Shown piece after piece: positions 1-64,000 of a stretch of DNA of 64,000 nt. Position 1 is the stretch's first letter; each line of letters begins with the position of its first letter. The position numbers were made by a program, and so were the translations under genes. The notes beneath the pieces were generated by a model that ran no database searches, was not told the origin of the DNA, and saw only the letters and a list, made by a program, of their open reading frames with translations. This stretch comes from Monocercomonoides exilis PA203 (taxonomy: Eukaryota > Protista > Preaxostyla), in assembly GCA_001643675.2 (NCBI GenBank), contig LSRY02000059.1, forward strand, positions 372,001 through 436,000, read 5' to 3'.

Positions 1-1908
1 TAATTAAATCTCAAATTTTCTTATTTTGAACTATTCTTGGAGTTTAAAAAAATACCAAAAGAAAAACCAAAATTTTGGCAAAAATAATAAACTGGGCAGC
101 TATGATAATAGTGATAATTTTTTCCATTATGATGATGTCTATCTTTACGAATGCACGAGTGTTTAAAAAATTTTTTTCTTAGAATTATGTTTGAATTTTG
201 TTTTTGATCTTAATGAATAAGAATTTTGAATTCAGAGATGTTAATGAAAGAATTTGAAAAAATAATGAGAAAATTAATCGACAAAATCAAAGTTAAATTA
301 TGAAATAATTTCTTTCTTTGACCCAAAAAACATTCTATATTTTGCTATGTTTTATTTGACAAAAAATGAATTCGTTTAAATTTTCATGAGTGAAATTATG
401 ATGGTATTAAAAATTAATGTGTTTAATTAAATAAAATAGATCCTTTCGTTTAAATTTCCAGTGATCATAAAAATGCATTTTATCTTCAAATTAACCTCAC
501 AACTCATAAAATTTCACCATCATGTCAATAATAACATTATTAGGCATATCTTTCCGTAATAGTAATATTTGGTGAGTTGGAATGATAATTTCAAAAAAAA
601 TTGAAAATTTTATTCTCACATTAAAATTAAACAAAATGAACTTTTCAAAAAAATAAAGACACATAAAAGTGATAATTATCGAAATTTTAACATTTTCCGA
701 CGTATGGAAATTATGAAAATTCATTGTCAGAGAAAATCAATTAGTCAATGAAATGAAAAAATCATTTCAATAGTGTCACAAGTCAAAGTTTGATGTTAAT
801 GAAAGACTGAGATGTTTTTCGTTTAAAGTTATCCCTATCATGTGTTCATTGAAAAAAAAAAAAAAAAAACAAATTAATCAAACCAATATTTTTTAGTTCG
901 AAATAAATAAATTAAAAAACAATCACACCACTCCAACAACGTTCTTGATGCAATTCATTTGTTTAACCATTTCACTTTTTCAACTATATAAATATCATAT
1001 CAAACGATATTATTTGATTTCTAAAACTGATGTGAAAATGCTGATGTAATTATTTTCTTTATTGATCATTCGATCCATGAAATGACTAAGAATATCTTGG
1101 ACAAATATCCAATTCGTGTGTTGATTTTCATAACATAGGAAATTATTTTTGATATCATAACTTTTTTCGGAGTGTTCATAATTATGAATATTCATTGTCA
1201 TTGGTTAACTAATTATCATTCTAATGAATAATGTTTCTTTATCGTTTCAAAAGACATAATTTTTCTTAAAAAATAGCATTGTCGTCATAAAATTGATCTT
1301 TTTCTTTTCAAAGTTCGTTCACGAATATTCATAAAAAATATTCTTCCCGAAATTTTTGACAGAAAAAATTTGATTGCAAAAATAATCACCCAGATGAAAA
1401 AAAAAAACCAATAGGAACGATTTATCAGGATTTTGCAGTTTAGAAAACAGTATCGAATTTTTGGATTAGCTTTGAAAATTAGCAATTTTCATTGAAAATT
1501 TCTCACATTACCATTTGCAAGCAAAAAATTTCTAGAATTAATTGTTTCTAACATTGCACTTTTAAATTATGTCAATTTTGTAAATATAAACGTTTTTATC
1601 ATAGATTTCAATTTCTCTTGTAAAATGAAATGTATAAATAATAAGTTAAGAAGAGAGAATAACAGAATTATATAAATGTTGAAAAAATGATAAATATTGT
1701 AAAAAATGAACTTTGATTGTCACTTGTTGAACGAATAATTATAAAAAACATTAATCACGAATATCTCTTGATTTAATAAATATATGTTTATGTTACCAAA
1801 ATCTATATCACACTAAAAAAATTAAAAAAAGTGAATTGAATGACGTACAATAATTATAAAGTACGACATTTATTGAAATGTAAATAGTATCATGAATAAT
1901 CACAATTG

Positions 1909-4900
1909 TCATGTTTTATGTTCATTATCTGAGTTTACACCACTTCCATTATCTTCATCATCATCATCATCTCCTTCGTCCTCTTCTCTCTCTTCATTGC
2001 TCTCATTACTATCTTCTTCTTCATCGTCTTCTTCACTCGACTCATCTTCTGTTTCTTCACTCTCTTCTTTATTCGACTCGTTTTCCTCTTTCGATTTTTG
2101 TGATCCTTTCTTTTCATTCATTTTCTTTTCTTTTTCCTCTGCTTCTTTCTCTCTCTGCATTTTTTCCAGCTCCTCCTTCAATAGATTCAACTGCTGCTGT
2201 CTGCGAACCCTTCTCTTGTAGTGCCACATCATCCTCCACCCTCCTTTCATCCACTCTTCAGCTTCTCTCACTTCACAGTGATCTCTTCCAAAACACACAC
2301 TGCCTTCCTCAATTGCCAATCGCAGCAAAAACATCCCTTCGCAATAGATGGGTGACGTTGGCAGTGGAATTATTTCTGTTCCTTCACCCTCTTCACTTGA
2401 TTCAGGATCTGATGATTCCTCTTCTTCTTTCTCTTCTTCCTCTTCTTTCTCATCTTTGTCGTTTCCTTCATTTTTCTTATCTTTATTCTTTTCTTTTCTT
2501 TCCTGCTTCTCCATCTCTTTCCTCTGCTTCTCCATCTTCTTCATTTCTCTCGCCTCGATTCTGTTCAACGCCTCAAAATACACTTCATCATCAGCCGGCG
2601 CATCTTCCGCTGCCATCAGCACAAGAATGCCACACATCTTCAGATCAAGCGATCTTCGGGGATAACCTCTGAAATAGATGCGCTGCACATATCTGGCAAC
2701 ATACCGCGCAATCGCCACAAGCACAGCAGGCGACACAAGAGGCGTGTAGAACAAGAAAGAAGCATCAGACTCATACAAGTCCAGCAGAGCAGACGCAGAA
2801 AACGCGCCATTGCCCATCCCGTCCTGCTCGTCGTCCTTCCCAAACAGCTTGGAAATGGCAAAGGCGTTGTAGCAGAGGCAGACTGAGCCATACATCGCCT
2901 GTATCATCACCTCGTGGAAGGGGTGCAGAATCGGACGAAACACTCTCACAATCGCATTCAGCGAGCTCAGTGCACGAATGAAGAAATTGGGGGGAAGATG
3001 AGACCCGTAATTGTCTGCATCAACCTCAACGTCATTTGCTCTGCAATATGCTGCTGACACTCGATTTGCCAACAGCTGAGCTCGTTTTCCTGCGAGAATA
3101 GGATGTGTGGTGGGGTGGCAGCGGCATATGAAGACTGACTGGCCTTCATTCCAAGTGCAAGAAAAAGGAGAAAGACTCTCCATAAATCGCTGGTGTTGGC
3201 GTGCCCGTTTGAGATCTTTTCGTTTTTTGCTTTCAGCTTTTCCTTCTCCTTTCTCTTCTTCATTGCCCTCTTCTTCTTCTTCTTCTTCTTCCTCCTCATT
3301 TTCATCTTCATTCTCATCATCGTCATCGTCATCATCATCTTCTCCTGACTGCTTGGACTTCTTTCTGTCCTTCTTTGGATCCAAAAACTTCATAGCTTCC
3401 TCATCCTGATAGTCCGATTTGGTTACACCCAACTTCTCTTCTTCTTTGTGTCTTTCAGCTGATGTGCACCTTTTCCCGTTGTGTGCTACAACAAAGGACT
3501 CGATATGACTCAACAATCTTTCTAACGGCTCCCACTTCTTCTTCTCTGCCTCGTCTCTCATTTCTTCATCTGCCAGCTTCTTCTCCTCTGCTTCTGACAC
3601 TTTCCCTTCTCTCTTCAGAAGCTCCTCTTTCCATCTTTTCCTGTCTGCCGCTCTCCTCATCCTCTCCACAGCACGCTGGTTCCTGTTCTTCAGCTCCGCC
3701 TCAACCTGCGTGCTCTTCACCTCCCTCATCGGCGACCCACACGTCTTGCAGATGAAGCAGCTCAGCACATCATCCCATTCAGTTGGGTTCTGCAGTGCCG
3801 TGTGCAGAGGCAGAAGTCGAATCTGCTGGTCTGTTTCGCTGTCTGGATGCCGCATCGGATCAATGTCTTCATCGTCAAACTCATTCCCGTCGTCGTCATC
3901 AGCCACAGTTATTTCCTCAAGTATTTTGCTTTCATCGATTTCTTTGCCATCTTTGCTTTGGCTCTGCAACTGGGCTTTCTTTATCTCCATTCTTTTGATT
4001 TTGATCATCTCCTTTCTTCGTGCTTTCCACACATCCCTTTCAACCTCGTTCACAATCTCCTCTCCAAAATCTGCTCCCATCGGCACTTCCTCATACCCAA
4101 CCATCTCAGTCAGCCCAAAATTCTCATCAAATTCTTTTTCTTCATCATCATCTTTCTCATCATCAGTCTTCTTCTGCTTTACAACTTGGCTTTCCTTGCT
4201 CTCTTGTTGCTGGTAGCTCATCAGCTGCCCCATTCTGCAGTCATCCAGAATATACCCATAACACCCACTCCACCCTCCTGCACCATCGATAAGATCATAC
4301 AAATGCTCAAACCCTTCTTCGTCTTTGATTGCCGGCAGAACTTCGTTGATCTTTTTCAGCTCTTCAGCATATTTTTCCTGTTCGTCTGTTTTTGTCTCAT
4401 TCTCTTTGCCTTCTTTGGCTTCATCGTGTTGTTCCTTTTCCTTCTGTGCGCGCTGCATCCTCATCGCTATTATCTCACATATCCTTTCTTCTGTCCTTCT
4501 CTGCTGGCTGGCTCTTCCCCACCGCTGCCTCATCGCACCCGACCACCCTCCTCTCTTCCTCACTCCATTTCCTGCTTTCTTCAGGATCGCCTTCACACAA
4601 CGGGGACATCTGCAGCTGAAGTGGTATGTCTCCCTCAGCTCTTCCTGCCTCCTCTCCACGCACACACAAAGCTCTGAGTAGTCTACACACACTTCTTCCC
4701 CAGCACGAATTGGGCGCAGCGTGACGACTACAATCCTTCCTCTTCTGTCGTGGCAGAAGGCAGCATTTGGGCAGCACGAGTGATTGAACATAGACCCCAT
4801 GTGAAACAGCCCAAATCCCGTGTCGCGAAATATTGTATGTGCATTACAGTCTGCTATTGACTGCGCTTGAATCAACAGTGGGATCAGAATTGAGTGGAGA

Positions 4901-5875
4901 AATGATACAGGGTATTCTGATCCACTTGCACTTGATGGATTCTTTTCTTTATTTGATTTCTTTTCTTTTTCTCGTTTATCTCTCAATTTCTTTGCGGAAT
5001 TTTCTCCGTGAATCTTAGCTTCCCATTCAAAGTATAAGCGATCCATCTCTCTCTGCCACTCATCTTCTCCTAAAGTCCACACACCTTTCCATGTCTCAGG
5101 TTTGCGAAGGCAGCAGTGACGTGCAGTTCCGGCTTCTGCCAGTTTAGTATTTCCACAGATGGTGCATTTCTGCAAATGAATTCCATATTTTAACACATTT
5201 CGCATCATTCCAATCAGTTCGTCATAGCTCATGAAAGAAAGTGCCTTTTCTATGACAGGACGTTGAGATGCATCATATTCAGCAGTTAAAGAACCTTCGT
5301 GCCCAGTCAAGTCAAAAATTCGTTGAATTGGACTCAACTTATCAAATGGAGGAACAGTTGGAAAAGATTCAGAGTACAAACGCGGAAGGAATTTCTCGTT
5401 ATGAATAAATACAGAAATAAGACGCATAACATGAATTGAATCACAATCAGATAAAAATTGTTCATCTCCATCAAGATATGCTCGACATTCATATTGATGC
5501 GCCATAAAATCTGCATCTCGGCATTTTGTAGAACAATAAAACAGTCTCTTACATCGCGAACAATATGAAAACCCTTGAATAATACACAAGAAACGAGTTT
5601 TTTAAACAAAACAAATAATCGTAATAATTCAAAAAATTGATTGAAAAAAAGTCAATCCATATTATTTGAAAAAAAATTGTATTCACTTTACCTTTATCAG
5701 GAAGTTTATCTGTGCAATATGAACAAAACATTGTTCGCGAAGTTTGATATAACACTGTTGTAATTGGAGGCTCATTTAATATTATTGTGTTCGTAGGTAT
5801 TGGCTTAATTGCTGCAACAACCCTTCCTTTTTGTGGTGTTTCGGCAAGGCAGAAGTAAGGAATCTGTTGATCCAT
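1909..5875 (-). CDS. SET and MYND domain lysine methyltransferase (SMYD-like), 2 exons (5875-5692, 5573-1909)
   Basis: Exon 1 has the N-SET motif KGRVVAAIKPI...IILNEPP and the first MYND CxxC (CSYC). A phase-1 GT..AG intron (5691-5574) joins it in frame to CSRC..YCSTKC..HQYEC. Core SET motif GSMFNHSCCPNA, then IRAGEEVCVDY and post-SET YHFSCRCPRC. Long acidic insertions. Confidence 0.9.
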
Positions 5876-6294
5876 ATAATTGTTGAAATTCTTCTTTGCC
5901 GAATGGGAATGATCATTGACGATCTGTCAAAAATAATAAATCTTTAAAATCAAAAACAGAAAAAATGCTTTATTTCCATGAGGTGTGCATTATTTGATTG
6001 ATACATCATATTTTTATTATTCAAAATATTTACTGATGACACAAAAATGGATAAAAAGCACTTTTTATACAAAACCAGTAACTGAAATTATTTTTTCATT
6101 CGGGAAATCGGAATAACTCAAATACGCTGTGTTTCTTTTTAAAAAGTGTGATAACATATTTTTATCAGTTATGCTGATCGTATGCTCAATTGTATTATAA
6201 TTTTATGTTTCTTTAACCCAAAGAATCCTAATTCTTTTCTGCATTATTCTTCATTCCATTGTTATGGGCTATCCAAATTTTGTTCATTTTATAA

Positions 6295-8037
6295 ATGACA
6301 ACTTCATCAAACAATACAGATAAAAAACATAATAATAATAGTAAGACGCATTGGTATTCAGATGGGACTTCCGTTCGAGTGTTAATAGTTATTATTCTGA
6401 CTGGAACTTATTTTCTTGTTGAGCTTATTGTTGGCATAATAACTCATTCCATAGCACTTCTATCAGATGCGGTGCATATGCTTTCTGATTTGATATCTTT
6501 GGTTATTGGTTTTGCTTTTGTACAAATTGCAAAAAAAGGTCAAACAGGAAAAATGAGTTATGGTTGGAGTCGCTCGGAGGCATTAGGAGGGTTGATAAAC
6601 TCAGCATTACTAACAATGATGGGGGCGCTAATTTTATTTGAGGCTATTTCTCGATTTGTTGGAAATCCTAAAGTTACAAACATTGTTTTACTTATTATCG
6701 TGGCAGCCATTGGTCTTTTGGTAAATGTTGTTGGGCTGATGGTTATGTCATGCGGAGGAGGTGATCCACACGGACACTCTCATGGTCATTCGCATGGACA
6801 TTCACATGGCCATTCTCATTCGAATGCTACTGAAGAGGATGCCGAAGATACTCAAAAATCCCAAAGTAAAAACTTGGAAAAAGGAGAACAACAGAGCAAA
6901 GGCGATACAAAAGCAAATGCTTCAAATGCTGGAAAGAAAAAGAAAAAACAAATGGTTTGAACATTTGTTAGTATTTTATTTATTCATTTCCCCACAAATA
7001 TTCAAATGCGTTTATTTAAAAATTCTATTCATTTATGCTTTTAATCACTTTTTGATTCCTTTGGTGCAAATATATACTTTTTTTTAAATGCTGTTTATTG
7101 AAACTTAAGAACATGAACATCCAAGGGATGTTTTTGCACATTATGGGCGATGCTTTGGGATCAGTTGGAGTGCTGATCAGTTCATTCATCATCAACTGGG
7201 CTTCCTTCGAATGGAGGTTCTATTTCGATCCCATATGCTCTCTTTTAGTTTGCTTTCTTATTCTGCGTGGGGCACTGCCTTTGTGCATCAGCAGCGCTCG
7301 CATCCTTCTGCTGGGTGCACCTCCAGATATCAGGCAAGAAAAAGTTATTGATCAGATTATGAAGGTTTGAAAAAATAAAAAGATAGATGATAAAAGTTTG
7401 AAAACCTTTGTTTTTATTTTTTTCTTTTTGAGGAATTTATTGAATTGGAATTGAGTTTTTACTGAAGCTATTTTTTTTAATCAAAATTTTTTAACAAATA
7501 AACATTTCTGTTGTTATTTATTTGTGTCTATTGTCTTGTTCAGTGTCCAGGTGTTGCCTCAATACACGACTTTCATCTGTGGACATTGCTGATGCAGAAG
7601 CCTGTTGCATCGATGCATCTCGTGATCGATCCTGGTTTTGATTTCATCACAGTTCAAAGTGTGCTTCTCCTTTCTCAAAGACGTTTTTCTTTATTATTTA
7701 TTGGATTTTTAAACATTTGTGTTATTCATCAAATGAATTGCTTTCAGATGATGTGAAATCAGTTCTTCATAAAAATGGCGTGCATATCAGCACCATCCAA
7801 CCGGAATTCGCACAAGATTCAGTATGCATTTAATATTCCGTTTTATTCATCATTAACTTCTCCATTTTTGTTCTTGAATAATCAAATAATATTTTCTATC
7901 ATTTGAATCACACAAAGATTTCTGGGTGTTCAGTGCTTAAGTCTGATGAGAAGTGCCAAATATGCAAGAAGACAGAAGGACTAACAACAGACTCAGTCAA
8001 AAGACATCCAAAAGATTCATCATCTGTTTCAGCATAA
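6295..8037 (+). CDS. Cation diffusion facilitator zinc transporter (ZnT1/Zrc1/Cot1-like), 5 exons (6295-6954, 7110-7364, 7544-7658, 7748-7821, 7918-8037)
   Basis: TM2 motif ALLSDAVHMLSD, SYGWSRSEALG, His-rich loop (HGHS)n, TM5 NMNIQGMFLHIMGDALGS, C-terminal domain IHDFHLW and GVHISTIQPEF. All four introns are GT..AG and keep frame to TAA at 8035-8037. Confidence 0.93.
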
Positions 8038-8974
8038 GTTCACCTGCTTCAGTATATTTCTTTTATATGTGCGTGTTTCTATCATATGTAATAGTCATCC
8101 ATTTCATTTTAACTGGAATTGAAGGGAATCTTTTATTGCATCATCTTTCTTTGAATTCTTCTTTTCCTTTCATTCGTTTATGTTGCCACTTCGCCTTTTC
8201 TGTGTTGAGTTGTGAAATCAACAAATATTTATGTATCATGCAAAAATTTCTCCTTTTTTATTTTTGAAAATATTATCAAAAATAAGAAAATTATGATAAT
8301 GTCACAAATTCTCTTTATGTCAATAGTAACAGCTTTGTATGTGAAATTCCAATAAAATATGATTAAAATAAAAATAAATAATAAATTTAGTAATTGAAGC
8401 TTATTTCGCAAAAAGAGAGACAGTCACAAACAGAGAAGTTATAATAAAGCCATACTCTTATCTTCAAATCATCTAATTACGAAAAACATAAAAAAAAAGA
8501 TTAAAAAAAAAAAAAATAGAAAAGAAAAAAGATTAGAAAAGCAACTAACGATGGATGAAAAGCAAGAGAAGTGCTTAAGATAATCCAAACATCAGACACA
8601 CCATTGAAAGATGTGCCTGCGTTGCATCAATTAATTAATTAAGAAATCAAAACAAAGAAACAACAAGAAAACTCACAGAAACTCCTATCTGAAGCAACAA
8701 GAGCAAACAACAGAATTGAATACTAAAGGAACAAACAATAAGACACTCAAACACACACACATAAAAAAGAAAGAAATGAAACATGAAAATTGATGGCAAT
8801 TTGAAAGGAAGATTAAGAATAACAAAGCATCAACAAAACAATACCAATCATATTTCATATTCGTTAAAAAACTTAGAAAAAGAAATAGAAAAGAAAAGAA
8901 AAGAAAAAAGAAAAGACAAAACTGTTTTTCTATTAAATTTGATATATGAAAGTGTATATATAAAGGGGAAGTCA

Positions 8975-11900
8975 TCATTGAGGAGAAGCCATAGGAATCT
9001 TCGCAGAAGGACCAGAAAGAGGAGCATTTGTTGGGAGGATGGGAGGATAGACAGGGGCTGAATCTGGAGAGAGGCCAGATGACATAGAAGAAGAAGAGGA
9101 AGAAGTATTAGTATTAGTATTAGTAATATTAGTAGTTGAAGAAGAAGGAGTCGAAGCAGAAATAGATGAATGAGCAGAATGTTGTGTGGTAGGTGAGATC
9201 TGCTGGCATTGACTGGCAGGCACAGCAGAAGAAGAAGGCGTAGCAGCATTACCATTTGAGTTAGACACATCAGTCAGAGGCGCATGGGACAGAATGCGCA
9301 GCAGAAGAGGGGCAGTCAGCGGGTGATATGGCGGAGGCACAGGAGACGTGGCAGACGTGGCAGAAGAACCAGAAAAGGACTGATTCGCCTGCCCTTTTGA
9401 AGACAGCAGCGCATTCAGCCTGGCGCGGAGGTGCTGGTTCTCCTTCATCAGCTCAGCGACGTCGGTGGCAAAGCACTGGATGGTTGAGCTGAGCGAGGTA
9501 AGGGCTGAGAGTGGGTTGTCGTCCATCATCAGAGACGGACTCAGAATAGCTTGCCTGCCGAGGGCTGGGTTAGGATTCAGGTTCTGGTGGCTGTACGAAT
9601 TGGAGGCTGGGACAGGAATTGCAGAGGAGGAGGAATAAGAAGAAGAAGAAGAGGAAGGGTTAGAAGCATTCTGGTACATGTATGAAGGAGTGGGAGCAGA
9701 AGCAGCAGAGCCGTTAGTTGTGTTTGGGTAGTTGAGGGAAGGCGAAATGTTGCCGAGCGTGGTGGAAGACGGGGAAGATGCCACAATCCGCCCCATCGGC
9801 GACATCTTCGGAGAGGACATGTCAACCGACTGGGTCACGCTGAACCGGCCGATCTTTCTTGGCTGCGAAGACAATGATTGTGACTGTGCTTGTGATTGTG
9901 CTTGTGACTGAGGCTGTGTTTGAGGTAGTCCTACCACAGGCAGCATCTGTGGCTGGAGAGGAGAGGCAGGTTTCGTCTGGCTGGAGACGCTGGGTGAGGA
10001 GCAGGTGACGAGCGAGCCGTCAGACTGGGATGAGATGGAAGAGGCAGAGGGAGTGCGGGGCGGAGGTTGGATGTTGGTGAGGCAAGGGGCTGATTGGGTG
10101 ATGGGCAGGTTGGAGGAAGAGAGAAGTGACTGCTGGAGAGAAGATGAAGGTGAAGAAGAAGAAGAGGAGGAGGAAGAAGAGGAAGAGGAGGATGGAACAG
10201 GCGAAGTAGAAATCGAATGTGATGCGCCATGGTGCGTCTGTGAATGAGGTGTTTTCTGAGGAAGCTGTTGTTGCTGTTGCATGAGCGTTGGAGACTGAAC
10301 ATGGGGAATCACTCTCTGCGGTGAGATCGGCTGAGAAGAAGGTGTAGCAGCCGCATTAGACTCAGCAGTCATGCTCTGTGAAAGCGAAGAAGGAGGAATC
10401 TTCTCTGGCTGAGCAGACGACTCCTCGCCATGCAGTGAGTTTGTCGAGGCTGTTGCGTGTATCGAGCCGAAGGGGTTGCTCCCCCCGCCTGCTGCTTTCT
10501 CCTTCTCTGCTTCTTGTTTGATGCAGCTGAAGTCCCAGTCCCCGCTACACCCTTTCGCCGGCTGCCGCTTCTTGACAGCGTCGTCCAGCTCCTCCGACGT
10601 CATCAGCAGCGACGGCTTTCGATAAGGAGAACTCGAATCGCTCGGCTGGCTCTTACTTTTGTCGCTGCCATCACTCGCTTTCTCGCTTGCTCGGTTGCTG
10701 GCAGGAGACGACGCAGCACTCTTCCCTGCCACCTTTGCCGACTGATATTCCTTCTCTATCCGCTCAGCCTCTGCTGTCCTCCGCTGCTCCACACGCTCCT
10801 CCAGCGGCGGCAGCTCGCTCACCACCATCTCTATCAGCTGGTCCTGTGCTTTTGGATTTTTAATGAACGGATGGCTAAGCAATGTGTGTGCAGTCGGACG
10901 CTTCGTCGGATCGCGCTGGAGACACAGCGACACAAACTGGTGGAAGTCCTTCGAATAAGGCTTGGACGTGTGCCGAAGCGTCTGAAGACGCTGCTTTTCT
11001 ACCTGCTGTCGCTGTCTTTCTTTCTCTTTCTCCTCTTTTCTCTTCTTCTCGGCTTCCTTCTGAATCTCTTTCTCTTCTTGCGTTTTTGCAGCATGATCAT
11101 TTACATCATCATCATCTTCTTCTTCTTCATCTTCATCAGAGCTACTATCTTCTTCATCTTCGTCGTCAGATTCACCTTCTCCTCCATATCGTTCGAGTGT
11201 TGGAGGAGGCTGGCTGATAATTGCAGAAAGCACTTTCATTGGTGGATAATTCGATCTGGGAGCAGTTCCCTTCGCTAGCTCGATAGCAGTGATCCCCAAT
11301 GACCATATATCTGCTTTGAAATCGTATCCCTTCTGAGACATTTCCACCACTTCCGGAGCCATCCAACACGGAGTCCCGACAAATGTACCTCTTCTATCAA
11401 GACGTTCACCATGTTCAATCAAAAATGCACTGACACCAAAATCCCCAAGGAAGACATGACCATTTCTATCAAGAAGAATATTTGCAGCTTTAACATCACG
11501 ATGAATTTGCCCATGATTGTGAATATAATCAAGTGCTTGAAGAACATGGCGTAGAATAACAGAAATAACTTTTTCAGAAAATCCACTTTTAAATTTGCAA
11601 CGCATAACGTCCAGACACGATCCTAAACAAATTGTGTTTTAAATAAAAATTACTCCATCGATTAAATTACAGAAAAAAGAAAAATTTACCTTCTAAAAGA
11701 GGGAGCACGAGCCAAAGAGACGTTTGATGAACGAAAGATATAAGAATATGATTTATATTTTCATGAGCTGTTTGTGCTAATATTTTCACTTCTTTCTGTG
11801 AATAAAAAAATTATGATTTCAATTAATTGAAGAAAACAAGGCAAATAAAAAAACAGAATCATATTAAAATTAGACATAATTGAAGTGGATAATTTTGCAC

Positions 11901-12094
11901 ACAAGTGATTCATCGATTGATCCTGTTATACGTTCTAAGTCCAAAATTTTTACAGCTACATATTTTTTTAATGGAATACACAAAGCTTTATACACAGTCG
12001 CTGTAGCTCCGTGGCCAATTTCACAAATTATAGAATAACACGACACATCTGACGGATAAGGAGGTGGTTCAGCATCTGAAGTACGAGCGCTCAT
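8975..12094 (-). CDS. STE20-family Ser/Thr kinase, OSR1/SPAK/Fray-like, 3 exons (12094-11903, 11795-11690, 11622-8975)
   Basis: [71 protein letters not shown]...YPPMKVL. Long Ser/Pro/Gln tail with GRFSV and a terminal coiled coil. Introns are GT..AG and in frame. Confidence 0.93.
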
Positions 12095-12126
12095 AGAATG
12101 TGATCAATCTTTGTTTATAACAAATA
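12095..12126. promoter_or_regulatory. Putative very short bidirectional promoter containing a TGATCA palindrome (12101-12106)
   Basis: Lies between the divergent ATGs of the kinase (12094, -) and the PTB-like gene (12127, +; or 12274 if the micro-exon is non-coding). Confidence 0.45.
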
Positions 12127-13819
12127 ATGTTTGCGATCACTGAGTAATCGTTTATTATCTAGCTTTCTGCTTTATCTTCACTCACCATCTAATATCGTTT
12201 GAGCAATCAACACTTTTATTCTTTTTAATTATTGCTCATCGTTCTTTTATATATTTCATTTTGTTTTAGATACATGATTGAACAATCTTTATCCCACTCC
12301 GTTCCAGCTGAGCGTGCTCCAAACCCTCCTTCTAAAGTTGTACATATTCGCAATGTTAGCTCAGGAATTACCCAGGTTTGGTTAATCTTATTTCTTTTTG
12401 CAACTTCTTGTCATTTATGTACTTTTTTATTATCCAGGGCGATCTTACGGATTTGTGCTCAAAATATGGAGCAATTTCTAATATTCTTATGCTCAAAGCC
12501 AAAAACCAAGCATTAGTGCAATTCCAAGATGTATCTGGTGCAATTAATTTCATTACTGCTTGTTCAAAATATGCACCTTCAATTCGGTATAATAAAAGGA
12601 AATTTTTTTACAAAAAGCAAGATAATTTAACATTTTTCCGCATTTATAATTTCATTTTAGTTCTGTACCCATTTATCCCCAATTTTCAAATCACTCTGAA
12701 ATTCGTATTCCAGCACCGCCAGCAGGAACAGAAAGCTCAAGAATTCTTCTTTGCACCATTCAAAATCCATTCTACTCTATTACTGTTGATGTTCTTAACA
12801 CAATCATGTCTCCATATGATACTGATCCTCGCGGAACTGTTGAAAAGATCGTTATCTTCCAAAAAACAGCAGGTCTTCAGGCACTTGTGCAATTCAGTAA
12901 CGCTGACTGCGCTGCTCGCGCAAAGACAGCCCTCGATGGAAAGAACATCTATAGCAACTGCTGCACATTGCAAATCCAATACAGCAACTTGTCGGATCTC
13001 ACAATCAAGGAGAACTCCGAAAAATCTCGCGACTTCACCAACCCTTCATTGCCAGAAAAGAAGCAAACCGGTGACGGACTTTTGGGATTTGACGGTCCAG
13101 ACGGAAGAGGCAGAGCTGGTACCGGGCTGATGGGACCAGGATCTTTTGGACGTGGCGGCATGCGCGGAATGGGAGGAATGGGAGGAATGTCAGGAATGAG
13201 CAGCATGGGTGGAATGCACGTTCAATCCGGAGATCGCTGTGTGCTTTTGGTTTCTGGCTTCCCTCCGGAACGTGTTGGATGCGAGCAGTTGTTCAACTTG
13301 TTCAGCAACTACGGTATTGTTATCCGTATTAAAATCCTGTTCACAAAGCCAAACATGGCTTTGGTTCAATTCGCCGAAGGTGTTCAAGCCAGTCAGGCAA
13401 TGAACTATCTGCGCAACGTGAGAATGTTTGGCTCCACTCTTGAAGTCAACTATTCAAAGTTCCCAACAATCACTGAGCCATCCCGCCCAAGCTCCGATGG
13501 AAAGACAGTTACATATGAGGGATCTTCACTCAACCGCTTCTCCAGATTCCGCCAGATCAACCTCCGCAACATGACTGCACCAACAGAAGTGCTGCACGTG
13601 AGTGGATTAGCCAATGGCACTACAGAGGATGCTATTATGAACCATCTGCAGCGTGTTGTGCCTGTTTCTGCTGTGAAGATCTTTGAGCACTCAGAGAAAC
13701 TCATGGCTCTTGTCCAGTTTGATTCGGTTGACTCGTCTGTGGAGGCAATGTGCCAGCTCCACAACTCTGTGCTGAATGGCAAGCACATTCGCCTGTCATT
13801 CACCAGAAACCACATCTAA
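12127..13819 (+). CDS. Polypyrimidine tract-binding protein / hnRNP L family, 4 RRMs; exons 12127-12143, 12270-12375, 12438-12586, 12661-13819
   Basis: RRM1 PSKVVHIRNV...KNQALVQF...IYPQFSNHSEI; RRM2 LLCTIQNPFYSITVDVL...GLQALVQF...LDGKNIYSNCCTLQIQYS; RRM3 VLLVS..LFNLFSNYG; RRM4 PTEVLHVSGL. Splice junctions keep frame. The start could instead be ATG 12274. Confidence 0.92.
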
Positions 13820-14579
13820 GGCCTTGAACGAAGGGAACACTACTAAAAGAGAGGGGGAAAATAGAGTCAACGAACCATCGGATAGAGGATAAACTAATAG
13901 AGAAAAAAAATATAGTTGTTTATGTTGAAAGCACCAATGGAAAAGATTGTGCGTTGTGGATAAATTGCATGGAAGCCTCTTGTTATGGAACGTTATTGTT
14001 TGTCTGCCTTTACTGCTTTTTTTAGCTAATGTCAGCAAAACTGTACTGAATTATTCGGTCTTAACTGACAATTCCCAATTGTTGTGATAACCTTCTGCTT
14101 ATAAACTGCTATCCTGTCTTGTGTCACGGCCAGTCTTTTCCTTACTGTCTTGTTTAGTTTTTATTTTTGAGAGCCTTTGTCGCGTCTTTCCCCTTCTTTT
14201 TTTCGCTTATACTCACTCCATCTTTACTCGTAAACAAACAGCTTACTTCTATTATACACGGAGTATTTTTTTATAAGAGATAAAACTGAAGCAGACACTT
14301 TTCTTTGAGACGCTCCAATGAGTCAACATTTTTAGAAATTGATATATATAATAAAAGCATCTTTTAGATTACTACATACATATTGAAGTACAATATATGA
14401 AAAAAAGACTTCACACGTGATATGAAAAATAATGCTGACAAATTGTAACCAAAACAAAAAAACCAAACTGAATCCGAATCTTATAAAAAGATGCATTCAA
14501 ACATAAAACAAAAGTGTCTTTTGCTATCAATAGTGAAAAAAGATAAGCAATCAATAATGCCAAAGCGCATTATAGACGA

Positions 14580-17500
14580 TCATTGAACAATCTCGCAAAG
14601 CCACCAAAGACGTTCTATCTCACAGAAAAGCCATTCAGCACACTTCAGCCGCTCAAGTTGCTTCGGGTTTCTTTTCTTTCCTTTTCTGCTGTTGCAGGAG
14701 ATGTTTGTTTTTTCATCTGTTTCCTCACTTGATGTCTCTCCTTTGGCAGAAAAACAGCAAGAAAATGGTCCTATCGATTTCTTTTTCTTCTTCATAATAT
14801 CTTTTTGTTTGCCAGTGTTTTGTGAACCTTTGTCGTAGGAAGGATATTTTCTCGCGGCTACTGTTTTATTGTTTGACTGTTTTTTCTTCTGTTGTGAATT
14901 TGCAATCTTTGAAGAGCTTTCAGAAGGATAAGAAGATGAATATGAGGAAAGTTCTTCGGAATCGAATGCAGATGCAGAGATATCTCCAAAATAAAGAGTG
15001 CCAGCGCTATCACCTCCAGTTGCAGAAGAAAACAAAGAAGAAGAAGAAGAAGAAGAAGTGACTGAAATTGAATTTGATGAGCTTAAACCGCTTGACTCTT
15101 CATCATCTGATGTATATTCAATCTGTTTTCTCTGATAATTCCTTCTCAGTTCACTCGGTCTGTGCACAGCTGACTTATCACTTCCTCTTCGCTGTTGTGA
15201 TGTGTCATCTGCTTTCCATTGTTTGCTTTGAACTCCGTGAGCATTCATTTTCTTTGTGGCATCTTCATCAGAAGCTGATCTTTCTTCTGAATGTGATAGA
15301 GACGATGATGTCAGAGATGAATGTCTCCTGCGATGTTTGCCTGCTGTATCATGTGCAGAAGTCAAAGGGGATTCGGTTGTTGCATCAAGATGAGATGACA
15401 AACTGAGTGGAGAAGAAGGAAGCTGCCGCTTGGAAGGAAAGCAGATTGACGATGACACTTTTTTCTGGGATTGATTTGATGGGCTAGCTGTATGACCTGC
15501 CAGGTTTGTTTGACTATCATTTTGCGGATTGATGGAGGTAATTGTTGGCGAATTCGATGAAGGACATGGTGAAAGCTGAAGTTTAGTTGCAGAAGAGGAT
15601 GAAGGTGGACGAGAAAAACTTTCATCTTCGCTTGGCAATTCATTAAACGAAGGTTTCAATTCTTCAATCATCTCTTGGAGTGGTTGAGGTGCTCGATCAG
15701 AATCAAGATTCTGATGAGGGATTTGAGTGTTCAGTTTTTCCTTCTCTGTCGAAGTTGTTTCACTTCGATTGCCCATATCCACATTTGCAGACAAAGTTGG
15801 TGTCTTATGGACAAACTCACTGAGATCAGCAGGCAATTGAGGTGGTTGCAACTTTGTTTTATTTGATCCTGTACCAATCTCATCAAGCAGCTCATCCATT
15901 GGTAACAAAGTGTGTTTTGCTTTCCCCCATCCTTCGCCTCTTTCTTCGTTCCCGCAATCACATGCACCTTCTCCTTCTTTTCCTGAATGATTTTTATCAT
16001 GACCCGTTTCGTGTGACGCTGTAGTTGAACTCAAACTTGGCGAGAGGAGTTGCTGAGCATCCTGTTCAGATAAGCGTGTTAGCGGAGTTGCGCCTGCTCC
16101 TTGCTGAGGAGTAAGAGAAGCAACTGGAGGTGAAAGCGAAGCCATATGAGAATCATGCGTAGAGCAGGACACATAGCTACGAGGAGTTTTTCGCTCAGAG
16201 CCCAGATCACGCGATAGAAATGCAGATGTTCCAGATGCGCTGTGATGCCTTTCATGATGGCTTCCTGCGTAACTGCGATGACGACGATGATGATTGTGGT
16301 GGTGCTTGTGATGAATGCGGTGAGGGTGATGATGGCGATGTTCATGAAGTTGGCTTATGCTTCTGTCATTGCTGCTGTTGTTGCTTTTTCTTTCAAACAT
16401 CTCTTTTTGTGTGACAACTTTTGCAAGTGCTTCTTTGCTTGATTTTCCGCACCGTGCAGTTGCGCGTCCTTCGTCTGCCGAGTGTTCATCACTCGAAAAG
16501 TCATTCATGATGGCCGCTACGTTCACTCTTTCTGCGTTGCCTTCATTTCCCTTCGAATTGGGATTCCTTGCAAGCATCAGTGTTGATCCTGCTCTTTCAA
16601 GAGGTTTTTTCACTTTTGCCTCAGTAGCCACATCAAAGTACATTCCATCTGAATCATCCGTGTGTTGTGTGTTTGTACGCACCAGTGAGCGCCCCACAAA
16701 GTTTTGCATGAGCTCAGACTGGCGAGACATCGATCGCATATTCCTCTGGCTGGCAATGCTCATTCTTGAGAATGCTCGCATTCGGCTCTGACGCATTGCA
16801 CTGTTCCTCATTACGCTCTTTCTTCCCATGACGCTTTCTCGTCCAACACCAAACAGCGAAACGCGATCATCTGCCACTCCTCCTTGAAAACTTGTTGCGC
16901 CATTTGATTCACTGTCGTTATCATCAATCTCTTCGACCCACTCGTCATTCTGCTCCATGGGCATATCCAACGCTCCCTCAACAATACTGCAGGCAGACAT
17001 TGGCCTCTGCCATTGCTGTTGGCTCATCTTTCCGAACTGTTCTGCTTCTGCTGCTCCACTCATTTCACCCAATGCATCGCGAAAGCGAGGACTTGTGCCG
17101 CTTGGAAGAAGAGTGCTTCTTGGATCCATTCCAGCCCCTTCTGTGAGATCACCCTGATTTGGTGACTGCAGAACAACAAGAGGCAATGCAACGCATGCAG
17201 TCTGTGGAAGAGGTGCAAGAAGCCCATTCATTGAGCGCGAGATAGTATCCGTTATGGGATCATGCTGTGCAGGCAGCTCCAGCAATTGCTGTCCCATTTG
17301 TTGTTCGTTCCTCCACATATCCTGTCCATTTTGCATTGATGGAGTAATGTGCTGGGCTGATTGTGGGCGGAGGAGGGACAGTTGCAATTTGGAGTGTGAA
17401 GAGAACTTCGACGCAGATGAAAACGAACGCTGGACATTTTGTGATATTGGTGAATTTTGAAGTTGAGGAAGGACTCGTGAACTGAGGTTGTGCGATAACA

Positions 17501-20500
17501 TTTGATTTCTGGATAATGAGCGAGGAATTGGAGGTGGAAAGATACTGTCTTCATCAAATAATGGAACCAAACGAGCAGGTGTTGCTGGAACATTTGCTGT
17601 GCCTCCGAATGTTGCTCTTCGAGTTCCAGAGCATTTTTGAGAAGATGCATCGGCTTCAAGATAAGGAAGAGTGAGCGATCTGTTTTCACTCCCTGATTTC
17701 CTTGACCGTCCATCGCTCTGATAGCTCAGCTGATCTGAGGCTGTGTGCGGTGTCTCGTGTGACTGGAAGAGCAAAGATGTTGAAGAAGTACTGCGCTTCT
17801 GCCTGTTGTCTATCACAAGAGGAGCTGGATTGCCTGCTACTTTGCTGCTTTTGCTCTGCGGAAAGACGGCAACATCAGCATTGTTCCAACTTGTTCGTAT
17901 TTGTCCGAAAGAAGTGTCCGTTAACCTCCTTTTCTCGTTCTGCCATTGAGACGGTCTCCTCATAGAAGGGTTCATTGGAGGCGACGCAGCCACAGAAAAC
18001 GGATCAAAGTCAGCTGCATTCTGCCCATCACTGTATGTTTCTGTATGAATGTCTGAAAAGGAAGGCTCGCGATGCCTCCACCTCCGAAAATCGCTTGGCG
18101 TTTCACATGCGATGCCAAGAAATGGAGTTGGAGGATTCAGCGAAGAGGGAGCCAAATTGCCAGATGAGCCACGATGAGGCGAAAGAGCGCTAATGGAAGT
18201 GACAGAGGAAGGAGACTGCTGAAGTGCAGGAGAAAGAGTGAGTTGACCAGTGGAAGATGAAGAGGAGGAAGAGGAAGGAGAAGAGGGAAGCATCAAAAAG
18301 GAAGCGGAAGGCCGTTCCCTGACTGCAAGCACAGGTGTTCTGGACTGATTGGACAAAGAAAGAAGATCTGTTGATGGATCTGTTGGCGTTGCCGGCAGTG
18401 AGTGTATCTGGCGCCTGAGAGCGTCTGAAGACTCGAAATTACCTTTTCCCTGTGCATATTCCGCATTGATATCACTGAAACTGCGTGGCTTTCCACTCCT
18501 TCGCATTCGCCTCTGGTGGAGCTGACTTCGTTTGAATCGCCTGGCTTCTTTCTTTGCTTCAATAAGCATTTGCTGTTGCGGCAACAGGTCACGAGATGGA
18601 AGTTGTTCAGAAGAGACAGGGTATAAAGAAGAGTGAATGGAATTCCAGTCAAAAGGCAATGCTGATGACTGATGTGAGCGTGATGGAATGGACGATTGAA
18701 GTTCGAGTGATGTTAGCGGTGTCACGTAAGATGGCTTGTATGGAAACAGCAGAATTGCTTCCTCCGCTTCATTCTTCGTCATCTTTGCCTCAGAAGCAGT
18801 GTCAATAGGTTCAACTGCTAATTTTGTTTTCTCTTCCTTTGGCATCTTCCATGTTGGCACCAGTCTGACAGCCTTCGACAGCTTCATTACCGCAAACCAT
18901 GGTGAAGATGTCGGAGCCTTTGTGTCTGTGCCGAGTGTCCTCAGTCTGTACTCTCTCTGCCTGTGGATGAGAAGGCGACGTCTGGCATAGCATCCCCAGT
19001 CAGCAGTGTCTGGGTATCCGCTTGCCACCATCAGCACCCTCTGAAGAGACTGGAGAAGCACAGGGATGCGGAGAGAGCGTGATGAGTTGAGAAGAGCGCG
19101 CACTTGCACATTGCAGATACGTGTGCACAGCAGAAGAAAATACCTTATGTCCAGTGCAATTTGCACGGCTCCAAAGAAGTTCACAGAAGTAAATTGAGGA
19201 AAAGATGTTGAAGAGGAAGAGGAAGAGGAAGATGATGAAGATGATTTTGTTGCTGAAGTTGAAGTTTGCTTTGAGAATTTTGCTTTTGCATCCTTTGAAA
19301 ATGGATGGGGAGACACAGAAACAAGATAGGAAATAGCTGAGTTCCATTTGTTAAGAGCAACTGCAGAAGACAAAACAGAATTTGCTTCTTTCTGTTCAGT
19401 GAGAGGAGTCATCATTGTGACAAAGTGAGATTCATGAAGCTCATCTTCACAAAATGATGACTCGCAACCAGAGCTGCCTTCATCTGAATTGGAATTTTTT
19501 CCCTTTTCATCTAAATTTGTACATGAAGAAAGTGGTGATTTGCAATACTCAATTTTGTTGTGCTGAACACAAGGCAAGTTGGGTGGCTGTTCGCATAGCC
19601 AGGGGCCATATGGAGTGAAACGAAAAGACAACAAATGGTGGGGAACAACTTTTTCTCGGCTTTTGCATCCTGAACTGTTGTTGCAAGTTCCATTCTTTGA
19701 TTTATTGCCTTTGTCTTTATTTCGTTTCTCTTTTTGACTTCTATTTTTCTTTGATGTTTGAGTTGTCAAAGCACCAATTTCTTGTTCTGCATTGTCTTCT
19801 TCATAATCTTCATCACCGCTGCCTCTCCATTCATTTTCCTGAAGTGATCCCCATCCAGCTAAAATGCGGAGGTATGTAGTGATAATCATTCCAATTACGC
19901 TTTCACACAAAAACAGTGACCAAAACGGTGGAGACGACACAGAAACAGCAGTAGCAGCTGTGGTGAGGAGGTCAGGTTGGGCTGTAGCGGATGGCGAGGC
20001 TGTAGGAGATTGCTGGCTGAGCTGAGAAATGGATGTGGAAGGTGCAGCATTGCTGGCAGAAGAGGCAGAAACAGCGTTGAACACAGAAAGAGAGGAAAAT
20101 GGAGGTGCTTTTGGAGTGAGTAGAGGAATGATAAGAGAGTTGCCCAATTCAAATGCAGCAGCAGACGGACGAAATGGCATCGAAGTCAGAACGAAAGGCG
20201 AAGGTGGCAGAGAGTCAGCAGCAAGGTTTGACGACTGTTGATTCTGTGACAAGTTTGATTTGGCAGAGTCAACCGGCTTGGAAGGTGTAGCAACAGAACT
20301 TGGAGATAGTTTTGAATGTTGTTGCTGTTGTTGCTGCTGAAGTTGAGGTCTATTCGGAGTGTTGAGAGGAGAAGCAGAAACAGAAGCAGACAAGGAAGAA
20401 TGATTGGAAGACAAAGGCGACTGTTTCTGGTGTTGCTGCTGATATGACATCAGATGATGCGAGTGTGATTGTGACTGAGTCTGTGATTGTGGCTGAAGGG

Positions 20501-23500
20501 TGGATGGATGTGGTGACTGTTGAGAAGAGACGAATTGGCGAGGAGAAAGAACAGAAGATGCATACGATGTGTCAGAACGAGTGGAAAGCGGTGTAGATGT
20601 TGATGAAGAGGAAGAGGAGGAAGAGGAAGAAGAAGAAGGAGAGGCTGAAATAGAGTTGTGTCTTGGATGAGAAGCCGTTCGTTGAGCAGAGGAAGAAGAA
20701 GTTGGAGTATTCTGCTGAGAAGCTATTCCATTTTTCATTTGAAGCAAAGCAGAAGCAGAAGAAGAAGAAGAAGCGTTCTTCTCATTCTTTTTTGAAATTG
20801 CTTTTTGTTCACCTTCGACTTTCATTTTTGCATAGCAAGTGGAATATGCCTGGAGCGTGTCCCAGAAAAAGTGTTCGGTGTTGAAGAGATGTGCAACAAG
20901 TGCCACATGAAGAATGATCTTTTCTATTTCCTTTATTTGCTGCTGGAGCATCGGCGCCTGTGTGATGGCAGGTGTTGCAGAAAGAGATCCCAGCGAGTCA
21001 CACACCCACATCGCATCACGCAGAAACGAGAAGAGATAGAAAAGAGAAGAGGCAGAGGAAGAAGGAGAGGGAGATGGGGAGAGAGCGGAGGAGGGATTTC
21101 CAGTCTTTTTGGCAGGAACTGGAGGGAAAAGCCAGGATTTGATGGTTGTTGGGACGATAGTTGAAAGAGTCTGCTTCATCAGAGTTAAGAATGGATGAAG
21201 TATTTGAATGGCCGACGGAGAAATAGACAGCGGAGAAGCGAGTGGAATGGAGTGCAAAGGAGAAGAAGCAACATGAACAGGAAGGTTTGGCAGAAGAGTC
21301 GGAAACACCTCGCAAAGAAAGCTCAGTGGAAGATGACTGATAAACTCATCGAATGCATGAACATGTTTTTTGTAGCGTTTTATTGACTGTTTGACGTGAC
21401 GTATTGCCTCATCCTTGTTATTTCCTTCGTTTTGCTTGCTTTTCTGTTCATTTCCCTGTTGATTAGCAGACGAAGCATCGCTTCCTTCTCCTTTGAGCAT
21501 CTTTCTGATCCATTCAACATGGCTCTTCCCATATGCCAAAATAGACAGCATATCCTTCATTGTCTGATGATGCCCCTTCGACTTCTCAATAATGTCACAT
21601 GCTCTTCCCCACTCTTCCTCGTCTGTGAAAAGATAGTCTGCCGGTTTCAGTTCCATCAAAATATCAGCTTTTTCAGGGACAACAAACGAGAGCAGCACAG
21701 CAGCCAAGCCTGAGCCATAAGAAGCATTCGACAAAGGAAAGGGATGAGTGAGGATGTCACGCTCAGAGCGAGTCAAATGGCGGCGAGGAGAAAACTGCAC
21801 GTCTGTTTTGGATGAACCGGATGCTCGCAGCTCTGCTCGAGAAGAGGCAGCAGAAGCAGAAACAGCTGAGTTGAGAGAAGGTGACCGGGTTGATGCGCAT
21901 TGTGTTTCCTTCGTGTTGATCTGCTTGTCTTCTGAAGGAGATAAGATTGGATGTGCTGACACTTTGGATTTGTTGTTATTTTCAAATTGTGGCTGTGACT
22001 GTTTAGATGCTAGGGATGTGTACTTGATGATATCTTCTTCTGCATCCTCAGTCAATTCATCTGAAGAAGAAGAAGAAGAAACAAGAAACGAAAAAGAAGA
22101 CGACGAAGAGTGACAAGATGAGTCAGAAGAGAAATCATCTTCCTTAAACAACTCTTTCATAGCTCTTCTTCTCTTCCTCCTTCTCTGCTCCCTCTTCTCC
22201 CTTTTCTCCTGTCTGATGTGCTCCATTTCTTTGTTCTGCTGCTTTTTCAGTGTCATCCACTGCTTCATTCCTCTCATAAGCGGCGGGTGGATCATCGAGT
22301 GCGGTGGGTCAATGCAGAGCAATCCATCGCAGAACGAGAGAAAAAGGCGATATGACTCCAAACTTCCATTCAAGCACAAAGGGCGCAGCACACGCAGAAG
22401 GAAAAAGCGACTGATGACTGAAAAGAAGAAGGAAGGCAAGGCTTGTAAAGAAGAGCGAATGTCATTTGACATCTTCTTTGCTGAATTGTCTGTCATTTCC
22501 GAGTGCTCACCTGAGACACGAGGACTGTTGGCAGCCTCAAATCTTGGCGTGGATGGTGCAGATGTGAGTGTTTTGTCTGTCTTTGATGCGAAATGGGATG
22601 AGCGTGGCTGATCAGGTGTGACAGAGCGGAGGTGCTTGGATGGCAGAAGCTTTGGAGAGAAGTGAAGAGGTCCGTCCAACCTCTTTTTCAGAAGTGGCGA
22701 TGGCTGCTCGCTCAAAGAAGTGATTCTTGGAGAATTTGAGCCGATAGCAAAGGAATTGTTCAAAGCAGGATGTGACTGCATTGCATTATATGGCTGTTTA
22801 GTGAGTGTTGGTGTTGAGCCACCCGGTTTTAGTGTATTTCGTGCTGAGATTATCGTTGACTGTGCCTGCAGGTGGACTTGCTGAAGAGACGAAAAGAACT
22901 TCTTCTCGAATCGAATTCCGTTGATGAAAGGAAAGCAGAATGCAGTTTGCTTCAGCGAGGCACGACGCGCTTTTCTCTGGTTCAATTTAGCCTTTGCAAG
23001 AGACATGGAAGATGAAGAAGAAGATGATGATGCGCCTTCAGTTGCTTTGCTTGCTGCAAACAAATTAGTTGCAGACGAGGCAGACAAATGAGAAGGTGAG
23101 GAAGCGTTGTGTGCAAGTGGCACAAGAGCCGTCATGAACGATGCAGACGACTGCCGCTGCTGCGCCATCTGAATCATCGACGGGGTGAGAGGAAGCAAAC
23201 GCTGAGCAGACTTCACAGAAGCACGCGGATAGATGTTGATAGACAGAGCAGAAGGGTGGCGATCTGCTTTATCGCTGGCCTTTGGAGTGCTTTTGATGTC
23301 TTTTGTTGTCTGATTGGCTGAACTGTTGGCAGTCTCAGAGTTGGTTTCGTTTGATTTTTCATTCAATTTACTGGAAATGGTGAGATTTGCAGATGAGTGT
23401 GTTCCTTTGTTCTCTTTATCATTCTCCTTGGCATTTGCAGATTGAGCTGAATCTTCTTCTTTGAAGATTTTGAGTTTTGGAATATTCACTTTTGGCTTTT

Positions 23501-26500
23501 TGATTTGAGTTTTCGATTTTGGTTCTGCAAAATCTTCGATTTTCTCCTCTTTTGACACTCTTATTTTTTGTGAATTCTGTTCTTCAGAATTCGATTTTTC
23601 CTCCTTTTCGCATCCATTTTCATGTTCTCCATCATCAAATGATTCTGCTTCATCTTTCCTTGTTTCTTTAATTTGTTCATTCTCTGTCTTTTGCTCTTCA
23701 TCCTTTGCTTTCTTTATTTCACCCTTCCCATTTAGCTCTCCCTGTTCTTTGCTACTCTCATCTCCATCATTCTGTTCTTTTGCCTTTTCAATCGTCTCTC
23801 TCGAAGTCTTACCAGCTTTCAATCGCTCAGTCATCGTCATCTCGTCCTTCTCATCCACTTCAGTCAGAATCATCTCCTCCTCTTTACCGCTTTCTCCTCC
23901 ATCTGCTGCAGCAAACCCCTTTGGCAGTCGTACACTCAGAGGCGATCGTCGCCCTAATCTGGGTGACACTGACTGCGACACAGCTGCTACAAACAGCTCA
24001 GTTGACGAGGAAGGACTCAGTTTAGACTCACAAAATAAATTGTGTGTCTCAAGCAGATTGGGATTGTTGGTGCTGTTGTCACACGACTGAGGTGGCGGAG
24101 AATGATCGAGAAGAGAAGGAGAATCCGTTGGAAACTTCTCAGAATTTGCATTTGACTTGCCCTTAGGCGATGCTGACTGAGTTGGCGATGATGCATTTTG
24201 TTGCTGTTCCTCTTTCAATGGAGGTGGTAATAAAGCATTTCCAGATACCTGTGAATTCTGAGAGGCAATAAACATCATCGCCTCCTGAGATAGCGGCGGT
24301 ATTTCTGAGAAGGGCACCTGGCTGAACATCTTGTTGCTGGCAGGAGATGGGGGCATCTGTTGTGGTGAGTGCGATGAAAAGCCGTCTCCTTTGACTTCTG
24401 CAAAGAGAGGGGAGTCAGTGTGGTCAATGACACATGTGTCTGTGGATGAGAAGGAGCTGGCTTCTGAGCTTTCGTCGCTGGAGTGGACAGACGCGCCAGA
24501 CACAGAAGACGAGGTAAGGTTGTGCGGATGAAGTGTTGGCAGCTGTCTGTATCCAACGTTTGGGCGAGAATTGGACTGAGAAAGTTGCGAACTTTGGTAC
24601 GGCGATTGCTGTGCTGTGTGCATAGGAAGTGGAATAAACTGGAATTTTGGTGAGTTTTGAGAGGAAGATTGCTGAGGAGTTGGGGCAAAGCGGACGTGGT
24701 GTTGTGCTGACTGCTGTCCAGCTGCTGCAACAGCAGAGCCATTCGACTGTTGAGAGGCTGTGTCTGCATTCTGGTTGTTCATCACAAACAGCGACTGATC
24801 AGATGCCTGCGAGTGTTGCTGTGGAATTGACTGTTGTGACTGAGGAGGTGGTGGTGGCAGTTGCGGTGACAGATTTTGCGAGGCGAAAGAAGGGAAAAAT
24901 GACAGACGGGGCTGTTGTGGAGTGGAAGGCGGGATCAGATGAAGCGATGCATTCAGAAATGAAGAGCCGATCATCGCATTCCTGTTGCCGAAGAAGTTGC
25001 GAGGTGATGACAAAGCAGCAGAATTTGGAGGCTGATGAGAAGAAGAAGGTGAAGTGGAGGCAGCGAAAAAGAGACGAGAAGGAGAAGCAAGCTGCTGTGG
25101 AGATGAATATGATGGTGTGGTTGGTGCAGATGGTGGAGATGACTGCCAAGCATTGAAAAGTTGATTGTTTATGTTTTGATTGTGTGATAGCATTGCCTGT
25201 GAAGGTGTTTGGGGCTGCTGCATGAGCTGTGTCTGAGAGATATTCTGTGGCTGCAGAGTGATTTGAGATGAGTGTCGTGTCTCATCAGTCAGAACACGCT
25301 GCCAATCTGTGTGTGTCAGCATGGCATTGTGCACAGCAGAAGACACGTTGAATGCAGACGGTGTTATCACATACATCAGCCGGAATCTGGGTGTTTCTCG
25401 AATGCTGTGGAATGAATGGGTCTGTGGTTTTTGATTGCTTGCAGTGTTTGATGTTTGTTGAGTAGATTTTTGTTCTTTTCTCTCATTGTGAATGTGCGAG
25501 GAAGAAGAAGGAGATGGCCGATCAGAATCCGCAATGTGTGACTCATCTTTAGTTTTGTTGCTGTTGTTGAATGGATTCTTCATTGACTGGGGAATCGGAG
25601 GGGCAAGAGACAAGTCTATTTCCCTCTCTCCGTTGTCATTCAAATGAATGATAGATTCTGTTTCTTCTTCTGAAGCAGTTTTGTTGGAATCGTCATTTCC
25701 TGCTGTGATTGCGTTTGCATGTGCAATGCTGTCAACGATGTGATCTTTGTTCTTATCCGTTTTTGTTCCAATTGTTTTACTGTTTTCTTCTTCATCGTCT
25801 TCTTTTGGATGGATTTGAGGAGTGGAAAACGATATCGTCTTTTCTTTTTTGCGTGGTAGAAGAGAAGCAGAACTTAAATCTTCAGTAGCATTTTCATTGC
25901 GTTTCTGTTGCTGAGGAGTTGCTGATACATCCAACGGAACAGGTAGTTGTATTGATGATGATTCTGATGACTGATTTTGTTGTGTCTTCAGTGCTTGCTT
26001 TTCGCTGGAGCATTCTCCAACTTTTGAATCACTCATTGTTAATGAATTACGAAGGTTAGCAGCATTTTCATTCTCTTGCTCGCTATAATCACTGCACAGT
26101 TCAAACTTTGCATGCATTTTCAGATTTCTATTTGATTCGTTTCTCAGTCTCTTTTTTGCATTCTTCATCTCTTTTGCGTCCAGCCGATCTGCTTTCTTTT
26201 CTGCCAGCAGTGCAAAAAAAGGCTCCCAACCTTCGACATCGCAATAAGTTGCGTGCTGTGCGGTTGCAGTCACCGCAGCATCGACAAACATCTGCAGCCA
26301 GTCTGAGAGCATCGGAGCTTGTTTCTCGAATGCTTCTTCTTGTTTGTGTGTGGCAGAAGAATGGTTAGTTTTGGGCTTTCTTGGGAATGCTCCTTCTTGG
26401 TGCAACGAAAGTGGCTGAAGTGAAAATCGATTTGGAAGCAGCAAAGAAGGAGCATCGCTGTTTAGGCGAAGATGAAGTGGAGGCGTCTGAAATGACAGAA

Positions 26501-28231
26501 AATGAGACATGAGGGTATTTGGCAAAGAAGAGGATGAACTGCTCGATGAAGTGGAAAATGAAGATGATCTGTGTTTCTGAGAAGCTTGAATGGAAGAATA
26601 AAACCTCCGCACAGAGAGAAGAGGGGAAGGAGGAGCCGATCCAAGTTTATTACCAGGGCGAGGTGTGGCTGCAGGAGAGGCAGTGGGTGTGGTGTGGCGG
26701 GAGTTTGGCGGAGAGAGAAGACGCGGAGAGTGTGAGATGGATGTGTGGGGTGAGTGTGAAGTGGAAGTGGAAGAGGAAGAGGAAGAGGAAGAGGAAGAGG
26801 AAGAGGAAGAAGAGAATGAAACAGAACGGGAATGAAATGATGTGGAAGATGAATGAGTCTGCTGCTTGGATAGGTTCTTGAAGAGCGGAGAAGCATGTGA
26901 CTGAGTGAATGGAACAGGCCCAGCTGAAGAAGAAGAAGAATTTGATGTTTGTTGCTGTTGGAATGAAACAGAGAAATTTGAGAGATATTCTGTTGAGGAA
27001 CTTGAATCGAGCATAGGGCACAATGTTTTGATGGATGAAGGGAACCGATGATCTGAACTTGATGAAGCAGATGAAGATGCAGCAGGCAAACAGGATGGTG
27101 GGTTCACCTGAGAATCAAGATACTTTGAAAAATCAGATGTGGCAATCAAAGATTTTCCACAAAGACATTCCAATGCTCGTTTTGAGAGATGAGAAAGATT
27201 TACTGGAAGAGACTGTGCAGTTGAAAAGTCGGAAGAATTGGTAGGTTCATTTTTAATATTCACAGATGTTGATTTATCATAAACAGAAGAATATAGACTT
27301 TCTGGTAAATTTTGTCTTTCTTCATAAGACATCATTGGCTTATCATTGAGCAACAGTGAAACAAGAGAATCACTTCCGTCCAATGCAAGAATCATTCGAC
27401 TTCTTTTTTGAATCGCACCCTCGTCTTCATCAGCATCCAATGTGTTCGTTTGAATCTTGACAGATTTTTTGCAATAACTTTTCTTTGAAGTAATTTTGGT
27501 CCTTGTATTGTTGACTGCCATTTGGCATCCATGCATTAAAAGGCAAACACTATTGACAATGTTTTGTCTGCAATCCGCAAGTAGACCAATCCCATATTCA
27601 TCTTCTCCATTTACAATTGGATGGTGCAAAATATTGCCCGTCTCCTGGCAGATAATGGCCGTTTGAAAGATTTTGTCGCCTCTTCCGCTAAATGGAAATC
27701 TATGAGATAAAAGGAAAGGGCGACCAATTTGGGGATTAAATTGTTCGATTGAAACAAGAAATCCTTCAAATTTCGCAAAATTCAAATTTTATTATTAACA
27801 TTCTTATAAAATATAAAAATTCAAACTTTCAGAAAAAATAATGTCATTTGGATAGCGTCTTAATTGAGGTAAATCAAAAATTGCCTCTCCAATTCTGATT
27901 GTTTGAAGTCATTTCATAATTAAATGAAAAACTAATTTTTTTAACAGCAAACGTTTGAAATAATTCCCATATTGTTTCCTGCTCTGTAAAAGGAACACCA
28001 TGTAGCTTTCTGAAAAATGCTGATGTAAAAATTATATGTAAGTTTAAATATTTCATTTAAAAGGAAAGACCTTGAAAACTTTCGAGCTTAGCCGGATCTC
28101 TTATAATTTTCTGTATCCTTAATAAATATGAGATTGTCACTTTAATAATATTAGTCAAAAAAAATTAAAAATTTAAATAAATTCAAATTCAAAAAAAATA
28201 AACCATTTATAAGTCGTGAATTTGTTATCAT
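14580..28231 (-). CDS. Giant (>4400 aa) Ser/Gln/His-rich hypothetical protein; one ~13.2-kb exon (27763-14580) plus short 5' exons
   Basis: Uninterrupted 4401-codon ORF ending in TGA at 14580. In-frame small exons at 27894-27827 and 28009-27953 with GT..AG introns. Candidate ATG at 28231, but I could not phase the most 5' exons. No confident domain call. Confidence 0.75.
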
Positions 28232-28540
28232 TGAAATATTAATATTTATTTTGTGCCGATTTTTCGGCTTTATTTCTGCGTTAACCAGTATGTGACGCAG
28301 AAAACAGTTTTTTATGTCAAATAATATAAATTAGGGACAAAGTTTGATCAGATTTCAAATATTGGATGTAATTTTTAGCTTTCTGAATTTTGTTCCACGC
28401 AACATTTTCTTGAATATATTTCAATTTTGAAAATATTCTATGTTTTTTGAATGATGATGAAAGATTGATTTTTATTGGATAGCAGAGAATGCAAAAAATA
28501 AACCGTATTTTTTTTCATTAATTCAAGAATTTTGATACAA

Positions 28541-28562
28541 ATATATATATATATATATATAT
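28541..28562. repeat. (AT)11 microsatellite
   Basis: Directly visible. Confidence 0.9.
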
Positions 28563-29242
28563 TATTTTCTTGAGAAAAGTAAATCAAATGCTTCCACGAA
28601 AGAAGAACCCAGGATTACATGAAAAAAGGTGTTTGTCTCTTATGTAATCTGTTTTTTGAAATAGAAAAAAAACAAAATAATTACCAGACAATTCTTTTCA
28701 AAAAATAAATTTTAAATCGATATCACTTTGTTATATTTTAATTATTTTCATTCAATCACCTTGTTTTGATGTAAATTGGTTAAATGCTTTGAAAAGAAAT
28801 TCTTGTTTTATTTTGTTTAAAGACATGCAAGATAAAAATTGAGTTTAAATATGTTTTCAAAGAAAAAGAAGAAACTGCAACATTTTCGCAAGCAAAAAAA
28901 ATTGATATAAAAACTCATTCGAGATTCCTGCATGCTTTTGTTTTATGTTTACTATTTTTCATATTCTTTAACTCTGAAGTTTTTAGAAATACAAGAAAGT
29001 TGATGTTATTTGAACAGTTGCAGATTTGGAATCAGGGTGTTGGTTATGCACTGATGGTAATTACCTGTTCGTCCAAGCAACCAACTTTTGCATATTGTCG
29101 GAAATGAATGTTCGCTGTTCTTCTATTCTTGTCAGAAAGTTTATCATAATGTATCAATATTGTAGTTCTAATGACATTACACACATTATCTATTCCATTG
29201 TTATAGTTCATCCGTCCCTATTCATGAGAGTATTTCCAGAAT

Positions 29243-31285
29243 TTATCTCTTCCGATGTTTATTTTTCTCCTTCACAAATCTATTTTTATTCATTGCCATA
29301 TCACTCAAATAATCGAGATTAAGATCATGTTTCATCCATTCTGGAGGATCTGTTTTCATTTGTTTAATCCAGAGCAAGGCCATTGTCAATCCCATTTTGT
29401 TTGCCAGAGTATTTTTATGTCTCATCCATTCTGGTGGCTCTGTCTTCACTTTATTAATCCATATCATGGCCATAGTTTCTCCATCGACATCAGCCAGAGT
29501 ATTTTCATGTCTCATCCACTCTGGGGGCTCTGTCTTCACATGATTAATCCAAAACATTGCCATTGTTTGTCCAAATTTATCACCAATTGTGAGATTGTGT
29601 CTCATCCATTCAGCTGGTTCGGTTTTGACCTCCGAGATCCACCATAAGGCCATCGTCCATCTGCTTTTATCTGCAAATGAATGGTCATGTCTCATCCACT
29701 CTGGTGGCTCTGTCTTCACATTTACAATCCATATCATAGCCATTGTTAATCCCTCAATATTGCCCAGAGTATTTTCATGCCTCATCCATTCAGGTGGTTC
29801 AGTGCCGATATTATATATCCAGAGCATAGCTAAAGTTGCTCCATTTTTATTGCCAAGCGCGGAATCATGTCTCATCCATTCTGGTGGTTCTGTCTTTACT
29901 TTTTTAATCCAGAGCATAGCCATTGTCCAGCATTCATCATTAGAAAGAGTAGTGTCATGCCTCATCCACTCTGGTGGTTCTGTTTGAATTAATTGGATCC
30001 AATACATAGCCATTGTATTTCCATCTTTATCACCAATTGTGGGATCATGCCTCATCCACTTTGGCGGTTCGGTTTTGATATTTGCAATCCAGCGGATGGC
30101 CATAGTCCATCCGTTCTTATCTGCAAATGCACAGTCATGTCTCATCCATTCTGGTGGTTCTAAATTGATATTTGCAATCCACTTCATGGACATTGTCAAA
30201 CCATTCTTGTCTTTAAGTGTTATGTTATGTCTCATCCACTCCGGTGGTTCTGTTTGAGCAAATTGAATCCAATACATTGCCATTGTAATTCCATTATTGT
30301 TCCAAAGTGCAATGTCGTGTCTCATCCACCTTGGAGGCTCTGTTTGAACAAATTGGATCCAATACATAGACATAGTATTTCCATCATTATCTCTAATTGT
30401 GGGATCGTGTCTCATCCATTCTGGTGGTTCTGTCTTGACATCACAAATCCAATGCATGGCCATCGTCCAGCCATAATTGTTGGTAAGTGTGATGTTGTGC
30501 CTCATCCACTCTGGTGGTTCGGTCTTCATAATTTTAATCCATATCATGGCCATTGTTTCTCCATCTATATCAGTTAGTGAATTCTCATGCCTCATCCACT
30601 CCGGTGGCTCTGTCTTCACATGATTAATCCACAATTTTGCCATTGTTTCTCCATCCTCTTCGATAAGGGTAATGTCGTGTCGCATCCATTCTGGTGGTTC
30701 TGTTTTAACACACAGAATCCAATACATAGCCATTGTCCACTTATATCTATTGCTAAGTGTAATGTCGTGTCTCATCCACTCTGGTGGCTCTGTCTTCACA
30801 TTTACAATCCATATCATAGCCATTGTTAATCCATCACTGTTGCCAAGAATAATGTCATGTCTCATCCACTCTGGTGGTTCGGTCTTCATATTTTTAATCC
30901 ACTTCATGGCCATTGTCCATCCCTCTTTACTGGTCAGGGTATTTTCATGTCTCATCCATTCTGGTGGTTCTGTTTGAATAAAGTGAATCCAGAGCATGGC
31001 CATTGTTATGCATCTTTTATCACAAACAGATTTGCTATGTCGCATCCACTCTGGTGGCTCTGTCTTTATATGCTTAATCCAATGCATAGCTAATGTTGCT
31101 CCGTTATTATCAGCAAGTATTGCACTGTGCCTCATCCGTTCGGGCGGCTCGCTTTTTCTCTTTATAATCCAAATCATGGCTTTTGTTTTTCCATCCTTAT
31201 TCATTATTGATGGATCCTGTTTTCCTTTTTGTCTTTCGATTTTACTTTCTGTTTTACAGCTCGTTGTATCCATTTCCCTGCTCAT
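29243..31285 (-). CDS. Intronless 680-aa tandem-repeat protein (21 x 30-aa ankyrin-like EPPEWMRH repeats)
   Basis: Consensus D/N-x-x-G-x-TMAM-x-WI-x-x-V/I-KTEPPEWMRH-x-x-x-L. The DxxGxT start resembles the ankyrin hairpin and helix 1. Confidence 0.85.
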   Translation of the reverse strand: MSREMDTTSCKTESKIERQKGKQDPSIMNKDGKTKAMIWIIKRKSEPPERMRHSAILADNNGATLAMHWIKHIKTEPPEWMRHSKSVCDKRCITMAMLWIHFIQTEPPEWMRHENTLTSKEGWTMAMKWIKNMKTEPPEWMRHDIILGNSDGLTMAMIWIVNVKTEPPEWMRHDITLSNRYKWTMAMYWILCVKTEPPEWMRHDITLIEEDGETMAKLWINHVKTEPPEWMRHENSLTDIDGETMAMIWIKIMKTEPPEWMRHNITLTNNYGWTMAMHWICDVKTEPPEWMRHDPTIRDNDGNTMSMYWIQFVQTEPPRWMRHDIALWNNNGITMAMYWIQFAQTEPPEWMRHNITLKDKNGLTMSMKWIANINLEPPEWMRHDCAFADKNGWTMAIRWIANIKTEPPKWMRHDPTIGDKDGNTMAMYWIQLIQTEPPEWMRHDTTLSNDECWTMAMLWIKKVKTEPPEWMRHDSALGNKNGATLAMLWIYNIGTEPPEWMRHENTLGNIEGLTMAMIWIVNVKTEPPEWMRHDHSFADKSRWTMALWWISEVKTEPAEWMRHNLTIGDKFGQTMAMFWINHVKTEPPEWMRHENTLADVDGETMAMIWINKVKTEPPEWMRHKNTLANKMGLTMALLWIKQMKTDPPEWMKHDLNLDYLSDMAMNKNRFVKEKNKHRKR
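29328..31210. repeat. 90-bp coding tandem repeat array, 21 units, no indels seen
   Basis: ctcatcca(t/c)tctggtgg(t/c)tc recurs every 90 nt (e.g. 29421, 29511, 29691, 29871, 30411, 30771, 30951). Confidence 0.95.
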
Positions 31286-31432
31286 TCTTCTGTATCTATT
31301 GAGAAATATATTATTTATTTGTTCAATTTTCTATATCTAAATTATATTTTTGATCAAACTTGAGAAAATTAGGGACGAACTTTTTTGCTTTCGGATTTAA
31401 GTTCCAGTCACAATTTTCTCATGTTTTTTTTA

Positions 31433-33426
31433 GCCCTGGGTGACGTGGTGACTTCTGACGTAACTTATTCGATTTTTGACGGACGTGACAGATTTTCCCA
31501 CGTCAAAAGGAAAAAAAAAAAAAAAAAAAAAAATTCCATTATTCAATTTTGACTGACGTGAAAGCGGTAATCGGATTTTTCATGCGTCATTGACTTCACT
31601 GACGTCAGTGAAGTCACTTCTCATCAATAATTCGAAAAAGCAAAAAATGAAGGAGAAGTGCAAAATGTGCAAGCCATATTTCTAAATTTCTAACATTTCA
31701 TTTTTCAAAGAATAGCAACCATAACATTTCATTTTTATTTTTAATTTTCTCTAATTTTTATGAAAAAAGCTATATCAAAATCTTCAAAGGATTTGAAGAA
31801 AGCTCATTGAAAGTGTAGTACGTTTGAATTAGTTTGGAGAAGTTTGTTCGAAAGTTTTTTAAAGAATTATTAATTGTTTTGTTTTCTCATTTTGCTTATT
31901 GCTATATGTGAAATGACTGTCATAATTGGAAAAAAGCAAATCACAATTACCACAAAAATCATTATTTTTTGTTATATGAATCATTCTTGGTTTTCAGCAA
32001 CACTATAAAAAAAATCTTTTTGAAAAATGTCTAATCACAAGAATCACTTTTGAATAAAGGAAAGGAAATTAGGATTTTTGATGATGAACAAAGCAGATCC
32101 AATTTCTTTATTTGAATGAATAGAAATAACAGTTTGGAAAAGAATAAGACCTGTTGAGATATTAAATAAGAGATGCTTGAATATGATAAAAATCTTTTCA
32201 ATGAAGATTGAAGAAACAATTCATTTGAAAAAGATGTCTGAATGATTCAAGAATTAAATGAGAAAGTCATTTCAGCAAATTATTCATTTTCACTTTGTTT
32301 TGCTATTTCAGTTTCATTTCGTTTTAATGATATCATTAAAAACAAATACAATTAAAAAGTGCAAAATGAATGCTTTCAATTTTGTAAAATGATTAAAAAT
32401 TGTTAGAGTTTCAAAATGAAAAATTATTCCATTTCTGAACAGGCTCAAAAATTATGAAAAAATATAAAACGATCAATCGTCATCTTCTATTTTTTTTTCT
32501 GAAAATAATTAAGAATTTTATTGAGAATAAAAAATTGCACCTTCATATTCTTCTTTCATCTTTTCAGGCAATTCTTTTCTTCATTGCCTCTTTCTTCGCG
32601 TCTTCCATTTGATCTTTCTCTTCTCTTCTCGGTCTTTCTCTCTCATCCAATTCACACTTTTCGCAAGCTCTTCAAGCTCTTCTGCAACCTCTTTCGCAAA
32701 ATACATCTCGATCACAAAAATTTCTTCAAAATTTTCATCGCTGAATGATCGATTTATCAAAAACTCCAAAGACGATTGTTTTTCTATACAGGTCAGGTTG
32801 TGATGTTTGCAATAATGTTTGATTTTCTCTTCGAAATCATTCGGATTCAGAATTATTTCAAGTTCCTAATTTAAAAATAAGAAAAAGATCAATAATATCA
32901 AAAAAGAAACATCAACGCTCAAAGGTGAAATGCATTCACGTTGCTCAATGCCAATAAAGCTATTTCCACCTCTTTTTGTGTTTCTTTGCTCTTCCACATT
33001 GCAAATTTCAAGCTATTAAAAAAACTCAAAATAAAAACAAAGTTTTAATCGCAACAATCAAAAATTCAATTACAACAACAATTGCACACTTTCATTTTTT
33101 TCGGTAATGCTTTTTTAAATTATTTTATGAGACACATTGGGTCCACAAAGCAAACTGTTTTTCATATTACGCGAAAACAAAGCAAAATCTTGCAAAGAAG
33201 AAATCGATGATTAAAAATATGATAAACAGCTCAGAAAAATATAAGAACTCATTTCATTCTCCTAAGCATCTGTACAAGTATCACAAAACACAATAGCGCA
33301 GTTGGTTTTATTATCTATTTATGCAATAATGGTATTTTTGATTTCAAAAATTACTGCAAAGAAAATGTTTATATTTTAATGTTTCACATTCATTTTGATA
33401 TTATTATATTTTATTGAAACAAAAAG

Positions 33427-33463
<37 letters not shown>

Positions 33464-33520
33464 CGAAGTGGAAAATTGGTGACGGACGTGACGAATTTTT
33501 TTCTTCACGTCACCCAGGGC
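31433..33520. mobile_element. Non-autonomous DNA transposon, 2088 bp, 15-bp perfect TIRs, TA on both flanks
   Basis: GCCCTGGGTGACGTG (31433-31447) pairs with CACGTCACCCAGGGC (33506-33520). TA at 31431-32 and 33521-22. Subterminal TGACG repeats, poly-A 31511-31533 mirrored by poly-T 33430-33463. No transposase ORF. Confidence 0.85.
32560..33000 (-). pseudogene. Fragment of a helical-repeat hypothetical protein family inside the TIR element
   Basis: Interrupted translation KETQKEVEIALLALSNV...CKHHNLT...EFLINRSFSDENFEEIFVIEMYFAKEVAEELEELAKSVNW. It resembles, from memory and not from a search, a large expanded oxymonad protein family. Confidence 0.55.
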
Positions 33521-33522
33521 TA

Positions 33523-36500
33523 ATTTTATTTCAAATTTTAAAAAAAAAATAATTTTTCAAAAAATATCAAAACTTCAATAAACAGTTCAAAATACAAGTT
33601 CAATCTTTAATATAACATTACCACAATGATAATCTTTATTTTATTAATCAATATCTTTTTTTAAAAATTAAATTAATAATTTTATTGAAAAAAAATAGAA
33701 TAAGTGAAGTCGAATCGACAAATAACAAATGAAATCAATCAAATTCCTCAGTTTCAGAAACAAATTCACTAATTGTCCTTTCCAGAAGTCTTTTCTCTCT
33801 CTAATGCTTCGATTTCAGTCCTTTTTTAAAAAAAAATGAGGTTATTGTTTATTTTCAAATTCAATCAACTTTATTAGAAATAAATATCTCCAGCATCCTC
33901 CCAATCACTTCATCATCCACAGTTTCCATATGGATCCACTCTACCAATTCTATGTTCATCCTGCATTACGAGATATCCCCTTTCATTCATTTTCATTCAT
34001 TTCCACCTCCTGCCCTGAAAGGAACACAAAAAATAGCAACAGGCAAAAATTCATTAATAGGAAAATTAATTAATACCAAACCGCCCTTCGACTGTTTTTT
34101 GCCAAACAGCTTCATTTCCACAGCCATCACATTCAAAAAATAAATCAATCTCTTTATTTCAGTCTCAGAATGGCTGAATACAACAAGGAAAGAATCTTTT
34201 ACAAAACACATTGTGTATCTCATTGAAGGGTCTTCTCAGCCCGTACACATTGTGGTGGATGTGCAGTCGTATTTTTTTCTGTTTTTGTCATGATCATCTC
34301 CTTTAATAATATTCTCAATCACCCAAAGAAGTATTTGAGGTTTATCTCATCAACACCAGGTACAGGAGGGATATGGGGCATACAAGTGATGGAAGAATAT
34401 TTTTTGTGGCAGGGGGTGGGAGTTGAGTATTTTATGGAATGTTAACCTTTCAAGAGGGATTTTTGAATAAACAAAATTTGGAGACAGAGGGACGGGGAAG
34501 AGCAAGTGGAGATTTTGAGAAGATAATATAGTAAATATGTAGAGAAGTGGCTGAGGATGGTGAGGAAGATATTTGAGACAAATTGGAGAAATGGAATTTG
34601 AAAAAAATGAAAAGAGGGCAAAGGCGGGAAAGAAGAAGAATATTCCGAAATATTCATATTAAAAGTGGGTAACTTTTATGAAAGGATAAGATTTTATGGA
34701 ATAAAATGGGAAAGTGAAGAAAAGGATGGGTTTGATATTTTCTGATGATTTTGTGAGCTGAATAAAAGAGGGGAATGGAAAAGAAAAGGAAATTGAGAGA
34801 TATTTTCATTTTCTATTTTTGAAGGGAAAGGAGAAGAAATTGCAAAAGAAAATTAATTTATTTGAAGAAATACTGCCACATTAATTTGCATCAGTCTCTT
34901 TTGCGCAATATAACCGATAGCGAATTTCTTCTTTAACAGAAATCAACTTATCGAATAAAAAATATTTAGTCCAATCACGACTTCGTGCAAATTATTTTCA
35001 ACTTCTTGAATTTTGTTAGACTGATTTCACATTTTTCAATTGCTTCTTCTTTGGCTTCTTTCACATTCATCTTTGTTGATCCTCTTACTTCCTGCTGGGT
35101 CATAGAATCGAACCAATTGTAGATTATCTTGTCTTTCTTCTGCGGATCATGAAAGTTATTGGAATATGAGAGTCTGTTTCGATGACATTCACGAATCATT
35201 TTTTGGAGAGCCATTCGGATTACAACATTCGTTTTCTGCATAATCAAATAGCGTTATTGCGTTCGTGAAAAGATAAATTTTATTATCAAAAATGTTAAAG
35301 TACATCCATTTTGAATATTATTTTGTGTTTGTGTGTGCGCTTGCTGTGTGTACTGTTGTGTCCAGGTGAATTTGAAAGCATGTGCTCCTTCGTTTTGTTC
35401 TGAATTGGAAGGACGCTTCAAACTATTTCTTGGGACTAACGACAATTACCTCATGGATAGAGAAAACTTGGAATGGTTTGCATTTTTGTCATTTTATGTA
35501 AACTGATATTTTTGTCAACTCGTTTGTTATTTCTGTTGCTATTTTCTGTATTTTTGCGGTGCTTGGCAAACAACATGCTTTTCACTTCAACAACACAGGC
35601 TTCAATCATTTGTTGGGCGTGTACTATCTGGCTTCTTCAGCCTTGCAGGTGCTCGGCATGCTGTGACATCAGCCTCTTTGCAACCGATCGGATCAGAGGC
35701 ACCAGCGATCCCCATTGCAGAGCGAGAGAGGCGGTTTATTGAGTCGCTTGGGAAGCAGCAGGAAACACATACAGCCAACGATCCCCGCTTTCCAGCACAA
35801 ATTCCTGCGGAGTTACCATTCCCTTATGCAACATGCCCTCCTCCTTTACCATCCGCACAGCCTCGCTCTGATTGCATAGGCAGCTCATTGGCTGGGCAAG
35901 ACAAGACAGACACTTCTCTTTCAGCTTCCTGAGATGGAATATCTGACTCTGTTCATATCCTGCAGATTCCTTAATCTTCTAACAGATCGTCTTGTTCCTC
36001 TCACTCTTCTTCTTCTTCTCTTCTTCTTCTTCACTTCTTCTTTTTCTTCTTCTCTTCTTCTTCTTCTTCTTCTTCTTTTTTCTCCTCCTCCTCCTCTTCC
36101 TCCCCAACCCTGCCATTCATCAAGCACAGCTTAGGGGGTTCGTTCAAAGTGAAGCTGCACGACGTGATTGAGCTGTGTGCCAGTGTTATTTGTAGCGCTT
36201 TTCTGTCGATGGACGTTCAACCTTCGCTGCGCTGTGCGTTTCCTGTTGTACAGTTAATGGTCTGCGGCTTCGACGACATCCGCAGGCTGAGGGGACTAAA
36301 CGCAATGACCCACATGGTGAACTAGAATTGTATGGAAATTTTGAGTTTTTCTGTTAAATAAAATATATTTCATTTATTGTTTCATTTATTTTTTTTTAAT
36401 CTGTATTTTACTTTTCAAATATTTATCTTAATCTAAATTTTTTTGTTCACTCTCAAATGATGAATAGTTATGATTGTGGACTAATGGCAATGATTTTACA

Positions 36501-38956
36501 ATTGTCTTGCAAAGCAATAAAGATCATTTGCGAATGATGCTGTTGCAAAGCAATTGATCAGATTCATGAGGTTTGTCAGAAAATATTTGTTGAGATTTTG
36601 TTCACAAGTTTTTCTTTCTTTTTTCTTTTTGATCAAATTCTTTTTCTTCTTCATTTTTACACCCACTTTTTCACTCATTCGTTATCATTATTCACAAATA
36701 CACATATATATTCACATCCAGTTTCCGTTGGTACCCTCTTGTCTCTTCTTCTCTTCGTGTAACCCACAAATTCATCATAAATGGTGCTGAGTTCCATTCT
36801 GTGTTTCTGCACCACTGCATTCTCCAGCCCATCCACCGCCAGCTGCACTCGCCGCGCGCTGAATACAGCGGCAAGGCCTCCTCCATCCTTCTCTCGCTGA
36901 CCAGCAAGTCGTTCAAGCTGTTTGCCAGCTCGCTCGACAAGGCGCTGTTTAAAAAGCTAGTCGAGCTGATGTACTCACCACAGGCGATTGTGCGGAACAA
37001 CGCGTCGAAATCATCGAGGCGCTTGCAGAAGGAAAAGGGCTGGATGAAGAAGGAGATGGTGAAGGAAAATGAGATGGAGGATATGGTGGAAGGCCACGGA
37101 GGGGATATAAGGGAAGGGTGATGCATGGGGATGCGAAGGAGAAGAGAAACGAGAAGGATAAAGAAGCGAACAACGAGCCAACAGTTACGAAGGAAGAGCT
37201 GCTGAGTCGTTTGCTGAGCTGGGGCGTTGTGTTGAATCTTGTTTGCGTCCTGGCGTTGCCAACGGCAATTGCCATAGCGAAAATAGGAGCTGCTGGTGCT
37301 TTGCTTAATCTGTATGCACCTGTTGGGAAAAAGAGGAACAAGAGAAGATACGGAGGAGGAGGAGGATGAAGAGGATGAAGAAAAGGAGAGTGTAGCGAAA
37401 GAGAAGAAGAAGAAGAATAATAATAATGGTTATATTCAGCTTCTCCTCGCACACAAGGTCATTCTCTTACTTTGTCTCGACTGCGTTCTTTCTTGTACTC
37501 ATATTTGCTGCAGATTCCATTGATTGCCTCAGTGCTAATTCTATGCCATACCGATCCCACCATCTTATGCTCCACTTTCTGCCTGAAGAACTTACGTTGC
37601 TTCTCCACTTCAGCAGAAGGCAGTGCAAAACAGCCACAGCGGAACATAGTCCAGCGAGCACAGCAGAGCAGCCATATCTGAGTCACTGAGTGCGCTCCTC
37701 AACAACAAGAATAATTTTCTTCTTTCAGAATCGTATTTGAAAGAGGGTTAAATCAATTCCTAAGCCATTTGCTCCTTCTCCATCATTCCCTTCCTGTTCT
37801 TCTTCTCACAAGCCGCAACTCATTCCACAATCTTAACTCTTGTTCATATACAGCGCTCACAGAACAACAAATTAAACAGAACTTATTGGCTTCTCAGAAA
37901 GCTTCGATGAAGAGCTGCCAAAATACTCTGAGAGCAAACATTGGAAAGATCAAGTAAAATTGAAGAGAAAGGGAAAAGAATTCAGAACGTGTCAAACTCC
38001 ACAAGGGAGGGAAGAACTGGGCATGCCATTGTTTAATTGCTGCTGATGCTGAGATCAGAAGAGAGAAAAGGGGACAGATTTAAAGAAAAGCTGAAGAAAA
38101 ACAGTTTTGTCCCTCTAAATGGGTAGCTCGTGGAGAAAAGATACAGTTGCAATTGGGGGAGATGAGAGAGATGATGGAGGGAGAGTGAAATGAAGAGGAA
38201 GCAAAAACAAAACAAAAGGTTGATCAAGAGAAAGAGGAAGATGATGATGAAAGAGGGAAAGAAATAACATAAACAAAAAACGAATGATGGTTTTAGCGAA
38301 TTCAATGTTGATTTCTACACATGAACTGCAAGAGTAGGTATTTTGGAAGGACACTCAACGAACAAAAGGAGAGTTTTTAAATGAAAAATGGAAATGAAAG
38401 GAAACGATATAGTCTTTTGAGAAGGAAATTTTAACTGCATTTGCAAATTGATTTAAAGAGAATTTTCGATGTTAAATCAATAGTTATTATTAACTGCAGT
38501 TTCCTGAATAACACAAACTCTGTTTGCTGATTCTGTTGAACTACACAGCTGAAACGGAGATTTGACAAAACAGTTTTTGCTGAAGAACTGGAAGAAAACA
38601 AACCTTTATCATCCTTCATAAATCATGAGTTTTTGTCTTCATTACAATATTTTCCAATCTTTATTTAAAGCGTTCTTTCAGTATTTGTATTGTTAAGCAT
38701 GTTATCAAACTTTTAATTTTCTTTTAATAAATTGAAAAATCAATTTTTTTTGAAACTTGATCAAAAAATGCTTTTTAACTTAAACATATAAAAGGTGTAT
38801 GCTTTTTTTCATATTAACAAATAGATCAAATTTTTATTACAGAAATAAAAGCCAAATACTAATGAATAACCAATTGAACTCTTTGATCAATAAATACCAC
38901 AATATATATTATTTTTTGATTTTTGATCTTTTTTTATGATAACAAAAAAATCACCC
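33523..38956 (+). mobile_element. Composite repeat element copy 1 (end A ~33523-35060, unique interior, end B ~38360-38956)
   Basis: End A is the diverged reverse complement of ~49190-50752 (ORF 34442-34657 is near-identical to ORF 49595-49810). End B is the reverse complement of ~46576-47140. It terminates in AAAAAAATCACCC|AT. Confidence 0.6.
36484..38330 (+). pseudogene. Degenerate host-type gene fragment(s) with an intron and in-frame stops/frameshifts
   Basis: GT..AG intron 36571-36721, coding-like GC-rich tract (FLHHCILQPIHRQLHSPRAEYSGKASSILLSL...) broken into short ORFs. Confidence 0.55.
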
Positions 38957-39194
38957 ATATCAAAAAAGCATTTCTGCAAATTGCAAATCAATAAAAAAAT
39001 TGAAATTTGAAATGGGATTTCGACGAAGAAAAAGGTTTGAAATTTTGTGTTTGATACTCTATTTTTGCTTATTTTTTGCAACTTATGAAAGATAATATTT
39101 ATTATTTCGAATGCTTTTTCTCTTTTCCTATTCGAAATTCTTTCACTATTATCCAACTGAATCCTGAGTAGAATTTTGCTGTTTACCGTTTCCA

Positions 39195-42100
39195 ATGGAG
39201 TGAAAGCAAAGTTTTCTATGTTTGTCCTTCAAGGTATTTTATTTGTTTCTATTTTAAAATTTTATTTCCAAGTCTTTTATCTTCTTCTGTTTCAGTTTCG
39301 TTTAATGCTGGATTTCCATCTTCCTCTTTCCCCATTTCAGGAATTCATACAAAGAATTCTTCATACTTTTCTTCATTTGTTTCACTGCTGAGTGTTTCAA
39401 CAACCGCACTTGGAAGAACACTCAAAAGAAGCAACAGGCGAAAAGCGCTTGCTACATTCAAGCGGCCAATTTGTATGAAAACACACACAGGTACAAGAAT
39501 TGCTCCACCAGAGTTCAAATCAGAAGTGCTGGGGCTGACAAACAAGTGGGAGGAAGTGGAAATAATAACAGCAATAACAATAGTGGCAGCAACAGGAAGA
39601 AGAAGCTGTTGCGTGTGGGTATGTAGCAAGTGCCACGGCATATTCCAAGAGGAAGGCCTCCGAAGATGAAGAGAAAGCGGATGAAGACTGAGATGTGGTT
39701 GAGTCAGCAGGGGAAGGAAAGCGAAAGAGGTGCAAATACTTATGAGACAGCGCAGAATGATAAGCGTTTGGAGCCAGCTGCCGCATTAAAGAGTTAGATG
39801 AAACTTGGAAACAAAGAGAAAGTGAAGGAAGAGGAAAAAGGAAAAAGGAGAAAGGAGAAAGAGTAGAATAGAACATTTTCTGTTTTTGATGAGCTTCCAT
39901 CAGATGAATTGGAGTATGGAAAGCAAAGAGGAGCAAAGCGGAGATAGAAAGCGAGCGTGAAAGGGAAAGGAAAAGCGAAAGGAAAAGTATTCAGATCAAA
40001 GACAAGTCCGACGTTGAATTTATATGATGCGCTGAGTGAGTTGCTTTCGAGAGAGCTGGAGCTGCTACTTGTGGCAGATGGCTGCATCATATTTGACTCA
40101 TCTGAATCTGACACGAGTGAGACAAGTGGAAGAAGTGAATGAAACACCGATAAGAATGAATATGACGAGGAAGTGGATGATGATGAGGAGGAGGAGGAGA
40201 AAGAAGACGTGGAGTCAAACAGGATTCTCAGTGTAAAGATTTTTTTTGACAAGCACACAAGCCAGCTGGCAGACACCGAAAAAGAGCAGATCTGTGTTTG
40301 AATATGACACCTCAAATACATTCAACTCAACAAAAATGAAAGAAAACAGCTCAATTGAAACGATATATAACGCAGCTGAGATGAAAGAGAGGCAGAAGAA
40401 GGAGGCACTTACGAAGTTGAAGAAGAACACATAGAAGCTGACACATGGAAGGATCATTCCTACAATCAAGCCGGCTGACCTTCTGCTTCCTGCAAATCAT
40501 GTTCAGGAAGAGGAAAGCAAGTCAAAGAAGCTTAAAAGAAAGATCTGATCGAGAGGGAAAGGGAAGAACGTGTATTATTTGAAACAGAATGATGAGGGGA
40601 AAGAGAGAATAAGCGGAGAAGGAACAGCTGACACTGAAGAAGCAAAAGAAGACAGTGAAGACAAAGACAGTGAAGATAGCGATTGTAGTGACGATAGTAA
40701 TGATGAAGATAGTTTGGAAATAACTCGTTCTGTTGACACATCAAATACCGATGAAACAGACAAGTCAGCAAAAAGAAAAGAAGACCCAAATAGACTCCTT
40801 GCCCGCACTTCCCTCGCAAGCATCGAAAGACGCTTTCATCGATATCCCAAAAGAGCAATCAAAAGAATTCGTGTGTTTTTTTTAGCGCTAACCTCATCCA
40901 TCGTCTGCGGAGAGCATAGTCCGACCCCTCTACCGCTATCCCTTCCTTCAGCCTTGTCTCCAAAGAAAAATGGAGAGAAAGAAGAAGACGAGAACACAAT
41001 TGGCTCAGACATCAGCAGAGAAGCCCGGCAGAACCCGCGCCTTAGGCACAGCAATCACAGTTTTCGTTACTGTTTCTGTTTCATGAAGGCATCTTGTCTT
41101 GTCTGCCATCACAACAGCACTCGGTAGAACAACTCAGGCACACCTCAGAGCAGCCGCGGAAAACGGGTTTGTGATTGCTTCTTCTTCAGCAAGTATGTCT
41201 TGTTAGACGGGTATGCCAATGCAAATGGAGAAGATAGAGGAGGAGGAGGAGGAGGAGTGGATGACCTTGGGAACAATTCTGTGTTTGGGAGTGAATACAG
41301 ACAGAAGGCAGAACTGGAGAAGCTGTTTGTGCGGTCGATGCAGCAGATAAGGCAAAAAGAAGGCGCCACTTTGCTCCACTTACTCGGAAAGGCACTGTCC
41401 CATTTTTTCAACCAGCTTTGGTCACCTCAGCTTCCAAAGCAAACAACCATTCCTTCTTCGCATGCTGGTGAAACAGTGGGAATATTAGTGAATGATGCGA
41501 ACTCGTTTCTGAGCCTGTAGCGCGGAATGAGGCTGTTCAGTTACGGAGGAGAAGATGCAGTGAGAGATGCACAAATGATTATGAATATGAGAAAGTTGAT
41601 GAATGTGTGGAGAGGAGAAAGAAGGGCAGCTGTTGAAGGAGGGGACGAGGCAAGAGACAGCTGAGCTGTTCTGCGAAGAGAGAAAAACATTTGGCACTGT
41701 GTCTGATGTGCAGAATAAGATCAATAGAAAGAATGATAATGGCTTCTCTTTCAACACAATTGACAATAAAACATTTGCCGTCAACACGATTATTTGAAGA
41801 CCCGCTTCTGTTTGCTTCGTCTGTCTTAATCAAAGAAAAGTAAATATTGCCGTCTGCTACCGAAAATGCATTTTTTGTTTCTCCGCCGAGAATAGCATGC
41901 GTCCCATCCATCGGAGAAACTCTATTCGAACTGACAGATTCAACACACACAAGGTTGCTCCGCTGAGCATTGAACAGCCACATAAAGAAGAGCAGCATTC
42001 GATTCTGCCTTCTTCTCTCAAATTTTCGTGGGTGCCTCTTGTCAACGTGTGCCCTCTCCCTCTTTCGCATCCACTTACATTAATCATCTGCACTCTGCCT

Positions 42101-42750
42101 TCTCAGCTGCTTTCAGCTCCTTTCACTTCATCTTCGTATTCTCCATTTCTTCTCTATTCAGCTCCTGTGTCACTTCTTTTAAAATTCTCAGTCCATATCA
42201 TCCTCCATCACAACACCTGCCATCATCTCATACTCCACGCAGCCCCTCGGCCCTTCTACAGCGTAGTCCAATCGCCTGCCGCTTCGTCAGCTGGCCACGC
42301 GCACTGCACTCAATGCAATTGTCACCGCTACTCTCTTGCTGATGGTGAAGAAGAACTTGCTCCACAAAATATCAGCCATATTTGAGACACACCCTGCTCA
42401 GACACCTTCCTCTTCTCCTTCGATGTCTATTTCTGCTTCTCTCATCCAGCGATTGAAGGCTGTTGGCGCTGCATTCGAACAACAAGCCACACCTTCCGCT
42501 TTTGCTTCTTTTCAACTAACATCAGAGCCTCAGTAAACTTCATTGGAATCGAGCATGACAACAAATTCACAAAAACTGAGTTGAACTTCAAACGCTGCTG
42601 CTGATGGAGCTTATACAACTTCTGTTTGCAGTGAGATGAATGCGTTAGGAACAGCAAGTGAAAGAAGAGGAGAACTTCCCTGTCAGATGAAGATAGATTA
42701 TTCTCAGCTATTCTTCCGCATCAGCTTCAGACAAGCGTAACCTCCTCTCA
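39195..42750 (+). pseudogene. Long degenerate gene remnant (Glu/Lys/Ser-rich)
   Basis: Coding-like composition and intron-like segment near 39234-39340, but only short ORFs (40570-41127, 41200-41520, 41897-42385) separated by stops. Boundaries approximate. Confidence 0.5.
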
Positions 42751-42862
42751 GTTTCCTCTCTCTTTGCTTTCGCAATCCCCTTCTCCTTCTCCCTCTTCTC
42801 GTCATTCACATCAATAAATTCTTTATCCTCAGTTTCTCTCTCATTTCCTCCTCCTCCTCCTC

Positions 42863-42896
<34 letters not shown>

Positions 42897-43199
42897 TTTT
42901 TCTTCTTCTTCTTCTACTTCCTCTTTCTCTTTCTCTTCTGCTACTACCAATACTGCTTTTTCTACTATTTCAAATCGTATTTCTCATTTTTTGCATCTTC
43001 ATAAGGGATACAAGCAGAAATAAAAAAGAATGGAATTTATAAAGAAATCAACTTCTAAAAAAATGAAAAGAAGATGATAAGTGAATGAAGAGAATGAAGA
43101 TAAAGAGAAGAAGAATTTGTTTTGTCAATAAATGATGATTGGAAATTTGAAAGAAAGAAATGAAGATATTGATAAATGTTAAAGTTAAATAGAAATGGA

Positions 43200-44309
43200 G
43201 AGAAGTGTGAAGAGAAGACGTCGACGAACAGTTACTGTACGCGACAACGAAACAAGAAGAGTTCGTTGAATGTCTGAATTATTCCGTCAGTTTCTTCTTT
43301 TTCATATGCTCTTTGGAGAATTGCAACAATCATCATGGAAGGGAGTTGAGAGGCGAAGCAGAGGAAAGAATATCCACCGTTTAGTTGCTATGTGAGTAAA
43401 TGAAAAAGCATTCAGTGGCCTTTCCAGGGTTAGGCAATGAGGAGTACACAAAAGCTAGAGCAGTTGCTGTTATGGAAGGTGGAGTGATAATTCCGTATGA
43501 TTGAGCTGTTGATGGTGAGCAGATATCGGTCAACACGTTCTAAACAGTTGAGCTAGGTGAGGGAGATGGCAGTGAAGGCGGAATGCATCATGATGAAGGA
43601 GCTTTCTGACATTTTTATACCAGAAAGATAAAGAAGAACTATGCTTTTGCTAACAGTGGCGAGGACTGTTATAAAAAGGTGTTCGAAGATGCTTATTGAT
43701 TCATCGTCAAGCATAAGCAAAGTTGAAGCGACTTTAAGAACTGAGAGGTTGATGTGGAAGAGATTAAGGGAGTAAGCAGTGAAAGTACAAGAAGCATAAG
43801 GAAAGATGCGAAAGGGATGAACAGGTGCGTTGGAGAGGTGAGTGGTGTTTTTGCAGGCACAAAGCAGCTTTGAGTTGAAGAAGGCTTGTTGGTTGGAAGG
43901 AGAAAAGAGGGAGGATGCGAAGGAACATTTGAAGGAGAGGTGGCTTAAAGGATGATGCAGCCATTGAGAAACACAACGGAAGCCAACTGATGGTGTTCAA
44001 ATGAACAAGATCAAGACTTCTGGAGATAAACCAGAATCGGATTATGGAAAGGGAGATATGGGCTTCGAAAGAGAAGGAGGAGATCCAGAAGATATTGACG
44101 AGTGTTATCGATGCAGAGGATAATGGGCAAGCGGATGATCTGGTGGCTTGATCGACGAATACCTGTTGGGCCCAGTAGAAGAAGAAGAGGATGAGATCGT
44201 GACCGATATCGAAGTTGAGGCCGGGACGGGAGGAGTTGGCGTCGCAAAAGGAGGCTTCTGTGACGATAGAGAGTTGGAATAAGTGAAGGGAAAAGAAGAA
44301 CTAGGGCAT
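43200..44309 (-). pseudogene. Degenerate coding-like remnant starting at the ATG at the edge of the 350-bp repeat
   Basis: ATG CCC TAG, then about 180 open codons to 43764, then further broken frames. No recognisable domain. Confidence 0.3.
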
Positions 44310-44654
44310 AGGTGTAACTGCGTCCCTTTTGCAATTCTTGTTTTTAACAATTAATTTAATGATGTTTGAAAAGCTAAAATTATTTATAAACTTTTGTATG
44401 GACCGATTTTTCGTTAAACTTTTTGTTTGTCGTGAAAATACTTTTTTAAAAAATGACCCATAAATATGAGTATTTGAATAAAATTTTTAAAATCAAAAAC
44501 AAATAAATCCTGAAAATTATCTTGAATGTCTCTAAATGCATTGCACACTTATATTTGTTTGATATTTTCACAAAAAATACAAATTTGAAATTTTATTTAT
44601 TTATATGCAATCATTTGATCAAACCCATATTTTAATTATATTAATTTGCAAAAC
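44305..44654 (-). repeat. 350-bp inverted repeat, left copy
   Basis: Reverse complement of 50979-51328; no mismatch found by eye. Confidence 0.92.
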
Positions 44655-45109
44655 GTAAATGAGATTTAATAAATCATTTTCTGAACATTTTGTTTTTAAC
44701 AATCGTTAGTTATGTTATAAGTCATATGAAATTGTTTTTTTTTAAAATATATATGTATGTCTTTATTTATTTTTATCAAGTTTTGAATCATTTTTATTTT
44801 TGCGTTATTTCTCGTGATTAAAAATTCATTAGATGTTCAACCCTATATTACTGTGAAGTTCACATCCCGAATATTTGAATATCCAGCGTTGGTATTCCTA
44901 ATCTTTTAATTCGCAATATTGATCGTTTTACACCTTTCACTTCACTTTTTCAAGCAAATAATATGTATTTATATTTCTTTATCTTTCAAAACTGCTTTTA
45001 ATTGCTTGAATTTGTTGAAATCGTATTTATCTTAAAAAACAAAAATTATGTGAAGAAGTGAGAAAAAACGGAAAATAAAATAATGAAAGAAAATAATTCA
45101 GAACGTCTT

Positions 45110-46300
45110 TCAATCAAAGCATTCTGAACAATCCAAATACAAGAATTCTCCTTTTCCATTGCCTGATGAAAGCAAACAGGATGATGCATTTGTCGATTTG
45201 ATCTCCAGTTTTTCATTCCCTTTCAATATCACTTTTGCAACACCTCCTTCACCGCTTCCTTTGTTTGCAACTTTTTAAAAGTTGCTGTTTTCAAGCAAAA
45301 CAAAAGAAGATATCATCAATGGAGACTTGGCAAATGAACAATCTGTTAAACTGCATCCTTTCAATGTGCAACTTCCAGTGGTTGTGGTTATCAATGAGTA
45401 TTGAACAGTAATTATTGCTGATTGAATCTCAAATAAACAGTTTCCAAGTTGAAGAATATAACTTGAAGAGATCAAAGAATTCATACTCGGTATAAATTGA
45501 TTTGGAATCTGCAGCTTCAAAGATAACAAGCCGAGTTGCTGAATTGATGAAATAACAGATGATGATGATGATGATGCAGAATCCCCATTGACTGTCCCTT
45601 CAAAATGAATAGGCTTGTGTTGAATTTCATCTCCCTCATTCACACACCCTTCAATCACAAGTGCATCTGTGAATGAATAGATATCTTCAATCGTCCCTTC
45701 ATCCCTCACTTTCACTTTCCTTTCTCCTTCTGTCCCACTCCTGTCAATGTGGTCAATTCCACTTTTCATTTATTGACATAGGAATATTTCATTTCCACAC
45801 CCCAATGTGTCATGACCACCAGTCGAAACAGACACCTCCATCCACTTCAGTTCAACAAAAAACACTCGAAGATCCATTTCCTCATATTTCCCATCTTCCC
45901 CAACAAATGCATTTCCATCATCCTTGAATCCTGAGTAATCAAATGCAAAATGCTCTGTGTTCACACTATTCACCAGATTGCTGCTCTTCACATACATGTT
46001 CTTCCCAACTGTTGCACTGCACCCAGAAAACGATATCGATGAGAGCTGAAATTCTTCTTCATTCAGACTGCAATCCAGATATATCCCTCCTCCTTTTCCT
46101 CCCTCACTCATATTCTCACAAACACATTCAGTAAATGAGCTCTCTTCAAGCGCAACATATCCCCCTTCATTCAACGCTATCTTCAGTGCTCCTCCTTCTT
46201 TGCTCTTCTCTGACAATGCCCCGTCAATTGTACTTCCATCCATCACCATCCAAACTCCTGCATTCCCTCCAAACACTGCTGCTTCTCCTTGTACTTCACG
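45110..46300 (-). pseudogene. Truncated fragment of a beta-helix / adhesin-like surface protein family
   Basis: GGALKI, FTECVC...KGGGIYL, FSGCSATVGKNMYV, GHDTLGCG...CQ*MKSGIDH. In-frame TAA at 45770-45772, another stop at 45275, no proper 5' end. Confidence 0.7.
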
Positions 46301-46575
46301 AAATATAAGAGTGAATAACAAATGTTTCAAACAAAATAAATTGCAAAACGATTGTTGAATGCGTGATTTTGTCACTTTGTAATTCATGTTGGCTTCACAT
46401 TTCAGTCTAGTGCAAAGAAAATAAATGTGTCAATTGCATAACAGCTTTTTATGAAATAAAAAATTCTGTAAGCAAAGATTTTTCTTTGACAACTGTATTG
46501 GCAATTTAAAAGGCAGAAACAGGATCTTCTAACACGAACACAATTGGTAATATTTGCATTTAATAAAGATCACAT

Positions 46576-49500
46576 GGGTGATTTTTTTTGATTTCATAAA
46601 AAAAGATCAAAAATCGAAAAAATAAATTCTATTGTGGTATTTGCTGATCAAAAAGAAAAATTGATTTTTTGCGAGTAATCAGCTTTTAGAACCGTGATGT
46701 GTATGTGTTTTATTTATTTATGAAAAAAAAAACATACCTTTTTATGTTTTCAGCGAAAAATGTATTTATTGATCAAGTTTGAAAAAAAAAGTGTTAAATT
46801 AAAAAAAATAACTGTCAAAGGAAAATGTCAAGTTTCTCAGTTTCCAAAAGGTACAACTAAACAAAAAATACTTTGAAAAACATAATTGAAACAGTTTGTT
46901 AAAAATAATGTTTCAATTAATAGATTCATATTTTTTTATTTATTAAAGCAATTGGCTTTCTTCACTTTATCTTTTTCTTCAACTGGAATATTATCACAAA
47001 ACATCAGTCCTTTCTTTTCGGTTCATTGCTTCATTAAACGTTGAATGAAATGCAGGGAAATCAATAACCAATGAATAAAACTGATTCTTACTCATCTTCC
47101 TTCAATTTCTACTCTGCTTCATAAAAAAATTCTCCTTTTGAAAATGCCTCTGACGTTGTTGGCTTCCTCTCCGGTCCTTTCTGTGTCATTCTTCTCGTTG
47201 CATTCCTCAATAACTATAATTGCTTGTAAAACTCTTCTGGAAACAAATTTGCCTTCACACTCAGTTCATTGGCCACTGTGTGAGCGATGAGGCGAGCAAA
47301 GGAGAAGGATGAAGAACAACAATCCGAGGAATTTGAAGAAGAAGAAGAAGAAGTTGTTGTTGTTGCTGTTGTGTTTGAATGAGAAAATTGCTGAGGATGT
47401 TGCTGAGCAGATTGAAGAGGAGGAGAATAAACACTCTCAGTCATCTTCAAATTGTCAGCATTGTCGAACGAAGAAGCATGAAAAGGCATAATTTGCTGCT
47501 GAGGTGTGATTTTAGAAGAAGGAGGAGGAAGAGACGAAGCCATAGGTTTGTGTGTGAGATGACTGTCATTATTTCCAATTTGTGAATGCTGCTGAGTTTG
47601 AAAAGAGACTTCAGTGCGCATTTGGAAGGAAGAAGAAGAAGAAGAAGAAGAAGAAGTGAATGAAATTGATGCGCAGGCATAAATAAATGTTAAGAAAAAG
47701 AATCGCGTTCCGATAATTTGCTGCTGAATCCTTCTTCGATTTTTGATTTCAGGCAGAAAATCTGAGCAAAGAGTCCTTAGAATCGTTGCAGGATTATTCT
47801 TCTCTTTTGTTGTGTTCATCTTTTCTTTTGCTCCTCTTTTTTTCTGTGCCTTTCTAATGTCTTTGCCAAACCCATTTTCTTCTTCCACTTCATCTTTCTC
47901 ATTTTCGATGCATTTATCTGTCAGACTCAGCGATCCCTTTTCATCTTTATCACTTATGAACTTATTTCCATTTCTCTTCTCATCCTTCTTCTCTTTCTTC
48001 CCTTCCTTCTCCCTACCCACCCGAATCCCCTGGCTAGCCACATATGCAGTATTGTTCATCATCATCCTTTGTTGCTCAAACACATCCCTCGTCGCTGACA
48101 CGCTGCTGCTTGCAAGCACGCCTTCATTTCCCAATCTGCTCTTCCCGAGAATCGCATAAGGGATCAGCACAGTCACAAGCGGTGGCAGCGAGAATGAAGA
48201 AATTGAAGAAGAAGGAGAGGAAGAAGAAGGAGAGGAAGAAGACATGTTCGATAAAGAGGCAAAGCTTGGGCTAGTTATGTCGAGTGACTTCTAAGCAAGT
48301 GAAGAGGAGTCTGCAGAGGGAGACGATGGAGTAAGGGGATTCGGCGAAGTGACAACAAGAACAAAAGTTGTTGATTATCGGATGTGTGGCAGGGGAGAAA
48401 AAGAATGGATCACAATTGTCGATGAGGCTGCGTCGTTTTGAGTGTGCAGCTGGGCAGATGAAAGTGTGAAGTTGAATAACCAAAATGTCTGATGCTGTTC
48501 ATCTTCATCATCACCTCCTCCTTCTCTTCCACTTCCCCACTTCTTCCTTTATGTTGCAGCCTTTGCAAGTTTTTAATCGAAAGCGTCAATTTGCGATGTG
48601 CAAAACTTACCTTTCTCCTTCGTCTTCGTCTTCGTCTTTGGCTCTTCCTGCTGCCTCCCTTTCCTTTGCACAGCACTCAATTTGCTTCTGAAATCCGCCT
48701 TCTTTGCATCTTCTATTTGAACTTGAACTCCTCTCTCTCTCTTCGCTTCTTGGCGGTGTAATAAAGCAAGTGGATGAGCGCAATGTTCCCGGTAGCTCCT
48801 TCCCTTTTCCTATTTCATTCATCTCCTTCACCTAATTCAGCACAGCTTGTGCACCACATCTATTCGAAGCTACAAAGCAGAGCAGGATGAGCGCTGTAGA
48901 AGAGAAGAGGGTTCAAATGCACATCCAGCGAAGCTGTCGAATGCATTGACAGTGACGATGATGTTGTTGAAGGCAGCCTAACCAAATGATAAAATTTTTT
49001 GCGTGATTAATAAAGCTATTGATTGAAAATCTTACACACATTCGAATGTTGCTGATCTGATCCAATATGAAGAGAGAGGAAATGTCAAATTAGAAGAAGA
49101 AGGTGAAGAAGGTGAAGAAAAAGGTGAGGAAGAAAGAGAAAATGAAGAGGAAGAGGATGATGAAGAAGAAACAAAAGAAAGCGAGACGAAGATGAAGGCG
49201 AAGAAAAAGAAACAGTTGAGAAATTTAAAATCAGTTGAAAGATATTTGTGAAGTTGAGAATAATTTGCATGAAGTCGGTTGTTGGACAAAATATTGAATT
49301 AGATGAGTTGATTCGAGAAAAAGTGAATAATCGTTATCACAATATCTGCAGCAGGCTGGCTGTAAAAATTGAAAAAAAAAGAAATCCTCGGTTCACTATC
49401 TGCCTTTTTGAAATTGTTCTTCCCTTTATTTAAAAACAAAAATGAAGACATTTTTCAATTTCCTTTCCGTTCCATTTCCATTTTCCATTCGGCCTTAAAA

Positions 49501-50919
49501 TTCTCCAAATATAATAACCCTTTCCTTTTCTTCATCTTTCCCTGTCTCTTCCATAAAATATTCTTCTCCTAGCAAAAAAATACCCCTCTTCCATTTGAAC
49601 ACTTCAGAATATTCTTCTTCTTTCCCGCCTTTGCCCTCTTTTCCTTTTTTTCAAATTCCATTTCTCCAATTTGTCTCAAATATCTTCCTCACCATCCTCA
49701 GCCACTTCTCTACATATTTACTATATTATCTTCTCAAAATCTCCACTTGCTCTTCCCCGTCCCTCTGTCTCCAAATTTTGTTTATTCAAAAATCCCTCTT
49801 GAAAGGTTAACATTCCATAAAATACTCAACTCCCACCCCCTGCCACAAAAAAATATTCTTCCATCTCTTCTCTGCCCCATATATCTCCTGTGCCTGGTGT
49901 TGGTGAGATAAACCTCAAATACTTCTTTGGGTGATTGAGAATATTATTAAAGGAGATGATCATGACAAAAACAGAAAAAAACACAACTGAACAGGCACCA
50001 CAATGCGTACGGGCTGAGAAGACCCTCCTGTGAGATGTACGATGTATTTTGTGGAGATGCATTCCACGCTGTATTCAACCATTCTGAGACTGAAATGAAG
50101 AGATTATTTTTTTGAATGAGGACGTATACAAAGATGAGTGTGATACCAAAATAAAGTTGAAGTTCAGTTTGGTCTTTATTTATTTTTCTATATTAGAATA
50201 TTTGTCTATTAACTGATTTTGTGCTTCTTTTAGGGCAGGAGGTGAAAATGAAGGAAAAAGAATGAAAACTTAATGTCTCATTGTGCAGGGTGACTATCGA
50301 ATTGTGAGAACAGATTCATATGGAAAGAATGCATGATGGAAGGATTGGGAAGGAAATTGAAGATGTTAATTGTTGAAGAAGACCAGGATGCTCTGAATTG
50401 AGAAAGATAGAATAAAGCTTAATGAATAAACTTCACATTTTTTGGAAGGGAAAGAAATCAACACATTTTTTGGAAAAATAACTGTTAGAAAAAATAATTG
50501 GAGAATCAGTTGCTAAAACTGGAAAATCGATTGATTTCAACAAATTTGCTTCTATTTTTAAAATCAATTTTTAAATTTCTTTGTTATATCACAATTTAAC
50601 AGCTTTTTTTTTGCTTAAGATATTGATAAATTATGTGTTGTGATTATTGTTATCATGCTTTTTGAACCAGCAAACTTATATTTTGCTCTGTTTATTAAAT
50701 TTTTGATATTTTTTGAATAACTTTTTATGTTTTTTTCAAAATATGAAATAAAAACAATTGGAAACAAATTAAAATTAACAAACAATTAATAATAATAACC
50801 ATTCGAGCAATATATTTGCATGATCATCACTTTCATTTTTCTTATCTGCCCAACCCTTAACGAAAAATATTTTTGATCAAATGTCGGAATTTTTCATGAT
50901 ATCAAAAAAAATCAACTAC
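46576..50919 (-). mobile_element. Composite repeat element copy 2 (inverted), ~4.35 kb, imperfect ~30-bp TIRs
   Basis: Left end GGGTGATTTTTTTTGATTTCATAAAAAA (46576) is the imperfect inverse of TTTTCATGATATCAAAAAAAATCAACTAC (50891-50919). It shares ends A and B with 33523-38956. Confidence 0.6.
47214..48980 (-). pseudogene. Degenerate Ser-rich host-type gene fragment (interior of element copy 2)
   Basis: 343-aa ORF 47214-48245 preceded by broken frames and an acceptor-like ttag near 48978. No similarity seen to the interior of copy 1. Confidence 0.5.
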
Positions 50920-50978
50920 ATATAAAAACAACAAATACAAACGTTAGTACATTGCATCACCCGCACCTTCAAATTTAA

Positions 50979-51328
50979 GTTTTGCAAATTAATATAATTA
51001 AAATATGGGTTTGATCAAATGATTGCATATAAATAAATAAAATTTCAAATTTGTATTTTTTGTGAAAATATCAAACAAATATAAGTGTGCAATGCATTTA
51101 GAGACATTCAAGATAATTTTCAGGATTTATTTGTTTTTGATTTTAAAAATTTTATTCAAATACTCATATTTATGGGTCATTTTTTAAAAAAGTATTTTCA
51201 CGACAAACAAAAAGTTTAACGAAAAATCGGTCCATACAAAAGTTTATAAATAATTTTAGCTTTTCAAACATCATTAAATTAATTGTTAAAAACAAGAATT
51301 GCAAAAGGGACGCAGTTACACCTATGCC
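50979..51328 (+). repeat. 350-bp inverted repeat, right copy
   Basis: Reverse complement of 44305-44654. Confidence 0.92.
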
Positions 51329-51909
51329 AGCAGTTGTTATAAGACACACGCACTTCAACCGCTTCCACAGTTGCATATGAAAAAGGTGTTTGTGGAGTCC
51401 GCATAGAAAAAGAGCAGCCTGCAAAAGCCGAGCAACTGAGGAGGCCGTTTCAGTACGAAGGATAAAAGACGAGGAAGAGGACGAAGGATTAAGAGAGGGG
51501 AAAAAGAAAAAGTTCAAGTGAAGATTTTCGTTATGTGGAAGATTAAAAAGTGTCTGAATGAGAAAATCTTAAATATCATGTTGTTTCTTTTGTAATTTTT
51601 TTCTATAGCTTTGACCAATTAATTTTAATAACTAATTTCAATGATTATTAATTTAAATACAATTATTAACAATAAACAATAGTTTATTTGACAAATATCA
51701 TGTGCTTCCATCATATTTTTCTATATGTGTTAAAGAAAATTATTCGTTTTCCATAAATGTTTTAAGATCTTCATAATCAATTTAAAATTTTTTATGCAAT
51801 AACATCATAATACTAATTTTTATATAAAAAATATTGATTACATATTGTAATTATTGTTTTCTTTTTTACAAACCAGTTAACTTATGTTTTGTTCTATTTA
51901 TTGAATTAA

Positions 51910-53447
51910 CGATATTTTTTAATAATTGTTTATGTTTTTTTCAAATTTTGTAATAAAAACAATTGGAAACAAATTAAAATCAACAAATAATTAATAATAA
52001 TATATTAATCGATATTTTCATGCAATTTCAAACAATATTTATCTAATCAACCTAACCCTTAATGAAAAAAAATATTGATCAAACTACGTAATTTTTTATG
52101 ATACAGTCTTACCCAAAAAGATGTTGATCTGTCCTTTTTTAATGTCAATCATACCATGCTTATTAATTTTGATGGTAAACCATATTTTTCATTAATTTAT
52201 GGACAATAAAATAAATAATATTTTTCTCACGTTTTAAATGAAATTTTTTATTTTATTTTGGTATAGGCATACTCCGCATTGTTAATTGTTTGTTTTCGTG
52301 TTGTTTATTAACAGATGAGGTGGCTCAAAGTCAAAACATTTAGAGGTTATCAATCCATCCAAAAATCAATTTAACTGGAAAATGTTCGTGAATAAGGACT
52401 CATGCTATTAATTAACTATTAATTATTTCAACATCTGTTTTTCTTGTTTTTGAATCCAATTCTTTTTTGTGAAAAAAATCTTTTAACGATATTTGAATAT
52501 AATTTGTTTCATGTTGAATTCATTTCAAACAACAATAACCTCGACAATTGCATCAAAAAACTGTAACACAATTGATTATTTGTTGTTTGTTGTTTAAATT
52601 TTCTCTTTTCAACTAATTTTTAAAAAGTAAAAAATGATATCAACGCACAATTATAAAATTTTCATGTTCAATAAAAACATTGTTTTATGAATTGGAACAT
52701 AATAAACACGCAAATACAGCGTGTAAAAATACTTGAAGATTCTTTTGTTTCGTGGCAAATATAAATTGAATGCATGGTTCAATCAAATAATTTTATCAAA
52801 ACGATAATACCAATGAATATGTATATAAAAGGAATTATCTTTAATAAGTCATTATGAAATTTGCCTCATTCAAACAACAAATGTCTTTACGCTGTAAAAT
52901 GATGATAAAATGAAATAATGTTGTTTTCACGAAGTTTCTTTAAAATTTTCCTTTCAAAAAAAGAAGAAAATGAAAGTTATAGATTGTATATCGAAAACAA
53001 ACTTTTAGATATAGCAATTGCCTGAATATATTGTAACCTTTATTGTGAGAAAATTGGAAAACATATTTTCTCTTTTTGCAAAATATATAACTTCAATATT
53101 GTGAGAAACACTTTCTCCGTTAACTTCTCATATATTTCTTTCAACAGTTTGGGTTATATTTCTTTTCTTGATAAATATCGAAAAAAACAAAATAACAAAT
53201 TATTTTTCTTGTTGAAGACCATATAAAACCAGCAATATCATACGTTAAACTGCTTCAAATTTGTTTCTGCACAAGCTATTAACGAGAACGACTCTTCAAA
53301 AAATACTAGTGTAACAAAAAAATTTCCAACAATTATCACCTCATTCAATATTGGGTGAGAGTTATTTTAATTTTTGATGGTATGATCGACATTAAAAAGG
53401 ACAGATCAACATTTTTTTTGGGACGGACTGTATCAAAAAAATCACCC
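51910..53447 (+). repeat. Additional partial copy of the element A-terminus, split by the mariner-like insertion
   Basis: 51910-52103 plus 53433-53447 is a diverged direct repeat of ~50704-50919 and ends in TCACCC|AT. Confidence 0.75.
52104..53430. mobile_element. Tc1/mariner-superfamily non-autonomous element, 1327 bp, ~54-bp imperfect TIRs, TA target-site duplication
   Basis: TA|CAGTCTTACCCAAAAAGATGTTGATCTGTCCTTTTTTAATGTCAATCATACCAT ... ATGGTATGATCGACATTAAAAAGGACAGATCAACATTTTTTTTGGGACGGACTG|TA. CAGT termini with TA are typical of Tc1/mariner. Paralogous empty site near 50900. No transposase ORF. Confidence 0.88.
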
Positions 53448-54031
53448 ATATTATTAATTTTTAAAAAAATTCAAAAGAAAATCAATGTATAACAAACTAT
53501 TTGTGGAATAGATAAGCAGTTTCTTAATTCTGCTGGTAATTCTAAAACAAAACCATCATCCATTTCGGACATTAATTATCGACACAACACGACAGATCTT
53601 GAGATCTGAATGATCCAGACAGATCGGAACAGATCTTTGTCGCATTGATCTGTCGAAAACCCATTAAATACATTATTATTAATATATTAAATAAATGAAA
53701 CAGTTATTTATTATTAACTCAGAATGTAAATTTTTAAAAAACCAATTGTTCAAAAAATCCTTCTTTATTGTGAATGAATAAAAATATATCTTATCAATTT
53801 AAAAATGTATTTCATGTCTGTCGACCAGTCGAAACCACTTTTATAAGTCGGCTTGTCGCAAAGGCCTATTACTGAAAATAACTTTTTAATACCTTATTTT
53901 CTTGTATAATTTATTGAGAACAAAATATTCAAGCAACAGTGATCCGAAGTTTACCATAATTAATTAATCATTGATCAAACAATTTTTTATCTTTATATTT
54001 TGATAATTGTCTTCGCGTTTTCTTGATTTGT

Positions 54032-57000
54032 ATGGCTGAAAAATTTCGAGAAAGGAAATTTACAGCCGAAGTTGTGCAAACAAGACGCCCTGTTATTGAT
54101 AATGAAAAGCGAATTTTTACGCCAGAAGCAATTGGTTTGAATGCAATAAAATCATTAATTTGTGCGGGAAATGTTTTATAATAATAATATTTTGCTTTTG
54201 ACTGCATTTTGGGATGCCTTCAGAAAAGGATTCATCTTTTTCAATAAAAACGCCTCATTTGTCGTTATCAATTGATAAGTCATCCGTTCGTGAGTTTTTT
54301 TCGGTTGACAGTTCACAAATGGTCCATGCTATTAATCATGAAAATTATGATATTACGAATACGCTGGAAGGAATTCAGCCTCATGTTGAAAGTAATGAAT
54401 TACATTATGATAATCTGTTGACAGAACCCCTTCCACCGGTACAATATCGACCAATTCCTGCAACGCAATTAAATCAAGTTGATGACGGACCAATTCCGGA
54501 GTATATAGCTATGCTTTCTCTTTCTGATCCTTCGTATTCTAATGAAAAGAGAAGGAAAGATAATAGAAGAATAAAGCATCGTTACACCACATCAAACGAC
54601 CATCACAAGGAAGAGAAAAAAATGAGAGGTAAAAAAGACTCAACTGGTTTACAGAAATCTGCGTCCGGATCACATTCTTCCCAAGGTTCAATTGAAGGGA
54701 CGGTGTTAACAGCATCAGAAACTGGACGAGGCGAAGTGCAATCTTCAAATCATACAAACTTAAACACAACCAAATACTCCATGCTGACGAATACAACAAT
54801 GTCATTAGGAGATAATTATCAGCAGAAGTTTCGTTCGGATCAAATGGACAGTAATTTGCATGATGCACCCGAAGAACATAGTGGCAGCGAGAAATCAAAG
54901 CGGCACAAACACAAAGACGGTGATATGAAAAAGCTTTCACAGACCCAGCCGCTTCCTGCTGTGAATGCGCTTGAAGGCGATCTGCTCTCTTCTCGAAAAG
55001 GGCGGCACAGTGGCAATCACGAGCATCACCACCGTCACCATCACAAACACGGAGAAAATCGACATCACAGCCACCACAACCATCACAGTAGAAAAGGGAG
55101 TCCGCTGAACAATGCACCACAAACGCGCAATCCGATTCCAGTGGATCCGACATATGGCTACTTGGATGATCCATACACTCCGTCAAAGATGTACCTCTCT
55201 TCTTTATCATCTCTTACCTCATCCACACTCACCTCCACCAGTTCTCGCGAGTCAACCGACACATCCGTCTCCTCTTCATTGAAATCCTCTCCGCTCAGCT
55301 CTTCCCCCGTGGACTCTCCAAACGTTGGGCGGCAGTCTTCTCTTCTGCCGTCTACCTCGCTCACCCCGTCGCCCACAGCAAGTGCGCCAGCAGCGAGCAT
55401 CTTCCCTGCCTTTCTGACACACCCTGTGTCTTCTCCTCTCCCCATCGTCCACTCCTCCAACTCTCCCGAGCGCTCAGAGGGCACAAACTGCACTGGCTCG
55501 CGGATGGATGCGCAGAACACACAGAACTCGTATGCCGTCAAGCCGACTGTCACCAAGCGACTCAGCTCGCATCTGCCGTGCTTTGTGATCTCTGGCTCTT
55601 CTCGCAACATCCCTTCATCAAGTGGGGCAGCCACATCTCCTCCTTCTTCGCCTACTTGCAGTTCGAAGACTCCCTCTCACCACTCCTCTCTCCACTCCTC
55701 CAGCAACGCCCAGTCCTCTCAGCACTCGTCAGTCGCTGACTCCACACAGACTGCCTCTTTCTCTTCTCCCCACACAAAAGAGCAGAACTCCCCTGCTCGT
55801 CTCTCCACAGCCTCTCCTTCCTCTTCCTCTCTCAGCAACAATTCCTCCAAGTTTCTCGCAGCGTCTGTTGATTCTCTTGCCACTTCGTCCGATTCGCAGC
55901 GCCGCAGCGACTCTTCCCGCCATCTCGAAAGAGCAACTGCCTCTCTTCTTTCTCCCTCTCAGTCTTTTCCTTCTTCCCCTAAACCAGAATCACCTGTTGA
56001 CCAGCTGCCTCCACCTTTGTTTGCGTCTTCCTCTCTTCTCCAGCCAGCATCTGAGTTTACTTCCTCTTCTGCGTCCACATTTGTGGCCTCGCAGCATCTA
56101 CAGCCAACTTACTGCAGACAACATTCTTCTTCTTCCTCCTCCTCCTCCTCTTCCTCTTCCCTCTCTGCCTCTTCCTCCTTCCCATCAGGTGTCTCCCCTT
56201 CCTCTGCCTCTTCCTTCTCCACCGCCACGTCACTCATTGCCCCTCTCCCCTCCTCCTTCGATCCTTCCCTTGCTCCATCTCCCACCCCCTCGGACTCTCT
56301 CTTCGCCTCCTCCTCTGCACTCCACCCGCCTTCCCCAACACTTCACACCATCCGCAGCGAGTCCCAAAGCCCTTCTTCCACCCCTTCCCCTCACTTCCTC
56401 TCGTCTCCTCTTCTTTCCTTTGCTTCAGCAAATCCATCTGCTAACAATGCAAACGATGGGATGTTCCTGCAGTTGACTGAGACAGAGAAGAAAGAAGACG
56501 GCAGGAAGAGAATGGAGCACGAAATGTCTGCTCAGAAGGAGGCAGATGGGCAAATTGCTTCAACAGCTGCTGCTTCTGATGAAGTTGCCAATGGAATAAT
56601 TGGAGTTCAAAGCACAGAAGTTGCAGATGGCTTGGCAGAACATGCTGAAGAGACACGAAACTCGTCTGAAGAAGAAGACGAGGAGTCTTCCAGCACATAC
56701 AGCAGCAGCAGTAGTGGTAGTGACAGCGACAGTGATTCATCTTCTGATGACGATGACGATGATGAGGATGATGAAGATGAGAGCAATGAAGTTGGAGTAA
56801 GAGGCAGAGAAAGAGGAAGAGGAAGAGATGTTGAAGGAAATGAAGACGGAGAAGGAGAAGGAGACGAAAGTGATGATCGATCAAGCACAGATTCATCATC
56901 CATGTATTCCTCGCGCACTTCCTTCGGCTCTCGCCACTCGTCTCGCTCATCTCTCTCCTCCAACTCTCCCTCCACCTCTTCCCTCTCCTCCGAAGACTTC

Positions 57001-59676
57001 ATCCGGCGCGGCCTGATCTCAGCCACTTCTGAAGACATCACTGCCCCTTCCTCCATCCCAAGCTCCACCAACTTCTCCTCCAGCCTCTCCAGCTCTGCCA
57101 CACAGGCCACCCCGCCCCGCCAGCCGATCCGCAGCAGCCTTCCTTCTGCCTCTTCCTCTGGCTCTTTGGCATCCAACGGCAGCTTCTCCATCCTCGACCA
57201 CCCGCCCCTCATCTCCTTCGCTATGTCCTCGCCCCACCACAACCCGCAGGTCCCCTTTGTTGCTACGCCTTCTTCTTCTCTCATGTCGTTCTCTGCTTAT
57301 GGCTCTCCCTCTCTCAATCACTTGCTCCACTTCCAGCCGATGCAGCTGCCGAAACAGGCACTTGCTCAGTCACAGACATCTGTGAGTGATCTCTTTCATC
57401 CTCTTTCGTTGGGAATTACTCCACCCACACTGGCTGCCACTTCTCCTGCAGTTGCTGGCATTTCTTCTTCTGCTGCTTCTTCTTCATCTTCTTCTTCATC
57501 TTCTGGTTCTTCATCAACAGCTTCTTCAAACATCCATTCCTCATCCTCTTTCTCTTCTCTTTCCTCTCCTTCCAATTCTACCACAGTAGCTTCTTCTCCA
57601 ACTTCTTCTTCTTATTCTTCTTCTTCTTCCTCTTCCTCTTCCCAATCCTCTCAATCAGGCATCCCTCCTTCTCCCTCCATCTCCTCCTACCCAACCTTTG
57701 CAGCCGCCTCCTCCTTTTCCCTCACTCCTCCTCTTCCTTCTGCCCAGTCTCTTCTCTCTAATCCTCTCTCTCCTCTTGTCTCACCCACCCTCTTCCCTTC
57801 CTTCATGCACTCATCAATGGCCATGTCTTCCCCTGGAATGTCCCCCACATTCTTCTCTTCTCAGCCAATTCCTACTAATATAACTTCTTCTTCTTCTTCC
57901 TCTTCTTCCTCTTCTTCTAATTCATCATCATCATCATCATCTTCTTCTTCTGTAAAGACTGTTCAGATTAATCTCCCCAATTCCTCCCAACAGACACACA
58001 CACAGCATCAGCTTCAATCCCAGTCTCAATCTCAATCACAATCACAATCTCTTTCCTCTTCCAACTCCGACCAAAACGACGGCGATGGCGCAAGCACGGT
58101 CTCGTCTGAGCTGTCTGCCAATCTTCTCTCGTCTTCTCCTTCTGTCAGCATCAGCACTTCTGTCTTGTCACACGGCTTCTCCCCAACCATCGCCCCAACA
58201 CCTGACTTCGCCCACTCCCCCTTCCCTTCTCCTCCCTCTGGCCCCATCTCATCTGCTTCTGCTGCTTCTTCTTCTGCTTCTTCTTCTTCTCCTTTCTCCT
58301 TCGTCTCTCCTCATCTCTCTCCTGCCCCTTCTCCTCCTCAACTGTCACCTACTTCTCAGCCTTCGAAACTGAATCCAACGATGCCTTCTACTTCCTCCTC
58401 TTCCTCTTCTTTATCTTCTTCAGCAAACAGATCTGTTCTTCAGCCTTTCCCACATCTTTCAGCTTCTGCTCGCACCTTCACTCCTAGAAAACCTTCTTCA
58501 TTGTCTTCATCATCATCTTCTTCTTCTACTTCTTCTGTTGCTTCTTCTGCTTCAAATTCCACTTCCTCATTGCCCTCAGGCATCTCATCCCCCTCTTCCT
58601 TGTCTGTTTCCTCCCTCCCTTCACTCTCTGCCCAAACAGACCAATCTCCTTCTCTTCTGAACACCACCCCTTCCTCTCAGACACCTTCAATGTTGAATTC
58701 CCCCTCTCAATCACAGCAGACTGAAGACTCGTTCATCCCCCCTGTCCCACACAACATTCAGAGCATGGCTGACATCCCAGTTGGAATGGCTGCATCAAAA
58801 GAGGAGATGAGCCATCATCTGCAGAACAAGCTCATTTCAGGCGTTCCTCTCGCAGAAGTCCCACCGAATGTGTCTGGAGTGAGTATGATGCAGAACATGG
58901 TGCATTATAGTGTGCCATTGGGAAATGTGCCATTCATCGTGGGAGGAGGAGGAGGAGGAGGAGGAGGAGGAGGAGCCATTGGAGGGATAAGAGGCATGCC
59001 GAGTGCTGGTTCAGCCATCTCCCCCTCTCCACAGCTGACGATGGAGCAGTTCAATTCCCTTACTCCTCTTCAGCAGCAGCACATGGAGGCTGTGATGCAG
59101 TGGCAGCTCACAATGCAGCTGGAAATGGAGATGCAGCGCGAAGGCGCAGTCGAGAAAATGGCTGGGCTGCCTCCGCAGCCTTCTCCCTTCGCCTTTCTCG
59201 AGCAGTCTATTCCACCTGGCTACACAAAGACAGGCAGCTTTCTCCCCCACCGTGTGATCAACCCACAGGAACTCACAGGACTTTCTGTCGCGCCAAATCT
59301 CCGCCTCAAGCAAGGGCTGGGCGGAGGTGGCAGTGGAGGTGGAGGAATGGGAGGAGGAGGAGGAGGAGGAGCATCAGGAACAGCCTCTGCTTCTTCAAAG
59401 GGAGGTGCAGCTGAGACGAATTTCCCGCCAGATCGCTGCTTCCATTGCGGTGCGAAGGGCCATCTCTTCATTGACTGCCCTCATCACAAGCGGGAGAAGA
59501 CTATCGACAAGGACTCGTGCTTCAGATGTGGTAGAAAAGGTCATACTTCTAAGGAGTGCACATTTGAGGACACGCGCCTTTGTTTTGTTTGCGGGGGAGT
59601 GGGACACATTTCAAAGGAGTGCCCAATCAGAAGAAAAAAAAGGAAGGGAAAAAAGAAGGCAGAGCAAGCACAGTAA
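54032..59676 (+). CDS. Ser-rich protein with three C-terminal CCHC zinc knuckles; 2 exons (54032-54134, 54224-59676)
   Basis: CFHCGAKGHLFIDC, CFRCGRKGHTSKEC, CFVCGGVGHISKEC. Upstream exon MAEKFRERKF... joins in frame through a phase-1 GT..AG intron (54135-54223). PAM2-like LSASARTFTP. Confidence 0.85.
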
Positions 59677-59841
59677 ATTTATGTTTAAGTTTTACATTCT
59701 GTTATCTGAAGTCAATGATAATTGTTCATACTTTATACATCTCCTGTGGTTTTTATTTTTTTGTAAAGTTTTTTCATTTTTATTTATTTACGTTTATGAT
59801 CAAATTTTTTGATCAAAAGGGTTTTTTAAATATTGTTTCTT

Positions 59842-60914
59842 ATGTTGGAGCAAAAAAAGCCAAGATTTATAAAAGTTGAAGAGGAAAGAGTAGATTCTTC
59901 CACCTCTGAGGTGAAAGCGAACCCGATTCCGCGTGATTATGGTGCTTCTTTGGTTTCTGGAATAAAAGGTTTTTTTTTATTTCCCGAACGTACGATTTGT
60001 GTTTAAATTTAGCACTTTGAACAATTAGATAAACTTTCTGAAAAAGTTGAACATTCATTGGAATTTGAGTTTCCTCAAAAAATTAAAGAGTTTCAGAAAT
60101 ACGTTGAAGAAGTAAAATCTATTTCACTTGAAGACATCACAGCAGCTGCCATTCTTCCAACAAAAGAAGAGGTTAGTGATGATATAAAAGATAGAAAAAA
60201 GAGAATCAAACAGATTAAAAAAGAAAAGAGAGCCGAGCTAAAGAAAGAAGCAGAATTATCCACTTCTTCGGAAGAAAAAGACGATGACAATGAACACGAA
60301 TATGATTTTGAAGATGATATTTATTTACCTGCTGTTTTTATTCCTTCAAAACTTAAAGTTCCTCGAAACAATGCATTGGAGCGCTTGATATCAATTGCAA
60401 TACTGATTAAAGAAGAAATGACTTCTCTTCTTCTTGACCTAAGGACCTGGCTGCGCCTCAGGATTCCATCTTTACTTGGTTTTATTTTTATTTTAATTTC
60501 TTTTTTTAATTTGTATTATTATTATTATTATTTTTCCTTTTAATTGGCTAATATTCATTTTTCCACTTTTTTATTAACCCATGTTTTTCAGATGGTGACA
60601 ATCTCGGAAGTGATATTGTAAGTGCGCACATCGAAGCTATTACGTATGCCATTGATTGCGCAACTGGACTTCTGCAACTTGCAAGCACATACAGAGTTGC
60701 AAGAGGTAAATTGATTATGCAAATTTGTTCATCTCCGTTCAATGATGATCTGAGAAAGGCTTTTGTTGCTTCAGATGTTGATTTGTATCACAATCTTATG
60801 CAACTCATTCCAAATACAGTGAATGTTCTGATATCGACATACGATGCATTAGGAAAGAACATGGAACAGATCAAGGCTCCAAGAACTGTAGAGCAAAAGC
60901 AATGGCTGTATTGA
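59842..60914 (+). CDS. Proteasome activator PA28/REG (11S) family subunit; exons 59842-59968, 60029-60478, 60592-60914
   Basis: N-terminal FPQKIKE, charged insert, WLRLRIPSLLDGDNLG (canonical WxQLxIPRIEDGNNFG), YRVARGKLI...P.NDDLR, YDALGKNMEQIKAPR...LY C-terminus. Introns keep frame. Confidence 0.88.
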
Positions 60915-61350
60915 GAATAAAAGTATTTCTTTCGAATGAAAAAGCATCATTTCACTCTCTTAAACCACACTTCACGGACCAGTTTGATTCAGAAACATTT
61001 TGATTACACTTCATGTTTTTCTTCAGAAACGCAACAAATGCGTGCGAAATGAAAACTTTGATCAGCATAAAGACTGTCATTAAAAGAAAAATATGCAATA
61101 AAACAAAATTCATAAAATATAGAAACTTAAACTGAAAGAAAAATCAAAAAAGCCAAAAGGCAAATAGTGAGGTTATCTTTGAAAAGAAAAATACATATAA
61201 AGAACTGCATAAAATGGAGTTAAGACAAACATCACAACTTCATTGAATAAAACATATAGAAAAATTACATAAATATTGTCTTTCGATAAATATCAATAAA
61301 ACAAAAAATAAAACCAAATTTTTTAGAAATTATAATTCAGAACACATTGT

Positions 61351-64000
61351 CTAATTGTAAAGGATGCATTCAACAGCCCTCTCATAATCGCTGCCACAAG
61401 AGACAAATGCCCCGACCGCGACTGAGTGGGTGCATCCAGTTAGCGCCATTATGCGACCGATGCTCTTCTCCTCATTCGCACTGAGCATTTGCAATGGAGC
61501 TGGCGAATCAGAAGAGTCAGAAGTCACTTGCTCGTCTAATTCTTCAGTGGAGTTGAAAGACTCTGTCAATGGACGCGAATTCAAAAATATGTTCATTGCT
61601 GGTGTTGCTTCAATGTTATGTGAATGATTTTCGTTTGATGAAGCCATCACAAATTGATTGAATGCATTTTCGCCATTTTTTGGGCTCATGCTTCCTCTGT
61701 CAGATAGATCGTAGGTTGGAATTATGATCGAATCCTTTTGAATAGCCTGAAGCTCTTTCGCGCATTGAGTTGTATTGTTATCATTTTGTTCATCTGTTGA
61801 AGTAGACAGCTTCTGAACAACTTGTCCAATCTTTCCAGAAACTTCATCAGAAGTGCTGAAACACAAGCTTTCTGTGATAAACTCTGTATCCTCCTCAGAA
61901 TCCTCGTCTTCATCTGAATTTAGCGGAGGAGGTGGTGGCGGTGGAAGCGGAGGCAGTGGAATAGACATCAAATCCTCTTCAGCTTCGTTTGTTTTCTCTT
62001 CTCCTGTCGCGTTCTCTGCTTCCTCCCCATCGTCCAGCGAGTCCACTGGAATTTGCCCTGATTCAATCAACTCCTCATCCTCATCTGCATCTGCCTCTCC
62101 TTCAGTCATCGCAACAGCAAAAGTTGTGGGAAACGAGCGAATGGAGTAGTCTGCTGTAAAGGGAGCTGGATACAACTTTATATCTTCCGACGCTAAAAGC
62201 TGCGGCGGAGGTGTTTTGCTGAGTCTTTCTTCATCGAATGCCATCGACTTGCGTGATGTTATTGCTGCTGTGATGCTGTCAAAGCTCAGCGACCTTGTCA
62301 TCACGTCTCCTCTGCCTCTTTCGTTCCTCTCACGCTCATCCCCTTCATATGAATAGCCTTCATTTGGTATGTGATAATTCCCTTCTGCAGTCATTTCTTC
62401 AGACGAATAATTGTGACCTACTTCATAATCATCTTCCATTGGTCTGACTGGCCCGTGGCATAATTTACTCATCAATCTATCGCATGCCATGATATCTTGA
62501 GGGTTTTGATATTCATAGGGAATAAACTGCTGAAGGAACAAATGGGGAAACTGAATGATTTCTTGCAACAGAAGAAGATTCGGAGAAATAAACATTGAAC
62601 AGGAAGATAAGTTGGATGAGGAAAAGGAAGAAGATGAAATAAAGAAATTGCATTCCTGAGAAGAAAGAGTCGAATCAATATCTTCATCGTCTACAGAGGC
62701 TCCAGAATAAGGAGACCTGGAAGAGTGGTGCCGTGATGATGATGATGAGGAGGAGGAGGATGAAGAAGAAGAACCCGAATAGCACAAAATCATGTCGAGT
62801 AGAAGAGACAGAGAAGAAGGCTGTCGCTGGATCAGTTTGCGCACCTTGCTGAACTGGGGATGGTGCCGCAACTGGAGGATAAGAGAGTACGAAGGCGATT
62901 CAGGTGTAGACGGATATTTGAATGAGCGCGATGAAGAAGGCGATTGTTCCTGTTCCTCCAATGAAGCTGATGGCAACTGCTCAGATGCTGAGTCAGGGCT
63001 GCTGGCATCAGAAGAAGCAGACGATGATGAATTTTGGGCGTCCGTGCACGACAGAGAGTCCGTGGACGATGAACGCGAATGCTGCGATTCTGGTGTCAGA
63101 GACGAGCCACAGGACTCCGCTGTGGTCGAGGCAAACGAGAATGCAAAGTCGAAGTGTGCTGACTGCGCTGAGGGAACAACATCCACCTCAAACAGACCTG
63201 TGGAGCCAGCGCCTGCTTCAGACGATCCCTCGAAGGATGCTTCCTCGTCGCTGTCATCGTCGCTAAGCTCTCTGAATGCTCCTTGCTCGGAGGCATTGCC
63301 ATACGAACTGCCTGGACTTCTCTCTTGTGGATGCTGCTGCATGATTGGGAAAACAGACGGGGGTGAAGTTGTACACTGCTTCGCATTCGCTTCTGTCGCA
63401 TCTGCTATCTTCCTTTCGCATTTTCGTTGTTCTGTTAGATTTCTTCCCTCTTGTCCAGGAGCCGTAAACCCAGCTTCAGATATGCTCCTATCAGCTTCTT
63501 GCGCTTCATATTCATGTAAAAACGCGTTGTGTGGTGTGGCTGAATGATATTCCTCCAATTCATCAACTTCTGAGTTCTGGAGCTCATCGATTTGCAAAGC
63601 ACGCTTGAAGCTGAATAGAGATGTGGGAACAAAAGATGACATGTATGAAAGTGTTGGTAATGCGAACGTCGCATTTTTCATAGCATCGCTTACTTCTTTC
63701 TGATCTTTAATTGGTACATTTGAAGAAATTAAAGAAACTGATGGATGACTTATTTTATATCTTTCATATGTTGTGTTTTGTTCTCTTTCAAGTGAATTAT
63801 CTTTGTCATGAGAATATGAGTCATGACAAATTTTATTAATGGTGTTTGTTTGGGGTCGGGATAAAAATGTTTTGTTTACAAGAAATTCAATTGCTATCTC
63901 TAAATTGTTATTTGCTGCCTTCAAACAAGAAATTGACGCTTCTCGTTCAAATCCCATTGTATCAAGCTGAATCATTTTATCATCAAAGTTTTCAATGCAA
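61351..64000 (-). CDS. RAD23-like ubiquitin receptor (UBA - XPC-binding/STI1 - UBA), 5' end outside the window
   Basis: UBA1 IQLDTMGFEREASISCLKAANNNLEIAIEFL; XPC-binding-like LRHHPQFSKVRKLIQRQPSSLSLLL...LLQEIIQFPHLFLQ; C-terminal UBA LSANEEKSIGRIMAL...AFVSCGSDYERAVECI. TAG at 61351. Confidence 0.75.
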   Translation of the reverse strand, partial: CIENFDDKMIQLDTMGFEREASISCLKAANNNLEIAIEFLVNKTFLSRPQTNTINKICHDSYSHDKDNSLEREQNTTYERYKISHPSVSLISSNVPIKDQKEVSDAMKNATFALPTLSYMSSFVPTSLFSFKRALQIDELQNSEVDELEEYHSATPHNAFLHEYEAQEADRSISEAGFTAPGQEGRNLTEQRKCERKIADATEANAKQCTTSPPSVFPIMQQHPQERSPGSSYGNASEQGAFRELSDDDSDEEASFEGSSEAGAGSTGLFEVDVVPSAQSAHFDFAFSFASTTAESCGSSLTPESQHSRSSSTDSLSCTDAQNSSSSASSDASSPDSASEQLPSASLEEQEQSPSSSRSFKYPSTPESPSYSLILQLRHHPQFSKVRKLIQRQPSSLSLLLDMILCYSGSSSSSSSSSSSSSRHHSSRSPYSGASVDDEDIDSTLSSQECNFFISSSSFSSSNLSSCSMFISPNLLLLQEIIQFPHLFLQQFIPYEYQNPQDIMACDRLMSKLCHGPVRPMEDDYEVGHNYSSEEMTAEGNYHIPNEGYSYEGDERERNERGRGDVMTRSLSFDSITAAITSRKSMAFDEERLSKTPPPQLLASEDIKLYPAPFTADYSIRSFPTTFAVAMTEGEADADEDEELIESGQIPVDSLDDGEEAENATGEEKTNEAEEDLMSIPLPPLPPPPPPPLNSDEDEDSEEDTEFITESLCFSTSDEVSGKIGQVVQKLSTSTDEQNDNNTTQCAKELQAIQKDSIIIPTYDLSDRGSMSPKNGENAFNQFVMASSNENHSHNIEATPAMNIFLNSRPLTESFNSTEELDEQVTSDSSDSPAPLQMLSANEEKSIGRIMALTGCTHSVAVGAFVSCGSDYERAVECILYN

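Follow-up and report, generated by a model that had tools for sequence, protein, structure and literature searches.

What kind of protein is encoded by a long and strictly regular repeat frame in the gut protist Monocercomonoides exilis, and do its variable residues mark it as a selected library of binders? The frame lies on the minus strand of the 64,000-nucleotide stretch of M. exilis DNA analysed here (the window), and the initial annotation had likened its product to a natural DARPin. We conclude, with a probability of about 0.8, that this is an intact gene for a cytosolic solenoid of 21 diverged 30-residue ankyrin-type repeats, belonging to a lineage-expanded family and probably serving as an interaction scaffold.

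The frame encodes 680 residues (Table 1). M[RK]H anchors occur at residues 51, 81 and so on up to 651, and because all 20 successive spacings are exactly 30 residues, with no indels, the protein comprises 21 units. At the nucleotide level TRF returned a period of 90 nt, with 19.4 copies and 66% matches. The first unit bears the K/R-T-x-A-M-x-W-I pattern that is common to the first units of paralogues, and both the first and the last (capping) units are distinct and conserved among paralogues. Beyond the last unit, the tail consists of a degenerate half-unit (weak helix at 664–668) followed by a Lys/Arg-rich end, and it was found in none of the sampled paralogues (0/40). The leader lacks the Met-Gly start that is present in 13 of these 40. 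No signal peptide is present in the protein, and Pfam and NCBIfam scans, together with the full-length structural model, revealed no extra, effector, signalling or secretion domain. The constant anchor spacing, the uninterrupted frame and the domain scans thus uphold what had first been read from the sequence, namely 21 indel-free units in an intronless gene without signal peptide or effector domain.

Table 1. Positions in the window of the repeat gene, its parts and the adjacent dispersed repeats
Feature	Position	Strand	Remarks
Complete ORF, 680 aa plus stop codon (29243-29245)	29243..31285	-	ATG start, uninterrupted
N-terminal leader, aa 1-23	31217..31285	-	hydrophilic, predicted disordered, pLDDT ~30
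Unit 1, aa 24-53, diverged N-terminal capping unit	31127..31216	-	
Units 2-21, aa 54-653, twenty regular indel-free 30-residue ankyrin-type units	29327..31126	-	
C-terminal tail, aa 654-680	29246..29326	-	low confidence, pLDDT 34-54
Ectopic conversion or exchange tract in unit 16, ~117 nt (gene nt 1391-1507)	29779..29895	-	paralogue L009, contig C27
Dispersed repeat element, ~2.1 kb	31428..33500	.	starts 142 bp upstream of start codon; context only
Dispersed repeat, ~180 bp	28353..28535	.	downstream of gene; context only

The surroundings of the gene raise the question of whether it is a decaying or non-functional repeat-derived frame. The larger dispersed element, whose proximity to the start codon bears out the mobile-element neighbourhood noted initially, might have displaced the promoter. 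It has near-full copies on contigs C28 (98% identical) and C26 (93%) and carries sub-terminal inverted repeats (31472–31533 and 33435–33496) made up largely of A/T runs. Sequences with ~70% identity to the smaller repeat recur at no fewer than 39 further sites in the genome. The gene is also a singleton outside the main paralogue cluster, with a tail of its own. Expression had been suggested as a check, and pieces of the gene are indeed found in RNA libraries: contigs of 170–294 nt, assembled from four runs of one study and carrying no strand information, match several unique parts of the gene exactly. Along the coding sequence these contigs begin only after the first 255 nt, so that the 5′ end has no RNA contig, and they stop ~140 nt before the end of the frame. 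Decay is nevertheless very improbable, since the frame of 2,040 nt is unbroken, scaffold positions show strong conservation (family omega 0.25) and exact RNA-library contigs cover several unique parts of the gene in four runs.

The predicted fold supports the assignment as an ankyrin-type solenoid. AlphaFold2 modelled seven units with a pLDDT of 94.7 and a pTM of 0.85, and the full-length protein with a pLDDT of 87.8, in which residues 25–655 are confident and form 21 helices. Each predicted unit consists of a hairpin (positions 5–11), a first helix (12–20), Pro-Pro at 24–25 and a single helical turn (26–28). Every leading Foldseek match was an ankyrin domain or a DARPin (E ~1e-5), and VIA-align gave Z scores of 14–15 with an rmsd of 3.0–3.5 Å over 198–208 of 210 residues, the seven predicted units superposing one-to-one on seven ankyrin repeats. 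Ankyrin repeats and DARPins make up nearly all of the 50 best matches both when Foldseek's ranking is re-aligned in this way and in an exhaustive search of 48,161 PDB representatives that was independent of Foldseek, and an ESM Atlas model and language-model features indicated ankyrin only. In these models the outer helix of about 9–10 residues is absent and only the three-residue turn remains after Pro24-Pro25. The shortened ankyrin-type repeat proposed at the outset is therefore borne out by the predicted structures, with the hairpin and helix 1 kept and helix 2 reduced to one turn. On this basis each unit would retain the ankyrin hairpin and inner helix (a D-x-x-G-x-T junction, then a nine-residue helix), and replacement of the outer helix by Pro-Pro and a single Trp/Met turn would result in a core of Met, Trp and Ile.

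A solenoid of this shape might instead have converged on ankyrin from an independent origin, and the sequence evidence gives this reading its footing. No ankyrin family in Pfam matched the protein or two long paralogue fragments, even at E-values up to 10, and the Pfam and NCBIfam scans of the protein returned chance-level matches only. In hhalign, the family profile aligned in register with a single 31-residue protist ankyrin at the weak probability of 31% (a Sel1 control scored 4.8%), and the unit lacks the second helix that helps to define ankyrin. However, the unit conserves D6, G9 and T11, and the same alignment pairs the D-x-x-G-x-T columns of the hairpin-helix junction with the identical motif of the Pfam-recognised ankyrin. 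There are also graded intermediates: P0007, which belongs to the family and matches its profile at E 6e-62, scores 29.8 bits against Pfam Ank_2, over the cut-off of 27.3, while P0002, P0029 and P0038 fall below threshold for Pfam ankyrin. Moreover, two Pfam-recognised ankyrins among the matches, P0137 and P0134, have a 30–31-residue period and the same terminal His-Glu/Asp. With the one-to-one superposition of the predicted models on ankyrin domains, these points make convergence decidedly unlikely.

Any protein whose repeats have a 30- or 60-residue period receives inflated profile E-values, and two apparent relatives were rejected as period artefacts: P0083, a 3,932-residue frame of near-identical 60-residue repeats, and P0115, a 31-residue Sel1 protein. 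Because such artefacts raise scores, we did not use the E-values to the canonical ankyrins P0101, P0134 and P0137 as proof of homology. Other candidates were likewise set aside. Titin was a single chance match (E = 1) in a profile search of PDB sequences, Pfam YycE-like_C exceeded its cut-off on paralogue fragments in what looks like additive repeat noise, and DUF8270 on the relative P0023 (GCA_003324335.1) was a ‘faint’ precomputed tag that was not reproduced. As sequence models miss the protein and the profile-profile link is weak, homology to ankyrin, which we consider probable, rests mainly on predicted structure.

The initial annotation had suspected membership in a family, and the genome search confirmed a large one, with 141 matching pieces at no fewer than 54 loci, 22 of which lie on contig C80. 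Canonical ankyrin models (Pfam Ank_2) match only 34 stretches of the same genome. The family statistics rest on 40 loci. Array length in the family ranges from 15 to 40 units. The family would have grown by duplication of units and blocks and, rarely, by short ectopic conversion. A case of the latter lies in unit 16, where a 90-nt unit shares 97% identity with its counterpart in a paralogue on a different contig, against only ~65–80% for the units on either side; it is a short tract of ectopic gene conversion or unit exchange. Isolated exchanges of this kind are rare (2–3 cases in 40 loci).

Within the protein, about 13 positions of each 30-residue unit are almost fixed. Entropy is 0–0.85 bit at G9, T11, M12, A13, M14, W16 and I17 and at T22, E23, P24, P25, E26, W27, M28, R29 and H30, and 2.4–3.1 bits at positions 2, 5, 7, 8, 10, 15, 18 and 19. 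Across 471 paralogue units from the first 20 loci, the scaffold stays under 1 bit, and entropy exceeds 3.1 bits at positions 5, 8, 10, 15, 18 and 19. The variable positions named at the outset are thus correct, although position 5 (four residues N-terminal to Gly) and, to a lesser extent, positions 1–3 have to be added. In the hhalign register, unit positions 5, 7, 8, 10, 15, 18 and 19 correspond to ankyrin positions 33, 2, 3, 5, 10, 13 and 14, of which 33, 2, 3, 5, 13 and 14 are those randomised in DARPins. Variability is therefore concentrated at positions in the register of the ankyrin paratope. From this register, rather than from a computed surface, we infer that the variable residues lie on one face, and ligands would be bound in the groove that the hairpin tips and inner helices form, where these residues are found.

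The strictly regular period, the long arrays and the small number of variable positions per unit would also suit the modular code-like binder raised initially, here taken as a nucleic-acid binder in the style of TALE, PUF or PPR proteins that reads one base per unit. Such a code would use a small discrete alphabet of residues, and none was found among 819 units: six-residue combinations at the variable positions numbered 721, positions 18–19 alone accounted for 132 different residue pairs, and four positions gave 559 combinations. Given also that the predicted fold is of the ankyrin type, which is overwhelmingly protein-binding, we find a code-like binder scarcely credible.

The same diversity, with almost every unit presenting a different surface, is what would be expected of a repertoire selected for recognition, a ‘natural DARPin library’ directed against viruses, symbionts or mobile elements and driven by diversifying selection. 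The coincidence of the variable positions with the ankyrin binding-surface register, the size and clustering of the family and the unit-sized tract in unit 16 all fit this idea, and distant relatives on giant-virus-like contigs (see below) would fit a host-virus conflict. We estimated dN/dS by crude pairwise counting over 209–307 independent unit pairs (dS 0.28–0.36). The ratio was 0.23–0.25 overall and 0.01–0.13 at scaffold positions, consistent with purifying selection. At the variable positions this crude count gave 0.39–0.79, with every bootstrap upper limit at or below 0.93, and no ratio above 1 was found there, although a pooled count could miss selection confined to some units. The variable positions are under relaxed constraint, not diversifying selection. 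The initial annotation had itself held that neutral ratios at these positions would speak against its diversified binder library, and the near-neutral values of 0.4–0.8 do so; nothing in the data shows selection for such a library. As isolated unit exchanges are rare and the protein carries no effector, signalling or secretion domain, we regard a selected repertoire as quite unlikely.

Relatives also occur outside M. exilis. A word-index protein search found only two, whereas an exhaustive profile search returned 256 clusters in metagenomes, some of which are repeat-period artefacts; P0001, P0003, P0004, P0005, P0008 and others match the family profile with E-values of 1e-62 to 1e-94. A C-terminal C3HC4 RING finger is present in 10–12 external relatives, which suggests that these repeat-plus-RING proteins may act as E3-ligase substrate adaptors; RING is absent from the 680-residue protein and from all 43 sampled paralogue frames. 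Some external relatives sit on giant-virus-like contigs. Those of L049, L051 and L052 are AT-rich and carry dense, co-directional genes of unknown family, and that of L052 also bears a deoxynucleoside kinase and a T5orf172 gene.

These contexts would be explained if the family had come from a giant virus or from endogenised viral DNA and were not native to the protist. Yet the family's mean GC3 of 0.41 falls inside the range of neighbouring host genes (0.38–0.52), the surrounding genes are of ordinary host type (SET, kinase, RRM and UBA) and the flanks of the gene are unique apart from the dispersed repeats. In addition, the surroundings of the relative L048 resemble those of a cellular eukaryote, no relative turned up in two pattern scans of viral contigs from IMG/VR, and repeat proteins cannot reveal the direction of transfer. 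A viral origin is thus unlikely. The relatives on giant-virus-like contigs could alternatively be one side of a conflict in which the family acts as an intracellular recognition repertoire against giant viruses. Host copies would offer hundreds of different surfaces of the ankyrin type, with new ones supplied by duplicated units and, now and then, by cassette-like conversion between loci. Viral relatives would fuse this scaffold to a RING E3 ligase and target host proteins, and selection would act on a subset of units, below the resolution of the pooled dN/dS. We consider this conflict as doubtful as the selected repertoire itself.

The preferred reading, a diverged ankyrin-type scaffold, can be set against known systems. 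With canonical ankyrin (PF00023 and PF12796, clan Ank) the M. exilis repeat shares the hairpin and inner helix, the D-x-x-G-x-T junction, the stacked solenoid and diverged terminal caps, with seven predicted units superposing on seven repeats. It differs in its length of 30 rather than 33 residues, in an outer helix cut to one turn and in a Met/Trp/Ile core where ankyrin has Ala/Leu. Closer in period are the short protist ‘T-A-L-M’ ankyrins such as P0137 and P0134, a type to which the Giardia Protein 21.1 family would also belong. They have in common with the M. exilis family the 30–31-residue period, the G-x-T-x-x-M helix start, the His-Glu/Asp at the unit boundary and the in-register hhalign alignment, and both belong to large lineage-specific families whose proteins carry ankyrin repeats only; P0137 and P0134, however, keep a full second helix and match Pfam Ank_2 at 1e-58 to 1e-151, neither of which holds for the M. 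exilis family. The metagenomic repeat-plus-RING proteins have the same 28–31-residue unit with T-M-A-x-x-W-I and E-P-P-x-W-M motifs, but are shorter (250–520 residues) and carry the RING that the sampled M. exilis copies lack. DARPins, whose general architecture is described in PMC8683736, combine a fixed framework and end caps with variability at hairpin-tip and end-of-helix-1 positions, all of which the M. exilis family shares, and the DARPin chain 6moj_A was among the best structural matches (Z 14.7). In contrast to DARPins, the M. exilis family is natural, has 15–40 units instead of 2–4 and a truncated outer helix, and its variability bears no sign of selection (dN/dS <1).

By analogy with ankyrin domains, the most likely role of the protein would be that of a protein-protein interaction scaffold or adaptor. 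It represents a new version of a protein-binding scaffold that is very widespread, not a new kind of biology. The predicted fold indicates that an ankyrin stack tolerates the loss of almost its whole outer helix, with a Met/Trp core and a Pro-Pro turn in its place, and for repeat-protein folding and design it represents a natural framework smaller than the 33-residue one of DARPins. A curated model of the unit would annotate some 250 unnamed metagenome clusters, some of them on giant-virus-like contigs and some RING-fused. In M. exilis itself, standard domain annotation is blind to a family that, with no fewer than 54 loci, outnumbers the ankyrin genes it does recognise (34 stretches), so a major part of this protist's interaction scaffolds is currently listed as ‘hypothetical’.

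The gene is a single unbroken open reading frame in which M-[RK]-H anchors at residues 51, 81 ... 651 give twenty consecutive spacings of exactly 30 residues each, and TRF confirmed the array at the DNA level (90-nt period, 19.4 copies, 66% matches). Within the protein, entropy is at most 0.85 bit at G9, T11, M12, A13, M14, W16, I17, T22, E23, P24, P25, E26, W27, M28, R29 and H30, and 2.4-3.1 bits at unit positions 2, 5, 7, 8, 10, 15, 18 and 19. The same split recurs across the first 20 loci of the family, which contributed 471 units. The initial annotation had described a near-fixed 30-residue scaffold with variable positions, and it was correct in this.

Features of the gene and its surroundings (nucleotide positions in the window; aa, residues of the protein)
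Feature	Position	Remarks
Gene (21 units)	29243-31285 (-)	680 aa
Leader	aa 1-23	23 residues, hydrophilic; disordered in full-length model
First unit	aa 24-53	diverged from regular units
Regular units (n = 20)	aa 54-653	
Tail	after aa 653	27 residues; degenerate half-unit start, Lys/Arg-rich end; disordered in full-length model
Conversion tract	29779-29895	117 nt; covers unit 16 plus ~25 preceding nt
Uninterrupted frame	14580-27785 (-)	4,401 aa; directly downstream of gene, same strand
Dispersed repeat	28353-28535	~180 bp; 39 or more further places in the genome match it at ~70% identity
Dispersed element	31428-33500	~2.1 kb; near-full copies on contigs C28 (98%) and C26 (93%), many fragments elsewhere
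Sub-terminal inverted repeats of the ~2.1-kb element	31472-31533 and 33435-33496	largely A/T runs
RNA contig piece	29423-29716	294 nt; all four runs, no mismatch
RNA contig piece	29954-30216	no mismatch
RNA contig piece	30206-30417	no mismatch
RNA contig piece	30412-30616	no mismatch
RNA contig piece	30592-30694	no mismatch
RNA contig piece	28877-29120	downstream of stop, no mismatch

We searched the 82.3-Mb assembly (101 contigs) in six frames with the 680-aa protein. The search returned 141 matching pieces (52-76% identity), which merged by position into ~54 loci, a lower bound because 65 of the 195 first-look candidates were scored; 22 of them lie on contig C80, between 74 kb and 1.05 Mb. 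Forty fetched loci yielded 43 frames of 6-38 units each, mostly intact and with short termini, in which both the first unit (pattern R-T-E-A-M-R-W-I) and the last unit, where the Met/Trp/Ile of helix 1 have turned polar, are distinctive. A Met-Gly-Asn start, a possible N-myristoylation signal judging from its sequence, may occur in 13 of the 40 sampled paralogues (L003, L004, L009, L012, L017, L018, L019, L022, L023, L027, L031, L032 and L036) and is absent from this copy. The C-termini of one subfamily (L006, L015, L025, L026, L029, L030, L039 and L040) carry an acidic linker together with a conserved ~30-residue module, with the pattern L-I-K-E-x-L-x-K-H ... S-G-K-K-x-H ... I-E, which matched no known family. 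The copy described here, on contig C57, is a singleton whose leader and tail are its own.

Two side observations concern individual paralogues. At L038 (G000:C5:677000-684200) a 1,661-aa open frame joins several complete family arrays head to tail, a C-cap-like unit being followed directly by an N-cap-like unit without an intervening stop; this is either a set of fused tandem genes or a single giant multi-array protein. Pfam YycE-like_C scored 36-38 bits (cut-off 27 bits) on L014:88-2607 and L008:1816-3618. The score is built from 2-3 short stretches inside the repeats and probably represents additive noise of the repetition, not a genuine domain.

The unit had also been interpreted as a shortened ankyrin repeat. 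A seven-unit fragment (aa 114-323), modelled from an alignment of 58 paralogous fragments, gave a pLDDT of 94.7 and a pTM of 0.85, and in each unit positions 12-20 form a 9-residue helix and positions 26-28 one helical turn. The full-length model (pLDDT 87.8) is confident over residues 25-655 and has 21 helices like those of the fragment; in it, beta-bridges join unit positions 5 and 11, forming a hairpin with positions 6-10 at its tip. Every leading Foldseek match in the PDB was an ankyrin domain or a DARPin (E about 1e-5), and a comparison independent of Foldseek, against 48,161 PDB representatives, returned almost exclusively ankyrin repeats and DARPins in its top 50. Alignment to ankyrin structures with VIA-align (Z 14-15, rmsd 3.0-3.5 Å, 198-208 of 210 residues aligned over ~231 target residues) superposes the seven predicted units on seven ankyrin repeats. 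The ESM Atlas contains the exact 680-aa sequence with a model of its own (pTM 0.65), and that model and language-model features led to ankyrin clusters only. The structure searches, as applied to these predicted models, point to ankyrin alone.

In sequence comparison, the 680-aa protein matched no ankyrin model among the Pfam, NCBIfam and PDB-sequence models, and none of the 34 Ank_2 stretches in the assembly falls at a family locus. When 1.84 billion representatives were searched exhaustively with the family profile, 256 clusters matched at E 1e-3 or lower, the better of which carry the repeat unit of the family with a period of 28-31 residues. Among the 97 matches scanned, Ank_2 (E 0.01 or lower) was present in 16 and a C-terminal RING finger in 10-12. 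One cluster, P0007, matches both the family profile (E 6e-62) and Ank_2 (29.8 bits against a 27.3-bit gathering score); P0002, P0029 and P0038 fall below the Ank_2 threshold; and the protist 'T-A-L-M ... H-E' type of ankyrin, with a 30-31-residue period, is represented by P0137 and P0134, both certified by Pfam. Aligned to this type with hhalign, the family unit is in register, D6/G9/T11 falling on D/G/T and the terminal R-H-D on E-H-E, with a probability of 31% for the short protist ankyrin against 4.8% for a Sel1 control.

Profile E-values of repeat proteins are inflated whenever periods match, here for any 30- or 60-residue periodicity. We rejected two matches as relatives on this ground, their E-values of 1e-17 to 1e-21 reflecting period: P0083, a 3,932-aa frame of 94%-identical 60-residue repeats on a 76-kb ENA contig that resembles translated satellite DNA, and P0115, a Sel1 protein with a 31-residue period. 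The case for homology therefore rests on motif register, graded intermediates and predicted structure combined. Together these make derivation from ankyrin itself likely, short of proof.

DARPins provide a reference for the variable positions (general architecture in PMC8683736). The hhalign register places unit positions 5, 7, 8, 10, 15, 18 and 19 on ankyrin positions 33, 2, 3, 5, 10, 13 and 14, respectively. In the models, the variable positions occupy the hairpin (5-10) and the putatively exposed turns of helix 1. Ankyrin positions 2, 3, 5, 13, 14 and 33 are those randomised in DARPins, and the proposed DARPin register is thus supported.

The initial annotation had proposed, as possibilities, a diversified binder family or a modular code-like binder. 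We evaluated this using 819 distinct 90-nt units from 40 loci, counting synonymous and non-synonymous differences per unit position in 209-307 disjoint nearest-neighbour pairs (dS 0.28-0.36). Overall dN/dS was 0.23-0.25; it was 0.01-0.13 at scaffold positions and 0.39-0.79 at positions 5, 8, 10, 15, 18 and 19, with bootstrap upper limits of at most 0.93. Such values indicate a constrained framework whose surface residues are under weak constraint, not diversifying selection, and a selected binder system is unsupported. Nor did a code find support: positions 18-19 take 132 different residue pairs in the 819 units, six-residue combinations number 721, and there is no small residue alphabet. Strong coupling was seen only between positions 18 and 19, and reflects unit subtypes propagated by duplication. 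Within the gene, units 5 and 17 (91% nucleotide identity) and units 10 and 14 (86%) are records of internal duplication. The 90 nt of unit 16 share 97% identity with a paralogue on contig C27, the neighbouring units only 65-80%, which marks a short ectopic conversion. Isolated unit exchanges of this kind are rare, numbering 2-3 across the 40 loci, and high-identity matches between loci are block duplications in most cases.

The neighbours of the gene are ordinary host genes (SET/MYND, protein kinase, RRM, UBA/XPC-binding and CCHC proteins), together with a 4,401-aa frame that had no Pfam match at E 1e-5 or lower. Its flanks are unique apart from two dispersed repeats and are not common to paralogues. 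The larger repeat, probably a non-autonomous DNA transposon, is inserted 142 bp 5' of the start codon; the gene adjoins mobile DNA and is not its cargo. GC3 (0.40; family mean 0.41) lies inside the host range of 0.38-0.52.

Parts of the gene region were present in four metatranscriptome runs, all of one study, as strandless contigs placed on the window at 97% likeness or more. Since at least 17% divergence separates paralogous units, these pieces are assigned to this copy, and they are consistent with transcription of the gene. None of the four runs had contigs over 29188-29381 or over 31031-31700 (the first 255 coding nt, intergenic sequence and the beginning of the ~2.1-kb element). Apparent joints in contig placement were rejected as introns, being chimeras between repeat units.

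Relatives outside M. exilis lie on contigs of differing character. That of P0007 (L048) is GC-rich with genes of cellular eukaryote type (NifU, Rpb10-like, EF-hand, Rce1). Those of P0009 (L049; 29-40% GC) and P0006 (L051) are AT-rich, with genes of unknown family that are closely packed and all run in one direction. The P0039 contig (L052; ENA ERZ909592, groundwater metagenome, 35 kb, 32% GC) is of the same kind: its family relative, with a Cys-rich C-terminal end, lies among 24 such genes, and there are genes for a deoxynucleoside kinase and T5orf172 as well. These three contigs look like giant-virus DNA; no giant-virus hallmark gene was seen on them, and pattern scans of IMG/VR viral contigs found no family relatives. 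P0023 (NCBI assembly GCA_003324335.1) starts with Met-Gly, and its first unit closely resembles the M. exilis caps.

Of the earlier interpretation, the fold and the register stand, whereas the selected or code-like binder system is wrong or unsupported. Most likely, the gene encodes a scaffold for protein interactions in the cytosol, one of an ankyrin family that is highly diverged and has expanded in this lineage.
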